Source of the DNA: Escherichia phage SmurfNell
Length of the DNA: 64,000 nt
Sequence record: OR896824.1
Reading direction: 5' to 3' (one strand)
Below are positions 1-64,000 of the stretch, piece by piece (within the stretch, counting starts at the first letter, position 1; each line of letters opens with the position of its first letter). The notes under the pieces are model-generated. The model made no database searches. It saw nothing but the letters and a program-made list of their open reading frames with translations, and was not told where the DNA came from. A program made the position numbers and the translations under genes.

Positions 1-1317
1 ATGAAAGTCTCTAGAGACTATATTAACACCACAGATGTTATTGACTTTGGTATTGACAAACGATTCTTCCGTCTGCCAGTCTCTAGCATTCTAGCTCAAG
101 AGGGGATTACACCTAATGCCCCTCAGATTGCAATCATTAATGCGCTGGAAGACCCAAGACACCGCTTCGTGACTGCATGTGTATCACGTCGTGTAGGTAA
201 GTCATTCATCGCATATACACTTGGGTTCCTAAAACTTCTGGAACCCAATGTGAAGGTGCTGGTAGTTGCACCTAACTACTCACTGGCTAACATAGGTTGG
301 TCACAGATTCGTGGTCTTATTAAGAAGTATGGATTACAGACTGAACGTGAGAACGCAAAAGATAAAGAGATTGAACTAGCGAATGGTTCTCTCTTTAAGC
401 TGGCTTCTGCGGCGCAGGCTGACTCCGCGGTTGGTCGTTCATATGACTTCATCATTTTTGACGAAGCAGCGATTTCCGACGTTGGTGGTGCAGCTTTCGA
501 TATTCAGTTACGTCCTACTCTAGATAAGCCAAACTCTAAAGCTCTGTTTATTTCCACACCTCGTGGTGGTAACTGGTTTAAAGAGTTCTATGAGAAAGGA
601 TTTAACGAAACGCTACCTAACTGGGTATCTATTCATGGTACATATCGTGATAACCCACGTGCTGATCTGAACGATATCGAAGAAGCGCGTCGTACTGTTA
701 GTAAAAACTACTTCCGTCAAGAATATGAGGCTGACTTCTCTGTATTCGAAGGTCAGATCTTTGACACCTTCAATGCTATCGAACATGTTAAAGACCTCAA
801 AGGTATGCGTCACTTCTTTAAAGATGATGAGGCTTTCGAAACATTACTTGGTATCGACGTTGGTTATCGTGATCCTACAGCAGTTCTTACTATTAAGTAT
901 CACTACGATGAAGATGTTTATTACGTGCTGGAAGAATATCAGCAAGCTGAAAAGACTACAGCTCAACACGCTGCTTATATCCAACACTGCATAGATCGTT
1001 ATAATGTTGATCGTATATTTGTAGACTCCGCTGCTGCTCAGTTCCGTCAGGACTTAGCATATGAACATGAGATCGCTTCTGCACCCGCTAAGAAATCTGT
1101 CCTAGATGGTTTGGCATGTCTGCAAGCACTGTTCCAGCAAGGTAAGATCATCGTAGATGCTTCATGTACTTCATTGATCCATGCCCTAGCGAACTACAAG
1201 TGGGACTTCCAGGAAGGCGAAGAGAAATTATCACGTGAAAAACCACGTCATGATGCGAACTCTCACCTTTGTGACGCACTGCGCTATGGGATTTACTCAA
1301 TTTCCCGTGGGAAATAA
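1..1317 (+). CDS. terL: Terminase large subunit
   Basis: 438-aa ORF with Walker A-like VSRRVGKS and Walker B-like DFIIFDEAA motifs; sits at the head of a colinear head/tail module; start coincides with window edge. Confidence 0.85.
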   Translation: MKVSRDYINTTDVIDFGIDKRFFRLPVSSILAQEGITPNAPQIAIINALEDPRHRFVTACVSRRVGKSFIAYTLGFLKLLEPNVKVLVVAPNYSLANIGWSQIRGLIKKYGLQTERENAKDKEIELANGSLFKLASAAQADSAVGRSYDFIIFDEAAISDVGGAAFDIQLRPTLDKPNSKALFISTPRGGNWFKEFYEKGFNETLPNWVSIHGTYRDNPRADLNDIEEARRTVSKNYFRQEYEADFSVFEGQIFDTFNAIEHVKDLKGMRHFFKDDEAFETLLGIDVGYRDPTAVLTIKYHYDEDVYYVLEEYQQAEKTTAQHAAYIQHCIDRYNVDRIFVDSAAAQFRQDLAYEHEIASAPAKKSVLDGLACLQALFQQGKIIVDASCTSLIHALANYKWDFQEGEEKLSREKPRHDANSHLCDALRYGIYSISRGK

Positions 1318-1431
1318 ATAAGTATAGGATGGGATACTACTCAGTTGGTATCCCATTCCTGCATTTTAAAATCCCCTTTACAAATTCGACATGATTATGT
1401 ATACTATATTCATACAGTTGAGGAGAATACT

Positions 1432-1869
1432 GTGGCAGGAAATGTAAAATATAAACGTGATGCTATATCACTCATGCGAGACGGTATAAAAAGTCAATAT
1501 AAAAAAGCCGATCGCTGCGAAATCTGTGGTTGTGGTGAAGAATTAGAGCTTCATCATTACCATACAGTGTCTCTACTAGTTAAAAAATTTGCTAAAGAAC
1601 TCCAATTGGATTTCACTGACGAAGAAACAGTCCTCTCAAATAGGACGGCATTCTATGAAAGATATAGGCATGAGCTAGTAGATGACACTGTTACCCTTTG
1701 TGTCCACCATCACCAACTATTACATAAGGTGTACACTAAGGAACCTCCCCTTTTTTCTGCTAATAAGCAGAAGGCATGGGTTCTTAAACAAAAGGAAAAG
1801 CTACAGAATCCTCAAGAAAAGACACAAGTCAAGACTGAAACTAAATCAGGATTCGCAAGGTTCTTATAA
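1432..1869 (+). CDS. HNH (His-Me finger) endonuclease
   Basis: CEICGCG...HHYH...CVHHHQLLH zinc/HNH motifs; start moved to GTG at 1432 because GAGGAG lies 6 nt upstream and the longer ORF has no SD; inserted between terminase and portal. Confidence 0.6.
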   Translation: MAGNVKYKRDAISLMRDGIKSQYKKADRCEICGCGEELELHHYHTVSLLVKKFAKELQLDFTDEETVLSNRTAFYERYRHELVDDTVTLCVHHHQLLHKVYTKEPPLFSANKQKAWVLKQKEKLQNPQEKTQVKTETKSGFARFL

Positions 1870-3086
1870 TGGGTTTAAAAAGCTGGATTACTGAAAAGCT
1901 AAATCCGGGTCAACGTATTATAAGAGACATGGAACCAGTTAGTCATCGCACTAACCGTAAGCCATTTACCACTGGACAAGCCTACAGTAAGATTGAGATT
2001 CTCAACCGAACTGCTAACATGGTTATCGATAGTGCGGCGGAGTGTTCTTATACTGTCGGAGATAAATATAATATTGTCACGTACGCTAATGGCGTCAAGG
2101 CAAAGACTCTAGACACTCTCTTAAATGTACGACCTAATCCATTCATGGATATAAGCACATTCCGTAGACTTGTAGTCACTGACCTACTTTTTGAGGGTTG
2201 TGCATACATCTATTGGGATGGCACAGCACTTTACCATGTCCCTGCTGCACTAATGCAAGTAGAGGCAGATGCCAATAAGTTTATCAAAAAATTCATATTT
2301 AATAACCAGATAGACTATCGCGTAGATGAGATTATCTTTATAAAGGATAACAGTTACGTGTGTGGCACAAACTCCCAAATTTCTGGACAATCTCGTGTTG
2401 CTACAGTTATTGACTCTCTTGAGAAGCGTTCTAAAATGCTTAACTTTAAAGAGAAGTTCCTCGATAACGGCACTGTGATTGGTCTTATTCTTGAGACGGA
2501 TGAAATCCTGAACAAGAAATTGCGTGAGCGTAAACAAGAAGAATTACAACTCGATTATAATCCTAGTACGGGTCAGTCTACTGTCCTGATTCTAGATGGT
2601 GGTATGAAAGCAAAACCGTACTCCCAAATATCCTCTTTTAAAGATCTAGACTTCAAGGAAGATATCGAAGGATTTAATAAATCCATCTGTCTTGCCTTTG
2701 GTGTTCCGCAAGTGTTACTTGATGGAGGTAATAATGCTAACATTCGACCAAACATCGAATTGTTCTATTATATGACTATCATTCCTATGCTGAACAAGCT
2801 GACTAGTTCTCTTACTTTCTTCTTTGGCTACAAGGTTACTCCTAATACTAAGGAAGTAGCTGCACTGACGCCAGATAAAGAAGCTGAGGCTAAACATTTA
2901 ACCTCTTTGGTTAATAACGGTATCATGACTGGTAACGAAGCTCGTGAAGAGCTTAACCTTGAACCTTTAGATGATGAGCAGATGAATAAGATTCGTATTC
3001 CTGCTAACGTTGCTGGTTCTGCAACAGGTGTATCTGGTCAAGAAGGTGGTAGACCGCAAGGCACTGCCGATGGGGATAAAGAATGA
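1869..3086 (+). CDS. Portal protein
   Basis: 405-aa ORF directly after terminase, start overlaps upstream stop (ATAATG); size and position match the T5 portal as I recall it. Confidence 0.75.
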   Translation: MGLKSWITEKLNPGQRIIRDMEPVSHRTNRKPFTTGQAYSKIEILNRTANMVIDSAAECSYTVGDKYNIVTYANGVKAKTLDTLLNVRPNPFMDISTFRRLVVTDLLFEGCAYIYWDGTALYHVPAALMQVEADANKFIKKFIFNNQIDYRVDEIIFIKDNSYVCGTNSQISGQSRVATVIDSLEKRSKMLNFKEKFLDNGTVIGLILETDEILNKKLRERKQEELQLDYNPSTGQSTVLILDGGMKAKPYSQISSFKDLDFKEDIEGFNKSICLAFGVPQVLLDGGNNANIRPNIELFYYMTIIPMLNKLTSSLTFFFGYKVTPNTKEVAALTPDKEAEAKHLTSLVNNGIMTGNEAREELNLEPLDDEQMNKIRIPANVAGSATGVSGQEGGRPQGTADGDKE

Positions 3087-3565
3087 TTGATTATGATGGT
3101 CTAAAGGCCATTTTTGGTGAAAAGCTACCAGAATCTCATATCTTCTTTGCTACGGTTGCAGCACATAAGTTTGTTCCAAACTACGCTACTCTACGTAAAG
3201 AGTTTGGAATGACCACTGCACATACCAACCGCAAGGTTTGGAATAAGTTCAAAGAAGCATACGAAGTTACTGCTCCGGTTGTTCCGGCTCTAGCTTTCAC
3301 AAAGAATCTGGCTAAAACTTTAGCTGTTGATACTGGTGCGGCAATTAATCTGGGCGTAACAGTTACTGGTGGTACTGCACCATATACTTATGCTTGGACT
3401 AAGGACGGTTCTCCACTAAGTGGTGTTACTGGCCCTAATTTCAACAAAGCTACAGCTGCTGCAGAAGATGCTGGTACTTACAAAGTTGTTGTAACGGATA
3501 GTAAATCTACTTCTATTACTTCTAACGAGTGCGTAACAACTATCAACCCTGCGCCGGAGGCTTAA
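3083..3565 (+). CDS. Capsid decoration protein with C-terminal Ig-like domain
   Basis: 160 aa; C-terminal TVTGGTAPYTYAWTKDGSPLSG...GTYKVVVTDSKS is an Ig-like beta-sandwich signature; lies between portal and prohead protease. Confidence 0.6.
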   Translation: MIDYDGLKAIFGEKLPESHIFFATVAAHKFVPNYATLRKEFGMTTAHTNRKVWNKFKEAYEVTAPVVPALAFTKNLAKTLAVDTGAAINLGVTVTGGTAPYTYAWTKDGSPLSGVTGPNFNKATAAAEDAGTYKVVVTDSKSTSITSNECVTTINPAPEA

Positions 3566-3568
3566 TAA

Positions 3569-4201
3569 ATGACAAATGCTGCTATTGACTATAACAAGTT
3601 AAAATCAGCACCGGTTCATTTAGACGCTTACATTAAGTCTATTGATAGCGAATCCAAAGAGGGTGTTGTAAAAATCCGTGGATTCGCTAATACAATTAGT
3701 AAAGATCGCGCTGGTGACGTAATTCCTGCTTCGGCATGGAAAACGTCTAATGCACTTGCTAACTACATGAAAAACCCGATTATTCTTTTCGGCCACGACC
3801 ATCGTCGTCCAATCGGCAAGTGTATTGATCTTAATCCTACTGAAATGGGTCTCGAAATTGAATGTGAGATTTATGAAAGTTCTGATCCAGCTATCTTCTC
3901 ACTAATTAAAAACGGTGTACTGAAAACCTTCAGTATCGGATTCCGCTGCCTAGATGCAGAATGGGATGAAGCTACTGACATATTTATTATTAAAGATTTA
4001 GAACTATACGAAGTCTCGGTAGTTTCTGTACCTTGTAATCAGGACTCAACGTTCAACCTTGCTAAGAGTATGAATGGCCACGATTACACTGAATGGCGCA
4101 AATCTTTTACTGCAACAAGTTCTAAAGCTGTCCCAGCCCAAGAACGTAAACTTTCTGAATTAGAAAAACTAGCGATAGCCTTAGGCTGCGTTAAAGAATA
4201 A
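3569..4201 (+). CDS. Prohead maturation protease
   Basis: 210 aa immediately upstream of the major capsid gene; ILFGHDHRRPIGK matches phage prohead serine-protease family motifs. Confidence 0.7.
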   Translation: MTNAAIDYNKLKSAPVHLDAYIKSIDSESKEGVVKIRGFANTISKDRAGDVIPASAWKTSNALANYMKNPIILFGHDHRRPIGKCIDLNPTEMGLEIECEIYESSDPAIFSLIKNGVLKTFSIGFRCLDAEWDEATDIFIIKDLELYEVSVVSVPCNQDSTFNLAKSMNGHDYTEWRKSFTATSSKAVPAQERKLSELEKLAIALGCVKE

Positions 4202-4216
4202 CGGAGAAATATTTAA

Positions 4217-5599
4217 ATGTCTGATACTAACATTGATTTTGGAAAACTGCGTGAGCAACTGGGCCTAAGTGAACTGGCTAAGTCTGTAGAAGGTCTGACT
4301 GCTGCTCAGAAAGCTGCGGAAGCTAAGCGTCTGCGTGAAGAGCAGGAAGAAAAAGAACTAGCTCGTATGAACGACCTGGTATCTAAAGCTGTTGGCGAAG
4401 ATCGTCAGAAGCTGGAGCAGGCTCTGGAACTGGTTAAGAACCTGGACGAGAAGTCTAAGAAGAGCGCAGAACTGTTTGCACAGACTGTAGAAAAGCAACA
4501 GGAAACCATCGTTGGTCTTCAGGACGAAATCAAGTCTCTGTTGGCAGCTCGTGAAGGTCGTTCCTTCGTTGGTGATAGCGTAGCTAAAGCTCTTTATGGC
4601 ACTCAGGATGCTTTCGAAGATGAAGTTGAGAAACTGGTTCTTCTGTCTTATATGATGGAGAAGGACGTATTCGAAACTGAACATGGTAAGGCTCACGTTA
4701 AAGCTGTTAACGGTTCTTCTTCCGTTTCCATGTCTAGCGAAGCATATGAAACTATCTTCTCTACCCGTATTATCCGTGACCTGCAGAAGGAACTGGTAGT
4801 TGGTGCACTGTTCGATGAACTGCCAATGTCCAGCAAAATCCTTACTATGCTCGTTGAACCAGAAGCTGGTCGTGCTACTTGGGTAGACGCTTCCAAATTT
4901 GGTACTGACGAAACTGTTGGTGACGAAGTTAAGGGTCAACTGACTGAAATCAGCTTTAAAACTTACAAGCTGGCTGCTAAGTCCTTCATCACTGATGAAA
5001 CTGAAGAAGATGCAATCTTCTCTCTACTGCCTCTACTACGTAAGCGTCTGATCGAAGCACATGCTGTTTCTATCGAAGAAGCTTTCATGAACGGTACTGG
5101 TACTGGTCAGCCTAAGGGTCTTCTGAAACTGGCTTCCGATGATGGTGCTAAGGTTGTTACCGAAGCTAAAGCGGACGGTTCTGTTCTGGTAACTGCTAAG
5201 ACTATCTCTAAGCTGCGTCGTAAACTGGGCCGTCACGGTCTGAAACTGAGCAAACTGGTACTGATTGTATCTATGGATGCTTACTACGATCTGCTGGAAG
5301 ATGAAGAGTGGCAGGATGTTGCCCAGGTTGGTAACGATGCTGTTAAACTGCAGGGTCAGGTTGGTCGTATTTACGGTCTACCGGTTGTAGTTTCTGAGTA
5401 CTTCCCAGCTAAAGCTGCTTCCGCTGAATTCGCAGTTATTGTTTACAAAGATAACTTCGTAATGCCGCGTCAGCGTGCTGTTACTGTTGAACGTGAGCGC
5501 CAAGCTGGAAAACAGCGTGACGCATACTACGTTACTCAGCGTGTTAACCTGCAACGTTACTTCGAAAACGGCGTTGTATCTGGTGCTTACGCTGCTTAA
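4217..5599 (+). CDS. Major capsid protein precursor with N-terminal scaffolding (delta) domain
   Basis: 460 aa; first ~150 aa are coiled-coil and charged (AQKAAEAKRLREEQEEKELARM), typical of a fused scaffold; strongly host-optimal codon usage; SD GGAGAAAT upstream. Confidence 0.85.
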   Translation: MSDTNIDFGKLREQLGLSELAKSVEGLTAAQKAAEAKRLREEQEEKELARMNDLVSKAVGEDRQKLEQALELVKNLDEKSKKSAELFAQTVEKQQETIVGLQDEIKSLLAAREGRSFVGDSVAKALYGTQDAFEDEVEKLVLLSYMMEKDVFETEHGKAHVKAVNGSSSVSMSSEAYETIFSTRIIRDLQKELVVGALFDELPMSSKILTMLVEPEAGRATWVDASKFGTDETVGDEVKGQLTEISFKTYKLAAKSFITDETEEDAIFSLLPLLRKRLIEAHAVSIEEAFMNGTGTGQPKGLLKLASDDGAKVVTEAKADGSVLVTAKTISKLRRKLGRHGLKLSKLVLIVSMDAYYDLLEDEEWQDVAQVGNDAVKLQGQVGRIYGLPVVVSEYFPAKAASAEFAVIVYKDNFVMPRQRAVTVERERQAGKQRDAYYVTQRVNLQRYFENGVVSGAYAA

Positions 5600-5620
5600 T
5601 ACAGGCTTTTCAGCCGATAA

Positions 5621-5646
5621 GGAGAGCTTCGGCTCTCCTTTTTTAT
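5621..5646 (+). terminator. Rho-independent terminator after capsid gene
   Basis: GGAGAGC-TTCG-GCTCTCC hairpin followed by TTTTTTATT. Confidence 0.75.
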
Positions 5647-5658
5647 TGGGAAAAATAA

Positions 5659-6171
5659 ATGCAAATCATCACTGTTGAAGATTATAAACTATATGGGAAT
5701 TTAAAACGTCCTGATATGGAAACTCAGGTTGAGATGATGATTAAAGCTGCCAATACGCTGATTACAAGCCTTCTAGGTATGGATGATGCAGATGCGGTAG
5801 ATCAATTAATCACCACAAAACCTAGCCGTAGGAAATATTTCCTGAGTTCTCCCTCAGCCACATCTATTACAAAGATGACTATTAACGAGAATGAAATAGA
5901 CCCGGAACAGTTTAAACTGTATCCTGATGGTGTTATTCTCCTTAAGTTTAATCCTCCTGAAGGATATATGGATGTAGAGTATACCCAAGGTGGTTTCAAT
6001 CCAATGCCTGAAGATCTTAAACTGGCAGCATGTCTGTTAGTAGATCATTGGCATAAGCAAGATTATCGTCAAGCCAAGACTATTGGTGGTGAGACAGTTA
6101 CGTTTAATAATACTAAGTCTGGTATTCCAGAGCATATACGTACAATCATTGAAGTCTACAGGAGAGTATAA
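5659..6171 (+). CDS. Head completion / head-tail adaptor protein (by position)
   Basis: 170-aa ORF right after capsid terminator; function from synteny only. Confidence 0.45.
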   Translation: MQIITVEDYKLYGNLKRPDMETQVEMMIKAANTLITSLLGMDDADAVDQLITTKPSRRKYFLSSPSATSITKMTINENEIDPEQFKLYPDGVILLKFNPPEGYMDVEYTQGGFNPMPEDLKLAACLLVDHWHKQDYRQAKTIGGETVTFNNTKSGIPEHIRTIIEVYRRV

Positions 6172-6938
6172 TGGCTCTTTCCGATCTAGCTAGACAAATT
6201 ATTAAAGAGCAGCTAGATACCGCAGGACGATCTGAGAATAATAAGAATACTGTTGTATATACAGTTGAGACTGGTTTGAAAGATCCTACAAGAGATGGTA
6301 CAGTTGCACAGGTATCTTTCAAATTCTCAAAACCAGTATCACAAGACTTATTAAATGTTAGGACAGCATCTATACTGAAGGCTGTTTCTTCTAACTTAGA
6401 TCTTTCCGGTGATTTAGGCGCTCTAGAGAATTTAATTCAAGCAACCGCAGGTAAACGTTCTGCTGTTGGTAAAAAACGTTCTACCGGTAGAGTTCAGGTA
6501 AACTTTGGAGATCCTAGAGATACTGAAGATGGCTATTCAGGTGCAGTAACAGGTGCTTCCGGTCGTTTCGTATCAAATAGTAACATGCGTGCTATTCTTG
6601 AGATAGTAGCTAAGGAATATTTAATCAAGGATATGAAAAAAGCAGGGGCACCATTGAAGTTCAGAACTGGTCGCTTTGCTAACTCCTTAAAGATTAAAGA
6701 TGTTATGTTACGTGATGCAGAAACTAGTAAAGGTGCTCCAGAGATGAATGTGACGTATAACTATATGGTTCGTCCTTACTCTGTGTTCAACCCCGCAGTT
6801 TCTACATATCGAAGACTTTCTCTACGACCTTACCCTGGCGCTCGAAACCCTCAAAAACTTATTGGGGAAGCAATCGCAAAAGCTGCAAGAGACCTGATTC
6901 ACTCTAGATATAAAATCAAGGTTAATCAAGGAACCTAA
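6171..6938 (+). CDS. Neck / tail completion protein (by position)
   Basis: 255-aa ORF, start overlaps upstream stop; synteny only. Confidence 0.4.
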   Translation: MALSDLARQIIKEQLDTAGRSENNKNTVVYTVETGLKDPTRDGTVAQVSFKFSKPVSQDLLNVRTASILKAVSSNLDLSGDLGALENLIQATAGKRSAVGKKRSTGRVQVNFGDPRDTEDGYSGAVTGASGRFVSNSNMRAILEIVAKEYLIKDMKKAGAPLKFRTGRFANSLKIKDVMLRDAETSKGAPEMNVTYNYMVRPYSVFNPAVSTYRRLSLRPYPGARNPQKLIGEAIAKAARDLIHSRYKIKVNQGT

Positions 6939-6941
6939 TAA

Positions 6942-7427
6942 ATGGATCACAGAACAAGTATTGCACAAGCAGTGGTTGACCGAATCGCCACACAAATGGA
7001 TGGTTCACAACCTGACGAGTATTTCAATAACCTTTATGGAAACGTTTCTCGTCAAACTTATAAATTCGAGGAAATCCGAGAATTTCCTTATGTGGCAGTC
7101 CATATCGGAACTGAAACTGGGCAGTATCTTCCCTCAGGCCAACAGTGGATGTTTTTAGAACTTCCAATCCTCGTGTATGACAAAGAGAAAACAGATATTC
7201 AAGAGCAACTTGAAAAACTCGTAGCTGACATAAAAACCGTCATTGACACAGGTGGAAATTTAGAATATACTGTTAGTAAACCTAATGGATCGACCTTCCC
7301 ATGTGAGGCAACTGATATGAGCATCACCTCAGTAGCTACAGATGAGGGTCTACTGGCCCCATATGGTTTAGCGGAAATAAATGTAACAGTGAGGTATCAG
7401 CCACCTCGTAGGGCACTTCGCAGATAA
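6942..7427 (+). CDS. Tail terminator-like protein (by position)
   Basis: 161-aa ORF immediately upstream of the tail tube gene; synteny only. Confidence 0.4.
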   Translation: MDHRTSIAQAVVDRIATQMDGSQPDEYFNNLYGNVSRQTYKFEEIREFPYVAVHIGTETGQYLPSGQQWMFLELPILVYDKEKTDIQEQLEKLVADIKTVIDTGGNLEYTVSKPNGSTFPCEATDMSITSVATDEGLLAPYGLAEINVTVRYQPPRRALRR

Positions 7428-7453
7428 GTTACAGATTAGGAGAATATAAATAA

Positions 7454-8863
7454 ATGTCTTTACAACTATTACGTAATACTCGAATCTTCGTGTCTACGGT
7501 TAAGACTGGTCACGATAAGACCAACACGCAGGAGATTCTAGTTCAAGATGATATTTCTTGGGGTCAGGACAGTAACTCAACCGATATTACTGTTAACGAA
7601 GCTGGTCCGCGTCCAACTCGTGGTTCAAAACGTTTCAACGACTCCCTGAACGCAGCTGAGTGGAGTTTCTCTACTTACATCCTGCCTTACTTAGATAAGA
7701 CTACTAGTAAGCAGATCGTTCCGGACTACATGCTGTGGCATGCTCTTTCTAGTGGTAAGCCTATCAACCTAGATGGTGATACAGGTGCTCACACTAACGA
7801 AACTAACTTCATGGTTAACTTTAAGGATAACGCATACCACGAGCTGGCAATGCTACATATTTACATCCTTACTGATAAAGCATGGAGCTACATCGATTCC
7901 TGTCAGATCAACCAGGCTGAAGTAAACGTTGATATCGAAGATATCGGTCGTGTAACTTGGTCAGGTAATGGTAACCAGCTGATCCCTCTGGACGCTGCTC
8001 CCTTTGATCCTGATACTGTGGGTATTGATGATGAAACTTACATGACTATCCAGGGTTCTTACATCAAGAACAAACTGACTATCCTCAAAATTAAGGATAT
8101 GGATACTGGTAAGGCATATGACATTCCGATCACTGGTGGTAGCTTTACAATTAACAACAACATCACCTATCTGACTCCTAACGTCATGTCCCGTGTTAAC
8201 ATCCCAATCGGTTCATTTACTGGTGCATTCGAATTAACTGGTTCTCTGACCGCTTATCTTAACGATAAAGCTCTAGGTTCTATGGATCTGTATAAAGATC
8301 TGATTAAGACCCTGAAGGTAGTTAACCGTTTCGAAATCGCTCTAGTACTTGGCGGTGAATATGATGATGAGCGCCCAGCCGCTGTTCTAGTTGCTAAGCA
8401 AGCTCACGTTAACATCCCAACTATTGAGACTGACGATGTACTTGGTACTTCTGTAGAGTTCAAAGCAATTCCTACTGATCTGGATACTGGTGATGAAGGT
8501 TATCTTGGTTTCTCTAATAAGTACACCAAAACTACTATTGCAAATCTGATTGCAACTGGTGACGGTGGTAAAGCAGCTCCGGTTAAGGTAACAGGTATTA
8601 CTGTTAAATCCGCGGGTGATGCAGCTTCCGTTGATAATAGTGCAACTCTTCAGATGACTGTAGATGTTTTGCCTGCTGAAGCTACTAATAAGGAAGTAAC
8701 TTGGTCTATTTCCTCCGGTACTGCTGCTACTATTGATGCAACTTCTGGTTTACTGACCGCTGATGCTTCTAAGACTGGTGCAGTTACTGTGAAAGCCGTA
8801 GCTAAAGATGGTTCTGGTGTAGAAGGTACTAAGAGCATTACAGTTACTGCTTCTGGTGGCTAA
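7454..8863 (+). CDS. Major tail tube protein with C-terminal Ig-like (Big_2-type) domain
   Basis: 469 aa; C-terminal ITVKSAGDAASVDNSATLQMTVDVLPAEATNKEVTWSISSG...VTVKAVAKDGSG is a Big_2-like signature; SD TAGGAG upstream; high-expression codon usage. Confidence 0.75.
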   Translation: MSLQLLRNTRIFVSTVKTGHDKTNTQEILVQDDISWGQDSNSTDITVNEAGPRPTRGSKRFNDSLNAAEWSFSTYILPYLDKTTSKQIVPDYMLWHALSSGKPINLDGDTGAHTNETNFMVNFKDNAYHELAMLHIYILTDKAWSYIDSCQINQAEVNVDIEDIGRVTWSGNGNQLIPLDAAPFDPDTVGIDDETYMTIQGSYIKNKLTILKIKDMDTGKAYDIPITGGSFTINNNITYLTPNVMSRVNIPIGSFTGAFELTGSLTAYLNDKALGSMDLYKDLIKTLKVVNRFEIALVLGGEYDDERPAAVLVAKQAHVNIPTIETDDVLGTSVEFKAIPTDLDTGDEGYLGFSNKYTKTTIANLIATGDGGKAAPVKVTGITVKSAGDAASVDNSATLQMTVDVLPAEATNKEVTWSISSGTAATIDATSGLLTADASKTGAVTVKAVAKDGSGVEGTKSITVTASGG

Positions 8864-8867
8864 TTAA

Positions 8868-9767
8868 ATGTACTACTCTCTAATGAGGGAGTCAAAAGTT
8901 ATAGTTGAGTATGATGGCAGGGCTTATCATTTTGATGCCCTGTCAAATTACGATATCAATACGTCCTATGAGGAATTTAAAACTCTTCGTAGGACTATCC
9001 ATCGTAGAACCAACTATGCTGACTCTATTATTAATGCACAAACTCCATCTTCAATATCGCTGGCTATAAATTTTAGTAATACCCTTACTGAAGCTAACTT
9101 CTTTGAATGGATGGGCTTTGACCGAGAGGGTAACACATTCTTACTACCACTTTATAGTACAAATATTGAGCCAACAATGTTTAATATATACATAGTTAAT
9201 AAAGATAATAACTGTGTATACTTTGAGAATTGCTATGTATCTACTGTAGACTTTTCTCTAGATAAAAGCGTTCCTATCCTAAACGTAGGAATTGAATCTG
9301 GTAAGTTCTCTGAGGTGTCTACTTTTACTCCTGCTGGTTCTATTGTTCAGGGTGAAGTTATGTCATATAGTCCTCCTAGAGTATCTACCAACAGTAATGT
9401 TTTACCAGCTCTTTTATCCGCTTCTATGTCATTCCAGCAACAATGTTCTTGGAGAGAAGATAAAAGCGTATTTGACATAAACAAAATATATAATAATAAG
9501 AGAGCTTATGTTAATGAAATGAATGCTTCGGCAACAATTGCATTTTACTACACCAAGCGATTTGCTGGTGATATATTTTATAATATTGAACCCGAAACTG
9601 ACATACCATTAACCATCAGAAATGAACATATTTCGATTGATTTTCCTTCAGCACGTATAACAAAACGCCTACAATTCTCGGATATATACAGAGTTGAATG
9701 GGATGTAATCCCTACTGCAGACTCTGATCCGGTAAGAATCGACTTCTTTGGAGAAATAAAGAAATGA
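8868..9767 (+). CDS. Minor tail / collar-associated protein (by position)
   Basis: 299-aa ORF after tail tube gene; synteny only. Confidence 0.4.
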   Translation: MYYSLMRESKVIVEYDGRAYHFDALSNYDINTSYEEFKTLRRTIHRRTNYADSIINAQTPSSISLAINFSNTLTEANFFEWMGFDREGNTFLLPLYSTNIEPTMFNIYIVNKDNNCVYFENCYVSTVDFSLDKSVPILNVGIESGKFSEVSTFTPAGSIVQGEVMSYSPPRVSTNSNVLPALLSASMSFQQQCSWREDKSVFDINKIYNNKRAYVNEMNASATIAFYYTKRFAGDIFYNIEPETDIPLTIRNEHISIDFPSARITKRLQFSDIYRVEWDVIPTADSDPVRIDFFGEIKK

Positions 9768-10168
9768 TCAATTTAAAAGATATTACCCTTGAAACTCGTA
9801 CTATTGAGCTGGCTTACCCAGGTATGCCTAACTTCAAGCTGCAACTGAACTACATGTCTCGTGCTGCATCTAAGCGTGTTATCTCTTCCGCTAAGCGTGA
9901 TGAGTGGGTTAACGGTACTATGATTCAGGTTCAGGATGATGATAAGTTTATTGAAGCTTTCGTTGATACTGCAATTGCTGGCTGGACTGGCTTGACGATT
10001 GGAGATGTTGAGAAGCTGATGCTTATCGAAACTGAAGCTGATCCTACTACTGAAGTTCCATTTAGCCGCGATAATGCTATCATGCTTATGCAGAACTCTG
10101 CTGCGTTTGATTCTTGGATCAACCAGACAGTGTTCCACTTAGACACTTTTCGTAGCTCAAAAGCGTAA
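9764..10168 (+). CDS. Putative tape-measure assembly chaperone (G-like)
   Basis: 134-aa ORF directly upstream of tape measure gene region. Confidence 0.4.
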   Translation: MINLKDITLETRTIELAYPGMPNFKLQLNYMSRAASKRVISSAKRDEWVNGTMIQVQDDDKFIEAFVDTAIAGWTGLTIGDVEKLMLIETEADPTTEVPFSRDNAIMLMQNSAAFDSWINQTVFHLDTFRSSKA

Positions 10169-10229
10169 GCAGTTACTAGATGCTGTTGCCGATTTTGCAG
10201 ATAAATGCATTAAATCCTCAGCATCTAAA

Positions 10230-10598
10230 ATGACAAAACAACAATATTTAATGCTTTGTGAGTCACTAGGTATTGAACCTGATCCTAAGGCAATGCCTGT
10301 TGAACTCGAAGATTTTCCACCTATTGTATCTACTAGTATGAATATTTATAACAGTCTTATTGACTGTTTCATACCAGGTGACTTTCCTATCTTTATAGGA
10401 AAAGACAAAAGTGCACTAGGTGTTTTATTTGATATCTATGGGATTACTGATCCTATAGAGAAAGAGTTTGTTCTACACATCATCAATATATTTGATTCGA
10501 AAGCTGTAGATGCAGCTCGTAAGAGAGCCGAGAAGCATAGTAAACCTAATGGTCGTACTCCGAACATTAAACCGCATGCTAGATCTCGAGCTCAGTAA
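10230..10598 (+). CDS. Putative tape-measure chaperone partner (T-like) or independent small protein
   Basis: 122-aa ORF with no SD; its frame is open back to 10143 and overlaps the end of the previous ORF in a different frame. Confidence 0.35.
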   Translation: MTKQQYLMLCESLGIEPDPKAMPVELEDFPPIVSTSMNIYNSLIDCFIPGDFPIFIGKDKSALGVLFDIYGITDPIEKEFVLHIINIFDSKAVDAARKRAEKHSKPNGRTPNIKPHARSRAQ

Positions 10599-10633
10599 AA
10601 GTTTCCTCCAATGGGCGTTCCACGATGAGGCTT

Positions 10634-10664
10634 GGCTCTGGGTGATTTGCCCAGAGCCTTTTTT
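10634..10664 (+). terminator. Rho-independent terminator
   Basis: GGCTCTGGG-TGATTTG-CCCAGAGCC hairpin followed by TTTTTTATT. Confidence 0.7.
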
Positions 10665-10678
10665 ATTGGGAAAAATAA

Positions 10679-13600
10679 ATGACTGATAAGCTAATACGAG
10701 AACTACTTATAGATGTAAAGCAGAAAGGGGCAACCCGTACTGCAAAATCTATTGAGAACGTTTCCGATGCGTTAGAAAATGCTGCTGCCGCTTCCGAACT
10801 GACTAACGAGCAGTTGGGAAAAATGCCCAAAACTCTTTACTCCATTGAGAGGGCGGCGGATAGAGCAGCTAAAAGTCTAACAAAAATGCAGGCTAGCAGA
10901 GGTATGATGGGTATCACCAAATCTATGGATAGTATTGGTGCTAAGTTAGATGACCTTGCTATTGCTATGATTGAGGTATCCGATAAGCTAGAGTCTGGAT
11001 TTACACATGTTGGTAAATCTGTTAAGGCGATGGGTAACGATGTAGCTGCTGCAACTGAAAAAGTTCAAGATAGATTATATGATACTAACCGAGCACTAGG
11101 TAATACTGCTAGGGGCTTTAATGATACGACTACTGCAGCAGGACGTGCTAGTCGTGCAATTGGTAATACTTCTGGTTCAGCACGTGGTGCTACTCGTGAT
11201 TTCGCAGCTATGGCTAAAGTGGGCGGTAGTTTGCCTCTTATGTATGCTGCTATCGCATCTAACGTGTTCGTTCTACAATCTGCCTTCGAACAACTTAAGA
11301 TGGGGGATCAGTTAAACCGTCTTGAGAAGTTTGGTACTATTGTTGGTACTCAAACAGGTACTCCGGTACAAACTCTAGCTAGATCTCTACAAGAGGCTGC
11401 TGGTTATGCAATCTCCTTCGAAGAAGCAATGAGACAGGCATCCTCTGCTTCTGCATATGGATTTGATGCTGAACAACTTAATAAGTTTGGTCTAGTAGCT
11501 CGTCGTGCTGCTGCTGTTCTTGGTGTTGATATGACTGATGCACTTAACCGTGTAATCAAAGGTGTATCTAAACAAGAAATCGAACTTCTGGACGAACTTG
11601 GTGTTACTATTCGTCTTAACGATGCATATGCTGACTACGTTAAACAGTTAAATGCCGCTAACACAGGTATTACGTATAACGTCAATAGTCTTTCTACTTT
11701 CCAAAAGCAACAAGCATATGCTAACGCAGTAATCGCTGAATCTACTAAACGTTTCGGCTATCTGGATGACGTACTTCGTGCAACTCCGTGGGAACAGTTT
11801 GCTGCTAACGCTGATGCTGCACTGAGAAAAGTTCAACAGGCTGCTGCTAAGTATTTAGGGCCGGTAATTGATTCTATCAACGCAGTATTCTATACTTCTC
11901 AAGCGTCTATCTCGGCTTCTGCTGCTAGAGCACAAGAAGAAACTAACCGTCAGATTGATCCCACTAACGTTGGTGCTGTAGCTTTAAGTCTCTCCGCTTC
12001 TGAGGAAGGATATAATAAAGCTCTTGATATGTATAAAGAATCTCTAGAAAAGCGTAATAAGTTAAAAGCTGATCTAGATAAGCGTATGGAACAGGCTGAC
12101 TTCTTTACCGCAGGTGCAATTCGTTCCGTGGCTCAAGGTGTCCCTGTGAGCGCAGCGGCTCTTGGTGCTTCGGAAGAGAACAAGAAGTTCGTAGCTGAAA
12201 CCGCGGCTATGGCACTCCAAGTAGAACGTTTGGATAAGGAAGTTACTGATTCAACTGGCAATCTTAATGCATGGAAATCTGCATATCAAGCTGCTGGTGC
12301 TGCAGCTGCTAAGGCTAATCCAGAATTCCAGAAGCAAATTAATCTGCAGAAGGATATGAATGACCCTGATGCGGTTTATGACTTTAACTCTGCAACTCTG
12401 AAAGGACTAACAGAACAGCAGAAAGCATATGATCAGGCTAAGAAAACTGCTAGTGACCTAGCTAACGATATCCAGAATATCGCTCAGAATACTAATACTG
12501 CGGCTAAAACTAGTGCATCTCTATCAGATACGATTAAAACTATTGAGTCTCTATCTGCTGGTACTGGTAAGAATGCTGATGAGTATGTTAAGAGCCTGAA
12601 CTTAGGATATAATACTCTTAGTGAGATGAAGACTGCTTCACAAGCTCTTGCTGGTTACGTAAAATTAACTGGTAATGAAACTAAGAATCAGTTAGAAGTT
12701 CAACAGAAGATTGCCGAAGTATACAACCAGACTAAGGATAAAGAGAAAGCACAGGAAGCTGGTAGACGTCTGGAAATCCAACAGTTAGAAGAACAGGAAG
12801 CAGCTCTTAAGCGTGTCCTAGAAACTAACAAAGGTAACAAAGCAATCGAAGGTGAGATAGCTAAGATTCAGTTAGAACGTATCAAGATCACTAACCAGGG
12901 TATGGAAGCTCAGAAGAAGGTTAAGGATTATACGGATAAGATTCTTGGTGTTGATCGTGAAATTGCTCTCCTGAATAATCGTACTATGACAGATACTCAG
13001 TATCGTTTAGCTCAGTTGAACCTTGAACTGACTATCGAGAAAGAGAAGTATGAATGGTACTCCAAACAGGTTGATAAGCACAAAGAAGCTGAACAATCAA
13101 GACGTGCTCAGGCACAAATTGAACGTGAAATCTGGAAGTTCCGTCAGGATCAGCAAAGGGAAATGGCTGCTGGCAGGGAAGAGGAGCAACAAAGGAAGTT
13201 TACCGCAAATCCTTTAATTGGAGCTGCGGAACGTATCAAGGAGCAAATCCAGCTATTTGAAGACCTTAAGCAAAAAACTTTAGGGAATGCTGCTGCTCAG
13301 CTAGAGTATAACAAAAAGCTGGCAGAAACTAGAGCCCAGCTCGCAGCTTTAAGAGTACAGCGTGATGCAGAAATGCAGTCTTCTGTAGGTGCAGCTGTAG
13401 GGGCTACTTATACTCCAACTACTGGATTGACTGGAGAAGATAAAAACTTCGCAGATATGCAGAATAGAATGGCATCTTATGACCAGGCTATTTCTAAGCT
13501 GTCTGAACTGAACTCCGAAGCAACCGCTGTAGCACAAAGCATGGGTAACCTAACTAATGCTATGATCCAATTCTCCCAAGGATCTTTGGATACTACCTCT

Positions 13601-14359
13601 CTAGTAGCGGCTGGTATGCAAACTGTGTCTTCAATGATTCAGTATAGTGTTGGACAGCAGGTAAGTGCTATTGATGCAGCTATTGCAGCAGAACAGAAGC
13701 GTGATGGTAAATCTGAGCAATCTAAAGCTAAGATCAAGAAGTTAGAGGCTGAGAAGCTCAAGATCCAGCAAGATGCAGCTAAAAAGCAAATCATTATCCA
13801 GACAGCAGTAGCGGTGATGCAGGCAGCAACAGCTGTTCCGTATCCATTCTCTATTCCTCTGATGGTTGCGGCTGGTTTAGCAGGTGCTATGGCTCTTGCT
13901 CAAGCATCCTCTGCATCTGGTATGTCTTCTATTGGGGACTCTGGTGCTGAGACAGCTGGTTACTTAACTCTTGGAGAGCGCCAGAAGAACGTAGACGTTT
14001 CTATGTCGGCTAACGCAGGTGAGCTTTCTTATATTCGAGGAGATCAAGGGATTGGTAATGCGAACTCTTTCGTACCTCGTGCAGAAGGTGGTAATATGTA
14101 TCCTGGAGTTAGTTACCAGATGGGTGAGCACGGTACCGAAGTAATCACTCCTATGGTTCCAATGAAGGCTACTCCTACTGATGAACTCAAAGGATCTTCA
14201 AAAGGTACATCGGGTAGACCTATTGTGCTGAACATTAGTACGATGGATGCGGCTAGCTTCCGAGATTTTGCTTCGAGCAACAGTGCTGCTTTCAGGGATG
14301 CCGTGGAACAGGCTCTTAATGAGAATGGAACCACCCTGAAATCACTTGGTAATTCTTAA
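10679..14359 (+). CDS. Tail tape measure protein
   Basis: 1226-aa ORF, long alpha-helical/coiled-coil body and C-terminal hydrophobic segment; canonical position upstream of Dit. Confidence 0.85.
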   Translation: MTDKLIRELLIDVKQKGATRTAKSIENVSDALENAAAASELTNEQLGKMPKTLYSIERAADRAAKSLTKMQASRGMMGITKSMDSIGAKLDDLAIAMIEVSDKLESGFTHVGKSVKAMGNDVAAATEKVQDRLYDTNRALGNTARGFNDTTTAAGRASRAIGNTSGSARGATRDFAAMAKVGGSLPLMYAAIASNVFVLQSAFEQLKMGDQLNRLEKFGTIVGTQTGTPVQTLARSLQEAAGYAISFEEAMRQASSASAYGFDAEQLNKFGLVARRAAAVLGVDMTDALNRVIKGVSKQEIELLDELGVTIRLNDAYADYVKQLNAANTGITYNVNSLSTFQKQQAYANAVIAESTKRFGYLDDVLRATPWEQFAANADAALRKVQQAAAKYLGPVIDSINAVFYTSQASISASAARAQEETNRQIDPTNVGAVALSLSASEEGYNKALDMYKESLEKRNKLKADLDKRMEQADFFTAGAIRSVAQGVPVSAAALGASEENKKFVAETAAMALQVERLDKEVTDSTGNLNAWKSAYQAAGAAAAKANPEFQKQINLQKDMNDPDAVYDFNSATLKGLTEQQKAYDQAKKTASDLANDIQNIAQNTNTAAKTSASLSDTIKTIESLSAGTGKNADEYVKSLNLGYNTLSEMKTASQALAGYVKLTGNETKNQLEVQQKIAEVYNQTKDKEKAQEAGRRLEIQQLEEQEAALKRVLETNKGNKAIEGEIAKIQLERIKITNQGMEAQKKVKDYTDKILGVDREIALLNNRTMTDTQYRLAQLNLELTIEKEKYEWYSKQVDKHKEAEQSRRAQAQIEREIWKFRQDQQREMAAGREEEQQRKFTANPLIGAAERIKEQIQLFEDLKQKTLGNAAAQLEYNKKLAETRAQLAALRVQRDAEMQSSVGAAVGATYTPTTGLTGEDKNFADMQNRMASYDQAISKLSELNSEATAVAQSMGNLTNAMIQFSQGSLDTTSLVAAGMQTVSSMIQYSVGQQVSAIDAAIAAEQKRDGKSEQSKAKIKKLEAEKLKIQQDAAKKQIIIQTAVAVMQAATAVPYPFSIPLMVAAGLAGAMALAQASSASGMSSIGDSGAETAGYLTLGERQKNVDVSMSANAGELSYIRGDQGIGNANSFVPRAEGGNMYPGVSYQMGEHGTEVITPMVPMKATPTDELKGSSKGTSGRPIVLNISTMDAASFRDFASSNSAAFRDAVEQALNENGTTLKSLGNS

Positions 14360-14363
14360 TACT

Positions 14364-14395
14364 GGAGGAGGACTTTATGTCCTCCTTTTCTTTAT
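14364..14395 (+). terminator. Rho-independent terminator
   Basis: GGAGGAC-TTTAT-GTCCTCC hairpin followed by TTTTCTTTAT. Confidence 0.65.
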
Positions 14396-14413
14396 GGAAA
14401 AATAAAAATTTCT

Positions 14414-14442
14414 TGATAAAATTTTCCAATCCTATTATAATA
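14414..14442 (+). promoter_or_regulatory. Sigma70-type promoter
   Basis: TTGATA, 17-nt spacer, TATAAT; SD AAGAGGAGA then ATG at 14468. Confidence 0.55.
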
Positions 14443-14467
14443 TTGTTATTAAGAGGAGAAATTAACT

Positions 14468-15082
14468 ATGAGACTACCAGACCCATACACGAACCCAGAG
14501 CTATCAGGGTTAGGTTTTGAAAGCGTTAACTTAGTAGACAATGACCCTATGATTCGTGATGAATTACCTAATGGTAAAGTTAGGGAGGTTAAGGTGTCTG
14601 CTCAATATTGGGGTATTAATATCTCTTATCCAGAATTATTCCCAGATGAATTTGCTAAATTAGACTCATTCATCCTAGATTATAAAAGAACAGGTAGCTA
14701 TATTGATGTACTATTACCACAATATGAAGCTTTCCGAGTTCGTGGTGATACTAGTGCTGTAAATATTCCTGCTGGACAAAAAGGTTCAACAGTTATTATG
14801 GACACTAAGGGTACACTTCGTGGATTGCCTAAACCAGGCGATTTATTTAAATTGTCCAACCACCCAAAAGTGTACAAAATCACTTCTATCAACACAGCAG
14901 GAAATACTTGGAATATAAGTGTTTACCCTGATCTATTCATTACTACTACGGGTAGTGAGAAACCGGTATTTAATGGTATTCTATTTAGAACCAAATTAAT
15001 GAACGGAGACAGCTTCGGCTCTACGTTAAATAGCAATGGTACATATACTGGTATTTCACTTTCCTTGAGGGAAAGTCTATGA
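14468..15082 (+). CDS. Distal tail protein (Dit)
   Basis: 204-aa ORF directly after tape measure gene; size and position match T5 Dit as I recall it. Confidence 0.7.
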   Translation: MRLPDPYTNPELSGLGFESVNLVDNDPMIRDELPNGKVREVKVSAQYWGINISYPELFPDEFAKLDSFILDYKRTGSYIDVLLPQYEAFRVRGDTSAVNIPAGQKGSTVIMDTKGTLRGLPKPGDLFKLSNHPKVYKITSINTAGNTWNISVYPDLFITTTGSEKPVFNGILFRTKLMNGDSFGSTLNSNGTYTGISLSLRESL

Positions 15083-17928
15083 AGAAAATTCTTGACAGTG
15101 CAAGAGAGTATTTAAGAACTCATAATAAAATAAAAACTGCATGTCTTATTACTCTTGAATTGCCTGGCTCTACTGGATCAAGTTCTGCCTACATATATCT
15201 TACAGATTACTTTAGAGATGTAATTTATAATGGTATTCTTTACACATCCGGTAAGGTTAAGTCTATAACAACGCATAAACAAAATAGAGACCTTTCCATT
15301 GGTAGCCTTTCTTTTACTATCACAGGTACTGCTGAGGATGAAGTATTAAAACTAGTCCAAAATGGTGTATCCTTCCTAGATAGATCTATCTCAATCCATC
15401 AAGCGGTTATTGATGAAGAAGGTAATATTCTTCCTGTAGATCCAGACACTAATGGTCCTTTACTTTACTTCCGTGGTAAAATCACTGGTGGTGGTATCAA
15501 GGATAATATTGGTACTTCTGGGATTAGCACATCTATTATTACATGGAACTGTTCGAACCAATTCTATGACTTTGATAGAGTAAATGGACGTTTCACAGAT
15601 GATGCTGACCATAGAGGGCTTGAGATTGTTGCTGGCCAACTAGTTCCATCTAATGGTGCTAAGCGACCTGAATACCAAGAGGACTACGGATTCTTCCACG
15701 CTAACAAGAGTATTTCTATCCTTGCTAAGTATCAGGTTCAGGAAGAACGTTATAAGTTACAATCTAAGAAAAAGTTATTTGGTCTTTCTAGAAGCTATAG
15801 CCTAAAGAAATACTATGAGACTGTAACTAAGGAAGTAGATCTTGATTTTAACTTAGCAGCTAAATTCCTTCCAGTAGTGTACGGAGTTCAGAAAATTCCT
15901 GGAATCCCAGTATTTGCAGATACTGAACTACATAACCCTAATATAGTATATGTAGTATACGCTTTCTGTGAGGGTGAGATTGATGGATTCCTAGATTTTT
16001 ACTTTGGTGATGTACCAATGATCTGTATTGATCCTAATGATAGTAAGTCTCGTACTTGCTTTGGTACTAAGAAAGTAGCTGGTGATACCATGCAACGTAT
16101 TGCTTCTGGTCAACCAAGCTCTGAACCTTCTGTTCATGGACAGGAATATAAGTATAATGATGGTAATGGCGATATCCGTATCTGGACTTATCATGGTAAG
16201 GCTGATCAATCTGCTGCGGATGTTCTAGTTAACATTGCAAAAGAGAAAGGTTTCTATCTACAGAACATGAATGAGAATGGACCGGAATACTGGGACTCTC
16301 GTTATAAACTGTTAGATACTGCTTATGCTATTGTTCGCTTTACTATTAATGAAAACAGAACAGAAATTCCAGAAGTTAGCGCTGAAGTTCAAGGTAAGAA
16401 GATTAAGATCTATCATTCAGATGGTAGAGTAACTGCTGATAAGACTAGCTTAAATGGTATCTGGCAAACTCTGGACTACCTAACCTCTGACCGCTACGGT
16501 GCTAATATCACTATTGATCAGTTCCCTCTCCAGCAACTTATTCAAGAAGCAGCTATCCTGGATATCATTGATGAATCCTATCAGGTTTCTTGGCAACCCT
16601 ACTGGAGATACGTTGGATGGACTGATGCTGTAGGAGAGAATAGACAAATAGTTCAAATGAATACTATTCTCGATACCTCTGAGTCAGTATTTAAAAACGT
16701 GCAGGGATTAATAGAGTCTTATGGAGGTGCTATCAACAACTTATCTGGTCAGTATAGAATAACTGTTGAGAAGTTCTCGAATACTCCACTGGAGATTGAC
16801 TTCTTAGATACCTATGGTGATCTGGAGCTATCAGATACTACTGGTAGAAATAAGTTTAACTCAGTACAGGCCTCTATACTAGATCCCGCATTAAGCTGGA
16901 AAACTAACTCCATTACATTCTTTAACTCTATATTTAAGGAGCAAGATAAAGGGTTAGATAAAAAACTTCAGCTTTCTTTTGCAAACATCACTAACTACTA
17001 TACTGCGCGTAGCTTTGCAGATAGAGAACTGAAAAAGTCTCGTTACTCACGAACTCTCACATTCTCATTACCATATCATTTCATAGGCATTGAGCCTAAC
17101 GATCCGATTGCTTTTACATACGGTCGTTATGGTTGGGACAAGAAATACTTCCTAGTTGATGAAGTTGAAAACTCTAGAGAAGGTAAGATTAATATTACAC
17201 TGCAAGAGTATGGTGAGGATGTATTCATTAACTCCGAGCAGGTTGATAATAGCGGTAACGATATCCCTGATGTTAGTAATAACGTACTGCCTCCTAGAGA
17301 CTTTATGTATACACCAACACCAGGTGGACAAGTAGGGTCTATTGGTAAGAATGGCGAGCTATCTTGGCTTCCCAGCTTAACTAATAACGTTGTTTACTAC
17401 TCTATCGTTCACTCTGGACATGCTGATCCTTACATCGTACAGCAATTAGAAACTAATCCAAATCTACGAATGATCCAAGAAATTATTGGAGAACCTGCTG
17501 GTTTAACAGTCTTTGAGATTAGAGCTGTAGATATTAATGGTAGACGAAGTTCTCCTGTAACACTATCGGTAGAACTTAACTCTGCTAAAAACTTAAGCGT
17601 CGTTAGTAATTTCAGGGTTACTAATACAGCTTCAGGAGATGCATCGGAGTTTGTAGGACCAGACGTTAAGTTGGCCTGGGATAGAATTCCAGAAGAAGAT
17701 ATCATTGATGGAATCTTCTACACTCTCGAAATCTACGATAACCTAGATCGTTTATTAAGAAGTGTACGAATTGAAGATCAGTATGTCTACGATTATCTAC
17801 TGATATACAATAAGGCAGACTATGCTCTTCATAACGAGGATGCTCTAGGTATTAATAGGAAGTTACGCTTCCGTATAAGAGCAGAAGGTGATAATGGCGA
17901 GCAATCTGTGGATTGGGCATCTATTTAA
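15079..17928 (+). CDS. Baseplate hub / tail-tip protein
   Basis: 949-aa ORF following Dit, start overlaps upstream stop. Confidence 0.7.
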   Translation: MKKILDSAREYLRTHNKIKTACLITLELPGSTGSSSAYIYLTDYFRDVIYNGILYTSGKVKSITTHKQNRDLSIGSLSFTITGTAEDEVLKLVQNGVSFLDRSISIHQAVIDEEGNILPVDPDTNGPLLYFRGKITGGGIKDNIGTSGISTSIITWNCSNQFYDFDRVNGRFTDDADHRGLEIVAGQLVPSNGAKRPEYQEDYGFFHANKSISILAKYQVQEERYKLQSKKKLFGLSRSYSLKKYYETVTKEVDLDFNLAAKFLPVVYGVQKIPGIPVFADTELHNPNIVYVVYAFCEGEIDGFLDFYFGDVPMICIDPNDSKSRTCFGTKKVAGDTMQRIASGQPSSEPSVHGQEYKYNDGNGDIRIWTYHGKADQSAADVLVNIAKEKGFYLQNMNENGPEYWDSRYKLLDTAYAIVRFTINENRTEIPEVSAEVQGKKIKIYHSDGRVTADKTSLNGIWQTLDYLTSDRYGANITIDQFPLQQLIQEAAILDIIDESYQVSWQPYWRYVGWTDAVGENRQIVQMNTILDTSESVFKNVQGLIESYGGAINNLSGQYRITVEKFSNTPLEIDFLDTYGDLELSDTTGRNKFNSVQASILDPALSWKTNSITFFNSIFKEQDKGLDKKLQLSFANITNYYTARSFADRELKKSRYSRTLTFSLPYHFIGIEPNDPIAFTYGRYGWDKKYFLVDEVENSREGKINITLQEYGEDVFINSEQVDNSGNDIPDVSNNVLPPRDFMYTPTPGGQVGSIGKNGELSWLPSLTNNVVYYSIVHSGHADPYIVQQLETNPNLRMIQEIIGEPAGLTVFEIRAVDINGRRSSPVTLSVELNSAKNLSVVSNFRVTNTASGDASEFVGPDVKLAWDRIPEEDIIDGIFYTLEIYDNLDRLLRSVRIEDQYVYDYLLIYNKADYALHNEDALGINRKLRFRIRAEGDNGEQSVDWASI

Positions 17929-19986
17929 ATGGTTTCGAATAATGCACCAGCCAAGATGGTCTTAAATAGTATTATGACTGGATATACTATGGCGTATATC
18001 CAGCATTCTATCTATACCGACTACGATGTTATCGGTAGATCATTCTGGCTTAAACTTGGCGAAGAAGTGGATAGAAGAGATTTCACTGGAATCGACACTT
18101 TCTTTGTTATGATCAATAACTTAACTCCCTCAACTACCTATCAGGTTCAAGGAGCTTTTTATGACTCAATTATTGACTCAGAACTTTTAAATGCAAAAAT
18201 TGGTATTAACCTCTCTAATGAAACTAACTTTAAAACAAAAGAGAAGCCAATAATTGTTACAGCAAGGTCTGAGTCAGAACCAGTGGATGTTGGGGTGGGC
18301 GCACCGATAGTTGTTGTGGAAACTACTGGTGAAGCAAGTTACTGTACTATTGAGTTAAAAAGTACAGCCACGGAAGATAGTCCTTGGACTAAGTATTACA
18401 TTGGGGCTTTAGGTTCTACTATTAAATTTGGTGGAGTTCCTATCGGAGATTATAAGATCAGAATATCTGGTCAAGTAACTATGCCTGATGGTGTTACAGT
18501 TGATTCTTCTGGTTACTATGAGTTCCCTAGTATTCTAACTGTAGCTTATAATTTTGTTCCTCCTACTGCACCTATCGATATTGTTTTTAAAGCTGCACGA
18601 ATTGCTGATGGTAAAGAACGATATGATGTTAGAATTGAGTGGGATTGGGAACGCGGTGCTGGTGCTAATGTTCGTGAGTTCTTGGTTACTTATATAAACT
18701 CCGAAGAATACGCTAAGACTGGCTGGGCTAAAGCTCAAAAGATAAACGTGGGTGCCGCTAGAGCTGCAACGATTATATCATTCCCATGGAAAGTTGAACA
18801 TACCTTTAAGGTTTCATCAATTGCCTGGGGACCAAATAAGCAAGATATAACAGAATCAGCTCCTGTAACATTTATATTGAATGAAGATACTCCTCTAGAT
18901 AATAGTTTTGTCAATGAGACTGGTATTGATGTTAACTATGCCTTTATTAAGGGTAGTATGAAAGATGGAGAAATCTGGAGACAGACATTCTTAATTGATG
19001 CAGCTACTGGTGCTATTAACATTGGTCTGCTAGATGAAGAAGGAAAAGCACCTATTTCTTTCGACCCTATAAATCGTGTTGTTAACGTCGATGGTAAAGT
19101 AATTACTAGAGATATTAATGCTGCGAACTTTATCATGACTAACTTATCTGGTAAAGATAATCCAGCAATTTATACTCAAGGTAAATCTTGGGGAGATAAT
19201 AACTCTGGTATTTGGATGGGTATGGATAATACCTCTGCCAAAGCTAAGTTAGACATTGGTAATGCTACACAATGGATACGTTATGATGGTACTACTCTGC
19301 GTATTTCTAGTGGTGTAGTAATTGGAACACCAAATGGTGACGTAGATATTGGAACTGGTTTACAAGGTAAGCAAACAGTATTTGTTTATAAGTTAGCAAC
19401 ATCTTTACCGGCCAAACCGTTAGAACAAGATTATCCACCTCCTGGTTGGTCAAAAACTCCACCTAATCGTACAGATATGACACAAAATATCTATGCGACT
19501 ACAGGTACACTTGATCCAGTTACTAACAAACTTCTTGAAGGTACTAGCTGGTCTGATGTAGTTCAATGGAGTGGTACTGAAGGTACTATAGGACATGATG
19601 GACAGCGTGGTCCTGGGATGTACTCCATGGGTATTCCTGGATTAGGCGGTTGGGATGATGGACAAGCTAACGCATTCTTTCAAAATAACTTTGGAAAACC
19701 TCCGGTTAAATACGATGTTCTAACACAATTTAACAGTAATGCTCCACAAACAGCATTTACCCGTCAATGGAACGGGGCTGGATGGATTAACCCTGCAATG
19801 GTTCTTCATGGCAACATGATTGTTAATGGAACTGTAACTGCTGATAAGATTGTGGCAGGAAATGCCTTCTTATCACAAATAGGTGTTAATATAATCTACG
19901 ATAGAAATGCTGCGTTATCAGGAAACCCTGAAGCATACTACAAGATGAAGATAGACCTAAATAGTGGGTATATCCATATAAGGTAA
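17929..19986 (+). CDS. Central tail fibre / tip protein
   Basis: 685-aa beta-rich ORF following the baseplate hub gene. Confidence 0.6.
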
Positions 19987-19991
19987 TTATA

Positions 19992-20414
19992 ATGAGTACA
20001 GAAAACCGAGTTATTGATATTGTTGTTGATGAGAAAGTGCCTTATAGTCTTATCATGCAATTTATGGATGTTGATGATAGCGTATATCCGCCAACAGAAT
20101 TTCCTGTTAACTTGACAGGGTATTCACTCAGAGGAACTATTAAATCTAGTTTAGATGAGAACGCCGAGGTTCTAGCTAATTTTAAAACTCATGTTATTGA
20201 TGCTGCTCAAGGTGCTGCTGCAATTAGTCTTTCCATTGCAGACACTACTAATATTGGTGAAAAAGCATCTAAAGAACGTGATAAGTATAACCCAAGACAA
20301 CGTTTTGCTGGTTATTATGATATCCTAATGACTCGTGATGTAATTGGCTCTGAAGTCAATTCTTTCCGTATTATGGAAGGTAAAGTATACATCAGCGATG
20401 GAGTAACTCAATAA
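19992..20414 (+). CDS. Collar protein (tail-fibre attachment)
   Basis: 140-aa ORF immediately upstream of the tail fibre gene. Confidence 0.5.
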
Positions 20415-23365
20415 TGGCACTTAAAACTAAAATTATTGTACAGCAGATTCTGAACATAGACGACACTACAACTACTGCTAGTAAATATCCTAAGTATACG
20501 GTAGTTTTAGGTACTTCTATTAGTTCTATTACTGCTAGTGAACTAACAGGGGCTGTTGAGGCCTCTGCTGCTTCTGCTGCGGCAGCAAAAGATTCTGAAA
20601 TTGCAGCAAAAGAATCTGAAACAAATGCTAAGGACTCGGAGAACCTAGCTGCAATTTACGCTAACTCTTCAGAAACTTCTGCAACTCAATCTGCTGCTTC
20701 TGCTACTGAAGCGGAGAGACAAGCTGGTTTATCTAAAGATAGTGCTGATGCCTCTGCTACGTCAGCTGAGGAATCCAAAGGATTCCGTGATTCTGCTGAA
20801 CTTGCTGCACAAAATGCTGAACAGAGTCGTCTATTAGCTGAACAAGCTAAGAAGGACGCTGAGGCTGCTAAGACTGCTGCTGCTACTTCTGAGCAAAATG
20901 CTGCTACATCTGCTACTGAATCTACCAATCAGGCTATTGCTGCTGCTGGTTCTGCTACAGAGGCGGGAGAATACGCTACTACTGCAAAAGACTCCGAGAT
21001 AGCTGCTAAGACTTCAGAACTTAATGCTAAGAATTCTGAGAATGAATCTGCTATTTCTGCTGAAGCTTCAGAAGCTTCTGCTTCTCAGTCTGCTATTTCT
21101 GCTTCTCAATCTGCTGCATCCGCTACTAAAGCTGCAGAATCATCAGCTGCAGCAAAAATTAGTGAAACTACTGCTATAGAATCATCAGCTGCAGCAAAAA
21201 CTAGTGAGATTAATGCAAAAACTAGTGAGACTAATGCAAAAACTAGTGAGACTAATGCAGCAGCATATGCAGCAGCAGCAAAAACTAGTGAGACTAATGC
21301 TGCTGATTCCGCTGCCTCTGCTTCTGACTCCAAAGGATTCAGGGATGAAGCAGAAGCATTCGCTGCACAAGCCTCCACATCAGCATTAGCAGCAAAAAAC
21401 TCAGAAACTAATACAAAGACTAGTGAAATTAACTCAAAAGCTAGTGAAGACGCTGCTAAGCTAGCTCAGCAAAGTGCATCAGGTAGTGCGAATACAGCTA
21501 CGCAAGCGATGACCACAACCAAAGGCTACAGAGACGAAGCAGAGGTATTTAAAAATACCGCCACTACTGCTGCAACGACAGCAACAGACAAGGCCCTGGA
21601 GGCCGCTGGTAGCGCTACAATAGCAGGAGAGAAAGCTACTAATGCCACCAGTGCAGCAGATAGAGCGGAGACAGCGGCTGCATCAGCAGAACAGGTTATG
21701 CAAGCGTCGTTAAAGAAGGATCAAAACCTTAATGATCTTGCAAACAAAGACCTTGCAAGGGAGGCGCTAAAAGTTGAGGCTGTTAATTCTGTAAAAGATC
21801 AATATGCTGGCGCTTATAATTCTTTTCGTAATCCTGCATGGACTTATGAATTACGGATCGCTAACAATGGGGAATGGCGCGTTGCGCGTAATAACAATAA
21901 CAGCACATCTGCGCTTTCTATTGGTGCTGGCGGTACTGGTGCTGAAAACGTTGAGGGCGCAAAAATAAACTTTGGCATTGATCGTTTAAAGCAAACAGAA
22001 ACAGAAACTATGATGTATGCACCAGGGAGTAACTCACCTTATCGAATCACAATTAGACCTGATGCGGCGTGGGGTGTTTGGACTGATGAAACTGGAAGAT
22101 GGATTCCTCTTTCAATTGATGCTGGCGGCACTGGATCTAATACTGAAGTTGGAGCAAGAAAGAACTTAAATACTCCTGTTGGTGGTCAAGCAATTATTAT
22201 TCCTGATAATTCAAACATTCTTGGGTTTATGTCAACATACGCAGAAAGCGGTTATTACTCAAGCGGAGAACTTGTTACATATCAACCACCTGAAGCCTCT
22301 GGTTGGTGGATGTATGAATTGCATGTTCACCGTGAAAATGCAAACGGTCATGTTGAGTATGGAAATATTGTTGCAACCGCAATGAACGGTAATAAATGGG
22401 GTATCATTTGCAGTGCTGGCTCTTGGGGTGGATGGTACAGGATAGCAAGATCTGATAGGCAATTGATGTTATTAAGTCCTGATGCTCAATCGGCTCTTGG
22501 TGATTACTCTATAGCAATTGTGGATCATGATTCAGGTCTTAAATGGGATCGTGATGGTCACATAAGCGCGTTTGCTGATTCAGCGAGAATATTTGCATGG
22601 ACTCCATCAGGAATAAACACTTACAGGGTCATATCATCTTATGTTGATGATAACGCAAGGGGTATGTATGTAAATGGAGTTAGGCGCGGTGATCCAAACG
22701 CTCTTATTGCTGGTCAAGTTGAGGGTGGTTTATTTGCCGACTGGCGTAGTCGTGCGTCTGGATTGCTTGTTGAGCACACTGGATTTGATTCTGCGGTTGC
22801 CATATTTAAATCTGTTTATTGGGGGAAAGATTGGATAGCTGGCATGGATGTTGTTCCGTGGACTTCTGGCGGCGCTGAAACACATCTTCATGTTAAGGGC
22901 GCTGAATTTATTTTTGATAGTGCTGGAAATGGTAGCGCATCAAATTGGGTTAGCAGGTCTGACATTAGATTAAAAGCACATCTAAAAGAGATCGAAACGG
23001 CATCCGACAAAATTGATTATCTAACTGGTTATACTTACTACAAGCGCAACAATCTAATTGAAGATGAAAACAGCGTTTATAGTATTGAGGCTGGATTGAT
23101 CGCACAAGATGTTGAAAGGGTTTTGCCGGAAGCGGTTCATTCTTTGAATAACGATGGTCAGCTAGACCCAAAAGGCGAGGCAATCAAAGGCATTAACTAT
23201 AATGGTGTTGTCGCACTTCTTGTTAACGCATTCAAAGAGCAAAAAGCAAAGATTGATAATCAACAGGAGGAAATTAACGTATTACGCAATGAGTTATATG
23301 AACTGAAAAACCTTGTAAAATCAATGCTTAACGGAAATGCTCCAACAATTACAGAACTACCGTAA
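20414..23365 (+). CDS. ltf: L-shaped tail fibre with C-terminal intramolecular chaperone (S74-type) domain
   Basis: 983 aa; Ala/Ser/Glu-rich repetitive shaft; C-terminal ~135 aa carries SDIRLK (nt 22958-22975) then ...YNGVVALLVNAFKEQ...coiled coil, the signature of self-cleaving chaperone domains. Confidence 0.8.
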   Translation: MALKTKIIVQQILNIDDTTTTASKYPKYTVVLGTSISSITASELTGAVEASAASAAAAKDSEIAAKESETNAKDSENLAAIYANSSETSATQSAASATEAERQAGLSKDSADASATSAEESKGFRDSAELAAQNAEQSRLLAEQAKKDAEAAKTAAATSEQNAATSATESTNQAIAAAGSATEAGEYATTAKDSEIAAKTSELNAKNSENESAISAEASEASASQSAISASQSAASATKAAESSAAAKISETTAIESSAAAKTSEINAKTSETNAKTSETNAAAYAAAAKTSETNAADSAASASDSKGFRDEAEAFAAQASTSALAAKNSETNTKTSEINSKASEDAAKLAQQSASGSANTATQAMTTTKGYRDEAEVFKNTATTAATTATDKALEAAGSATIAGEKATNATSAADRAETAAASAEQVMQASLKKDQNLNDLANKDLAREALKVEAVNSVKDQYAGAYNSFRNPAWTYELRIANNGEWRVARNNNNSTSALSIGAGGTGAENVEGAKINFGIDRLKQTETETMMYAPGSNSPYRITIRPDAAWGVWTDETGRWIPLSIDAGGTGSNTEVGARKNLNTPVGGQAIIIPDNSNILGFMSTYAESGYYSSGELVTYQPPEASGWWMYELHVHRENANGHVEYGNIVATAMNGNKWGIICSAGSWGGWYRIARSDRQLMLLSPDAQSALGDYSIAIVDHDSGLKWDRDGHISAFADSARIFAWTPSGINTYRVISSYVDDNARGMYVNGVRRGDPNALIAGQVEGGLFADWRSRASGLLVEHTGFDSAVAIFKSVYWGKDWIAGMDVVPWTSGGAETHLHVKGAEFIFDSAGNGSASNWVSRSDIRLKAHLKEIETASDKIDYLTGYTYYKRNNLIEDENSVYSIEAGLIAQDVERVLPEAVHSLNNDGQLDPKGEAIKGINYNGVVALLVNAFKEQKAKIDNQQEEINVLRNELYELKNLVKSMLNGNAPTITELP
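21137..21300 (+). repeat. Tandem 21-bp direct repeats inside tail fibre gene
   Basis: GCAAAAACTAGTGAGACTAAT repeated at 21215, 21236 and 21278, with a diverged copy at 21194, encoding AKTSETN units. Confidence 0.8.
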
Positions 23366-23504
23366 TATAAGTGGAGTGCAATCTGTCACTGAAAAATATT
23401 GCTGCGAAACAAGCCTGAACATTGATTATCCTAGCAACGCAACGCGTGTTCTGCTATGTTAACAGTTCGCTGATTCTTAGGCTGTTCTTATGTACAATAT
23501 GAAA

Positions 23505-23570
23505 ACGCAAAATGCAAAATGCAAAATGCAAGAGGTTCGTTTTGCACCCTCTCAAAAAAAAAAAAAAAGA
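23505..23570 (+). repeat. (GCAAAAT)x4 tandem heptamer plus A15 homopolymer in noncoding spacer
   Basis: ACGCAAAATGCAAAATGCAAAATGCAAGAGG then 15 consecutive A at about 23555-23570. Confidence 0.8.
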
Positions 23571-23617
23571 TTAATAAAATAAAGGAATTAGTAAAACAAC
23601 TCCTTACTAAATAAGAG

Positions 23618-23653
23618 AAAACCCCAGTGGACAATCCACTGGGGTTTATTATT
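23618..23653. terminator. Bidirectional rho-independent terminator between convergent modules
   Basis: Perfect CCCCAGTGGA-CAA-TCCACTGGGG hairpin with AAAA upstream and TTTATTATT downstream. Confidence 0.8.
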
Positions 23654-23918
23654 ATCTACTACCTGCAATACTACCTAAGTTATATACTGCTAGCATGGCT
23701 TTAAGCATATGATCTTGAGATTCAGTGCAAAGTGCGATAAATCCTTCTTCATCCCACTGTTCTACTACACCAGATGCACCAACTCTCAGTACTATTTTCT
23801 CAGGTTCAACGTATTTAACGTCAATCTTGTAAAAGTTAGATTGATCTACGCCTACTCCTACCATAGTAGGACCAACAAAATTACTTACTTCCTGAGCTTC
23901 CAAAGCCGCCTTCTCCAC
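23652..23918 (-). CDS. Hypothetical small protein overlapping dut 3' end
   Basis: 88 codons from GTG at 23918 with GAGGAG 7 nt upstream; fills the gap between dut stop and terminator. Confidence 0.35.
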   Translation of the reverse strand: MEKAALEAQEVSNFVGPTMVGVGVDQSNFYKIDVKYVEPEKIVLRVGASGVVEQWDEEGFIALCTESQDHMLKAMLAVYNLGSIAGSR

Positions 23919-24327
23919 GATCAGTCTCCTCTAGTTCGTCAACGATTTCAAAATGATGAGTTGAGTAGTGTGGTAGTACCACTAACTGACAAAGTCTCTC
24001 GAAATTCTCCAGAGTTTGCATTTCAGAACCGTAGTTATAAAGGTTCATCTTAATAGTACCACGGTAGTCTGAGTCGATCACTCCTGCGGTGTTTGCGATC
24101 ATCAGTTTACGCTTACCTAAAGAGCTGCGAGGAACTACCAAACCAAACCAACCTCGCGGAATTTCCACCGCGACACCGGTGTCAATCATAAGGGATTTGC
24201 CTGGTGCAATAGCACGTAAATCTGCTGCAAGGTTAGTACCGAAGAATGCACGCAGATCCATACCTGCGGCATCATCAGAACCAATCTTCGGCATGCAATC
24301 TGGATGAGTTAGTTTAATTTTAATCAT
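23881..24327 (-). CDS. dut: dUTP diphosphatase
   Basis: AGMDLRA, RSSLG, GVIDSDYRG and C-terminal GGFGSSG match the five dUTPase motifs. Confidence 0.9.
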   Translation of the reverse strand: MIKIKLTHPDCMPKIGSDDAAGMDLRAFFGTNLAADLRAIAPGKSLMIDTGVAVEIPRGWFGLVVPRSSLGKRKLMIANTAGVIDSDYRGTIKMNLYNYGSEMQTLENFERLCQLVVLPHYSTHHFEIVDELEETDRGEGGFGSSGSK

Positions 24328-25199
24328 TGTCCTGCGATCTCCAAAATATCTTTCGTAAACTTATCTAATACGTCTTGACCTACAGCAGCAATAGCATCTA
24401 CACAATAGGTCGGTAAATCAACCAGAATCAAGTTTCGGAAAAGCAACTCCTCCGATGCGTTCAGATTCTGTATATATTTCTGTTTCCCAGGCAACGGGAG
24501 TTGATCAATAATATCCAGAACATTACCAAATTCACGTATAATATTATAACCACGTTTCGCACCAATTCCTTCAACACCACGGATGTTATCGCCTAGATCT
24601 CCCATAATTGCTTTCAGAGAGATAAACTGGTCAACATCATCAACGTTGTGATGTTCATACATATCACGAAGATGATATTCACGACGTGTGGTAAAGGAGA
24701 AGCGAGAAACTCGATCGGTTAATAGAGTATCCCAGTCACCATCGGTAGAAATCAGCCAAACGTGATCGTATAAATGACCAATGAGCTTAACAATATAAGC
24801 TGCCATATCATCTGCTTCTACACCACGAATAGTAAAGGTTGGAAATGTGGTTTCACACAATTCGAAAGCATCACGAAGATATTCGAAGAACTGTTCATCT
24901 AGTGCTTTCTCTTCTTCTGTACGTTGAGCATACTTTTCATCACGATTTCCTTTATAATCAGGAAGATGCTCCAAACGGAATGCAGACTTTCCTTTATCAC
25001 CTAGAACGATTGTAGTTCTAGCAGAATAAGATTTTGCTAGAGATTGAATTGTAGAAACATAACTTGATGCGAATGGTTTCTTACTATTATTATGCTTGAA
25101 GCGGAAGCCTAAGTTAGTTCCGTCAACAATCATTAGGTTGCGACGAGAAGCCAGCTCAGCTTCTTCCTCTTCAATAAATTTTCCCCAGGATTTACTCAT
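24324..25199 (-). CDS. Flap endonuclease / 5'-3' exonuclease
   Basis: 291 aa; N-terminal LMIVDGTNLGFR and acidic clusters of FEN/5' nuclease domain; size equals T5 5' exonuclease as I recall it. Confidence 0.85.
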   Translation of the reverse strand: MSKSWGKFIEEEEAELASRRNLMIVDGTNLGFRFKHNNSKKPFASSYVSTIQSLAKSYSARTTIVLGDKGKSAFRLEHLPDYKGNRDEKYAQRTEEEKALDEQFFEYLRDAFELCETTFPTFTIRGVEADDMAAYIVKLIGHLYDHVWLISTDGDWDTLLTDRVSRFSFTTRREYHLRDMYEHHNVDDVDQFISLKAIMGDLGDNIRGVEGIGAKRGYNIIREFGNVLDIIDQLPLPGKQKYIQNLNASEELLFRNLILVDLPTYCVDAIAAVGQDVLDKFTKDILEIAGQ

Positions 25200-25681
25200 T
25201 ATTTAATTAAGTCCTCAACAGATACGTGATGTAACCATGGTTCGAATAACCCGATTACGATTTCCATGTCTTTCTTATGTAACACCATATGGGTACGACT
25301 CATTAAGTCATCTACCATCGGGTCTGAGCTATCCAAAGCAATTAACCACTGTCCTCTGTCTTTCTTGAATATTAAAGCTGGTTTGGAGTTCATCTGCTCA
25401 CCTTCACGTGAGCACTGCTGCCACCACTTCTCTAGAGTGGATTCACCAACATTAAATAAGTTACTTGAAATGCTATCATCTTTATACCACTTAACTTCGA
25501 AGCAGTATTTACTAATGTGTCCGCTTTGTGGTGGAAGGTAGATGTCACCCTTCAGTCCATGGCTCTGGCCAAAAGCACCAGAGCCTGGAACACGTTCCCA
25601 CTCAAGACCTGTACGTTCACGCAGTATATCTCTTACCTGATATTCACCACGTTTACCTTTCTCTCTACTATCTACGGCCAT
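25199..25681 (-). CDS. Putative PD-(D/E)xK nuclease (resolvase-like)
   Basis: 160 aa; GKRGEYQVRDIL...GDIYL...FEVKWYK resembles the E...D...E-x-K arrangement of Hjc-type resolvases. Confidence 0.4.
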   Translation of the reverse strand: MAVDSREKGKRGEYQVRDILRERTGLEWERVPGSGAFGQSHGLKGDIYLPPQSGHISKYCFEVKWYKDDSISSNLFNVGESTLEKWWQQCSREGEQMNSKPALIFKKDRGQWLIALDSSDPMVDDLMSRTHMVLHKKDMEIVIGLFEPWLHHVSVEDLIK

Positions 25682-25684
25682 GTT

Positions 25685-27523
25685 TTATTCTAAGTAGGAA
25701 AATCCTTCTGCATCTTTTTTGACAGTAATCTTATGGGCTAATGGATGCGTATGCCCATGAGAAACAATGATAGAATTCAGACTATCTTCCTCATTTAATA
25801 ATTCAACTAGAGTATCAAGTCCTTTCGTATCAATAAAGCTAATAACTTCATCAAGGAACAGAAGATTAATATTAACTTTACTAATAGATGTTAACAGCAT
25901 TCGAATTGCTAGCAGAGTTGCTAGGTTAATTCTACTTTGCTGACCAGTAGAACAGTTCTCCATACTGGTACGGTTTCCATCATTGAAGATTACTACTTGT
26001 AATTTCGTTTCATCAAGCTCAAATCCAAGTGCGAACTTACCACCAGTCATAATAGAAAGATATTTATTAATTAATTCCTCAAATACTTTCACACTATGTT
26101 CTAGTTTATATCCTACTAGATTTTTCAATGCGGCAATCAGAATATCAAGATCAGCGACAGCTTCTGATACTCCATCCAGTTTGGACGTTATCTCAGACAT
26201 TTCTGCCTCAGCTTTCTCAATCTGTTCTAGTTTCGCTTTATACTTTGCATTGGCTAACTCGACATTTGCATTATGCTCTTTGGCAATTGCAACTTTAGAA
26301 CGTCCATCTGCGATTTCCTGTTCTAATTGTCGGATTTGCACCTGTAGGATTTGCACATTGAGTTCTTCAAAAGAAGCATCACTCATTGAATTTTTGAACT
26401 CGTCCCTAGCTGCTATTGCCTTATCCAAAGCATCCTTAGCTCTAGTATACGCAGTGTACTCGACTTGTTCTTTCTTCAACTGCTCTAGCGTAGCTTCAAG
26501 AGATTGCTTCTCTTTAAATAGAGGATCATACTCTGTTCTAGCCATATCCATTGCTTTTTGAGCAGCAGTTGTATCAAGATGAGTGCCACAAGTAGGACAT
26601 TCAGTATTTGAAGCCTCTTGCTTGAACTTCTGATAACGTTTCTTGACTTCTCCCGCACGTGAGGTAACAATCGTTAGGTCACGCGTAACACTTGAGATCT
26701 CTTCAGATTGGTCAGTGGGCGCAGGGAAATTTTTGAAAGGCTCGAAAGATTGTTCGGCAACTTGTACAGCTTTGTCCAAATTACGGAGTTTAGTAATATT
26801 AGCCTCTTGTGACTTGGCTAATGCCGCCTTAATTTTCGATTCAGTAAGTTCTTGTGCTAACGGTTCTTCATCAAACTCTGGAACTTCGACTGGCTCCTGT
26901 AAACTTCCGAGATTACCTTTTCCATTAAGGATCTTCGTAATTACGGCCATCTGGCCTTGCAAGTTACTTAACGTACTTGCCACTTCTTTACGATCAGCCT
27001 TAATAGTTTCTGACATCTCTTTATACTGTTCCTGATTGAACAGATTAACAAGAAAAGCTTTACGCGTTGCATCAGTTGCTTTGAGGAAGTCTAGATTGGA
27101 ACCAACAGATTGATAGATCAGTTTAGTGAATGTTTGGAAGTCACCACCCATAATCTCTTCAATCATCTTGTACGTTTGAGTTGCTGTGTGCCCACTGATA
27201 TCTTCTCCGTTCTTAATCAGCGTAACCTTAGCAGTTGATTTAACTACTTTATGCAATTCATACTCATCTTCATCTTTCGAGAAGTAAGCGTGCATATCAT
27301 ACTCTTTCTTCGGAGAACCCCAAGAGAATAGAGCGTCCTTCTTGATACCACGTGAGTTCTTGTTATAAAACAATTCCTCAATAACAGTAGCAATAGTGGA
27401 CTTCCCTAGACCGTTTCCTCCTATTAACTGAGTAACTGTATTCTTATCGAAATGAATTACGATATCCTTACCGTAAGACATAACGTTGCTGAATTTTAGT
27501 GTCTTAATTGTAATCTTTGACAT
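25685..27523 (-). CDS. SbcC/Rad50-like recombination ATPase
   Basis: Walker A GGNGLGKST, long coiled coil with CPTCGT zinc hook, C-terminal LLFLDEVISFID; start placed at internal ATG 27523. Confidence 0.8.
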   Translation of the reverse strand: MSKITIKTLKFSNVMSYGKDIVIHFDKNTVTQLIGGNGLGKSTIATVIEELFYNKNSRGIKKDALFSWGSPKKEYDMHAYFSKDEDEYELHKVVKSTAKVTLIKNGEDISGHTATQTYKMIEEIMGGDFQTFTKLIYQSVGSNLDFLKATDATRKAFLVNLFNQEQYKEMSETIKADRKEVASTLSNLQGQMAVITKILNGKGNLGSLQEPVEVPEFDEEPLAQELTESKIKAALAKSQEANITKLRNLDKAVQVAEQSFEPFKNFPAPTDQSEEISSVTRDLTIVTSRAGEVKKRYQKFKQEASNTECPTCGTHLDTTAAQKAMDMARTEYDPLFKEKQSLEATLEQLKKEQVEYTAYTRAKDALDKAIAARDEFKNSMSDASFEELNVQILQVQIRQLEQEIADGRSKVAIAKEHNANVELANAKYKAKLEQIEKAEAEMSEITSKLDGVSEAVADLDILIAALKNLVGYKLEHSVKVFEELINKYLSIMTGGKFALGFELDETKLQVVIFNDGNRTSMENCSTGQQSRINLATLLAIRMLLTSISKVNINLLFLDEVISFIDTKGLDTLVELLNEEDSLNSIIVSHGHTHPLAHKITVKKDAEGFSYLE

Positions 27524-28481
27524 ATTTAGCAGCTCTAGCCAAGATTCTATCAATGTCGTCCTGAGACAGCTTTTCAACTTCACGGAAGTAAAGTTCAAGT
27601 TCGCCTAGCATATCAAGATCAACAAGATTTAACTTAGCATCTTTAGTAACTCGATGGTTAATCTTTTTATCTAAGAGATCGGAATCTTTAATAGATTTTA
27701 ACTGAACGACGTCACCAGTGACTTCATAGATTACACGGTCATAGTCACTAGGCTCCATTTCCTCACCAACTCCGATTGTTTTACGAATCAGTTGGGGTAA
27801 GTCACCAAGTTCAATCCATTCTACTTTTAATGTATCGGTATCAATGATAAAACAACCATTTGTACCTTTTGTGCGTTCTCTGTGGAACGATGTAGTTAAT
27901 GGAGATCCTGGATAAAGAAGTCTAGTAGAACCAACAGTTTGACTATTAGTATAAGAATGTAAATCGCCAGCAATTACAGTGTCATAACAGTTATACCTCG
28001 TTAGATCAATCTCTGGTTTTACATGTGGAGGGATTTCACCACGAACATGCGTGAAACATAATTTTGATTCAGATGGTTTCCACTTTGGTTTGTGAATTTC
28101 ATCGTAAGGGATAATATCAAATTCAGGAGAACGATATGGTTTAGTAATGACTTCCCAATTTCCGTTTGTTACTTTATTAATAACTCCTGCATAATGATAC
28201 AGACATGAAATAGTTTTAGTTAACATTTCATGGTTCCCAGTGAAGATCTTGCCTGGATGGTCAAGTCTTGACATGAACTGTTCAAGAAGTTCTATTTCTT
28301 CCGACGATGGGTCGGCAACATCAAGAATATCACCACCAGCAATATGCAGATCACAGTTATGATTATGGAATATGTCATTTAACCGTTCTCCTAACATCAG
28401 GAAGCGACGCTTCTGCCATTCCTTTGGAACTTTATCTTGTCCTAATTTGATATGATGATCAGCACTAAATAATATTCTCAT
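27504..28481 (-). CDS. SbcD/Mre11-like nuclease
   Basis: N-terminal MRILFSADHH and GDILD, GNHE phosphoesterase motifs; adjacent to SbcC-like gene. Confidence 0.8.
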   Translation of the reverse strand: MRILFSADHHIKLGQDKVPKEWQKRRFLMLGERLNDIFHNHNCDLHIAGGDILDVADPSSEEIELLEQFMSRLDHPGKIFTGNHEMLTKTISCLYHYAGVINKVTNGNWEVITKPYRSPEFDIIPYDEIHKPKWKPSESKLCFTHVRGEIPPHVKPEIDLTRYNCYDTVIAGDLHSYTNSQTVGSTRLLYPGSPLTTSFHRERTKGTNGCFIIDTDTLKVEWIELGDLPQLIRKTIGVGEEMEPSDYDRVIYEVTGDVVQLKSIKDSDLLDKKINHRVTKDAKLNLVDLDMLGELELYFREVEKLSQDDIDRILARAAKYVKDYN

Positions 28482-28520
28482 AAGTTAAAAAGAAAGGGAG
28501 CCGTAGCTCCCCTTGGTTTA

Positions 28521-29294
28521 TTAGTCGTCCAGATCGCTAGCAGCTTCAGCGTCGATGCCTTTCTGAGAACCAGCATCACCACCAGACTTAGCGTCACCGC
28601 CGTCTTGCTTCTCACGACCTTCCATGAAGGCGAGAATAGCTTCTTTCTGCTCTTCGTAGGACGGAACCGGGTAGGTTTCTTCCAGAGAAGGAACTTTTTC
28701 AAACTTGATGAACTCACCAGTATCATCACACATAGCTTCACCGAGAATATCGGCATCTGCGGCGTGCAGTTTAGCTTCTGCGCTAGTAGGATCTTTCAGA
28801 GCCATCTGGAACTGCATTGCTGCGATCTGCTGTACATCGTACTCAGTATCGAAGCCTTTACCTTTCTTCTCGATAGAAATATCGATATCGAACGGGTCGG
28901 ACAGTTTCAGCTGCTTCATGATAGACTGGATGCCTTTCAGGATAGTAGCTTTAACTTCCATAACTTTCAGTTTGTTATCAGAACGGTCGATAACGAAAGC
29001 GATGTAGTTTTTCTTCGGTTTCAGCGGAACACGATTACCATCTTTGTCCAGCTCTTTCTCGAAGAAACCCATTTCGTGAATCGGGTCAGCTTTACCGCGA
29101 ACGAAGCTCTCTTTAGTACGGTTAAAACGCAGGCACTCAAACGGAGCCGCATTACCATCTTTGTTAGTCAGCCAGTAGACATAACGCGGAAGAACACCAG
29201 AAACGATACGAACACGAGTTACACCGTTGTTGAATTTCAGGAAGTCGATTTTATCGTTAGAACCGCCAGTAGTTTCGCCCCAAGACTTAGCCAT
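28521..29294 (-). CDS. Hypothetical protein with acidic C-terminal tail
   Basis: 257 aa ending DGGDAKSGGDAGSQKGIDAEAASDLDD; SD upstream; sits within replication/recombination cluster. Confidence 0.5.
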   Translation of the reverse strand: MAKSWGETTGGSNDKIDFLKFNNGVTRVRIVSGVLPRYVYWLTNKDGNAAPFECLRFNRTKESFVRGKADPIHEMGFFEKELDKDGNRVPLKPKKNYIAFVIDRSDNKLKVMEVKATILKGIQSIMKQLKLSDPFDIDISIEKKGKGFDTEYDVQQIAAMQFQMALKDPTSAEAKLHAADADILGEAMCDDTGEFIKFEKVPSLEETYPVPSYEEQKEAILAFMEGREKQDGGDAKSGGDAGSQKGIDAEAASDLDD

Positions 29295-29649
29295 ATTTTA
29301 TTTCCTCTTTAAAGATTATCTTCGATTTATTGATTGCAATTAGTGGGTTAGTGTCGATTACAGAACGTGGTATCCATATGGGAACATATTGCATGTCCAA
29401 ACTCGGATCGTTTGTAAACTTATATTCGGCATAATTTCGTAGACTTAGAATTCCTAGATATTCTGCCAGTTGTCTATTAGACAATTTGTAAGGGTTATCA
29501 ACAATAGTTGATTCATTCAAGATGAATGAAGAACCGACCAGTAACTGGTGAGCATCAGGCTCTGCAAGCATTCTATTAAATAGCTTGACAATCAGGTCGG
29601 AGTTTCCTCTAGCTAAGAGGTAAATTCTCTCGTAATCAAAGAATTTCAT
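29287..29649 (-). CDS. Hypothetical protein with possible HTH
   Basis: 120 aa; YKLSNRQLAEYLGILSLRNY resembles a helix-turn-helix; own promoters upstream. Confidence 0.45.
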   Translation of the reverse strand: MKFFDYERIYLLARGNSDLIVKLFNRMLAEPDAHQLLVGSSFILNESTIVDNPYKLSNRQLAEYLGILSLRNYAEYKFTNDPSLDMQYVPIWIPRSVIDTNPLIAINKSKIIFKEEIKYG

Positions 29650-29676
29650 TTTTGTCTCTCATCAATTTATGTATAT

Positions 29677-29706
29677 ATTATACATTAAATCGGGAGGATT
29701 TGACAA
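29677..29706 (-). promoter_or_regulatory. Sigma70-type promoter (proximal)
   Basis: Minus strand reads TTGTCA, 18-nt spacer, TATAAT, then leader ATATACATAAATTGATGAGAGACAAAAATG. Confidence 0.55.
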
Positions 29707-29777
29707 GTACAATTTTTATTTTTCTGCTTCGGACTTTCTTATCAATCCGAAACTTTCTCTCTCAAATTTATGTGTAT

Positions 29778-29806
29778 ATTATACAATAATTATGAGCAGT
29801 TGCCAA
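29778..29806 (-). promoter_or_regulatory. Sigma70-type promoter (distal, tandem)
   Basis: Minus strand reads TTGGCA, 17-nt spacer, TATAAT, followed by ACATAAATTTGAGAGAG leader box; overlaps 3' end of helicase ORF. Confidence 0.45.
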
Positions 29807-31142
29807 ATGCAATTTTAGCTAATTGTACTGCTTTCTCCGGAGTCATAGTAATAGTTTTCCATGCATTATTGCGATACACGGCCATACGTCCAGAAGCCTG
29901 TCTTAAACCAGTACCTCCTTTCATAATTAAATCTACAACAATCGGATCTAGCTTTCCGTCAACAATACGTTGAACGCGGCCTGCTAACTGTTCTATGAGA
30001 GATTCATTATTAATGAGACTTCCCATTATTAAACAAGACAGCTCGTTAAGAGAAATACCTTCTGAGAAGATACTCTGAGCTGCTGCAAGCACACAGGGTC
30101 CGCCCTCCGCTACATCTTTCTGGATTCTCAATCGATCATCCAAAGGAGTTGCACCTATAATCTCATAGGTTGTAACACCACGTTGTGCGAGAGCTTCTAG
30201 TATTGTTTGGATTAGTTCCGTCCTATCACTTACAAAGAGAACCTTATGTCCCATAGACACATATAAATGTGCTAGGTTTATAATAGTTTCTCGATACTCA
30301 GGATGATTATACACATCGTTAGCACGTAATGCCCACGGTACATTCTGGTTTCCTGATAACTCAACAGGCACGGAGTACCTATGGATTGTAGGTGGAACAG
30401 TATTATTAACGGGTGGACTAAAGATCTTATATCCGAAGAAGTCTTTGAACATAACTTGCAGGCCATCCTTACGCTTTAACGTACCAGATAGACCAATCTT
30501 ATAGCGAGCACATGAGATCTCTAGGAAATTAGTGAAAGTTGTAGCCACACAGTGGTGTACTTCATCAACTATAACAGTACCGAACACTTTAGAAAGATTA
30601 TTCGCATGTTTATTCACTGTTTGTATATTACTGACCACGATTGGTGGATCAATATTATACTTCCCAGAGCCTATAATACCAGGTTCAAACCCAAACCATT
30701 TACGAACTTCTGCCGCCCACATTTCACGAATGGATGTGTTAGTGCAGATTACCAGAGTTTTCTGGCCAAACTTATATGCAAGAGCAAGAGCTAGGATAGT
30801 TTTACCAAACCCAGGCTTACCATTAATAATACAGGTATCATCACACTCTTCATATATAGGAAGCTGATCTTCTTCACGTAGCTTGAACTTAGGTTCTGGT
30901 ATTTCTACCGGAGCTAACGTGCGTTTATCAACTAATTCGTATTTTACTCCCTTAGCATCTAGTAAATCCAGACGCGTAATGGGAATCCATTTAATCTCTT
31001 TAGCAACAACACCACTATTCTTATACATAATAGGGTATTTACTAGTCATTGTCTCGATGTGATAAGTGGTTTGCTTACTACAATAATCCCAGAGTTCATC
31101 ATCGGGCTTGAAATAGGCTTTATTAGATATAACAACCTTCAT
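29790..31142 (-). CDS. SF2-type DNA helicase
   Basis: 450 aa; motif I GKPGFGKT, motif II VIVDEVHH, further helicase motifs. Confidence 0.8.
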   Translation of the reverse strand: MKVVISNKAYFKPDDELWDYCSKQTTYHIETMTSKYPIMYKNSGVVAKEIKWIPITRLDLLDAKGVKYELVDKRTLAPVEIPEPKFKLREEDQLPIYEECDDTCIINGKPGFGKTILALALAYKFGQKTLVICTNTSIREMWAAEVRKWFGFEPGIIGSGKYNIDPPIVVSNIQTVNKHANNLSKVFGTVIVDEVHHCVATTFTNFLEISCARYKIGLSGTLKRKDGLQVMFKDFFGYKIFSPPVNNTVPPTIHRYSVPVELSGNQNVPWALRANDVYNHPEYRETIINLAHLYVSMGHKVLFVSDRTELIQTILEALAQRGVTTYEIIGATPLDDRLRIQKDVAEGGPCVLAAAQSIFSEGISLNELSCLIMGSLINNESLIEQLAGRVQRIVDGKLDPIVVDLIMKGGTGLRQASGRMAVYRNNAWKTITMTPEKAVQLAKIAFGNCS

Positions 31143-31636
31143 AATTTTATTCTAAGTCTAGGAATTTCAGGCTCCTCTTGATGGACTTGATAAATAACAG
31201 GGCTATTATTTACCAGAATATAACTTATATAAGCTGGAACATAGGATAGCACGAATGGATATGGGACTTTAGCCACATAACATTGGTACTTTCCATTATA
31301 AATTCTTGCAGAATGCAGAACTTTAGACGTGATAACATCATAGAACGTAGTTTTCTTCCAGTTAATAAGATTTCCATCAGAATCTATGAACTGGCTACGC
31401 TTTGACCCAACTAATTGGGACAACATCGATATTCTACCACGAATAGGGTAGAGCTTATATGGTAATTCCTTCCGCTTCTCAAATAGGGCTAACCTACGCT
31501 GAGAGAATGTGCCGGGCAACTTCCTGTTATCTAGCACATATTTATTATATTTTGTTGTAATTACGGAATAATCACCTTCCTGCTCAATTGATACAAATGC
31601 CCGTAAAGCATATACGGGCAATTTGAAATCAAGCAC
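31139..31636 (-). CDS. Hypothetical protein
   Basis: 165-aa ORF between polymerase and helicase, overlapping stops/starts on both sides. Confidence 0.45.
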   Translation of the reverse strand: MLDFKLPVYALRAFVSIEQEGDYSVITTKYNKYVLDNRKLPGTFSQRRLALFEKRKELPYKLYPIRGRISMLSQLVGSKRSQFIDSDGNLINWKKTTFYDVITSKVLHSARIYNGKYQCYVAKVPYPFVLSYVPAYISYILVNNSPVIYQVHQEEPEIPRLRIKL

Positions 31637-34196
31637 CTAAAATCCTTTTCACATTATCCAGATCTTTACATACAGCAATAAACTTATCATCCTTGTACTT
31701 GCTGTGGTCTGGATGCTCTTTATCCATTGCAGCTAACTTCTTATACTCGAAATCTGCATCGAGTAATACACCTTTAACGTAACGAGTATACTCATCATCA
31801 TCAATACAAGCGATTGATGGGTGCTGTTTCTTCATCTTACCACAAGAGTAGTCACGAGAACCACCTTTCTCAGAATCAGAATCAATACCGATTGGGCAGC
31901 CAGGGATACTAATACCACGATCCTTCTGGATGTTACGAATCAGAATCTCGTTATACTGATCAATCAGATCTTCACGTACAATGGCAACCACGGAGTCGTG
32001 AACCAACATGACGATCTTCATCTCTTTTCCTAGACCCAGGGACAGGATTTCTTCATCAGCATCAATAGCACCTAACAGGAGACTGTCAGAAGATGCAGAC
32101 TGAATGATTGCGTTAAATCCAGAACGGATTTCTTCACCCTGAACACCACGATCTTCAGAATGGATATTGTGCAGACGACGCTTACGACCAAAGTGACTGT
32201 AGATGAATCCAAAGTTCTTGATCTGATCGTGGCACTTATCAATCCAACGCTTAAGCTGAGGGAATTGACCGAAGTAAGTTTCGATATAGTCCTTCGCATC
32301 TGCAACGGTACATTCAACAAACGGTTCGCCTGTCTTAGCGGCCTGTTCCAGAAGAGCTTCATTAACAGAATGAGCAACTTTAGCTGGGCCAGAACCATAC
32401 AAAATACCGAAGGTAATTGCCTTAGCAGCCTGACGCAGAGCTGGGAACAGCTTCTTAACATCACGTGGCTCACAGGTCAGTTTAAATACCATGTGTGCGA
32501 TGTTAGAGTGGAAGTCAGGGTATTTATCCGGCTCATTCTTCATGTTGATAAATACTTGTTGCATGTTTCTGTCACCAGACAGTACAGCAGCGTAATAAAC
32601 TTCCGCAGTTGTTAAGTCCCATGCGATTACACGGTATCCAGGAGGAGCTACTACACAACCCTTGATAATAGATTCATCACGTGGTAACTGTTGCAGGTTC
32701 AGCTTACCAGAAGAACTCAGACGACCAGAAGTAGTCATATGTTCATGGAAACCAGTACGAATGCAACCATCTGCATCAATGCTCAGAAGAATCTTCTCAA
32801 CATAAGTAGAGATCAGCTTAGTCAGCTTACGAATCTCTAGCAGAGTCTTAGCAATTGGATGCTGAGTAGCCAGTTCGTTCAGAGCTTCTGCGTTTGTAGA
32901 ATCTGCACCTGTATCCGTCAGTTTACCAGTTGGAGTCAAACCAACATAATCAAACAGAAGAACACGGAGTTGCTTAACAGAGTTCGGGTTAAACGCTTCG
33001 TTCTGATCCTTCTCCAGCTGAACGACTTCTGGATAAGTATACAGCTTCTCACGAGCCTTGTTCAGGTTGTGAGTTAACTGATACTGAGCTTCTTTCAAGC
33101 GATCAACAGAAATTGGTACACCACGATCTTCAACACGTTGCAGGAATACGCAACCAGGCATCAGAACATCATAGTATAGACTGCGAAGTTTTTCATTCTT
33201 CTCAATTTTCGGTAAGAAGAAGTTATGCAGACGCAGAGTAGCATCGGTATCTTTTGCAGCATAAGGCCACATAATATCAAATGGAATCAGATCATAGCTG
33301 AAATCTTCTTTCTTGATTTTATGTGCTTTGCAATAATCATCCTTGAACTTATCCAGTTCAAAGTCGTAATCGCCCATGTCAGTATACTTCATAGCCAGAG
33401 ATTTCAAGCCGTGAGTACCACGACGTTCATCGAGAACATAGTGTTGTAACATGGTATCATGAAGTCTACGCTCTTTATGTGCTTTCTCGAAGGAAAGTCC
33501 TAGATGATAGGAGTAAAAGTGCATATCAAACTTCAAGTTATGAAAAACGATCTGATGATTCTTGCTATCCAGAATTTTCTGGAGATAATGTACAGCTACT
33601 TCGGTGATACTGTCAGAGTCAATATAGACACCCTGATACTCTTGGTGAGACATAGAAACACCAAGCAGATAACCATCACGAGCATACAGAGCCGAGGTTT
33701 CGGAGTCGAATGCGATAGGCCCGATAACCATGTTATACACCATCTTGATGTATTCTTCAGCTTCATCTGGATCAGTAATAGGACGATAGTCACCGGCTTT
33801 TGCAATCTTCTCGCGACCATTAATAATGTCGTGAATACTTTCTACAGTTGCTTCAAAGACCGGTTTCATTTCAGGCTTAAAGTGTAGCTGAGCTGGACTG
33901 ATACTTGCAATCCAGTTGGCGTAGCCACCATGCTCTACACGTTTACCAGTATAATCACCGATACCTTTCTTACCTGCGAAATACAGGAAAGGTTCAGCAC
34001 CAACTAGTACCACAAAATCGTAATCGTTCGGATCGAACGGGTTATCTGGAGTTCCGATTGTAATATGCTTTTTCAGCAAACGACCAGATAACTTCTCGTT
34101 ACACATATGGAATACATCAACTTCCTCACCATAAAGCTGGAAGTGTTTATCATAACGAGTGTTATTTAGAGCTTTATCAACTACTGCAATTTTCAA
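31629..34196 (-). CDS. DNA polymerase, family A with 3'-5' exonuclease domain
   Basis: 855 aa; exo motifs FDSETSAL, HNLKFD, YAAKDTD; pol motifs DLTTAEV, RQAAKAITFGILYGSG, LVHDSVV. Confidence 0.9.
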   Translation of the reverse strand: MKIAVVDKALNNTRYDKHFQLYGEEVDVFHMCNEKLSGRLLKKHITIGTPDNPFDPNDYDFVVLVGAEPFLYFAGKKGIGDYTGKRVEHGGYANWIASISPAQLHFKPEMKPVFEATVESIHDIINGREKIAKAGDYRPITDPDEAEEYIKMVYNMVIGPIAFDSETSALYARDGYLLGVSMSHQEYQGVYIDSDSITEVAVHYLQKILDSKNHQIVFHNLKFDMHFYSYHLGLSFEKAHKERRLHDTMLQHYVLDERRGTHGLKSLAMKYTDMGDYDFELDKFKDDYCKAHKIKKEDFSYDLIPFDIMWPYAAKDTDATLRLHNFFLPKIEKNEKLRSLYYDVLMPGCVFLQRVEDRGVPISVDRLKEAQYQLTHNLNKAREKLYTYPEVVQLEKDQNEAFNPNSVKQLRVLLFDYVGLTPTGKLTDTGADSTNAEALNELATQHPIAKTLLEIRKLTKLISTYVEKILLSIDADGCIRTGFHEHMTTSGRLSSSGKLNLQQLPRDESIIKGCVVAPPGYRVIAWDLTTAEVYYAAVLSGDRNMQQVFINMKNEPDKYPDFHSNIAHMVFKLTCEPRDVKKLFPALRQAAKAITFGILYGSGPAKVAHSVNEALLEQAAKTGEPFVECTVADAKDYIETYFGQFPQLKRWIDKCHDQIKNFGFIYSHFGRKRRLHNIHSEDRGVQGEEIRSGFNAIIQSASSDSLLLGAIDADEEILSLGLGKEMKIVMLVHDSVVAIVREDLIDQYNEILIRNIQKDRGISIPGCPIGIDSDSEKGGSRDYSCGKMKKQHPSIACIDDDEYTRYVKGVLLDADFEYKKLAAMDKEHPDHSKYKDDKFIAVCKDLDNVKRILGA

Positions 34197-34258
34197 ATTT
34201 AGTCTCCTTTTGGTAAGTAAGTATAACTTCAGTGTTTCTTCTCTAACTTACCAATATA

Positions 34259-35149
34259 TTATACCAAATCTTTGAGCGATTCGGCAACTAAAATTTCAAT
34301 ACGTTGAGCCAACATATCGATCTCTTCTTTATTTAAATCACCCGGGTCTTTACCTTCTGGAAGAAGGAAGTTACCAATTACAGGTGTTAAACGTGTTTTT
34401 GTACGAATTAGCTTCGCCAATGCTTGCGCAGCTTTATTACCAGAAGCATCGTTATCTAGCAAGATAACTACTACTCTTACTCCAGCAATAATGTAAGGAC
34501 TGAACTTATCGGCAATGTTATCAGATGTAAACTGATGTGTACCAAAGCAGCAAGAAGCATAATCCACACCGTTATCTTCTAGATTTAACATATCAAAGAT
34601 ACCTTCAACTAGAACAAGAACTGGTGTATTATATCGTACAGGGAAAATCGGTGGTGAAACTTGTTTTGGTTTTACTAAGTATTTAGGAGGGGCAGAACTG
34701 TTTATAGAACGTCCCAGGAATAGGATATTGCGTCCAACAGCATCTGTTATTGGGAATACAATTCTGCCTTCCCAGTCTGCTTGATGTTGGAAAGCAAAAT
34801 ATTTCTTCAAGGTCTTAGAACTGATACCTCGGAAATCACCTTCGAAAAGGTAAGCAGATTCAGGAATTGCAAGATTCGTAGATCCATTCCTAATCTCTGA
34901 AATCTTTTTACGTACTTGTGACAATCTTGGGGACTGTCTGTACTGAGTCTCATTAAAATAATGGTAAATGCTCGGTATTCCTCTACCGAAGCCACAGCTC
35001 AAGCAATGCATAATACCTGATTCAGGATCAATACGCAAGCTTGGGTGTTTATCATCATGATCTGGATTGAGACAACAGATGAGGATGTCCCCACCTGTGT
35101 CTTTGTATTCAATGCCTTTCAGATCAAGTAGTTCTGTTATTCTACTCAT
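34259..35149 (-). CDS. DNA primase (DnaG-like zinc finger + TOPRIM)
   Basis: CCLNPDHDDKHPS...HCLSCGFGRG zinc ribbon; acidic TOPRIM-type motifs VVILLDNDASG. Confidence 0.75.
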   Translation of the reverse strand: MSRITELLDLKGIEYKDTGGDILICCLNPDHDDKHPSLRIDPESGIMHCLSCGFGRGIPSIYHYFNETQYRQSPRLSQVRKKISEIRNGSTNLAIPESAYLFEGDFRGISSKTLKKYFAFQHQADWEGRIVFPITDAVGRNILFLGRSINSSAPPKYLVKPKQVSPPIFPVRYNTPVLVLVEGIFDMLNLEDNGVDYASCCFGTHQFTSDNIADKFSPYIIAGVRVVVILLDNDASGNKAAQALAKLIRTKTRLTPVIGNFLLPEGKDPGDLNKEEIDMLAQRIEILVAESLKDLV

Positions 35150-36669
35150 ATATCGCTGGCCTGTTCACCTGTTGAATTTTCAGCTTTGTCTTTCTTAGCA
35201 CGTTTAGGTTGAGCTGGTTTATCCTTTTCAATAGGAATAACGAACTCAGCTTCCATTTGCGCAATATCTTCCATTGCTAGGTTGGTAGTGTTATCCATTC
35301 GCAGAGTTTCCCAGTTCATCTTAGGCATAAACTTCACACTATCAGAGGAACGAGTCTTAACGAAGTCAAACATAATAGCACCTTGACCATTATCAGCTTT
35401 TGCAGCATTAAGATTAGCAGCCATATCTGCGGAATCAAGAATCCCTTTAGACATACGCGTTCTACCATCTTGGTCAATCTGGTAAGGAGCAACACCAGCC
35501 ACGTTATGTTTCTGGCAGATAGATTTGAAAGACGAACTAACAACCATCTGTTCTTTCCAGTCATACATGTCAATGGTCTTTGAATCTGGAAGTCTTGTTT
35601 GGTTAATATAGTCTAGAAGAGCTACAGTAACCTTATCACCATACTTAGCAACTAGTTTATTTAATTCTACGTCAACCGTCGTAATAGACAGTTCAGGATC
35701 GTAAACGATGATCATAGGAGTGTGAAGCTCATAGCCTTCAAGGAGTTTACTTTCCATATCATAGAAGTCACTCATTTTAGCCATAGTGTATTGCTTAACG
35801 AAGTTATCGAAAAGCTCTTCACCACCATTAAACATCCTAGCCCTAGTTCTAGCTAATCTCAACAGAGCAGCACCTTCAAGAGTGTTATTACGCATTGCTA
35901 ATGCAGATACTCCAGCTAACATAGCCAGATTACGTCTAAACACTTCGTGCTCTTTCATCTCAATTGAGAAATATGGAGCAATGTCTCCATTCAAATATTG
36001 CTGAACCTGTATGTTTGAACAGATAATGGATTTACCAGTACCACGCCAACCACCAAGCAGTAACGTTTCTGTGCGAGCTAAACCAATTTGAGCGTCGAAC
36101 TCATTACAAATACCAAGAGCGATCAAGTTCAGTTTGGTATCTTCTTCTCTCTGGAAAATACGCATTGTGTCTGCGTTGAATACCTTTCCAGTATTCGTTA
36201 CTTTCTCTTCTAATTTTAAGTGAAGGGAGGCAACTCGGTTGAGAATTTCTCCCTGATCCAGCATTGTTAAATCTTGAAGCACGTCTGTTTCTAGAAGTTT
36301 CAGGAATAGATCCTGTGTATATTCGGCTTCTAGGACTTCAAGCGCCTGTTCCATGCTCACTTCTGGAATTTGAGTGTTAGCTAAGACGACAAGAGCTTGA
36401 GAAAGGCGGGCGTTCCTATTGGCCTCAAGCATCAGTGCGTCAATGGACGGCATTGCGTTATATTTCTTATAATAATTCTGGACGGCTTGGTAAATTGAGG
36501 AGAAAGCGTCATTAAAATGATCTTTATGCAGTTTTGAGAATGTTTCCAATGCTTCTTGCTTCTGTTCAGAAGCAAGAAGCATCTTCAACACTACAGCTTG
36601 CACGTTAAACAAGGTCATTCTCCTTTGCACGCTTTCGTGCCTTCTAAATGCAAAAAGGGGAAGGAGCAT
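35146..36669 (-). CDS. Replicative helicase-like ATPase (DnaB/RecA fold)
   Basis: 507 aa; Walker A LLLGGWRGTGKS; adjacent to and translationally coupled with primase. Confidence 0.65.
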   Translation of the reverse strand: MLLPLFAFRRHESVQRRMTLFNVQAVVLKMLLASEQKQEALETFSKLHKDHFNDAFSSIYQAVQNYYKKYNAMPSIDALMLEANRNARLSQALVVLANTQIPEVSMEQALEVLEAEYTQDLFLKLLETDVLQDLTMLDQGEILNRVASLHLKLEEKVTNTGKVFNADTMRIFQREEDTKLNLIALGICNEFDAQIGLARTETLLLGGWRGTGKSIICSNIQVQQYLNGDIAPYFSIEMKEHEVFRRNLAMLAGVSALAMRNNTLEGAALLRLARTRARMFNGGEELFDNFVKQYTMAKMSDFYDMESKLLEGYELHTPMIIVYDPELSITTVDVELNKLVAKYGDKVTVALLDYINQTRLPDSKTIDMYDWKEQMVVSSSFKSICQKHNVAGVAPYQIDQDGRTRMSKGILDSADMAANLNAAKADNGQGAIMFDFVKTRSSDSVKFMPKMNWETLRMDNTTNLAMEDIAQMEAEFVIPIEKDKPAQPKRAKKDKAENSTGEQASDI

Positions 36670-36700
36670 AGCCCCCTCCCCTTAGGTTTAATTTACCAGA

Positions 36701-37468
36701 TTATTCAGCAGCCGCAGCTTTTGCATCCAGTTTAGCACGCTTAGCGGCACCATCATAGTCCTTAGCAACCAGACCACGACGAGACAGCATAGATTTAACA
36801 CCGCGCTCAGACTTACCAGTTTTCTCAGCGATCTCAGCAACAGTCATGTTAGCCAGATCCAGACCTTCTAACAGATCTTCACGAGTTTTAGCACTTGAAG
36901 TTTCCTGTACCGGCATAGCAGCGATACGACCTTCACGAAGCAGACTCAGAGCTTTACCACGGATCTGCTTAATATTGCGACCGAAGTGAGCAGCGATAGC
37001 TTCAATAGTAGCACCAGCAACAACCTGATTAACGAAATCAGTTTCTTCGTCAGGAGTGAAGGAACGAACAGCAGCAGCTTTTTCGGTTGGCTTAACAGAA
37101 GCAGTCATTTCCAGACTCAGGATCTTACCCTGTACCTGCTTAGCACCGAACTGACCACCAGCTACAGCAGCAGCGATTTCAGCGTAAGTATACTGACCAG
37201 CATGAGCGTTCAGGAAATCAACCAGTTCAGCTTCCTGCTCAGGAGTCCACGGGGATTTCTGTACTTCGTTAGCTTTCTGTACTTCGAAACCTTCTTTACG
37301 CAGCTTAGATCCAACAGAGCGAGCGGTAACGTCTTTACCAGTCTCGGTAGCCAGTTCAGCAGCGATAGCAGCTACTTGTTCTTGAGAGATTACAGCAACA
37401 CCCAGAGCAGTGGCTTTTGCTTTCAGAGACTCGGTTACACCTTCTACGTTCCAGTTCAGTTTAGACAT
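36701..37468 (-). CDS. Abundant early DNA-binding protein with repeated helix-hairpin motifs
   Basis: 255 aa; four repeats of the type ...GK(I/A)LSL...G; extreme host-optimal codon usage implies high expression. Confidence 0.5.
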   Translation of the reverse strand: MSKLNWNVEGVTESLKAKATALGVAVISQEQVAAIAAELATETGKDVTARSVGSKLRKEGFEVQKANEVQKSPWTPEQEAELVDFLNAHAGQYTYAEIAAAVAGGQFGAKQVQGKILSLEMTASVKPTEKAAAVRSFTPDEETDFVNQVVAGATIEAIAAHFGRNIKQIRGKALSLLREGRIAAMPVQETSSAKTREDLLEGLDLANMTVAEIAEKTGKSERGVKSMLSRRGLVAKDYDGAAKRAKLDAKAAAAE

Positions 37469-38243
37469 TATTATTTTTCTCCAATAGTTCTTTAATCGAC
37501 AGGATTTCTATCCCATTCGTTTCGGCTTTCTTATAAGATGAGGAAGAACGTTTTGATTCATCCTCACAGATTAGGTATTTGACGTCTTTGGTAACGGACT
37601 TCTTAACCGTATATCCTAGACTTTCTAAATAGTTTGTTGCATCCGTTCGATTTGCAAAATCTTGCAAAGATCCGGTAATACAGACCGTGATTCCATTTGG
37701 CTGGGCAACTAAATCATCTGTAATGATGATATCCGCTTTAGCACCTCGAATACCCGTTGAGAATTTCCACGGTAATTCAATAACATCCTTGCCTTGTGGG
37801 GAATTTAGCCAGGTTTTGTAATTTTCTCCAGCCTTGCCGTCAGCCTTCACATCGTGGAAGCTAGTGCAATTTTGGGACAGTTTCTTTGCTGCAACCTCTC
37901 CAATAAGAGGAATTCCTAAAGAACCGAGAACTGAACCAAAGTCAATGTCTCCGCGAACCTTAGTATTTAACTCGCTAATCAATTTAGCGGCAACCTTGCT
38001 ACCCACAGCTCCGACCAAATCTTCTTCGGTCAGGTAAAACAGTTCTGAGATCTTAGTCAGCTCCAGCTTCTCAATAGTTTTCGGGCCAAAGCCCTTTAAC
38101 TTCATTTTTGTGCAGAAGTTCTCGATTAACTTACTTGATTGCGCTGGACAGTTGGACTTATTCCTACAGAATAATTGCCCGTTGACAAGATCTAGCTTAG
38201 AACCACAAGAGGGACATTGTGTTGGAATTTCGATTTTCATCAA
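37461..38243 (-). CDS. NAD-dependent DNA ligase, C-terminal subunit (Zn finger, HhH, BRCT)
   Basis: CPSCGSKLDLVNGQLFCRNKSNCPAQ zinc finger; C-terminal ITVCITGSL...KDVKYLICEDES BRCT-like; separate ORF from adenylation part. Confidence 0.8.
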   Translation of the reverse strand: MMKIEIPTQCPSCGSKLDLVNGQLFCRNKSNCPAQSSKLIENFCTKMKLKGFGPKTIEKLELTKISELFYLTEEDLVGAVGSKVAAKLISELNTKVRGDIDFGSVLGSLGIPLIGEVAAKKLSQNCTSFHDVKADGKAGENYKTWLNSPQGKDVIELPWKFSTGIRGAKADIIITDDLVAQPNGITVCITGSLQDFANRTDATNYLESLGYTVKKSVTKDVKYLICEDESKRSSSSYKKAETNGIEILSIKELLEKNNNV

Positions 38244-38270
38244 ATTTCTTCCTTATCAATTTATATAAAT

Positions 38271-38299
38271 ATTATAGCAAGTATTTAAGCATTTAGCAA
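38271..38299 (-). promoter_or_regulatory. Sigma70-type promoter inside the split-ligase gap
   Basis: Minus strand TTGCTA, 17-nt spacer, TATAAT, then ATTTATATAAATTGATAAGGAAGAAATTTGATG. Confidence 0.6.
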
Positions 38300-38442
38300 C
38301 TACAATTTTAACTAACTTTGCTTACCCTCGCCATAACTTTCTATCCCTCAACTGAATGATAATAGTATATACCTAAGCGGCGAAAATGTCAATAACCACT
38401 TTATAATTCCGACATGGTAAACGGGTAGCAAAGGGTTACGAA

Positions 38443-39414
38443 TTAGTCGTATACTCGCTCTACTATACAAGGGATTACACCACCAGCACGAATCACTCGA
38501 ATCTGGCAACCGATCTCTAAATCGAGAGCGTTAATATAATCAACGTTATTAAGAGTTGCTTTAACAATTGTGGCATCATCAATAATCACCGGCTCGAAAT
38601 AACCAACTGGAGTTACTTTACCAGAAGCCCCTACTTGCCATTCAACTTTAACAAGTGTGGTAATTTCGCCTTCTTCATCCTCTTTAATAGCAAATGCACC
38701 ACGAGGAAATTTATTAGTCCAACCTTCGCGATAGAATTTGTTGTTGTCATTAATACGAACAACTTTACCATCCGTCGGAATCCACTTAAAGAAGGAACGC
38801 ACGTTAACAACTGTTAAGAAGTTCTCATTCTCTAACCAAAGCATATCTTTTAAATAGGCTTCTGTAATACCGACTGTTTCCGCTGAACACTGGATACCAT
38901 ATGCAACGAAGATTAACCCACCTTCACCAATACGTTGCATGAAATCATCACTGTCTTTCAGGTTAATAGCACCAGAAGCGTAGTTACGCTTGTTCTCTAC
39001 TTCTTTAGTAATGAGAACTTCACCAGTGATTTGAGTTGGTACTTTTTGGGAAATAGTTTTGGGGATGTTCAGCATTTTAACATTATTCGTTACATCATTC
39101 CCTAGAATACCGTTACCACGAGTTAACGCTTGAACAAATTCACCATTAATGTATAATAGAGAAATCGCACAACCATCTAACTTATCAGTTTCAACCTGAC
39201 CTAATGGATTAAACGGAGCTTTATCACCACGATCGTAATAGACTTTCTGTAAAGAATACATACGATACAAATGAGGAATATCACCTTTCGGCCCGATTTC
39301 TTCCTCTAACGGGAATCTTTTAATCAGACGATCATATTCTTCATCGGAAATAAGACTCATTCCCTGGTAGTACGCTTCTTGACAACGTTTGATAAAGTCT
39401 TTTACATTATTCAT
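38443..39414 (-). CDS. NAD-dependent DNA ligase, N-terminal adenylation subunit
   Basis: KxDG adenylation motif TDKLDGCAISL; N-terminal NAD-binding Ia-like region; OB-fold region at C-terminus. Confidence 0.8.
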   Translation of the reverse strand: MNNVKDFIKRCQEAYYQGMSLISDEEYDRLIKRFPLEEEIGPKGDIPHLYRMYSLQKVYYDRGDKAPFNPLGQVETDKLDGCAISLLYINGEFVQALTRGNGILGNDVTNNVKMLNIPKTISQKVPTQITGEVLITKEVENKRNYASGAINLKDSDDFMQRIGEGGLIFVAYGIQCSAETVGITEAYLKDMLWLENENFLTVVNVRSFFKWIPTDGKVVRINDNNKFYREGWTNKFPRGAFAIKEDEEGEITTLVKVEWQVGASGKVTPVGYFEPVIIDDATIVKATLNNVDYINALDLEIGCQIRVIRAGGVIPCIVERVYD

Positions 39415-39607
39415 CGTCTGCTATTTCCATTTTGAGTTCTTTATTATACTGAGCAGCCATACCAGCTAAATCAGCAGCTTCTTTCAACCACGCATCTTTG
39501 TACGCTTTCTGGTTTGGAGTGCCGATACTATCCTGGTAATTGATTCTTGCTATGGAGAGCAAATTAAGTTTTGCTTGAATCTTTGGAAGTGTTATTGTCA
39601 TTGCCAT
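39407..39607 (-). CDS. Hypothetical small protein
   Basis: 66 codons from ATG at 39607 with GAGAGGA SD 6 nt upstream; translationally coupled to ligase A. Confidence 0.45.
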   Translation of the reverse strand: MAMTITLPKIQAKLNLLSIARINYQDSIGTPNQKAYKDAWLKEAADLAGMAAQYNKELKMEIADDE

Positions 39608-39636
39608 AATTGATCCTCTCATCAATTTATATAAAT

Positions 39637-39665
39637 ATTATATATGAAAACTGAGTCGAAAGCAA
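39637..39665 (-). promoter_or_regulatory. Sigma70-type promoter
   Basis: Minus strand TTGCTT, 17-nt spacer, TATAAT, leader ATTTATATAAATTGATGAGAGG. Confidence 0.6.
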
Positions 39666-39673
39666 GTACATTT

Positions 39674-39707
39674 ATAAAGAAAAAGCCAAGAACTAGGCAT
39701 TCTTGGC
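39674..39707 (-). terminator. Rho-independent terminator
   Basis: GCCAAGAA-loop-TTCTTGGC hairpin; minus strand followed by TTTTTCTTTAT. Confidence 0.6.
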
Positions 39708-40001
39708 TTTGAGTTCTTCAGCTCGTTTCTGTACTTCATGCAAGACCTCGGATTCACTGAGGATTTGCGTAAAAGCGTAGAATAGCTGTGATGTAGTTTC
39801 TAGGGTATAAGGAAAAGAGAAGCCGGATTTCGTTGGAAACCACTCTCCAGTAATATCTTGGAGCCAGTAACGAATTCCCATGTATAGATTCCCACGAAAT
39901 TCAGATACGGTTAGTCTTACTTGTTCCCCCTCCTTCTCCCAAAGCATGATGGACTGGTCGTCAACGTGTCCTTCATAGTTTTGATTTACCTGATCGCTCA
40001 T
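39693..40001 (-). CDS. PC4/YdbC-like ssDNA-binding protein
   Basis: RLTVSEFRGNLYMGIRYWLQDITGEWFPTKSGFSF matches the PC4-type ssDNA-binding fold signature. Confidence 0.6.
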   Translation of the reverse strand: MSDQVNQNYEGHVDDQSIMLWEKEGEQVRLTVSEFRGNLYMGIRYWLQDITGEWFPTKSGFSFPYTLETTSQLFYAFTQILSESEVLHEVQKRAEELKAKNA

Positions 40002-40013
40002 TTACATATCCCA

Positions 40014-40042
40014 AATACACAAAAAGCCCCCTATAGGGGGCT
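40014..40042 (-). terminator. Rho-independent terminator
   Basis: Perfect AGCCCCC-TATA-GGGGGCT hairpin; minus strand followed by TTTTTGTGTATTT. Confidence 0.65.
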
Positions 40043-40052
40043 AATTGGTTTC

Positions 40053-40349
40053 TTATCGGCCTACTGGAGAAGCACGATCTAACTCTGACTGGAGGCTCGT
40101 CACACGGCGAACTTTCGCAACAGGAATGAAACGGAAGCTATCGTTAGTACGAGAGAAAACGAGGATTTCATCTTCTTTCGGCTTACGGATGCGCTCACGT
40201 TTAATACGCTCAGCCAGGTATTTATCCTGAGCTGGATCAAATTCCATAGTACCCTGAAGGTATGTAGTTCCTTTCTGACGAAGTTTTTCGTAATGAAGAT
40301 AAAACTCACCAAATTTTTCGCATTGAGCAATAATTTCAGCTTTATTCAT
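40053..40349 (-). CDS. Hypothetical protein
   Basis: 98-aa ORF. Confidence 0.45.
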   Translation of the reverse strand: MNKAEIIAQCEKFGEFYLHYEKLRQKGTTYLQGTMEFDPAQDKYLAERIKRERIRKPKEDEILVFSRTNDSFRFIPVAKVRRVTSLQSELDRASPVGR

Positions 40350-40385
40350 AACTGTATTCCTTGTGTTGGTGGATTTATCTAAGAA

Positions 40386-40796
40386 TTACTTAGTGATAGC
40401 TCGGATAGCTTCTGCCAGATGAGCAGCTGCTTTACCGGTCAGCTTGTCGATGATTGCGTCGTCCAGGAAGTCCGGTGCTAAGCCAGCATCAGAGAATGCA
40501 GAGCGAAGATCGGAGTGAGCCTGAGCTTTGGAAGTACGAGAACCACCAGAAGCTTTTTCTCCAGTAGATGCGTTTGATTTAGAAGTAGAGCCAGCAGCTT
40601 TCTTGATATACAGACCTGCTTTGGTCAGCTTCATACGGAAACCGTTCGGAGTTACACCATTTTCCTGAGCAATTTCGCTAACAATTTCCATGCTAACGCC
40701 CGGACGCTCATCTTCTGGGAATTGCTCCATACGAGCAACGTAGTCGGAAGACATTTTTTCGAACAGTTCATCAGTCCACTGAGTTGGAGTAGTCAT
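40386..40796 (-). CDS. Hypothetical highly expressed early protein
   Basis: 136 aa; host-optimal codon usage; SD AAGGAAAT upstream. Confidence 0.5.
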   Translation of the reverse strand: MTTPTQWTDELFEKMSSDYVARMEQFPEDERPGVSMEIVSEIAQENGVTPNGFRMKLTKAGLYIKKAAGSTSKSNASTGEKASGGSRTSKAQAHSDLRSAFSDAGLAPDFLDDAIIDKLTGKAAAHLAEAIRAITK

Positions 40797-40854
40797 ATTT
40801 TTCGATTTCCTTAATTAAGAATTAAACAGAATAGTTCTTTCAAACTATGAGAAT

Positions 40855-40883
40855 ATTATATCAAGAATTACAGGATTAAGCAA
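40855..40883 (-). promoter_or_regulatory. Sigma70-type promoter
   Basis: Minus strand TTGCTT, 17-nt spacer, TATAAT. Confidence 0.55.
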
Positions 40884-40903
40884 CTGAAATTTTTCAGTAA
40901 CTG

Positions 40904-41158
40904 CTACACATCTAGTTCAACGATCTCCCAATCGTCGGCCAGAGCTTCGTCTAGAGTTAGCTCAGTGGTTTTCCACGATGCATCGTCTAGCGTGAGTTTA
41001 GTACGCCCATCTTTAGACCACCACCAAGTAAATTCTATAATGTCGTTATTATCAACATCTACTTTGATGATAGTGGTAGAATAAGTATTATTTTCCCAGC
41101 TATCTCGCTGGAGATATTTTACGTCTCCAGCTTTTAACAGACCAGTTAGTTTACTCAC
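40904..41158 (-). CDS. Hypothetical small protein
   Basis: 84 codons from GTG with AAGGAAAA SD upstream. Confidence 0.4.
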   Translation of the reverse strand: MSKLTGLLKAGDVKYLQRDSWENNTYSTTIIKVDVDNNDIIEFTWWWSKDGRTKLTLDDASWKTTELTLDEALADDWEIVELDV

Positions 41159-41855
41159 GGCGTTTTCCTTTCTCTTTATCGAGTTTCAAGGCAGCTTTAA
41201 CAGCTTCATTAACCAATGTGATAACTTCTTCACGGCTCCACTTAAAGCCCAGAGCCTTAACATCAACTCCCAGCTTTTCCAGATGTTTAACAGAAGCTAA
41301 TTCGTAGTGCATATAGTGAACGTTCTGTTGTTTACCTTCTGATAACAACCAAACACGATAGCAACCAACTGGGTTAGTCATTGCTTTCTTGATTTCACCA
41401 ATACACTGATAGCCAGGAACCCAAACAAGTTCACCAACTTCAAATTCCTCTGCCATTGCATCATCAGGAATCAATGGAGGATTCAATGGATCAACAATAT
41501 CATTTAAACGAAGCAGAGCACCGTAACGTTCCAGGACAGATTTAATCATCGCTACAGAACGATAATTACGATCAGCAATTTCTTCAAAAGAATCACCAGA
41601 AAGATACTGTTCAATTACGTTTGCAAGCTCAACACCTTCAATCAGTGTTCCACGCTTCTTCTTTTTCATTTCCGCAACTTGAACCTGACGATCTCTCCAT
41701 TCCTCGATCATTCGTTCCATAGTTGGGTTAGAAGAAACACCGAGCATTTCACATGCTACTTTCTTAGTACCACCATTCTCCAGATGTTCAATGACCTTTT
41801 TAAAGGTTTCATCAGGGATTTCATGGATAAGTTTCTTTCTACGAGAACCAGCCAT
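41151..41855 (-). CDS. Putative HTH DNA-binding protein
   Basis: 234 aa; TKKVACEMLGVSSNPTMERMIEEW helix-turn-helix-like N-terminus; SD GAGAGGAG. Confidence 0.5.
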   Translation of the reverse strand: MAGSRRKKLIHEIPDETFKKVIEHLENGGTKKVACEMLGVSSNPTMERMIEEWRDRQVQVAEMKKKKRGTLIEGVELANVIEQYLSGDSFEEIADRNYRSVAMIKSVLERYGALLRLNDIVDPLNPPLIPDDAMAEEFEVGELVWVPGYQCIGEIKKAMTNPVGCYRVWLLSEGKQQNVHYMHYELASVKHLEKLGVDVKALGFKWSREEVITLVNEAVKAALKLDKEKGKRRE

Positions 41856-41886
41856 ATTTAAACTCCTCTCTCAAATTTATGAATCT

Positions 41887-41915
41887 ATTATACAGAAAAT
41901 TTTTCCTGAAAGCAA
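41887..41915 (-). promoter_or_regulatory. Sigma70-type promoter
   Basis: Minus strand TTGCTT, 17-nt spacer, TATAAT, leader AGATTCATAAATTTGAGAGAGGAG. Confidence 0.6.
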
Positions 41916-41923
41916 ATAAATTT

Positions 41924-42382
41924 TTAAGCTGGATATAGCTCGGCTTTGAAAGCAGCTCTAACTTCTATTGCCTCTTCTAACGAATTGCATTGTTGGTACT
42001 TACGAGTATTTCCTTTTTGCATAAGTACACAGTATTTTTCACCGCGCATATAGATATTAGATTCTCCTAACTTATTGTCCTTTCTCACATCTATATTATG
42101 CATTTGATCAGATCTATTGGAATCTTCTAGATTCTCTATGAAATTACAATCCTTAATTCTGTTCTTGTGGTCTATCTCCTCAGGAATATATCCTTTATGA
42201 TACAGAAAGACTAACTGATGTTCTCCCCATTTCTTGCCTTTGAAACCAATCCTGATATACCCTTTGTGCTTCCCACCCGCAAACTGCCCTATTAACCTCT
42301 TTTGGTTAGTTTTCCTCCATTTGAGGTGGCCAGTTTCTGGATCATATTCAAAGGCTTCTCTAACCTCTTCTTGAGTTATCAT
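41924..42382 (-). CDS. HNH-AP2 homing endonuclease
   Basis: YDPETGHLKWR...GYIRIGFKGKKWGEHQLVFLYHKGYIPEEIDHKNRIKDCNFIENL; paralogous to 51331 and 55539 ORFs. Confidence 0.75.
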   Translation of the reverse strand: MITQEEVREAFEYDPETGHLKWRKTNQKRLIGQFAGGKHKGYIRIGFKGKKWGEHQLVFLYHKGYIPEEIDHKNRIKDCNFIENLEDSNRSDQMHNIDVRKDNKLGESNIYMRGEKYCVLMQKGNTRKYQQCNSLEEAIEVRAAFKAELYPA

Positions 42383-42611
42383 CTTCTTTAATTAATTCTC
42401 CTAATTCCTTATAAACACGTTCTAACTCAAAAGGGATACGTAAGGATACTCGTACCTTACGTTGTTTTAATAGCCATATAGATACGTTCGGAATACCAGC
42501 CAATCTGGGAGGGACCACTCGGCATAGTTTCTCCGCAGTATCGTAAACAGAAGTTTTACGTTCTTTTACGTAAAACTTCCTTGTTTCCCACTTTTTATTC
42601 TTCGCTGTCAT
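42360..42611 (-). CDS. Hypothetical small basic protein
   Basis: 83 codons from ATG at 42611; overlaps the 3' end of the upstream helicase gene. Confidence 0.35.
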   Translation of the reverse strand: MTAKNKKWETRKFYVKERKTSVYDTAEKLCRVVPPRLAGIPNVSIWLLKQRKVRVSLRIPFELERVYKELGELIKEDDNSRRG

Positions 42612-45384
42612 TTCTAGCCCCCAATTCAGCAAGAGCTTCCTCATGCATCTGACGTTCTTCATCTGTCATAAACTTAACTGGAATCGGCATACATTCGATC
42701 TTACAGTAAGTTCTGTACCAGTCCACAATCTTTTCCGTATCCAGATCTTTACCGATACCCATCATGCCAAGATACATACGAGCATATTTTGGGTTAGCGC
42801 TCTGACCTGTCTTAAGGAAGAAATCCTTCTTCTTATTCTTAAGAGCTTCGATAAACGGTTTGATTGTTACGTTTGAACACTTTTTAATATCTTCCCAGAA
42901 CATGTCGTGCATCTTATGGAAGAATGCAGCTCTATCGTTTGGTTTATCCTTGATATACTGTTCAACGTGTTCCACTGTTACATCTTTAATAGAATCCAGA
43001 TGATAATAGCGAACCAGAAGCAATTTAGCTTCATAGGCATCTGCATGACGTGGTGCGCAATATTCAGGAGTTGAGTGCAAAATAGCTTTGATTCGCTCTT
43101 CTGTATACTCTTTGCCTGCACCTTCGATAGTTCCCCAGCTTTCACTGAAAATATCAATAGTTGCACCCTGATCAAGCAGATAATAACGCAAAGTACTAGT
43201 ATAGTTTCTGGACTCCAGTTCACGACGACGTGCATACAGCTGCTGAGCTAACTCAACCCAACCCTCATCAATATTATATTGCTCGGAACCCGCAGAAAAT
43301 CCACTCGTAGATTTATCAATAAAATAATAAATGTTCTGAGCACCACGGTCGCGCCTGATTGCTTGGAAACGCATGTTTGGCGCTTGGTTTGAGGTTCTAG
43401 TGATAACAAATACGTTATCAAAATAGTTAAAGTCAACGCCACTCGTTACAGATGGACTACATAACAAACAATCAATCTGTTGATCAATTAGCTCATTAGT
43501 AGTGTAATCCAGAATACGTCGGATATCTACATCAGACGTAGAGTTTGAGTGAATTTCTTTAACTAACGCACCAGTGTTACGACGTAACGCCATCCCCTTT
43601 TCATTCAGTTCATCTGGCCCACAGTCAGATACTAGGATTGATTTCTCCCCCATCTCTAGTGAAGTCTGGAGTGCGACCCAAATACTGGATTCATCAGGGA
43701 ACTCATATGCATGAGCTTTTGCCAGCATTTTACGGTGATGATTATAGAACGCGACCGGTTTATCAAAATCAATCAAAGAACCATAGGCTTCAATCGTTTC
43801 TGCACTGATATCACCATCAGATAAGATAACCGTTTTTGCAGTAATAAGAATATCGCGAAGAACCTGAATACATTCACGACGGTTTTTAACAACCGGGGCG
43901 AATAACAGATCATTCATTACTGCGTCACATTCATCAATAAAGATCGTATCAATCTGACCCACAAAGCTCTTGAACTTATGGATAGAGTGAATAGTTGAAG
44001 ACATACGATCAATAGCACCACGTTTGAAGTTCAGCATATCAACTGACTTATCATACTGACCAGCACCGAATTTCTTCGCGTTTGAAGATACAAGTGCCCT
44101 AGTATTCGTGATTGCAATAAAGTTTCCTGGAAGAACACCTGCATCTAGCCACTTAGTTACTGCTGTGGTTTTACCTGTACCAAGACTTGCCTTAACAAAT
44201 GTTAAATGTCCTTTTGGGGGTACAATGTTAATCTTCAAGTATGGAACTTCTGGCGGTGAATCTGTGTCCAGACGCTTTAGTGGTACACCTTTTAAGTTGG
44301 GTGGAATCTCACGTTTGGAGTTATTCACAAAGGCTTTTAGAGCCTGCTTACGACCGTTATTAAAGTAATCTTGAATATTACGACTATTATCTTTAGTTGC
44401 AATATATTCAGATAAAGCTGGTTTAATCTCACGTTCTAACCACGTAAAGTCAACACCATCTTCTAACGCTCTGTGATAAAGTTTTGGGATAATACGCAGG
44501 TACACCCCATCCTCAGCTTCTTCTAGTTCGCTGATGGTTTCTTCCACTTTATCAGATGCAGCCTTCTTGCCTTTAATTTGGTCAAGTAAGGAGTAGAATT
44601 CTTCTTTAAACTCACCTCTAGTTGTTTCAAAGTCAACTAGGTTATTGGGTAGATTCACTTTCGAACCCTTAACATACACAAGACGTGGTTTATTCTCCGC
44701 TTTAAACGGATCGACTATACCATCATCAAATAAGGGATCTGCGAAATAGTGAAGCTGAACAGAAGAATAATAAGCTAAGTCAGCAATATCAAAGCCATAC
44801 TTTTGCTTACTACTGTCATTGATGGATGTAAATAAGAATTTTAATTGCCCCTGCGTTACCTTGACATTAGATTCTAGCATTAAGTGCATTCGGATACCTG
44901 GTTTTAATCCAGCCGAAGACGATGCATGAGCAATAAACCCTGCATCAAGAGGAAACATATCCTCACTAATACTATTCAACATCTTAATAATATGACGTGC
45001 CATGCCAACAAGATTAAACTTGTCATAGCCACCAGTATCTACAATACCATCCACGTCCATAGCAATAATATGACTAGGATTGGATACGTTAAAGTTTCCC
45101 CTGGTACGACGCACATTATCTTTTGGAGCTAAACATTTACCACGAATAGCTACAATATGCGGGTCTTTGGTAAGACGACGCATGATAGGTAACATTTCAG
45201 CAAGGTTTTGCGGGTCAAGTTCTTCAAGTACATCAAATTTGAAGGGCATGGAAGCTGGTTTACCTTCTGGATGCTCTTTAGAGAATCGCTTTGCAAAGGT
45301 GTAATCTTCCACTTTGATCTCTTTCCAGATGCCAGTGGCTTTATCTCTGGAAAATCCTGCGTGACCTTGTAGGATTGAGAACAC
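42595..45384 (-). CDS. Origin-binding-type helicase with N-terminal primase-like region
   Basis: Walker A ASLGTGKTT, DExD box IFIDECDAV, QAIRRDRG; N-terminal HIIAMDVDG acidic motif; start set at GTG 45384 (AGGAG 8 nt upstream), ORF track extends to 45507. Confidence 0.6.
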   Translation of the reverse strand: MFSILQGHAGFSRDKATGIWKEIKVEDYTFAKRFSKEHPEGKPASMPFKFDVLEELDPQNLAEMLPIMRRLTKDPHIVAIRGKCLAPKDNVRRTRGNFNVSNPSHIIAMDVDGIVDTGGYDKFNLVGMARHIIKMLNSISEDMFPLDAGFIAHASSSAGLKPGIRMHLMLESNVKVTQGQLKFLFTSINDSSKQKYGFDIADLAYYSSVQLHYFADPLFDDGIVDPFKAENKPRLVYVKGSKVNLPNNLVDFETTRGEFKEEFYSLLDQIKGKKAASDKVEETISELEEAEDGVYLRIIPKLYHRALEDGVDFTWLEREIKPALSEYIATKDNSRNIQDYFNNGRKQALKAFVNNSKREIPPNLKGVPLKRLDTDSPPEVPYLKINIVPPKGHLTFVKASLGTGKTTAVTKWLDAGVLPGNFIAITNTRALVSSNAKKFGAGQYDKSVDMLNFKRGAIDRMSSTIHSIHKFKSFVGQIDTIFIDECDAVMNDLLFAPVVKNRRECIQVLRDILITAKTVILSDGDISAETIEAYGSLIDFDKPVAFYNHHRKMLAKAHAYEFPDESSIWVALQTSLEMGEKSILVSDCGPDELNEKGMALRRNTGALVKEIHSNSTSDVDIRRILDYTTNELIDQQIDCLLCSPSVTSGVDFNYFDNVFVITRTSNQAPNMRFQAIRRDRGAQNIYYFIDKSTSGFSAGSEQYNIDEGWVELAQQLYARRRELESRNYTSTLRYYLLDQGATIDIFSESWGTIEGAGKEYTEERIKAILHSTPEYCAPRHADAYEAKLLLVRYYHLDSIKDVTVEHVEQYIKDKPNDRAAFFHKMHDMFWEDIKKCSNVTIKPFIEALKNKKKDFFLKTGQSANPKYARMYLGMMGIGKDLDTEKIVDWYRTYCKIECMPIPVKFMTDEERQMHEEALAELGARNDSEE

Positions 45385-45880
45385 AACAATACTCCTATGT
45401 TGGTTATTCGGATATCTTTCTTTAGGACTATTCAAAAGAATAGAACAACTATTACTACCATTTACACAAACATTAATCATCATCAAGCAGTATGAATAAG
45501 TTATCATACCTCAGTGCTGCGCTCTCTTAACTCTTATCCAGATCAGAACCTAGGTCATTGGCCGCTAAGCCGATTCTGATTGCCCTCACTATCCTATTGG
45601 TAGGTGGCTACTGGACGTGTCACCATTCGCTGCTCTTTTCGTTCGCACCCCCATATAAAGCTCTGCCTATATAACGAGCTAAATATGCACGGTTTGGATT
45701 TACCTTTCCGAATTCAGGGTACGCAGATCACTTAATTGATAATTAACTAATGCAGTATAAACACTAGTAATAGTTAAAACAACCCTTAATGGGGCAGCCT
45801 AACTGTTCCGTATTGCGGATTGTAAACAAGAAAAATTAGCAAAATCAATTTTTACTAATGTCTCTCAATTCAATATAAAT

Positions 45881-45909
45881 ATTATATCAAGATTTTGAGC
45901 ATCCTGCAA
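45881..45909 (-). promoter_or_regulatory. Sigma70-type promoter with long leader
   Basis: Minus strand TTGCAG, 17-nt spacer, TATAAT, then ATTTATATTGAATTGAGAGAC; about 500 nt untranslated before helicase start. Confidence 0.5.
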
Positions 45910-45949
45910 GTAAAATTTTTCCGAAGGTGCTATCAGTGTCCTTGAGCAC

Positions 45950-45976
45950 AGAGAAAACCGAGTCATTTTGACTCGG
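45950..45976 (-). terminator. Rho-independent terminator
   Basis: CCGAGTCA-loop-TGACTCGG hairpin; minus strand followed by TTTTCTCTGTG. Confidence 0.6.
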
Positions 45977-46000
45977 TAATCAGGATTGAGCTAATGAAAA

Positions 46001-46396
46001 TCAATCATCATTTAGGCCTGGGACATAGATTCCAATGCGATTTAATTGACCTTTAGCTTCTTCGAGAATATCTTCGGTGTACTCCCAAATATCATCTTCT
46101 ACTTGCAAAAGATAAGGGGATTCACCAGTTTCGGGGTCACGTGTAATGGCTAAGCCACGTGGATGGAATATAGAGAAGTTGAGGGCAACAATCAAGCCCA
46201 TGCTGGACAATTCATTCCAGTCAGCTTCCCAACCATCATCTTCATCTTCGTCCACAAAGACACCTACACTAGGGTCTGTTACAGAAGTAAACGGAAATGT
46301 TACACTAACCTTGTCAACCCCCAACCAACGTGCAAGGAGCCCTTCAGCACGCTCTACCAAACTAGGATCTATCTGACGCCAAAATACTTGTTCCAT
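46001..46396 (-). CDS. Hypothetical protein, paralog B of tandem pair
   Basis: 131 aa; strong SD TAAGGAGG; core MGLIVALNFSIFHPRGLAITRDPETGESPYLLQV...IGIYVPGL aligns with upstream paralog. Confidence 0.6.
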   Translation of the reverse strand: MEQVFWRQIDPSLVERAEGLLARWLGVDKVSVTFPFTSVTDPSVGVFVDEDEDDGWEADWNELSSMGLIVALNFSIFHPRGLAITRDPETGESPYLLQVEDDIWEYTEDILEEAKGQLNRIGIYVPGLNDD

Positions 46397-46405
46397 TCTG
46401 CCTCC

Positions 46406-46834
46406 TTAAGCAGTTAAACCTGGGATCATATACCCGAAACGACGAAGTTTCTGAATCCCCTCATTTACTTCTTCGGGCGAATATGACCAGCCCTCACGTT
46501 CATTTACCTGGAAAGCAGGAGCTTCACCAGTGCGATAGTTTACAATAAGACGGTGATTTGCAGGCATAAACAGCTTATGGTTCAAGGCAAAAACCAGACC
46601 CATTTCATCTAGTTCTTTCCAGTCTACAATTTCTTCTACTCTCTCACCTAAATCCACGCTAACTCCAATACATGGAGCTTCCTCTAGTGGGCCTTTAAAG
46701 GATAGGAAGATATCGTTATTCTCACACCAAATCTTAAGCAGATTGATGGTTTCATTATACATACCATTAGGGAGAGAACGCCAGAAGTTGAGGAGCATAG
46801 GGTTTACCTCTTTCATGAAAAGATTATCGAACAT
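46406..46834 (-). CDS. Hypothetical protein, paralog A of tandem pair
   Basis: 142 aa; core MGLVFALNHKLFMPANHRLIVNYRTGEAPAFQV...FGYMIPGL; SD AAGGTG. Confidence 0.6.
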   Translation of the reverse strand: MFDNLFMKEVNPMLLNFWRSLPNGMYNETINLLKIWCENNDIFLSFKGPLEEAPCIGVSVDLGERVEEIVDWKELDEMGLVFALNHKLFMPANHRLIVNYRTGEAPAFQVNEREGWSYSPEEVNEGIQKLRRFGYMIPGLTA

Positions 46835-46836
46835 AT

Positions 46837-47376
46837 TTACACCTTAAGTTTCTGAAGAGCCTTACACATTTCAAGATCTGGACTAAACTCCAGCATATAG
46901 CTGATAGCATTTAAATCTTGAAGGTTTATTCCAGTCCTGCCATTTACAATAACAGTAGGGAATTGGTACATCATAGCACCAGCATCATCTAGGACACACC
47001 AATGCTTGAGCTTATATTTTTCGACGAAACGTAAAACAGAATTACCCCGAGATAAACCACCTCCAGTAAAATCTGTTGTACCAAGGAAACGATCGATCAA
47101 ACCGAGCCCGGTCATAATCTGAACGTTCTCCATCTCATTTCGTACAGAAAACCATGAAGATACCCCAACAATCATTATTGGGGATGGCTTAAGAAAGTTC
47201 TGAAAAGCCTGGAGTAATGGCTTGTAAACCCAATCACCACCAAAGAATAGCTTCTCACTATCTGGAGCATGATGGTGAGAGATGCTCGAATTGAGCACCC
47301 CATCAATATCCAGGAAAATCACAGGAGTATTACTTATTTCCACCAGTAGCATCCCACGTCCAGACTTTAACTTCAT
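46837..47376 (-). CDS. HAD-superfamily phosphatase
   Basis: Motif I VIFLDIDGVLN (DxDG), motif IV CVLDDAG; start may be internal ATG at 47352. Confidence 0.7.
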   Translation of the reverse strand: MKLKSGRGMLLVEISNTPVIFLDIDGVLNSSISHHHAPDSEKLFFGGDWVYKPLLQAFQNFLKPSPIMIVGVSSWFSVRNEMENVQIMTGLGLIDRFLGTTDFTGGGLSRGNSVLRFVEKYKLKHWCVLDDAGAMMYQFPTVIVNGRTGINLQDLNAISYMLEFSPDLEMCKALQKLKV

Positions 47377-47515
47377 CAGTAAAAGGAACTGGAACCTTCA
47401 ATTCACCTTTACCCCACATAACAGATAGGAACAGAGAATAAATGGTAATCATACCGATTAGGTTGACAAACCATACTAGACCTTTCCAGATACCCTTAAA
47501 AATCTTCTTCACCAT
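47330..47515 (-). CDS. Small membrane protein
   Basis: 62 codons from ATG 47515 with AAGGAGGGAG SD; single TM segment GLVWFVNLIGMITIYSLFLSVMW. Confidence 0.5.
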   Translation of the reverse strand: MVKKIFKGIWKGLVWFVNLIGMITIYSLFLSVMWGKGELKVPVPFTDEVKVWTWDATGGNK

Positions 47516-47678
47516 ATTCTCCCTCCTTAATAAGGAACTCTTTCCATTCTGCTGTATCCTCATAGATAACGCAGAAATCATCACTCTTCCATGAGAAGTC
47601 ATCAGTAGCAAATTCGAAACGGTAGCACCAACTACCATCTGGCCATACTAAAAGATCACACATGCTTTTCTGGGACAT
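47496..47678 (-). CDS. Hypothetical small acidic protein
   Basis: 60 codons from ATG 47678 with GGAGGG SD 8 nt upstream. Confidence 0.45.
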   Translation of the reverse strand: MSQKSMCDLLVWPDGSWCYRFEFATDDFSWKSDDFCVIYEDTAEWKEFLIKEGEYGEEDF

Positions 47679-48507
47679 AAATATTTCCCTCCATAAAAGC
47701 TTCAACTTGATCAATAAAGTGTTTATTACCAAAAACTTCGGCAGCTCCAGCACGCCATACAGTAACACCACGTTTCTCATACTCAAGCTGTTCGTCATAA
47801 CGAACTTGTGGGTTAACAACCATCATCTTAGTTCCACGACATACAGCAGGAAATAATTCCCAGTTGAAGTTGATAACTTGGTTACTACAACCCACCACAA
47901 TAACCATGTCATTGCTAGTAAGAGTATCAAACAGGTTGATTTGACCCATGTACCACGGAGCTGTCTCACCAAAGAACACCACGTTTGGTTTTACCCATTC
48001 GTAATCTTCAGGGGCAATCGCAGTATACCCAACATCTTCGATGATTTGATTGCGACCCTGATGATAGATCACCTCTTTCAAGTACCCGTGAGCGTGAATG
48101 ATTTCATCACGAGGGATACCAGCACGTTCCAGAAGGTCATCAACGTTAGTAGTGAAGTTCTTCACGCTACCCGCATCATAACGCTGGAACCATTCTGCAA
48201 TTCGCAGATGGGCAATGTTAGGCTCAACAGTCTGTAGTTCCTGACGACGCATGTTGTAGAACTCATGAGTCTTGAGATACAGATCGTTACCATCTTCATC
48301 AATGCCAGGGAAACGAGCGCTGAAGTAGTTAGGATCATCTTCACCACAGAAGCGACGGAAGCCAGCTTCAAAGTTAGGCAAGCTACATACTTCCTCTAGA
48401 TCGTACTCATCCCACAAAGATTTTCCACTAGCAGTATCAGTACGGAAAGCACGAACACCACTATCTACACTCAAACCTGCACCACTAACAACAATTAGTC
48501 TACGCAT
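47656..48507 (-). CDS. Sir2 (sirtuin)-family protein lacking zinc ribbon
   Basis: VSGAGLSVDSGVRAFR, TTNVDDL, IIHAHG, PNVVFFGE, VIVVGCS motifs; no CxxC pairs between HG and VVFFGE; SD AAGGAA. Confidence 0.75.
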   Translation of the reverse strand: MRRLIVVSGAGLSVDSGVRAFRTDTASGKSLWDEYDLEEVCSLPNFEAGFRRFCGEDDPNYFSARFPGIDEDGNDLYLKTHEFYNMRRQELQTVEPNIAHLRIAEWFQRYDAGSVKNFTTNVDDLLERAGIPRDEIIHAHGYLKEVIYHQGRNQIIEDVGYTAIAPEDYEWVKPNVVFFGETAPWYMGQINLFDTLTSNDMVIVVGCSNQVINFNWELFPAVCRGTKMMVVNPQVRYDEQLEYEKRGVTVWRAGAAEVFGNKHFIDQVEAFMEGNIYVPEKHV

Positions 48508-48701
48508 TATACGATTCCTTGCTTGAATCCTTCGATGATATTTTGGAGCAGAATTGCTTCTTCTGGGCGAACCTTCTCTTGCTTAATAAGCATATCCAAA
48601 CCAGCAATACAGGTAGCTACTCCAGCATTATACCCAGCATTCCACTGCTCCATAAGCATATTTTCTAAATTACTTTTTAGATTCTGATTCAAGAAGTCCA
48701 T
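48507..48701 (-). CDS. Hypothetical small protein
   Basis: 64 codons from ATG 48701 with GGAGG SD; stop overlaps Sir2 start (ATAATG). Confidence 0.45.
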   Translation of the reverse strand: MDFLNQNLKSNLENMLMEQWNAGYNAGVATCIAGLDMLIKQEKVRPEEAILLQNIIEGFKQGIV

Positions 48702-48873
48702 AAAGTTTTTCCTCCAATTCCATAATACGATTTTCGTAAGAAGCACGCAGCTTCTCGATGGACAAAGCACGAACTGTAACTTCATCTGAATTGATCGCTA
48801 GCTGAGCTAGATCTTCTGTTTCCATACGTCCGTTGTAAATTAAGCGATATTTAAGATGTTTTACGTTTTTCAT
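48670..48873 (-). CDS. Hypothetical small protein
   Basis: 67 aa; SD AAGGAA upstream. Confidence 0.45.
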   Translation of the reverse strand: MKNVKHLKYRLIYNGRMETEDLAQLAINSDEVTVRALSIEKLRASYENRIMELEEKLYGLLESESKK

Positions 48874-48882
48874 TCTTGTTCC

Positions 48883-49164
48883 TTAGTTCTGTACTGTAAA
48901 TTCATTCTTATCACAGTGAGCATAATAATATCCATACATACGATAAATTTTCACAGCCTTAGTAGACCCCTTCGATTCTTCATAATCAATCCAGAGCCAC
49001 TTGTCTTTACCTACATAATGTACCCGAAACTTCTTAACTTTCTTATCATTCCATGTTGCAACAACACGACGATAATCAAATCCGCCCAACCAATCTAGAG
49101 CCTTACGTTCTTCACTAGGCTCTCCAAGATAGGAAACATCTACTTTCGGAAGCAATTCGCTCAT
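48883..49164 (-). CDS. Hypothetical protein, first gene of accessory operon
   Basis: 93 aa; SD GAGAGGAG; promoter immediately upstream. Confidence 0.5.
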   Translation of the reverse strand: MSELLPKVDVSYLGEPSEERKALDWLGGFDYRRVVATWNDKKVKKFRVHYVGKDKWLWIDYEESKGSTKAVKIYRMYGYYYAHCDKNEFTVQN

Positions 49165-49192
49165 AGCTTTCTCCTCTCAAATTTATAAATCA

Positions 49193-49221
49193 ATTATACA
49201 TAAGTTTTAGCTCGAAAGCAA
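49193..49221 (-). promoter_or_regulatory. Sigma70-type promoter of accessory operon
   Basis: Minus strand TTGCTT, 17-nt spacer, TATAAT, leader TGATTTATAAATTTGAGAGGAG. Confidence 0.6.
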
Positions 49222-49255
49222 ATAAAATAAAAGCCAGGTCGACTAGCAACCTGGC
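49219..49255 (-). terminator. Rho-independent terminator after nrdD
   Basis: GCCAGGT-loop-ACCTGGC hairpin; minus strand followed by TTTTATTTTATTTG that overlaps the next -35. Confidence 0.65.
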
Positions 49256-49262
49256 TGATTCA

Positions 49263-51137
49263 TTATTTAGCGCGAATGTCCTGATGTTTCACTCGACCCA
49301 TAACCTCATGTTGTTTACCTGGGTTAAATGGACGAGCACCTGGATTTCCGAGATATCCACAAACTCGACGAGTTACCTCAAGAGTCTCAGGATCATGGTT
49401 GCCACAAATTGGGCATTTGAAACCATCCTCAGAAGCTATAGTTTCACCCAAGAACCCACATTCCCCACAAGAGTCTACTGGAGTATTAATACCAAAGTAA
49501 TGAACTTTACTTGCGGCATAGTTAATAACCCATTCCAGTGCATCTGGGAATCGTTTCATATCCGGCAATTCCACATAGGAAATGCATCCACCAGAAGCAA
49601 TTGGAGTAAAGTTAGACTCATAATCGAACTTCACGTTTGGAGCAACCTTACGTTCTACATCAAGGTGATGGGAATTAGTGTAATATCCTTTAGCCAGAAT
49701 ATCTTCATGCTCTGGAAAATACTCACGGTCTAGGCGACAGAAGCGATCACATAGAGATTCAGATGGTGTAGCATATAGACTATACCCTAATTGAGTCTCT
49801 TCCTTCTTCTGATCAGCACGATCACGCATGTATTGTAGCACACGTTGAACGAACTTGACACAAGACTCAGACATTGTATCTACATCTTTACCAAACATGA
49901 ACTGCAACATTTCGTGGCAGCCTATATATCCTAGAGATACAGAAGCACGCTTGTAGAAATGATCAAACACATATTCATCTGGCCCCAGACGTAATCCAAA
50001 GGCTCCTGACATATAGAGGATGGGTGCAGCTTTAGCTTGGATGTATTTTAAGCGATCAACCCTCCACTCCAATGCTTTTAACGCGGTATCCACACGCAGC
50101 TCAAGTAGATCGAAGAATAGATCAATATTTCCTTCCGCTTCGATAGCGATTCGAGGAAGGTTTACGGAAACAACACCTAAGTTATTACGGCCAGAAGTTT
50201 CACCATCTTCCGCAGCAGCTAGGAATGATCGACAGCCCATAGAGACTTTGTAGTCTCCCGTAACTTCTACAACCTTATCATAACTGATGTAGTCAGGATA
50301 CATACGTTCAGCAGTACATTTCATAGCTAACTTCTTGATATCATAGTTAACATCACCAGGTTTCATATTTACGCCATCACGCAAAACAAATACCAGTTTA
50401 GGGAAGATAGCTGTACGTTTATTGATACCCAAACCATCCATACGCACTTCTAAGATTGCTTTCTGTACAAGACGTGCTTCCCAGGAAGTTCCTAGACCAA
50501 AACCAAAGGTAATAAATGGACTCTGACCATTAGAGTTGAACATCGTATTGATTTCATACTCTAGACCTTGACAGGCATCGTAAACTTCTTTCTCAGTCAT
50601 TTCCGTAGCCATTACAGATGCTTTGGCTTCATCCTTAGTCCAACGCTTTGCAAACGCATGATTCTTATCATAAGACTTACGAACATAAGGAGCCAGTACT
50701 TCATCTAATCGGTCTACAGAAGTACCACCATATTGATGGGAGCTAACCTGAGTAATAATCTGAGCTGTAATAGCAGCCGCAGTAGTAATGGAGTTTGGCG
50801 TACTGATTTCAGCATTACCAACCTTCATACCGTTTTTCAACATATCTTCCAAAGCAACCAGGCAACAGTTAGTCATACCTAACACAGCGTAATCAGCATC
50901 ATGGAAGTGAATATCACCAATCATGTGAGCATTTCGAATCTGGATTGGCATTTCTTCCAGAATCAGATATTTACTCAATTCCCCTGCAAGCATGTCCCTT
51001 TGTGTAGGGAAACGTTCTGAGGGCTTATTGGCATTATTAAACAGCAGCTCTTCATCTGCTGACCCTTCGATAATCTCTTTGCAGTTTCTAATTAACGCCT
51101 GCATTTCTTTATACTTTAGTTCTTCATTGCGATTCAT
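49263..51137 (-). CDS. nrdD: Anaerobic ribonucleoside-triphosphate reductase (class III)
   Basis: C-terminal glycyl-radical motif TRRVCGYLG and Cys cluster CGECGF...CPICGNHD. Confidence 0.85.
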   Translation of the reverse strand: MNRNEELKYKEMQALIRNCKEIIEGSADEELLFNNANKPSERFPTQRDMLAGELSKYLILEEMPIQIRNAHMIGDIHFHDADYAVLGMTNCCLVALEDMLKNGMKVGNAEISTPNSITTAAAITAQIITQVSSHQYGGTSVDRLDEVLAPYVRKSYDKNHAFAKRWTKDEAKASVMATEMTEKEVYDACQGLEYEINTMFNSNGQSPFITFGFGLGTSWEARLVQKAILEVRMDGLGINKRTAIFPKLVFVLRDGVNMKPGDVNYDIKKLAMKCTAERMYPDYISYDKVVEVTGDYKVSMGCRSFLAAAEDGETSGRNNLGVVSVNLPRIAIEAEGNIDLFFDLLELRVDTALKALEWRVDRLKYIQAKAAPILYMSGAFGLRLGPDEYVFDHFYKRASVSLGYIGCHEMLQFMFGKDVDTMSESCVKFVQRVLQYMRDRADQKKEETQLGYSLYATPSESLCDRFCRLDREYFPEHEDILAKGYYTNSHHLDVERKVAPNVKFDYESNFTPIASGGCISYVELPDMKRFPDALEWVINYAASKVHYFGINTPVDSCGECGFLGETIASEDGFKCPICGNHDPETLEVTRRVCGYLGNPGARPFNPGKQHEVMGRVKHQDIRAK

Positions 51138-51166
51138 TATACTCTCCTTCTCTAACTAAGACTACT

Positions 51167-51195
51167 ATTATAACTCATTCGAGGGCGGATGTCAA
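51167..51195 (-). promoter_or_regulatory. Consensus sigma70 promoter for nrdD
   Basis: Minus strand TTGACA, 17-nt spacer, TATAAT, then AGGAG SD and ATG. Confidence 0.7.
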
Positions 51196-51264
51196 TATAA
51201 TTTTTCTCTTAGACATTGTATTTTGATCTGTGCTAAGAAAATTGATCAGAATGTCAAAATTTTA

Positions 51265-51293
51265 TTGACACCACCATAACTTTTGTATAAGAT
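51265..51293 (+). promoter_or_regulatory. Sigma70-type promoter (divergent from nrdD promoter)
   Basis: TTGACA, 17-nt spacer, TAAGAT; SD AAGGAAAT before ATG 51331. Confidence 0.55.
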
Positions 51294-51330
51294 ATACACA
51301 TAACTTAAAAATTTTGACAAGGAAATAAAA

Positions 51331-51822
51331 ATGAATACTGAAATAACACAAGACCTACTAAGAACCTACTTTGACTATAAAGATGGAGAATTGTTTTACA
51401 AACCAACCTATAAAACCCCTGCGGGAAGAATATCCAAAAAAGCAGGTAAATCTGCCAGACTAACTCCGTGTAACGGGTACTATCGTATAAATGTACCAAG
51501 AATAGGTGTACAGAAAGAACATAGGATGATTTTCCTATATCATGAAGGATACCTACCAGAAGTAGTAGATCATATTGATAGGGATAAAGAAAATAATAGG
51601 ATAGAGAACCTTAGGGCATCTAATCTTCAGGATAACGCTATTAATCGCTCCATAAGTAAGAGTAATACCTCTGGTATTGTGGGTGTACATTATGATGAAT
51701 CATATGGTAAGTGGGTTGTAACGTATAGGGGTAAGTACTTTGGAAGATTCGATACTAAAGAAGAAGCTGCCGAAGTTAATGCTAATGTTCGTGCCCTTGA
51801 TCAAACCCGTATAAATAGTTGA
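51331..51822 (+). CDS. HNH-AP2 homing endonuclease
   Basis: FDYKDGELFYK...GYYRINV...HRMIFLYHEGYLPEVVDHIDRDKENNRIENLR plus C-terminal GVHYDESYGKWVVTYRGKYFGRFDTKEEAA AP2-like domain. Confidence 0.75.
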   Translation: MNTEITQDLLRTYFDYKDGELFYKPTYKTPAGRISKKAGKSARLTPCNGYYRINVPRIGVQKEHRMIFLYHEGYLPEVVDHIDRDKENNRIENLRASNLQDNAINRSISKSNTSGIVGVHYDESYGKWVVTYRGKYFGRFDTKEEAAEVNANVRALDQTRINS

Positions 51823-51905
51823 GTATCTAGTACCACACATCTCCCAATAAAAGCAAGCAAATTTTTTATTTAAAAGCAATATCATAGGCTTATTTAAAAT
51901 TGTAG

Positions 51906-51934
51906 TTGCTTTCTCCCGTATATATTGGTATAAT
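51906..51934 (+). promoter_or_regulatory. Sigma70-type promoter
   Basis: TTGCTT, 17-nt spacer, TATAAT. Confidence 0.6.
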
Positions 51935-52007
51935 ATATTTGTAAGTTGATAAACAAGATCTTTTTGTTGATCCTCTGTTAGCGAAGTACACTATAGGAGT
52001 GTTATTT

Positions 52008-52760
52008 ATGGGAAAAGCACGTCAAAAAAGAGAGAACCGCAATGGTTCAAGAAAGCGTGGCAACAAGTACGAGAGCAACGTAATTCAAGCAGATTTCTCT
52101 GGTGATTACGCCAATCCAGTTGCTAAACCCCTAGTTGGTAAAAACCGTGAGCAAAAATCATATATCAATATGATCAAGAACAACACAGTGACTGTGGGTA
52201 TTGGTGAACCAGGTACTGGTAAAACCTTTATTCCATCCGTTCTTGCAGCTCAGGAACTCGTAGACATTCACTCAGATATTGAGCAAGTGATCCTCGTGCG
52301 TCCGAACGAACCTCTAGGTAAATCTCTTGGTATGCTCCCAGGTGATCTGGCAGAAAAGCTAGAGCCTTGGTTAGAGCCAATAGCTGATGGCATGAAATGG
52401 GCAATCGGTGATCACGCCTACAAAGGATATGTCGAACGTCAGAAAATTAAATTCCTGGCTATCGAACATGCCCGTGGCCGAACTTTCAACAACTCCTATG
52501 TAATTGTCGATGAAGCTCAGAATATCTCCGTTGAAGCAATGATCTGTCTCCTGACTCGTGTAGGACAAGATTGTCGTTTAATTATCTGTGGGGATATAGC
52601 GCAGAAAGACATCAAGGGTGATTCAGGTCTAGCACTTCTTATGGAAGTCTATGAGAAGTATGAAAACTCTCCTTTCTCTATGATCGAACTGATCGACAAC
52701 GTTCGCTCACCAGAGTCTAAAGCATTCTACGATATCTTTAAGGATATGGGGAAGGTGTAA
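52008..52760 (+). CDS. phoH: PhoH-like ATPase
   Basis: Walker A GEPGTGKT, Walker B YVIVDEAQN; start set at ATG 52008 (AGGAG 8-9 nt upstream) rather than 51999. Confidence 0.8.
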   Translation: MGKARQKRENRNGSRKRGNKYESNVIQADFSGDYANPVAKPLVGKNREQKSYINMIKNNTVTVGIGEPGTGKTFIPSVLAAQELVDIHSDIEQVILVRPNEPLGKSLGMLPGDLAEKLEPWLEPIADGMKWAIGDHAYKGYVERQKIKFLAIEHARGRTFNNSYVIVDEAQNISVEAMICLLTRVGQDCRLIICGDIAQKDIKGDSGLALLMEVYEKYENSPFSMIELIDNVRSPESKAFYDIFKDMGKV

Positions 52761-52761
52761 T

Positions 52762-53004
52762 ATGGGAAACGTCGTACATCTGCACCGCAAAACTAAGATC
52801 CACCGTACTTCACTGAGTGCTGCTAATATGATTACACGTAAGGAAGGGGAAGAAAGTCCTAAGACTACCCTAGCGTGGAAAATTGTAGCCTCTAATCCAA
52901 ATCGGCCTTTTAATTATAATGAACTTTCAACATCAGTAGATATTCTTCTGAGGGCGAATGCGAAAGCAAAAGTAATTAATCAAGCCGAAAAACTAGACTG
53001 GTAA
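52762..53004 (+). CDS. Hypothetical small protein
   Basis: 80-aa ORF coupled to phoH stop. Confidence 0.4.
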   Translation: MGNVVHLHRKTKIHRTSLSAANMITRKEGEESPKTTLAWKIVASNPNRPFNYNELSTSVDILLRANAKAKVINQAEKLDW

Positions 53005-53011
53005 TATAGAA

Positions 53012-53047
53012 GGCCTGGGTATGAAAATATCCGGGCTCTTTTTATCT
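53012..53047 (+). terminator. Rho-independent terminator (with G-U pair)
   Basis: GCCTGGGTAT...ATATCCGGGC hairpin followed by TCTTTTTATCTG. Confidence 0.45.
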
Positions 53048-53059
53048 GTAAAATTGTAC

Positions 53060-53088
53060 TTGCAAAATGACCCAAAACAAAGTAGAAT
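53060..53088 (+). promoter_or_regulatory. Sigma70-type promoter for nrdA
   Basis: TTGCAA, 17-nt spacer, TAGAAT; the ATG at 53067 lies inside the spacer. Confidence 0.55.
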
Positions 53089-53126
53089 ATTTCCTAAATC
53101 CTGATAACTACAAAAAGGAAAGCCAA

Positions 53127-55457
53127 ATGAGCCATCGCATAGAAAAAGTAATTAAACGTGACGGTACTGTAGAAGACTTTGCTCCTGAAAAACTCAATGG
53201 TTGGGCAGTGTATGGCTGCAAAACAGTTGATGTAAGCTGGTCATCCATCACTATGGCTGCTCAAAAAACTCTACCTAAAGGTGTTGTAGACTCCGACACC
53301 CTAATGGATGCGTTAATTAAAGCCGCTGAAGGTCTTATCAAAGATAACCCAGCATATGACGTGCCGGCTAAGGAATTACGTCTTGCGCAGATGCGTAAAC
53401 GTCTATATGATTCCTTCGAGCCTCCTTCTCTGCGTTTCTTCCACGATCATATGGTTAGTGTTGGAGCTTGGGAAGACATGAGTGCATGGATTACTGATGA
53501 ACAATTTGAAGCTCTGAATCAAGTTATCGACCATGATCGTGATCGTTTATTCACCAGTGGTGGACTGAAACAGTTCTTCGACAAGTATTCCCGTCGTAAT
53601 ATTGCAACTGGTGAAATTTATGAAACTCCGCAGTTTGCCTACATGGGTATGGCAATGGCGATGCTATCTCAACCTAACTGGACAATTCTAGATGCAATCG
53701 ACCTCTACAATGCAATGTCGCTCCACAAAATCAACGTTCCTACGCCGCCACTGGTTGGCCTGCGCTCTAGTGACCGTGGATTTGCTAGTTGCTGCCTCGT
53801 GGATTCCACTGACACGCTGGATTCAATCGACACAGCCGAGCACATCGTCTTCAAAATGGTCGCAGCCAGAGCGGGAATCGGGTATCATCTTGAAAGCCGA
53901 TCAATTGCTGATCCGGTGCGAAATGGGGCATTCCCGCATTCCGGAAAACTGCCATATTATAGACACATTGACCGATCAGTAAAAGCTAACACTCAGCAAA
54001 CCCGTGGTGGTTCTGCTACTGTGTCTTACCCATACTTCGATCCTGAAATCATTCAGTTGATGCAGGTTAAACAGCAACGTGCTACAGACGAGAATAAAAT
54101 CGATAAGATGGATTACTCTCTGAGCTTTAACAACCTTCTGTTAAAACGTTACCTGAAAAACGAAGATATTACGCTAATGTCCTACTTCTACGCACCAGAA
54201 GTTCATAAAGCGTTTTATGGTGAAGATGAGGCTAAGTTTGAAGAAATCTACGTGGCAGCGGAGAAACGTGTGGCATCTCTTACAAAGATCGACCACGAAG
54301 GAAAAACAATTCCAGCAGCTCCTAGAATCTCTGCAAAAGAAATCCTAGATACTTGGTTACGTATCCGTATGGAAACAGGGCGTATGTATGCTCATCACAT
54401 TGGTGAATCTAACCGTCATGGTAACTTCCTTGACCCGATTCGTATGACCAACCTTTGTGTTGAAATTACTCAGCCAACCCGTCCATTCCATCACATTACG
54501 GAACTGTATAAGACCCAAGATCAGTTAGACGATATGCGTCCAGAAGATATTGGTGAAGTATCTTTGTGTAACTTAGGTGGTGTTGTACTAGGTCGCATGG
54601 AATCTCTAGCTGAATGGGAGAAAACTTGCTACATCCTTCTGAAATTCGTTGATACAATCATCGAGATTCAGGACTACCCATTCCCAACCATGGAATACAC
54701 GGCTAAGAAACGTCGTAACGTTGGTATTGGTCTGATGAACGCGGCAGGTGCAATGGCAGCAGAAGGTTTGGCTTACGAAGGTGTTGAAGCCCGTAACTGG
54801 ATTCACCGTGAAGCTGAAAAGCTGTCCTACTTCCTGCACAAAGCCTCTGTACGTCTGGCTAAAGAACAAGGTGCATGTGACTGGTTTAATCGTACTAAAC
54901 CATCCAAAGGAACTCTGGTAATCGACACGTACAAGAAAACTGTTGATGAACTGGTAACTGTAGGTCTAGAAATGGATTGGGAATCTCTGCGTGCAGATAT
55001 TCTGAAATATGGTATGCGCAACTCTGTTCTGACTGCTCAGATGCCGGGAGAAAGTTCCTCTGTACTGCTAGGTGTTACTAACTCTATCGAGCCGCCTCGT
55101 AAGATTGTATCTATCAAGGGTAGTGCAGTGAATAAAGTAATTGCAATTGCTCCAGGTGCAACCGATTGGGATACATTAATGAGTTATAAACTGGCTTATG
55201 ATGTAGATCGTATCGAGTGGATCAAATGGGTAGCAACCATGCAGAAATTCTTCAGTCAGTCTATCAGTACGAATATGTACTATGACTACACCAAGTTTGA
55301 GAATGAAATCATTCCTGGTCCAGTAGTAGTTCGTGATTTCATGACTGCTGTTAAGTACGGCTGGAAAACTTGGTACTACGCTAACTTCAACACTGAAAAT
55401 GGTGGTGGAGCTGGTGAAGAAGCAGCAGGTTGTGCATCAGGTGGTTGTACTATTTAA
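53127..55457 (+). CDS. nrdA: Ribonucleoside-diphosphate reductase large subunit (class I)
   Basis: N-terminal ATP-cone (HRIEKVIKRDGTVEDF); catalytic-core motifs NLCVEI, SLCNLG; start set at ATG 53127 with AAAGGAAAG SD. Confidence 0.85.
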   Translation: MSHRIEKVIKRDGTVEDFAPEKLNGWAVYGCKTVDVSWSSITMAAQKTLPKGVVDSDTLMDALIKAAEGLIKDNPAYDVPAKELRLAQMRKRLYDSFEPPSLRFFHDHMVSVGAWEDMSAWITDEQFEALNQVIDHDRDRLFTSGGLKQFFDKYSRRNIATGEIYETPQFAYMGMAMAMLSQPNWTILDAIDLYNAMSLHKINVPTPPLVGLRSSDRGFASCCLVDSTDTLDSIDTAEHIVFKMVAARAGIGYHLESRSIADPVRNGAFPHSGKLPYYRHIDRSVKANTQQTRGGSATVSYPYFDPEIIQLMQVKQQRATDENKIDKMDYSLSFNNLLLKRYLKNEDITLMSYFYAPEVHKAFYGEDEAKFEEIYVAAEKRVASLTKIDHEGKTIPAAPRISAKEILDTWLRIRMETGRMYAHHIGESNRHGNFLDPIRMTNLCVEITQPTRPFHHITELYKTQDQLDDMRPEDIGEVSLCNLGGVVLGRMESLAEWEKTCYILLKFVDTIIEIQDYPFPTMEYTAKKRRNVGIGLMNAAGAMAAEGLAYEGVEARNWIHREAEKLSYFLHKASVRLAKEQGACDWFNRTKPSKGTLVIDTYKKTVDELVTVGLEMDWESLRADILKYGMRNSVLTAQMPGESSSVLLGVTNSIEPPRKIVSIKGSAVNKVIAIAPGATDWDTLMSYKLAYDVDRIEWIKWVATMQKFFSQSISTNMYYDYTKFENEIIPGPVVVRDFMTAVKYGWKTWYYANFNTENGGGAGEEAAGCASGGCTI

Positions 55458-55466
55458 TAAAAACAA

Positions 55467-55493
55467 GGAGATCTTCGGGTCTCCTTTTTCTTT
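55467..55493 (+). terminator. Rho-independent terminator after nrdA
   Basis: GGAGATC-TTCG-GGTCTCC hairpin followed by TTTTTCTTT. Confidence 0.6.
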
Positions 55494-55503
55494 GAAATTT
55501 TAC

Positions 55504-55532
55504 TTGCTAATCGCTACCAGATTTGCTATAAT
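55504..55532 (+). promoter_or_regulatory. Sigma70-type promoter
   Basis: TTGCTA, 17-nt spacer, TATAAT; ATG of HNH gene only 6 nt downstream of the -10. Confidence 0.55.
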
Positions 55533-55538
55533 ATCTAT

Positions 55539-56036
55539 ATGAAATTAACACAGAGTAGATTAAAAGAGCTAATCTCCTATGACCCTGAAACTGGCGAATT
55601 TACCTGGCTCCCAAGAAAAACTTTAGCAAAGCATTTATGGAACGCTAAAGCAGGAACCTATGATAAATTAGGGTATCTTCGTATAAAAGTTGAAGGAGTT
55701 CAATATTTAGCTCATCGCCTAGCCTTCTTGTATATGACTGGAGAAATACCAGAAGGAAAAATTGACCATAAAGATACTAATCCGTCTAATTGCGCCTGGG
55801 ATAATCTCCGTGAAGCCACGAGTTCTCAAAATTCTATGAACTCGTGTGCAAGATCGGATAACCAGCTTGGAATGAAAAATATTCGTGTAAAAGGCACTTC
55901 ATTTCAGGTTAGGATAGGCAAAGACGGCAAATCTTATACAAAAACTTTTAAAACCCTAGAAGAAGCTATAGAATGGAGAGACACCAAACTACTAGAACTT
56001 CATGGGGACTTTGCAAACAACGGAGAAGCTAAATGA
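55539..56036 (+). CDS. HNH-AP2 homing endonuclease inserted between nrdA and nrdB
   Basis: YDPETGEFTWL...GYLRIKVEGVQYLAHRLAFLYMTGEIPEGKIDHKDTNPSNCAWDNLREA plus AP2-like C-terminus. Confidence 0.75.
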   Translation: MKLTQSRLKELISYDPETGEFTWLPRKTLAKHLWNAKAGTYDKLGYLRIKVEGVQYLAHRLAFLYMTGEIPEGKIDHKDTNPSNCAWDNLREATSSQNSMNSCARSDNQLGMKNIRVKGTSFQVRIGKDGKSYTKTFKTLEEAIEWRDTKLLELHGDFANNGEAK

Positions 56037-57178
56037 CTACTTTACTTAACTTAGAATGGGAACATACTAACGCTGATCTTTTCCTCGGTGATTCTTTGGG
56101 TATCGCAGATTATGTGCGTGTGGCACACCCCGAACTAGAGCGATTAGCTCTGTTGCAGCGTTCCCAGTTCTGGACTGAAACTGAAATTAGTCTTGAAGCT
56201 GATAAAAAGCAGTGGGGTAATCTCCCGCGTGATATTCAGGAAATTACTCTCCTGAACTTAGCATGGCAAACCCAAACAGATTCTTTCATTAGTCGTGCTC
56301 CTGAAGCAGCTATTATGCCACTTGTAAGCCGTCCTGAACTGGAAGGTATGCTCAAGCAGTGGAGCTACTTCGAAGATCTGCACAGCCGTGCGTATAGTAA
56401 TATTATTCGTAACGTTCTGACTGATCCAGCAGAATTTATTGATTCTGTAACTAAAAACCAAGAAGCATTTGCACGTATCGCAGATTCTGTTGAACTGTTT
56501 GATGAATTGTATCTGTTAGGTCAGTATTTCCTTGCAGTACGTGATCATCGTGGTGATAATACTTATCCAGAAACTGAGTTCCCTGAAGTTAAACGTGAAA
56601 CTCAGGCTAAGCTGTTAGATGCTTACTTTGCAATCTACGGTCTGGAAGCAATGCAGTTCTACGCATCCTTTGCATGTACCTTTGCTCTAGCAGAGAACGA
56701 TATTCTGCAAGGTATTGCCAAGAACCTGCAACTAATTGCTAAAGATGAAGCTCTGCACACTCAAATGTCTAAAGCTATCATCCAGATTATGTTTCAGCAA
56801 TTTGATAAAGATCTGGTAGATGAAGCATTAGCTAAAGCACCAGCACAACTCCTAAAAACTCTGAAAACTGAGATTGAATGGGGTCACTTTATCTTTAAAG
56901 GCCGTAGTCTGATTGGTTTGAACGCAGAACTGCTTGAAGAATATCTTTACTTTGTAGGACGTAACGCATTTATGCACATTGGTGTAGAATGGCCAAGCCA
57001 CTTACCTGTAATTACTAAGAACCCTATTCCGTGGATTATGAACTGGTTGGATACTACATCTTTACAACCTGCTCCGCAAGAGATTCAGATTGGTGCAGCA
57101 TATCGTGTAGGTCAGGTAACTGAAACCTCTGCTGATACTCTGAAAGATCTTGGCAACGAATTTGAGGGTATGTTCTAA
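56033..57178 (+). CDS. nrdB: Ribonucleoside-diphosphate reductase small subunit
   Basis: 381 aa; ferritin-like di-iron helices with E/H ligand pairs (DEALHTQ); directly follows nrdA/HNH. Confidence 0.8.
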   Translation: MTTLLNLEWEHTNADLFLGDSLGIADYVRVAHPELERLALLQRSQFWTETEISLEADKKQWGNLPRDIQEITLLNLAWQTQTDSFISRAPEAAIMPLVSRPELEGMLKQWSYFEDLHSRAYSNIIRNVLTDPAEFIDSVTKNQEAFARIADSVELFDELYLLGQYFLAVRDHRGDNTYPETEFPEVKRETQAKLLDAYFAIYGLEAMQFYASFACTFALAENDILQGIAKNLQLIAKDEALHTQMSKAIIQIMFQQFDKDLVDEALAKAPAQLLKTLKTEIEWGHFIFKGRSLIGLNAELLEEYLYFVGRNAFMHIGVEWPSHLPVITKNPIPWIMNWLDTTSLQPAPQEIQIGAAYRVGQVTETSADTLKDLGNEFEGMF

Positions 57179-57708
57179 TGATAGCAGCAATCTATGCAAC
57201 TGGGCCGAATGGGGAGTTCGGCCTCAATGGTAAACTCCCTTGGGGTTCTTTCAAAGAAGAACTAGATATCTTCTATGCTACTTTGGATTCTCTAGCACCT
57301 GACAATATTATTGTAGGAGCAGGAACTTGGTTAGCATTCCCTGAGACTCTGCAAAAAAGAATACTAGGAGATTCTGACCTATTTATTTATGCAAATAGAC
57401 CACTACCTAACTCTGTAGGATCAGCCACACGCATAAGTAACATTGGATACAGTCTACCTGATTTCCTCAAGGAAGAAGTAACTGTAGTATTAGGGGGAGC
57501 AACTCTGCTTCTTGAAATGTATGTCAAAAATCATCTAGATATGGCGTATATCTCTACTATTACTTCAGCTACACCATTATCTGCTGATGTACATCTGCAT
57601 CATCACATTACTTTAACTAATTCAATGGCAACTAGAATGGACTATGTGGCAGGACAGAATGCAGATAAAACGCTTTCATTCTTACAAGAATTGGTGATAT
57701 TTAAATGA
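57178..57708 (+). CDS. Dihydrofolate reductase
   Basis: [23 protein letters not shown]-terminal DHFR signature; coupled to thyA. Confidence 0.75.
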
Positions 57709-58559
57709 AGCAATATATTGAAACTGGAAAACGTATTCTTGAAGAGGGTGTATGGGTAACGAATCCTAGAACAGGGGTTCGTTGCCTAACCATTATTGAT
57801 GCAGACTTTACCTTTAACGTAGGAGCAGGAGAACTGCCGCTAGTAACTACTCGTAAAGCATTTGCTAAACAAGCAATAATGGAAATGATCGGATATCTCC
57901 GTGGGTACGACTCAGCAGCACAATTCCGCGCTATTGGTGTTAATACATGGAATGCTAATGCAAATGAAAATATTGCCTGGCTAGGTAATCCATTCCGTAA
58001 AGGCGAGGATGATATGGGACGAGTCTATGGTGTTCAAGGACGTCATTGGACTAATTCTGATGGTATGGTATTTGATCAGTTAGCCAAAGTCTATCATAAT
58101 TTGAAAAGAGGGATTGACGATCGTGGAGAAATTTTAACTTTTTGGAACCCTGGGGAATTTCGTAGAGGATGCCTACGTCCGTGTATGCATACCCATCAAT
58201 TCTCTATTTTAGGTGATACACTATACCTAAACTCTTTCCAGAGGTCTAATGATTTCTTGCTGGGCCAAGTATTTAATATGGTGCAATGCTATGCACTTCT
58301 AGCTATTATGGCACAGATTACAGGTCTTAAGCCAGGTATTGCTCGTCAAAAGATTATTAATCTTCATATCTATGAAGATCAGTATAATGTTCTGATGGAG
58401 CACAAGCAATTCGATCGTGAACCTTTTGCACCTCCTACTTTAGAAATCAATCCAAATATTAGAACTTTGGATGATGTATTAACGTGGGTAAGTAAGGATG
58501 ATTTTACTGTTCGTGGCTATGAACACCATCCTGCTATTGCATACCCATTCACAGTCTAA
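57705..58559 (+). CDS. thyA: Thymidylate synthase
   Basis: 284 aa; active-site region [12 protein letters not shown] and substrate-binding motifs; follows DHFR. Confidence 0.8.
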
Positions 58560-58565
58560 TTCAAA

Positions 58566-58590
58566 TAGCCCTTCGGGGCTATTATATTTA
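58566..58590 (+). terminator. Rho-independent terminator
   Basis: TAGCCC-TTCG-GGGCTA hairpin followed by TTATATTTAAATTT. Confidence 0.6.
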
Positions 58591-58598
58591 AATTTCAT

Positions 58599-58627
58599 TT
58601 GCTTACTGAGTGAAATTCAAATATAAT
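58599..58627 (+). promoter_or_regulatory. Sigma70-type promoter
   Basis: TTGCTT, 17-nt spacer, TATAAT. Confidence 0.6.
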
Positions 58628-58657
58628 ATACTTCTAATTTGACAGAAGGATTTAATA

Positions 58658-59236
58658 ATGACAGCCATAGTAGCATTTAAATATAAAGATAAAGTATACT
58701 TAGCTGGTGATCGTATGGGTTCTAATGGCTATACGAAACTGCTGGTTAAAAATCCGAAAGTATTCAAAATCTCTGATGATTTGTACTTCGGATACACTAG
58801 TTCCTTCTACATGGGACAATTACTAGAGCATAGCTTTACTGTACCACCACGTTTAGCAGATATTTCCGATGATAAATATTTATATACGGAAATAGTACCT
58901 AAATTACGTGATATGTTTAACCAGAAAGACTTTGGCGAAAAGAAAAATGAAAAATATGCTGAACCTAATCTGGGACAATTTATTATGCTCTACAAAGGAA
59001 GAATCTTTATTTTCCAATCTAATGCTTCTATTCTAGAAGTTGAATATGCCGGTGTAGGCTGTGGAGGAGAAGATGTACTTTCCAGTATTCGTACAGGTTT
59101 AGCTATTGCGGATTGTCGAGCCACAGATTTAGATGTAGATGATATATTTGAAATCATTGATCTGGCTTTTACGCATTGTGCAGATTATATGTGTGGTGTA
59201 TCTTCCCAACATGATGTTTTAGTAATTGGAGAATAA
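58658..59236 (+). CDS. HslV/proteasome beta-like Ntn-hydrolase peptidase
   Basis: M-T-AIVAF...LAGD...K at position 33 of mature chain...GVGCGG reproduces HslV Thr1, Asp17, Lys33 and GSGG spacing; SD AGAAGGA. Confidence 0.7.
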   Translation: MTAIVAFKYKDKVYLAGDRMGSNGYTKLLVKNPKVFKISDDLYFGYTSSFYMGQLLEHSFTVPPRLADISDDKYLYTEIVPKLRDMFNQKDFGEKKNEKYAEPNLGQFIMLYKGRIFIFQSNASILEVEYAGVGCGGEDVLSSIRTGLAIADCRATDLDVDDIFEIIDLAFTHCADYMCGVSSQHDVLVIGE

Positions 59237-59238
59237 AT

Positions 59239-59508
59239 ATGTCTATTCTTTTATCTGCTTTAGAAGCAAAACAAAATACTATTGCTAGTATTAAAAAGGA
59301 AGTAATTGACTTAGAGTCACTTATTGCCGTAGAGATTGACAAAGCCATCAAAGATAAAGAATTTAATTGCCACATCCAGGGACTGACTGAATACTCAGAA
59401 AACGCTAGAAATAGCGTTATGCAAAAACTTAGCAAACTAGGTTATGTTGTGGAAGCTAAGTATGAACAGCGTGAAGGTTTTTGGCTTGAAATTGATTGGA
59501 GCAAATAA
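59239..59508 (+). CDS. Hypothetical small protein
   Basis: 89-aa ORF coupled between HslV-like gene and RNase H. Confidence 0.45.
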   Translation: MSILLSALEAKQNTIASIKKEVIDLESLIAVEIDKAIKDKEFNCHIQGLTEYSENARNSVMQKLSKLGYVVEAKYEQREGFWLEIDWSK

Positions 59509-59984
59509 TGTCGGTTTTCCACATATATACAGATGGTGCATGTAAAGGCAATCCTGGTTTAGGTGCGTGGGGATTCGTTGTCTATAATGATAATGATGAT
59601 CGTATTGGCTCTAAATCTGGCTTCAGCCCTAAAACTACTAATAACGAAATGGAACTTACTGCAATTGTAGAAGTTCTTCGTTGGTCTACTAAGAAAGATA
59701 ATCGTCCAGTAATTATCTACACTGATTCTGCTTACTGCAAAAATGGTATGGAAAGCTGGATGTGGTCTTGGCAGAAGAAAGGCTGGAAGAAGGGAGATGG
59801 TGAAACTCCTCTTAATCTAGAACTCTGGCAAGAAGCATTTAAACTAACTCAACAGTATATTAACTTCCATGATACCAATCCAACCTTTGTTAAGGTTAAA
59901 GGTCACTCAGGTATTCGTGGTAATGAAGAAGTTGATGCTCTATGCAATACTGTAATTACTGAGCAAGAACTTGCTGAGATGTAA
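59508..59984 (+). CDS. rnh: Ribonuclease H
   Basis: YTDGAC, NNEMEL, YTDSAY, GHSGIRGNEEVDAL DEDD motifs; start at ATG 59508 overlapping upstream stop. Confidence 0.85.
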   Translation: MSVFHIYTDGACKGNPGLGAWGFVVYNDNDDRIGSKSGFSPKTTNNEMELTAIVEVLRWSTKKDNRPVIIYTDSAYCKNGMESWMWSWQKKGWKKGDGETPLNLELWQEAFKLTQQYINFHDTNPTFVKVKGHSGIRGNEEVDALCNTVITEQELAEM

Positions 59985-60004
59985 TAAATAATTTAAAAAT
60001 TCAC

Positions 60005-60033
60005 TTACTTAAAGCCCTCGAATTTAGTATAAT
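60005..60033 (+). promoter_or_regulatory. Sigma70-type promoter framed by 9-bp inverted repeat
   Basis: TTACTT, 17-nt spacer, TATAAT; AAAGCCCTC (60011-60019) and GAGGGCTTT (60052-60060) flank -10 and SD. Confidence 0.5.
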
Positions 60034-60060
60034 ATTCGTATTGAAAGTGAGGAGGGCTTT

Positions 60061-60339
60061 ATGCGAATTTACAACTCAAATTCATTAGGATTTAAACCTT
60101 TGAGAAAACGCGCACAATCTCCGCGTCAGATCAGAAAGGCAAATATTGGTGAGCCAGAAACTAGGCTTCCACCACCTCCGGAGCAGCGTCTAGTTTATCT
60201 AGATGAAGAATTAGCCGAAAGGGAACGCAAAGCTCAAGAAGAAATTGAGCGTAAGAAACTGTGTACTGCTCCTGCATATAACAAGGGTGGTTATCAGTAC
60301 GTTTCCAGTGAGGAACAAGCTAAGATGATCGGCAGATAA
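60061..60339 (+). CDS. Hypothetical basic protein
   Basis: 92 aa; SD GAGGAGGG. Confidence 0.5.
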   Translation: MRIYNSNSLGFKPLRKRAQSPRQIRKANIGEPETRLPPPPEQRLVYLDEELAERERKAQEEIERKKLCTAPAYNKGGYQYVSSEEQAKMIGR

Positions 60340-60355
60340 TTTTTAAAAAATTCAT

Positions 60356-60384
60356 TTGCTAAACGCTTCAAAATTTCGTATAAT
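60356..60384 (+). promoter_or_regulatory. Sigma70-type promoter
   Basis: TTGCTA, 17-nt spacer, TATAAT, then ATATCTCATAAATTGA leader box. Confidence 0.6.
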
Positions 60385-60422
60385 ATATCTCATAAATTGA
60401 TCAACAAAAAGGAAAACAAATA

Positions 60423-60938
60423 ATGGCTAAGCAGAAAAACGCAAAAACTCAGGCAGCTCCGGCAGTTAAAACTTTCGCTCAGACCGAAGCCAATCGTAAG
60501 GCTCGTCTGGAACGTCATCTGCGTAAGCATCCTACTGATGCTCAGGCTCAGACTGCCCTGAAGTCTGCGGCTCCGGTTCGCCAGAAGCCGAAGGCCAAGA
60601 ACTCTACTCGCGCAACTGCTAAGCAGGTTGTGTTCATCAAGGGTGAAGGTCATAAGTCTGTACCGGTAACTCTGAGCTTTAACGGCGGTGCTGAGATGTT
60701 CGCCCGCAACGGTATGGCTCTGAAAGACTACGAAAAAGCAGTCAATCAGAAGCGTAAGCCAATGGCTGACGTAATGCGTGAATCCCGTGGACAGTTTGGC
60801 TCCGTTAAACCGAATATTTTCGGTGTAGAGTATAGCCGTGACAACGTTCGCGCTCTGTGCTACGGTATCGGTATTAAGTTTACTGGTGCTTCTGATCGTA
60901 AATCCGCTAAACCTACTCGTAAGCGTAAAGCGAAGTAA
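60423..60938 (+). CDS. Hypothetical basic, highly expressed protein
   Basis: 171 aa, Lys/Arg-rich termini, host-optimal codons. Confidence 0.55.
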   Translation: MAKQKNAKTQAAPAVKTFAQTEANRKARLERHLRKHPTDAQAQTALKSAAPVRQKPKAKNSTRATAKQVVFIKGEGHKSVPVTLSFNGGAEMFARNGMALKDYEKAVNQKRKPMADVMRESRGQFGSVKPNIFGVEYSRDNVRALCYGIGIKFTGASDRKSAKPTRKRKAK

Positions 60939-60944
60939 TGATTG

Positions 60945-60962
60945 ATGGGGCGAAAGCCCCAT
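60945..60962 (+). other. GNRA-tetraloop hairpin (ATGGGGC-GAAA-GCCCCAT)
   Basis: Perfect 7-bp stem with GAAA loop right after stop; no T-run. Confidence 0.5.
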
Positions 60963-60999
60963 ATACTAACTCTTTCTCTGACTAATTAAGGATATTTTT

Positions 61000-61215
61000 A
61001 TGTTCTCTAAGAAACCACGTTCCGTTACTGAAATCGTTGCTTCCTTTACCACTATTACTGATGAACTTCAAGCTCGTATTGAAGCTGACCAGAAAACTGC
61101 TGCTGATATTCAGAAACAGCAGGAAGAACTCGCTCTGAAACTGGCTGAAACCAATAAGAGTGAAAAATCTGCTCAAACTATTAAGGAAAATATCCTTAAA
61201 CTGCTGGGCAAGTAA
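61000..61215 (+). CDS. Hypothetical small coiled-coil protein
   Basis: 71 aa; SD AAGGA. Confidence 0.45.
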   Translation: MFSKKPRSVTEIVASFTTITDELQARIEADQKTAADIQKQQEELALKLAETNKSEKSAQTIKENILKLLGK

Positions 61216-61223
61216 TTTAAATC

Positions 61224-61240
61224 AGGGGGCGAAAGCCCCT
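61224..61240 (+). other. GNRA-tetraloop hairpin (GGGGGC-GAAA-GCCCCT)
   Basis: Second copy of the GGGGCGAAAGCCCC element, followed by CTTATTTGG. Confidence 0.5.
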
Positions 61241-61256
61241 CTTATTTGGAGAAACT

Positions 61257-61469
61257 ATGCGTAACTTCGTTGCAAAGAATGATTTTAACCGTGCTAGCAC
61301 TCACAAGTCTGCTAGAGACTACACTCGTCTTTCTAAACATGAGCTTCTAGAAGAAATCATGGAAGAAAACTGGGATGTTAGTGAAAATGGAACAGACCTG
61401 TTTGAAGAAGAGGAACTTCCTCTGAAAGACCCCAAACAGTGGGAGTCTATTAAAGAGACAGCTCTTTAA
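61257..61469 (+). CDS. Hypothetical small acidic protein
   Basis: 70 aa; SD GGAG. Confidence 0.45.
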   Translation: MRNFVAKNDFNRASTHKSARDYTRLSKHELLEEIMEENWDVSENGTDLFEEEELPLKDPKQWESIKETAL

Positions 61470-61499
61470 TAGTTTTCTACAACAATAAAGGACATAATT

Positions 61500-62201
61500 A
61501 TGAAATTCAAGCCCTTTGGTATGCTGGACATTGAATCTCTAGGTACTCCAGGAAATTGCGGTACTACTCATATTGCAATGCCTTCTTTCGCTTTTGTAGC
61601 GATGCACGGAATTGATAAAGATCCTGATCTGGTATTCGTTACTCTAGACGTTCAAGATCAGCTTAATGCGGGTGCTAAGGTAACTGCCTCTACTATTGCA
61701 TTCTGGATGGATCAAGCTAAAAACAGTCCATCTGCGCTCCATATTATGGAGGCTCTAAATGGTCGTAATCCTAAGCTGATTGCCTTCCGTGATGGTAAGC
61801 ATCACTGCACTAATGACGTAGGCTCTAATTATGCTGCCTTCTCTATGGCTCAGAACATTATGGAATTGTCTCTAGGAGATAATGCTCTGTATTACGGCAA
61901 TGGCCCAGAGTTTGATATGACAATCTACTCTGCAAATACGTTCCATGCCGGAACCCATGAAGAAATAGTTCCGTGGAAATTCTGGAACTTAGGTAACGTT
62001 CGATCTTTCCGTAATCAGTGGATGCAAGCTGGTTATAGCTATAAAGATCTAGAAGCCGAAGGTGCTAGCTGGGCAAAAGCTAAAATGGAAAAGATGGACA
62101 CCATTCGTTATGGAATCTATCCTGTGAAGCATGATCCAGCATTCGATGCTTTAGTTGAAAGTTATTGTGTAGCCGTCATGATCGAAAAAATCAAAATTTG
62201 A
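61500..62201 (+). CDS. DEDDh-family 3'-5' exonuclease (DnaQ-like fold)
   Basis: Exo I MLDIESLG, Exo II-like GNGPEFDM, Exo III HDPAFDA (H-x4-D). Confidence 0.65.
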   Translation: MKFKPFGMLDIESLGTPGNCGTTHIAMPSFAFVAMHGIDKDPDLVFVTLDVQDQLNAGAKVTASTIAFWMDQAKNSPSALHIMEALNGRNPKLIAFRDGKHHCTNDVGSNYAAFSMAQNIMELSLGDNALYYGNGPEFDMTIYSANTFHAGTHEEIVPWKFWNLGNVRSFRNQWMQAGYSYKDLEAEGASWAKAKMEKMDTIRYGIYPVKHDPAFDALVESYCVAVMIEKIKI

Positions 62202-62202
62202 T

Positions 62203-62231
62203 TTGCTTTCAGCTCCAAAATTCTGTATAAT
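62203..62231 (+). promoter_or_regulatory. Sigma70-type promoter
   Basis: TTGCTT, 17-nt spacer, TATAAT, then ATATTCATAAATTTGAGAGAAC. Confidence 0.6.
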
Positions 62232-62271
62232 ATATTCATAAATTTGAGAGAACAACAAAAGGAAAATAATT

Positions 62272-62454
62272 ATGCCAGTATCTAAAAACGTCCGTAAAAA
62301 TGGTAAAGTAGCAAAACGTAACCTGGGTCTGCGTCGTATGGCTGAGCGTCAGTCCGGCATCCAGAAAATCTTTAATGTACTGAATCGCGCCAACCCGAAT
62401 ATTGATAACAGTTCTGATACTGTTCTGCGCACTCTGCTGGCAATCGGTCTGTAA
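62272..62454 (+). CDS. Hypothetical small basic protein
   Basis: 60 aa; SD AAAGGAAAAT. Confidence 0.45.
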   Translation: MPVSKNVRKNGKVAKRNLGLRRMAERQSGIQKIFNVLNRANPNIDNSSDTVLRTLLAIGL

Positions 62455-62508
62455 TAGGCCGTTTTTAAAACAAATTCAAATCTCAAACTTCATATAAGGA
62501 AGCAAATA

Positions 62509-63147
62509 ATGACTACTCGTATCTCTAAAACTCGTGCTCTGGCAACTATCAAGTCTCTGGAAGCTAAAATCCGTAAAGCTACTGAACAACAGCTTTTGAT
62601 CGCTGTTGGTGAAGGTAAGGACAAGAACCAAGTTGTCGTTGGCGCTGCAATCGAAGTAGATGCTCTGTCTACTCGTATTAAGACTGATTTCCAGTCTCTG
62701 CTGGATATGATGTCCCAGCGTGATCAGCTGAAAGCTGCGCTGATCAAGAGCAATGCTGAAACTGTTGTAGAGATCGGTTCTCGCTCTATGACTGTTGCGG
62801 AAGCAATCGAAGCTAAGCGTTCTATGGAACTCAAAGCTCAGTTGCTGGCTAACATGCGTAAGCAGTTCCATGCTGCTACTGTTAAGTTTAACACTCAGAA
62901 GGCTCAGTTTGACGCCAAGTATGAGCGTCTGCAGGATACCATGGCTACCCGCGACAAGAAGACTTCCGAGGATGAAGTTAAGATGCAGCTTAACCTGCTG
63001 GAACTCAAGAACACTCCGTTCCTGATCGATCCGCTGGAGCTAGAAAAGCTGATCAAGCAACACGACGAAGAATACCAGGACTTTGCAACTAACGTTGACT
63101 TTGTTCTGTCTGAGTCCAACGCCTCTACTTTCATCGAAGTAGAGTAA
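62509..63147 (+). CDS. Hypothetical highly expressed early protein
   Basis: 212 aa, helical, host-optimal codon usage; SD AAGGAAG. Confidence 0.55.
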   Translation: MTTRISKTRALATIKSLEAKIRKATEQQLLIAVGEGKDKNQVVVGAAIEVDALSTRIKTDFQSLLDMMSQRDQLKAALIKSNAETVVEIGSRSMTVAEAIEAKRSMELKAQLLANMRKQFHAATVKFNTQKAQFDAKYERLQDTMATRDKKTSEDEVKMQLNLLELKNTPFLIDPLELEKLIKQHDEEYQDFATNVDFVLSESNASTFIEVE

Positions 63148-63527
63148 TAATTTAAAAGACTAGTAAATCGGTAGACGAAAGCCCAAGCATCTTACCTCGC
63201 AGCAGCGGTTGAAATACGAGGTTAAATAAGACCGCTGACCATACTATAAAGTATAATCTATTGGAGATTATGTTTATTACACCAGCCTCTTAAGCTGAAC
63301 TGTAAAAACGGTCGTTGGTAGTACCAACACAACTTCAAAGATCAACGCTCAAGTATGAAAGCTGAAAAGTTAAAAGAACTCAAACTTCTAACCTTCTAAA
63401 GCTAAAAGATGCAAAGTATTCGTTGATGATTCAAACCCTAGATCAAAGGTACATGGCTCATAAGATATGGCCTGTGGCGCCTCTAGGCTGTTTATCGGTT
63501 CACTAGTCTCTCAATTTAAAAATGTAT

Positions 63528-63556
63528 TTGCTAATTAGTTTAGTTTTCTATATAAT
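63528..63556 (+). promoter_or_regulatory. Sigma70-type promoter
   Basis: TTGCTA, 17-nt spacer, TATAAT, then ATATTTTTAAATTGATGAGACGAGG. Confidence 0.6.
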
Positions 63557-63586
63557 ATATTTTTAAATTGATGAGACGAGGCTATT

Positions 63587-63904
63587 ATGATTTTTCATAT
63601 TCTGATTGATGATGTTCGTGACCTGCATGGGATGGATATTATCATTCGAACCCCCGAAGCCGCTATTGAGTTTCTGAATACAACCGATACCACCGGACAT
63701 TTCGTTTATATGGATAATGATCTGGCTGTAGATGGTATGGAAGGTTATCAAATTCTTCGTTTACTCCTAGAATTTGGACAGAGACCCAAGAAAGTGGTAC
63801 TAGTAACCTCGAACCCTGTAGCTAAGCAGAACATGCGTAATGATTTGCTTGACGAAGGGTATCAAGAAAGCCCTAATCGTATTGAGTACGATTGGCCGGA
63901 GTAA
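63587..63904 (+). CDS. Stand-alone receiver (REC/CheY-like) domain protein
   Basis: HILIDDV (acidic pocket), FVYMDNDLAVDGMEGYQILRLL (phospho-Asp plus MDG-type motif), KVVLVTSNP (Thr-switch-like) in CheY order; conserved Lys not obvious. Confidence 0.45.
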   Translation: MIFHILIDDVRDLHGMDIIIRTPEAAIEFLNTTDTTGHFVYMDNDLAVDGMEGYQILRLLLEFGQRPKKVVLVTSNPVAKQNMRNDLLDEGYQESPNRIEYDWPE

Positions 63905-63909
63905 ATAAA

Positions 63910-64000
63910 ATGAAGGCAGCTTTGCTTCTAATAGCTGCCCTAACCTATAGCTTCAATAGTCATGCTACCTACGACTCAAAGCAGATTGATTGCATTGCAA
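63910..64000 (+). CDS. Secreted/periplasmic protein, 5' partial (signal peptide)
   Basis: MKAALLLIAALTYSFNSHA-TYDS reads as a Sec signal peptide with AxA-like cleavage site; ORF runs off window end. Confidence 0.3.
   Translation, partial: MKAALLLIAALTYSFNSHATYDSKQIDCIA

What the first reader, a model, noticed from the sequence alone, without database searches (positions are those of the whole stretch)
63587..63904. Stand-alone receiver-domain-like protein with its own strong promoter
The 105-aa protein has the ordered CheY-fold motifs (N-terminal acidic pair in HILIDDV, central D in VYMDNDL followed by DGMEG, then LVTS) but no output domain and no obvious conserved Lys. A phage-borne single-domain response regulator could act as a phosphate sink or decoy for host two-component signalling. 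It sits after a 440-bp noncoding region and just before a signal-peptide gene.
Basis: inference. Interest (0 to 1): 0.5.

Follow-up and report, generated by a model that had tools for sequence, protein, structure and literature searches.

The report
Phage cREC receiver-fold enzyme gene
This small early gene of a T5-type phage belongs to the already described but never tested "cREC" family, a stripped-down receiver-like fold predicted to cut cyclic phosphates on RNA or NAD-derived molecules, not to interfere with two-component signalling.

Summary
The ORF (63587..63904, +, 105 aa) is real, and so is its near-consensus promoter. The protein is not a Response_reg receiver: it matches Pfam PF20274 cREC_REC (E=1e-15, 58.6 bits against a cutoff of 27) and is the orthologue of phage T5 gene T5.084.

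D8, D9, R11, R21, D43, D45, G53 and N76 are near-invariant across 193 relatives below 55% identity.

I found no histidine kinase partner. No paper held in the searched library reports an experiment on the family. The published prediction is a phosphoesterase for 2',3'-cyclic RNA ends or cyclic ADP-ribose derivatives.

The phosphate-sink or decoy idea is not supported. The family is already known. Interest is moderate, because the protein is untested and sits in a model phage.

The "440-bp noncoding region" upstream is more surprising. It is a covariation-supported structured RNA of about 370 nt with Y-RNA-like hallmarks. It always follows a conserved 212-aa gene and has no Rfam match.

The parts
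63528..63556 (+). Sigma-70 promoter of the T5 early class (TTGCTA, 17-nt spacer, TATAAT), with an A-rich upstream tract and the shared downstream box ATAtttttAAATTGAtGAG
   Evidence: Consensus scan gives 10 of 12. It is one of 14 same-architecture sites in the window. A promoter is annotated at the equivalent place in T5 RefSeq. It is absent in My1, where cREC lies elsewhere.
63578..63581 (+). Ribosome-binding site GAGG, 5 nt before the ATG
   Evidence: Read directly from the sequence.
63587..63904 (+). cREC_REC protein gene (105 aa), orthologue of T5.084 and bas29_0075. Putative catalytic residues are D8, D9, R11, R21, D43, D45, T74, S75 and N76.
63910..64000 (+). Start of the SleB-like (Hydrolase_2) cell-wall hydrolase gene with a hydrophobic N-terminus. 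It is probably co-transcribed with cREC (5-nt gap, no terminator-like site reported between them) and runs off the window.
   Evidence: The adjacency is broken by a homing endonuclease gene in Ace and is absent in My1.
63148..63518 (+). Neighbouring, separate feature: a conserved structured RNA. Closing helix 63148-63177 with 63489-63518. GACGAAAG motif 63174-63181. Pseudoknot stems 63194-63199/63217-63222 and 63203-63210/63230-63237. Seven AAAG repeats between 63337 and 63416. 3' domain 63437-63487.
62509..63147 (+). 212-aa helical protein gene (PHROG 1491, labelled 'tail fiber protein'; the label is doubtful). It always lies directly upstream of the structured RNA.
61500..62201 (+). Gene annotated 'putative metallopeptidase' that matches the Rv2179c-like 3'-5' exoribonuclease domain. 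Together with the RNA it gives this neighbourhood an RNA-processing flavour.
   Evidence: PF16473, E=1.3e-7, 31.9 bits against a cutoff of 27.

Best explanation
The gene encodes a stand-alone member of the cREC family (Pfam PF20274) and is the orthologue of phage T5 gene T5.084. This much is shown here:
- It has a minimal receiver-type alpha/beta fold: five strands and three helices, with no alpha1 and no alpha5.
- It has a strongly conserved acidic pocket: D8-D9 after strand 1, D43-x-D45 after strand 3, T74-S75-N76 after strand 4, plus R11 and R21.
- It lies behind a promoter of the T5 early class that host RNA polymerase should read, apparently as a two-gene unit with a SleB-like hydrolase gene.

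The rest is inferred. The protein is probably a small phosphoesterase, not a signalling switch. D43 would attack a phosphate. D8 and D9 would hold a metal ion, as in receiver domains. D45 would act as general acid/base, as the Asp+2 does in HAD phosphatases, so the enzyme turns over. R11, R21 and N76 would replace the missing Lys and bind the phosphate or nucleotide.

The most likely substrates are the ones proposed by the family's describers: cyclic phosphates, either 2',3'-cyclic ends of RNA cut by host anticodon or toxin nucleases, or cyclic ADP-ribose-type products. The protein would then serve RNA repair or counter-defence early in infection.
For: Identity:
- Pfam cREC_REC E=1e-15, 58.6 bits against a cutoff of 27, covering profile positions 2-86 of 88.
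- PHROG 1479.
- Relatives about 90% identical are already named cREC domain proteins by UniRef and NCBI.
- T5.084 is 91% identical.

Fold:
- AlphaFold2 model with pLDDT 93.3 and pTM 0.85.

Active site:
- Invariant D8, R11, D43, G53 and N76 in 67 sequences.
- In 193 relatives below 55% identity: D8 192, D9 192, R11 181, R21 189, D43 190, D45 192, G53 192, T or S at 74 in 192, N76 190.
- D43 aligns with CheY D57 and T74 with T87.

Expression: promoter evidence.

Selection: the Ace allele is only 61-68% identical in DNA inside 96-100% identical flanks. A relative of similar divergence (P0029, 58-59% amino-acid identity) keeps all the pocket residues.

Functional prediction: Iyer et al. 2021 and 2022 predict cyclic-phosphate processing linked to RNA ligases, sirtuin, Nudix and 2H genes (PMC7824862; PMC9503650).

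Context here:
- An Rv2179c-like exoribonuclease gene 1.4 kb upstream.
- A structured Y-RNA-like element directly upstream.
- A SIR2 gene at 47656..48507(-).
- In the closest record, NMN adenylyltransferase plus PnuC, a polynucleotide kinase and about 27 tRNA genes.
Against: - No cREC protein has been tested experimentally. The 2022 paper says so, and three literature searches found nothing newer.
- In 14 non-redundant viral loci I found no recurring neighbour. No Pfam family occurred more than twice among 135 neighbour proteins, and none of the 25 families listed was an RNA ligase, Nudix, 2H or sirtuin family. The published context argument was therefore not reproduced for this stand-alone clade.
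- The only operon partner here is a cell-wall hydrolase.
- No RNA ligase is annotated in the closest phage record.
- The adjacency to the RNA and the exoribonuclease is confined to the T5 group.
- The describers call the site metal-independent, whereas I infer metal binding from the D-D pair. Neither view has been tested.
- The hhalign match to the CheY sequence has low probability (8%).
Confidence: 0.5

Rival explanations
1. One reading: a single-domain response regulator that takes phosphate from host histidine kinases (a sink) or occupies them (a decoy), dampening host two-component signalling.
For: Receiver-like fold. The acidic pair and the acceptor Asp are in the canonical places. It is a stand-alone protein expressed early.
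Against: There is no Response_reg profile hit at E<=10. Helices alpha1 and alpha5 are missing; from established kinase-regulator complex structures these are the docking surface. The conserved Lys is absent. D45 (Asp+2) is near-invariant, which points to turnover chemistry. The family is reported never to occur with histidine kinases. The family occurs in phages of unrelated hosts, from Vibrio myoviruses to T5-like phages, which argues against tuning to particular host kinases.
Confidence: 0.04
2. A non-catalytic binder (sponge) of a nucleotide-derived immune signal, working like the small phage sponges of the Tad and Acb families: abundant early expression and a conserved polar pocket that sequesters rather than cleaves.
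For: The protein is small (105 aa) and has a strong early promoter. The pocket is conserved. Genes with Tad3 and Acb3 domains occur within a few kb of cREC genes in two unrelated phage contigs. Alleles are exchanged within otherwise identical genomes, as is common for counter-defence genes.
Against: The conserved residues are those of a phosphoryl-transfer site (D-D, D-x-D, T/S), not a typical binding cage. I have no evidence of oligomerisation. PADLOC gave no match, though that library holds defence proteins rather than anti-defence proteins.
Confidence: 0.15
3. A housekeeping small-molecule or nucleotide phosphatase serving the phage's nucleotide metabolism, for example acting on (d)NMPs or acyl phosphates rather than on cyclic phosphates.
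For: In T5-like phages the gene lies in the early block with ribonucleotide reductase, dihydrofolate reductase, thymidylate synthase and RNase H. Neighbours in other phages include thymidylate synthase, DHFR, dCMP deaminase, ribonucleotide reductase, adenylosuccinate synthetase and NAD kinase. The HAD-like D-x-D chemistry fits simple phosphomonoesterases.
Against: These large phages pack many auxiliary genes together, so proximity is weak evidence, and no single metabolic partner recurs. T5-like phages already carry a dNMP monophosphatase and other phosphatases.
Confidence: 0.15
4. A partner or regulator of the downstream SleB-like cell-wall hydrolase with which it appears to be co-transcribed.
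For: The two genes are 5 nt apart with no terminator-like site reported between them. A SleB-like gene also lies directly upstream of a cREC gene in an unrelated viral contig, L016.
Against: A homing endonuclease gene separates them in Ace. In My1 the two genes are 2.8 kb apart. Only 1 of 14 other loci has a Hydrolase_2 neighbour. cREC has no obvious signal peptide (my reading of the sequence) whereas the hydrolase has a hydrophobic N-terminus, so they would sit in different compartments.
Confidence: 0.04

Closest known systems
cREC_REC family (Pfam PF20274; Iyer, Anantharaman, Krishnan, Burroughs and Aravind 2021; members include T5.084 and, according to the T5 record note, KVP40.0304)
   Same: Full-length profile match above the curated cutoff. 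Same motifs: LIDDxR, D[HN]DLG and V[TS][SA]NPV. Same stand-alone size of about 100 aa. Same phage habitat and no kinase partner.
   Different: Nothing that defines the family differs. In the T5 group the Gly after D-x-D-L is Ala (A47), and the C-terminal [FWY]-x-[RK] seen in most members is Y-D-W. The linkage to RNA ligase, Nudix, 2H or sirtuin genes reported for other members is not seen next to this gene.
CheY-like receiver domains of two-component systems (Pfam Response_reg, PF00072)
   Same: Flavodoxin-like fold. Acidic pair after strand 1, Asp after strand 3 and Thr/Ser after strand 4, all in equivalent positions.
   Different: No profile match. No alpha1, no alpha5 and no Lys. An extra invariant Asp+2, Arg11, Arg21 and Asn76. 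No kinase found. This is resemblance of fold and chemistry, not membership.
HAD-superfamily phosphatases (functional analogy only)
   Same: An Asp nucleophile followed by Asp+2 (D-x-D), a Thr/Ser and an acidic metal-binding pair. The similarity between receiver and HAD active sites is established knowledge; its application here is my inference.
2H phosphoesterases (LigT and related enzymes; functional analogue named by the family's describers)
   Same: Predicted to do the same job: opening 2',3'-cyclic or 1''-2''-cyclic phosphates in RNA repair and ADP-ribose processing.
   Different: The fold and catalytic residues are unrelated (two His-x-Thr motifs). 2H activity is demonstrated experimentally; cREC activity is not.
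Bacterial Y RNAs YrlA/YrlB (Rfam RF02553; Chen et al. 2014). This comparison concerns the neighbouring RNA, not the protein.
   Same: A long helix closing the 5' and 3' ends. The GNCGAAN0-1G motif on the 5' strand (GACGAAAG, 63174..63181). Distant homologues L097 and L100 carry a permuted tRNA-like module that matches the YrlA model at E about 1e-6.
   Different: No Rfam hit for the window copy even at E<=10. No Ro60/TROVE gene is annotated in the closest phage record. The element is about 370 nt with a pseudoknot and AAAG repeats that are not part of the features the YrlA paper describes. It is partnered with a 212-aa helical protein.

Membership tests
cREC_REC (PF20274) | Profile score above Pfam's gathering threshold over the whole domain | tested here: met
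   58.6 bits against 27, E=1e-15, profile positions 2-86 of 88.
cREC_REC (PF20274) | Conserved aspartates shared with receiver domains (D-D after strand 1, D-x-D after strand 3) plus [TS][SA]N after strand 4 | tested here: met
   D8, D9, D43, D45, T74, S75 and N76 are present. They are near-invariant in 193 relatives below 55% identity.
cREC_REC (PF20274) | Receiver-like Rossmannoid fold | tested here: met
cREC_REC (PF20274) | Never associated with a histidine kinase | tested here: met
   No kinase among the 209 annotated features of the closest record, nor among neighbours in 14 other loci.
cREC_REC (PF20274) | Gene-neighbourhood link to RNA-repair or NAD+/ADP-ribose-processing genes | tested here: inconclusive
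   There is no such gene in the operon. SIR2 is about 15 kb away. In the closest record, NMNAT and PnuC are about 3.5 kb downstream and a polynucleotide kinase lies further off. An exoribonuclease gene and a Y-RNA-like element are adjacent. No recurrent partner was found in 14 other loci.
cREC_REC (PF20274) | Hydrolysis of cyclic phosphates (the predicted activity) | not testable with these tools
   Needs enzyme assays. The literature states the family is uncharacterised.
Two-component receiver domain (Response_reg, PF00072) | Match to the Response_reg profile | tested here: not met
   No hit at E<=10. A profile search of PDB sequences gives response regulators only at E about 0.2 to 2.
Two-component receiver domain (Response_reg, PF00072) | Complete (beta-alpha)5 fold including alpha1 and alpha5 | tested here: not met
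   The model has strand 4-7, then a 10-residue loop, then strand 18-20 (no alpha1). It ends with short strands instead of alpha5.
Two-component receiver domain (Response_reg, PF00072) | Acidic pair, phospho-acceptor Asp and Thr/Ser at the ends of strands 1, 3 and 4 | tested here: met
   D8/D9, D43 and T74. hhalign aligns D43 with D57 and T74 with T87.
Two-component receiver domain (Response_reg, PF00072) | Invariant Lys after strand 5 (CheY K109) | tested here: not met
   The aligned position is S95. Only 26 of 193 relatives have Lys there.
Two-component receiver domain (Response_reg, PF00072) | Cognate histidine kinase or phosphotransfer partner | tested here: not met
   None is annotated in the phage. 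Use of host kinases cannot be tested here.
Y RNA / YrlA (RF02553), for the neighbouring RNA at 63148..63518 | Covariance-model score above the gathering threshold | tested here: not met
   No hit at E<=10 in the window. Homologues L097 and L100 score 42-44 bits against a threshold of 69, and only over the tRNA-like module.
Y RNA / YrlA (RF02553), for the neighbouring RNA at 63148..63518 | Helix formed by the 5' and 3' ends, carrying the GNCGAAN0-1G motif | tested here: met
   The main closing helix has 21 counted pairs, 12 of them with compensatory changes, plus a 5-pair outer extension. GACGAAAG lies at 63174..63181. The motif is defined in PMC4201824.
Y RNA / YrlA (RF02553), for the neighbouring RNA at 63148..63518 | Encoded within about 4 kb of a Ro60/TROVE gene | tested here: not met
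   No TROVE protein is annotated in the closest record. The conserved neighbour is a 212-aa helical protein with no Pfam domain.

The most novel reading that the evidence does not exclude
The cREC protein of T5-like phages works together with its upstream neighbours: the Rv2179c-like 3'-5' exoribonuclease, the 212-aa helical protein and the roughly 370-nt Y-RNA-like structured RNA. Together they would form a phage-encoded RNA repair or quality-control module, a viral counterpart of the bacterial rsr-yrlBA-rtcBA operon. In it, cREC would open the 2',3'-cyclic phosphate ends left on phage or host tRNAs by defence nucleases.
Probability: 0.15. Interest if true: 0.8.

Novelty: already known. Interest (0 to 1): 0.4.

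Why it matters
The cREC family was predicted in 2021 to be a new class of cyclic-phosphate-processing enzyme built on the receiver fold. No paper held in the searched library reports an experimental test.

This copy is the orthologue of T5.084. It sits in a classical model phage and in the BASEL collection phage Bas29. It is intact, has its own strong promoter and is only 105 aa long, which makes it a convenient entry point for a first biochemical test.

If the prediction holds, receiver-fold domains would gain a catalytic role outside signalling, and T5-like phages would gain a defined counter-measure against RNA-cutting or nucleotide-signalling defences.

As a genome-scan finding it is ordinary. 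The family is in Pfam, and near-identical proteins already carry its name. The structured RNA next to it appears to be undescribed and deserves its own follow-up.

Tried and rejected
- **NCBIfam and PADLOC:** no match for the protein.
- **PDB sequence search with the family profile:** the top hits were TAL effectors. These are sums of many weak repeat matches to 'VVAIASN' and are an artefact.
- **Foldseek against afdb50:** the library was not available.
- **The search for related loci with the 67-sequence alignment:** it failed because no stretch was conserved enough. I used a 12-sequence subset instead.
- **Genome scan:** only 9 loci were found, mostly contigs from metagenome-assembled genomes. 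The subfamily searched is therefore rare in cellular genomes.
- **Neighbour survey:** no recurrent family.
- **Linkage test by tblastn:** the 212-aa protein and the exoribonuclease are not linked to cREC outside the T5 group.
- **'T5 ORF079' (55 aa):** I suspected a disrupted gene in T5. The RefSeq T5 record has an intact 105-aa T5.084, so the short ORF is an annotation variant.
- **Klebsiella phage Sugarland:** the 30-80 kb portion examined lacks cREC, the 212-aa gene and the RNA, so it added no diversity.
- **Rfam and ARAGORN on the intergenic region:** nothing found.
- **Covariance model of the whole RNA:** not attempted, because at about 370 positions it exceeds the calibration limit.
- **Literature searches for T5.084 and for T5 stable or noncoding RNAs:** nothing relevant.

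Full report
**1. Observation**

The window comes from a T5-like phage (Demerecviridae, Epseptimavirus).
- Positions 62500..64000 are 100% identical to Escherichia phage SuperGirl (Bas29), where the ORF is bas29_0075, 'hypothetical protein'.
- Elsewhere the window differs from that record. The first 3 kb are only 99.1% identical to the best-matching phages, and the coordinate offset changes.
- It has a GAGG ribosome-binding site 5 nt before the ATG.
- It is preceded by TTGCTA-17 nt-TATAAT at 63528..63556.
- The downstream gene starts at 63910. It has a hydrophobic N-terminus and a Hydrolase_2 (SleB-like) domain.

All the descriptive statements in the finding are correct.

**2. Identity**

- Against Pfam the protein matches PF20274, cREC_REC ('Cyclic-phosphate processing Receiver domain'), at E=1e-15 and 58.6 bits (cutoff 27) over nearly the whole profile. 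Response_reg does not appear even at E<=10.
- It matches PHROG 1479 (unknown function) at 1.7e-30. It matches nothing in NCBIfam or PADLOC.
- Relatives about 90% identical are already named 'cyclic-phosphate processing receiver domain-containing protein' by UniRef and NCBI.
- The orthologue in phage T5 is T5.084: 105 aa, 91% identical, annotated as 'similar to KVP40.0304' with a promoter annotated directly upstream.
- An exhaustive HMMER search of 1.84 billion representatives finds 240 clusters at E<=1e-3. Nearly all are stand-alone proteins of about 100 aa.
- Among sequenced phages the gene is present in about 440 T5-like records and about 50 Vibrio phage records.
- A scan of 185,579 species genomes with a subfamily profile found only 9 loci, mostly contigs from metagenome-assembled genomes.

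**3. Structure**

- With a 67-sequence alignment, AlphaFold2 gives a confident model (pLDDT 93.3, pTM 0.85). Its elements are strand 4-7, strand 18-20, helix 23-32, strand 39-42, helix 53-62, strand 69-72, helix 77-90, a short strand at 93-94 and strand 100-102.
- It is a reduced version, however. A 10-residue loop replaces alpha1, and there is no alpha5.
- No solved structure of a family member exists. The PDB sequence search returned only artefactual TAL-repeat hits and marginal response regulators.

**4. Active site**

- In 193 family members less than 55% identical to the query, these positions are almost invariant: D8 (192), D9 (192), R11 (181), R21 (189), D43 (190), D45 (192), G53 (192), P67 (180), T or S at 74 (192), N76 (190) and Y92 (174).
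- So the acidic pair, the acceptor Asp and the Thr/Ser are kept. The Lys is not: only 26 of 193 relatives have Lys at that position.
- The family adds an invariant Asp two residues after the acceptor, two arginines and an asparagine.
- From established knowledge of HAD phosphatases, an Asp+2 next to the nucleophile acts as the general acid/base that makes the phospho-aspartate turn over. My inference is that cREC is built for catalysis, not for holding a signal.
- Also from established knowledge, alpha1 and the beta5-alpha5 face are where histidine kinases dock. Their absence argues against the sink or decoy idea.

**5. Expression and local organisation**

- The promoter belongs to a family. 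A pattern search finds 14 TTG[AC]xx-(16 to 18)-TATAAT sites in the window. Most have an A-rich upstream tract and a downstream ATA..TAAATTGA box. One of them, at 41915..41887(-), resembles what I recall as the classic T5 N25 promoter.
- The T5 record annotates named early promoters (P-H207, P-D/E33) on either side of T5.084 and an unnamed one directly in front of it.
- The gene is therefore very probably transcribed early by host RNA polymerase, together with the SleB-like hydrolase gene 5 nt downstream.
- That pairing is not conserved. In phage Ace a homing endonuclease gene sits between the two genes. In Pectobacterium phage My1, cREC lies 2.8 kb away, directly after another ORF and before the exoribonuclease gene.
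- The promoter-bearing last 80 nt of the intergenic region are absent in My1. In the one outgroup examined, the promoter therefore goes with the cREC gene.

**6. Evolution**

- SuperGirl and Ace are 96-100% identical on both sides, but only 61-68% identical across the cREC gene. A 528-nt homing-endonuclease insertion is next to it.
- A third allele, about 51% amino-acid identity, occurs in SHSML-45 and its relatives. There it is read as a 273-aa HNH-cREC ORF.
- A relative about as divergent as the Ace allele (P0029, 58-59% identity) keeps all the pocket residues.
- Divergent alleles are therefore swapped into an otherwise fixed backbone while the putative active site is kept. This shows purifying selection on function. 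It is also a pattern often seen for accessory and counter-defence genes.

**7. What is known, and what I could reproduce**

- The family was defined by Iyer et al. (2021, PMC7824862). They describe it as a divergent receiver domain never found with histidine kinases, linked to NAD+/ADP-ribose-processing and RNA-ligase genes, and predicted to process cADPr or 2',3'-cyclic phosphates.
- Their 2022 paper repeats the prediction, lists Nudix fusions and sirtuin-centred neighbourhoods, and states that cREC remains experimentally uncharacterised (PMC9503650).
- Three further searches found no experimental work.
- I took 14 non-redundant viral loci of a related stand-alone subfamily and scanned 135 neighbour proteins within six genes of cREC. 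No Pfam family occurred more than twice. None of the 25 families listed was an RNA ligase, Nudix, 2H or SIR2 family.
- What does appear is a mixture of nucleotide-metabolism genes, single Tad3, HD_4, Rv2179c-like and Hydrolase_2 genes, and an Acb3 gene in another contig.
- The published context argument is therefore not visible for this clade.
- This phage does carry a SIR2 gene (47656..48507, -). In the closest record there are also an NAD-dependent ligase, NMN adenylyltransferase plus PnuC, a polynucleotide kinase, phosphatases and about 27 tRNA genes. No RNA ligase is annotated.

**8. Mechanism and rivals**

My best reading has confidence about 0.95 for the identity and about 0.4 for the mechanism. 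The protein is an early-expressed, Asp-based phosphoesterase acting on cyclic phosphates of RNA ends or ADP-ribose derivatives, used for RNA repair or counter-defence.

The rivals are:
- a non-catalytic signal sponge (0.15);
- a plain nucleotide or small-molecule phosphatase serving the surrounding nucleotide-metabolism genes (0.15);
- a partner of the SleB-like hydrolase (0.04);

None can be settled without enzyme assays and phage genetics, which are listed under next steps.

**9. Side finding: the 'noncoding region' is a structured RNA**

*Conservation*
- Positions 63148..63527 are at least 90% identical in 439 of 448 phage records.
- The region still aligns with many invariant blocks in My1 and DU_PP_V, although the 212-aa protein upstream is only 38-41% identical there.

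*Structure*
- Both strands fold better than shuffled sequence (z = -4.1 for + and -5.3 for -).
- RNAalifold on seven sequences from three lineages predicts 87 pairs, 32 of them with compensatory double changes.
- I tested a trimmed structure of 66 pairs that includes an H-type pseudoknot. It is 95.8% paired against 84.4% in shuffles (0 of 500 shuffles reach it). It has 30 pairs with changes on both sides against 11.9 in shuffles (0 of 500). Controls with the partners slid by 1-3 columns give 31-43% paired and 2-6 such pairs. The structure was derived from these same sequences, which is a caveat.
- By my reading, the G-U pairs fit the + strand.

*Distant homologues*
- A metagenome scan with the 212-aa protein found homologues at 33-38% identity.
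- Seven of the nine have a clear long closing helix of unrelated sequence directly downstream; two (L099, L103) are ambiguous.
- They share conserved junction motifs and AAAG-rich repeats. Four give nhmmer matches to the T5-group profile, down to E=6.6e-7.

*Features in the window*
- The closing helix pairs 63148-63177 with 63489-63518.
- The window has 7 AAAG copies in 91 nt, against 1.0 expected.
- The 5' strand of the closing helix ends in GACGAAAG (63174..63181). This fits GNCGAAN0-1G, the proposed Ro60/Rsr-binding motif of bacterial Y RNAs (PMC4201824).

*Relation to Y RNAs*
- Two distant homologues (L097, L100) contain a permuted tRNA-like module that matches Rfam YrlA at E about 1e-6, below the gathering score.
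- The window copy has no Rfam match even at E<=10, and ARAGORN finds no tRNA.
- The same stretch is unannotated in T5 RefSeq.

*The partner protein*
- The 212-aa protein has no Pfam domain.
- It is labelled 'tail fiber' in PHROG 1491 and UniRef.
- It has at least 604 clusters of homologues.
- It is predicted to be a helical bundle with no informative structural match.

*Assessment*
- I regard the RNA as a real, apparently undescribed structured RNA family paired with this protein. Whether it is a true Y RNA is open.
- Its position next to cREC and 0.9 kb from an Rv2179c-like exoribonuclease gene recalls the bacterial rsr-yrlBA-rtcBA repair operon. The linkage to cREC is confined to the T5 group, however.

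**10. Verdict**

- The gene belongs to an already described and already annotated family whose biochemistry is still only predicted.
- Interest is moderate. The neighbouring RNA is the more novel object.

Noticed in passing
window 63148..63518 (+): The 'noncoding' gap upstream of the gene is a conserved structured RNA of about 370 nt. It has a 26-30 bp closing helix, an H-type pseudoknot, several hairpins and an array of AAAG repeats. The GACGAAAG motif at 63174..63181 fits the Y-RNA Ro60-binding consensus. Covariation support: 30 of 66 pairs have compensatory changes, with 0 of 500 shuffles reaching that. There is no Rfam hit, and the equivalent stretch is unannotated in T5.
   Followed up: yes
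window 62509..63147 (+); loci L097-L105, L026, L058: The 212-aa protein, labelled 'tail fiber protein' in PHROG 1491, UniRef and RefSeq, is a helical bundle with no Pfam domain and at least 604 clusters of homologues. In nearly every lineage examined, down to 33% identity, it is followed directly by a copy of the structured RNA. The tail-fibre label looks wrong; the protein and RNA appear to form a module.
   Followed up: partly
L097 2264..2328 and L100 2265..2329: In two distant metagenomic homologues of the RNA, a circularly permuted tRNA-like module (T-arm, closed acceptor stem, D-arm) is inserted. It matches Rfam YrlA (Y RNA-like) model positions 23-87 at 42-44 bits and E about 1e-6, below the gathering score of 69.
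   Followed up: partly
window 63587..63904 compared with L024 (phage Ace) and L025 (SHSML-45): Alleles are replaced at the cREC locus. Ace is 96-100% identical to the window in both flanks but only 61-68% identical across cREC, with a 528-nt homing-endonuclease gene inserted just after it. In SHSML-45 and its relatives an HNH endonuclease is read in frame with a third cREC allele as a 273-aa ORF.
   Followed up: partly
window 61500..62201 (+): The gene annotated 'putative metallopeptidase' (or 'exonuclease' in T5) matches the Rv2179c-like 3'-5' exoribonuclease domain (PF16473, E=1.3e-7). The metallopeptidase label is probably wrong.
   Followed up: partly
window, e.g. 51906, 55504, 58599, 60356, 62203 and 63528 (+); 49221, 41915, 40883, 39665 and 38299 (-): A family of at least 14 near-consensus promoters, most with the same architecture: an A-rich upstream tract, TTGCTx, a 17-nt spacer, TATAAT and a downstream ATA..TAAATTGA box. 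The site at 41915..41887(-) resembles what I recall as the classic T5 N25 promoter.
   Followed up: partly
L016 5578..6323: In an unrelated 28-kb viral contig, a SleB-like (Hydrolase_2) gene lies directly upstream of a cREC gene. This is a second, independent adjacency of the same two families, in the opposite order. It is unexplained and may be chance.
   Followed up: no
L026 5724..5750 and L058 1493..1520: In My1 and DU_PP_V a GC-rich hairpin followed by a T run (CTGCCCTAGAGATAGGGCAGTTTT) sits between the stop codon of the 212-aa gene and the RNA's closing helix. In several metagenomic copies (L097, L100, L101, L105) the closing helix itself is followed by a T run. The helix may therefore double as a terminator and define the RNA's 3' end.
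   Followed up: no
L038 1..567 (T5 record 40848..41566): T5 RefSeq annotates 'rnaX', a stable RNA of unknown function, about 2 kb downstream of T5.084. It lies outside this window and is distinct from the structured RNA described here.
   Followed up: no
window 1..3000 and 47656..48507: The window is not co-linear with the SuperGirl record throughout. The first 3 kb are only 99.1% identical to the best-matching phages, and the coordinate offset changes from +185 to -434. The source is therefore a mosaic relative. A SIR2-family gene lies at 47656..48507(-).
   Followed up: partly
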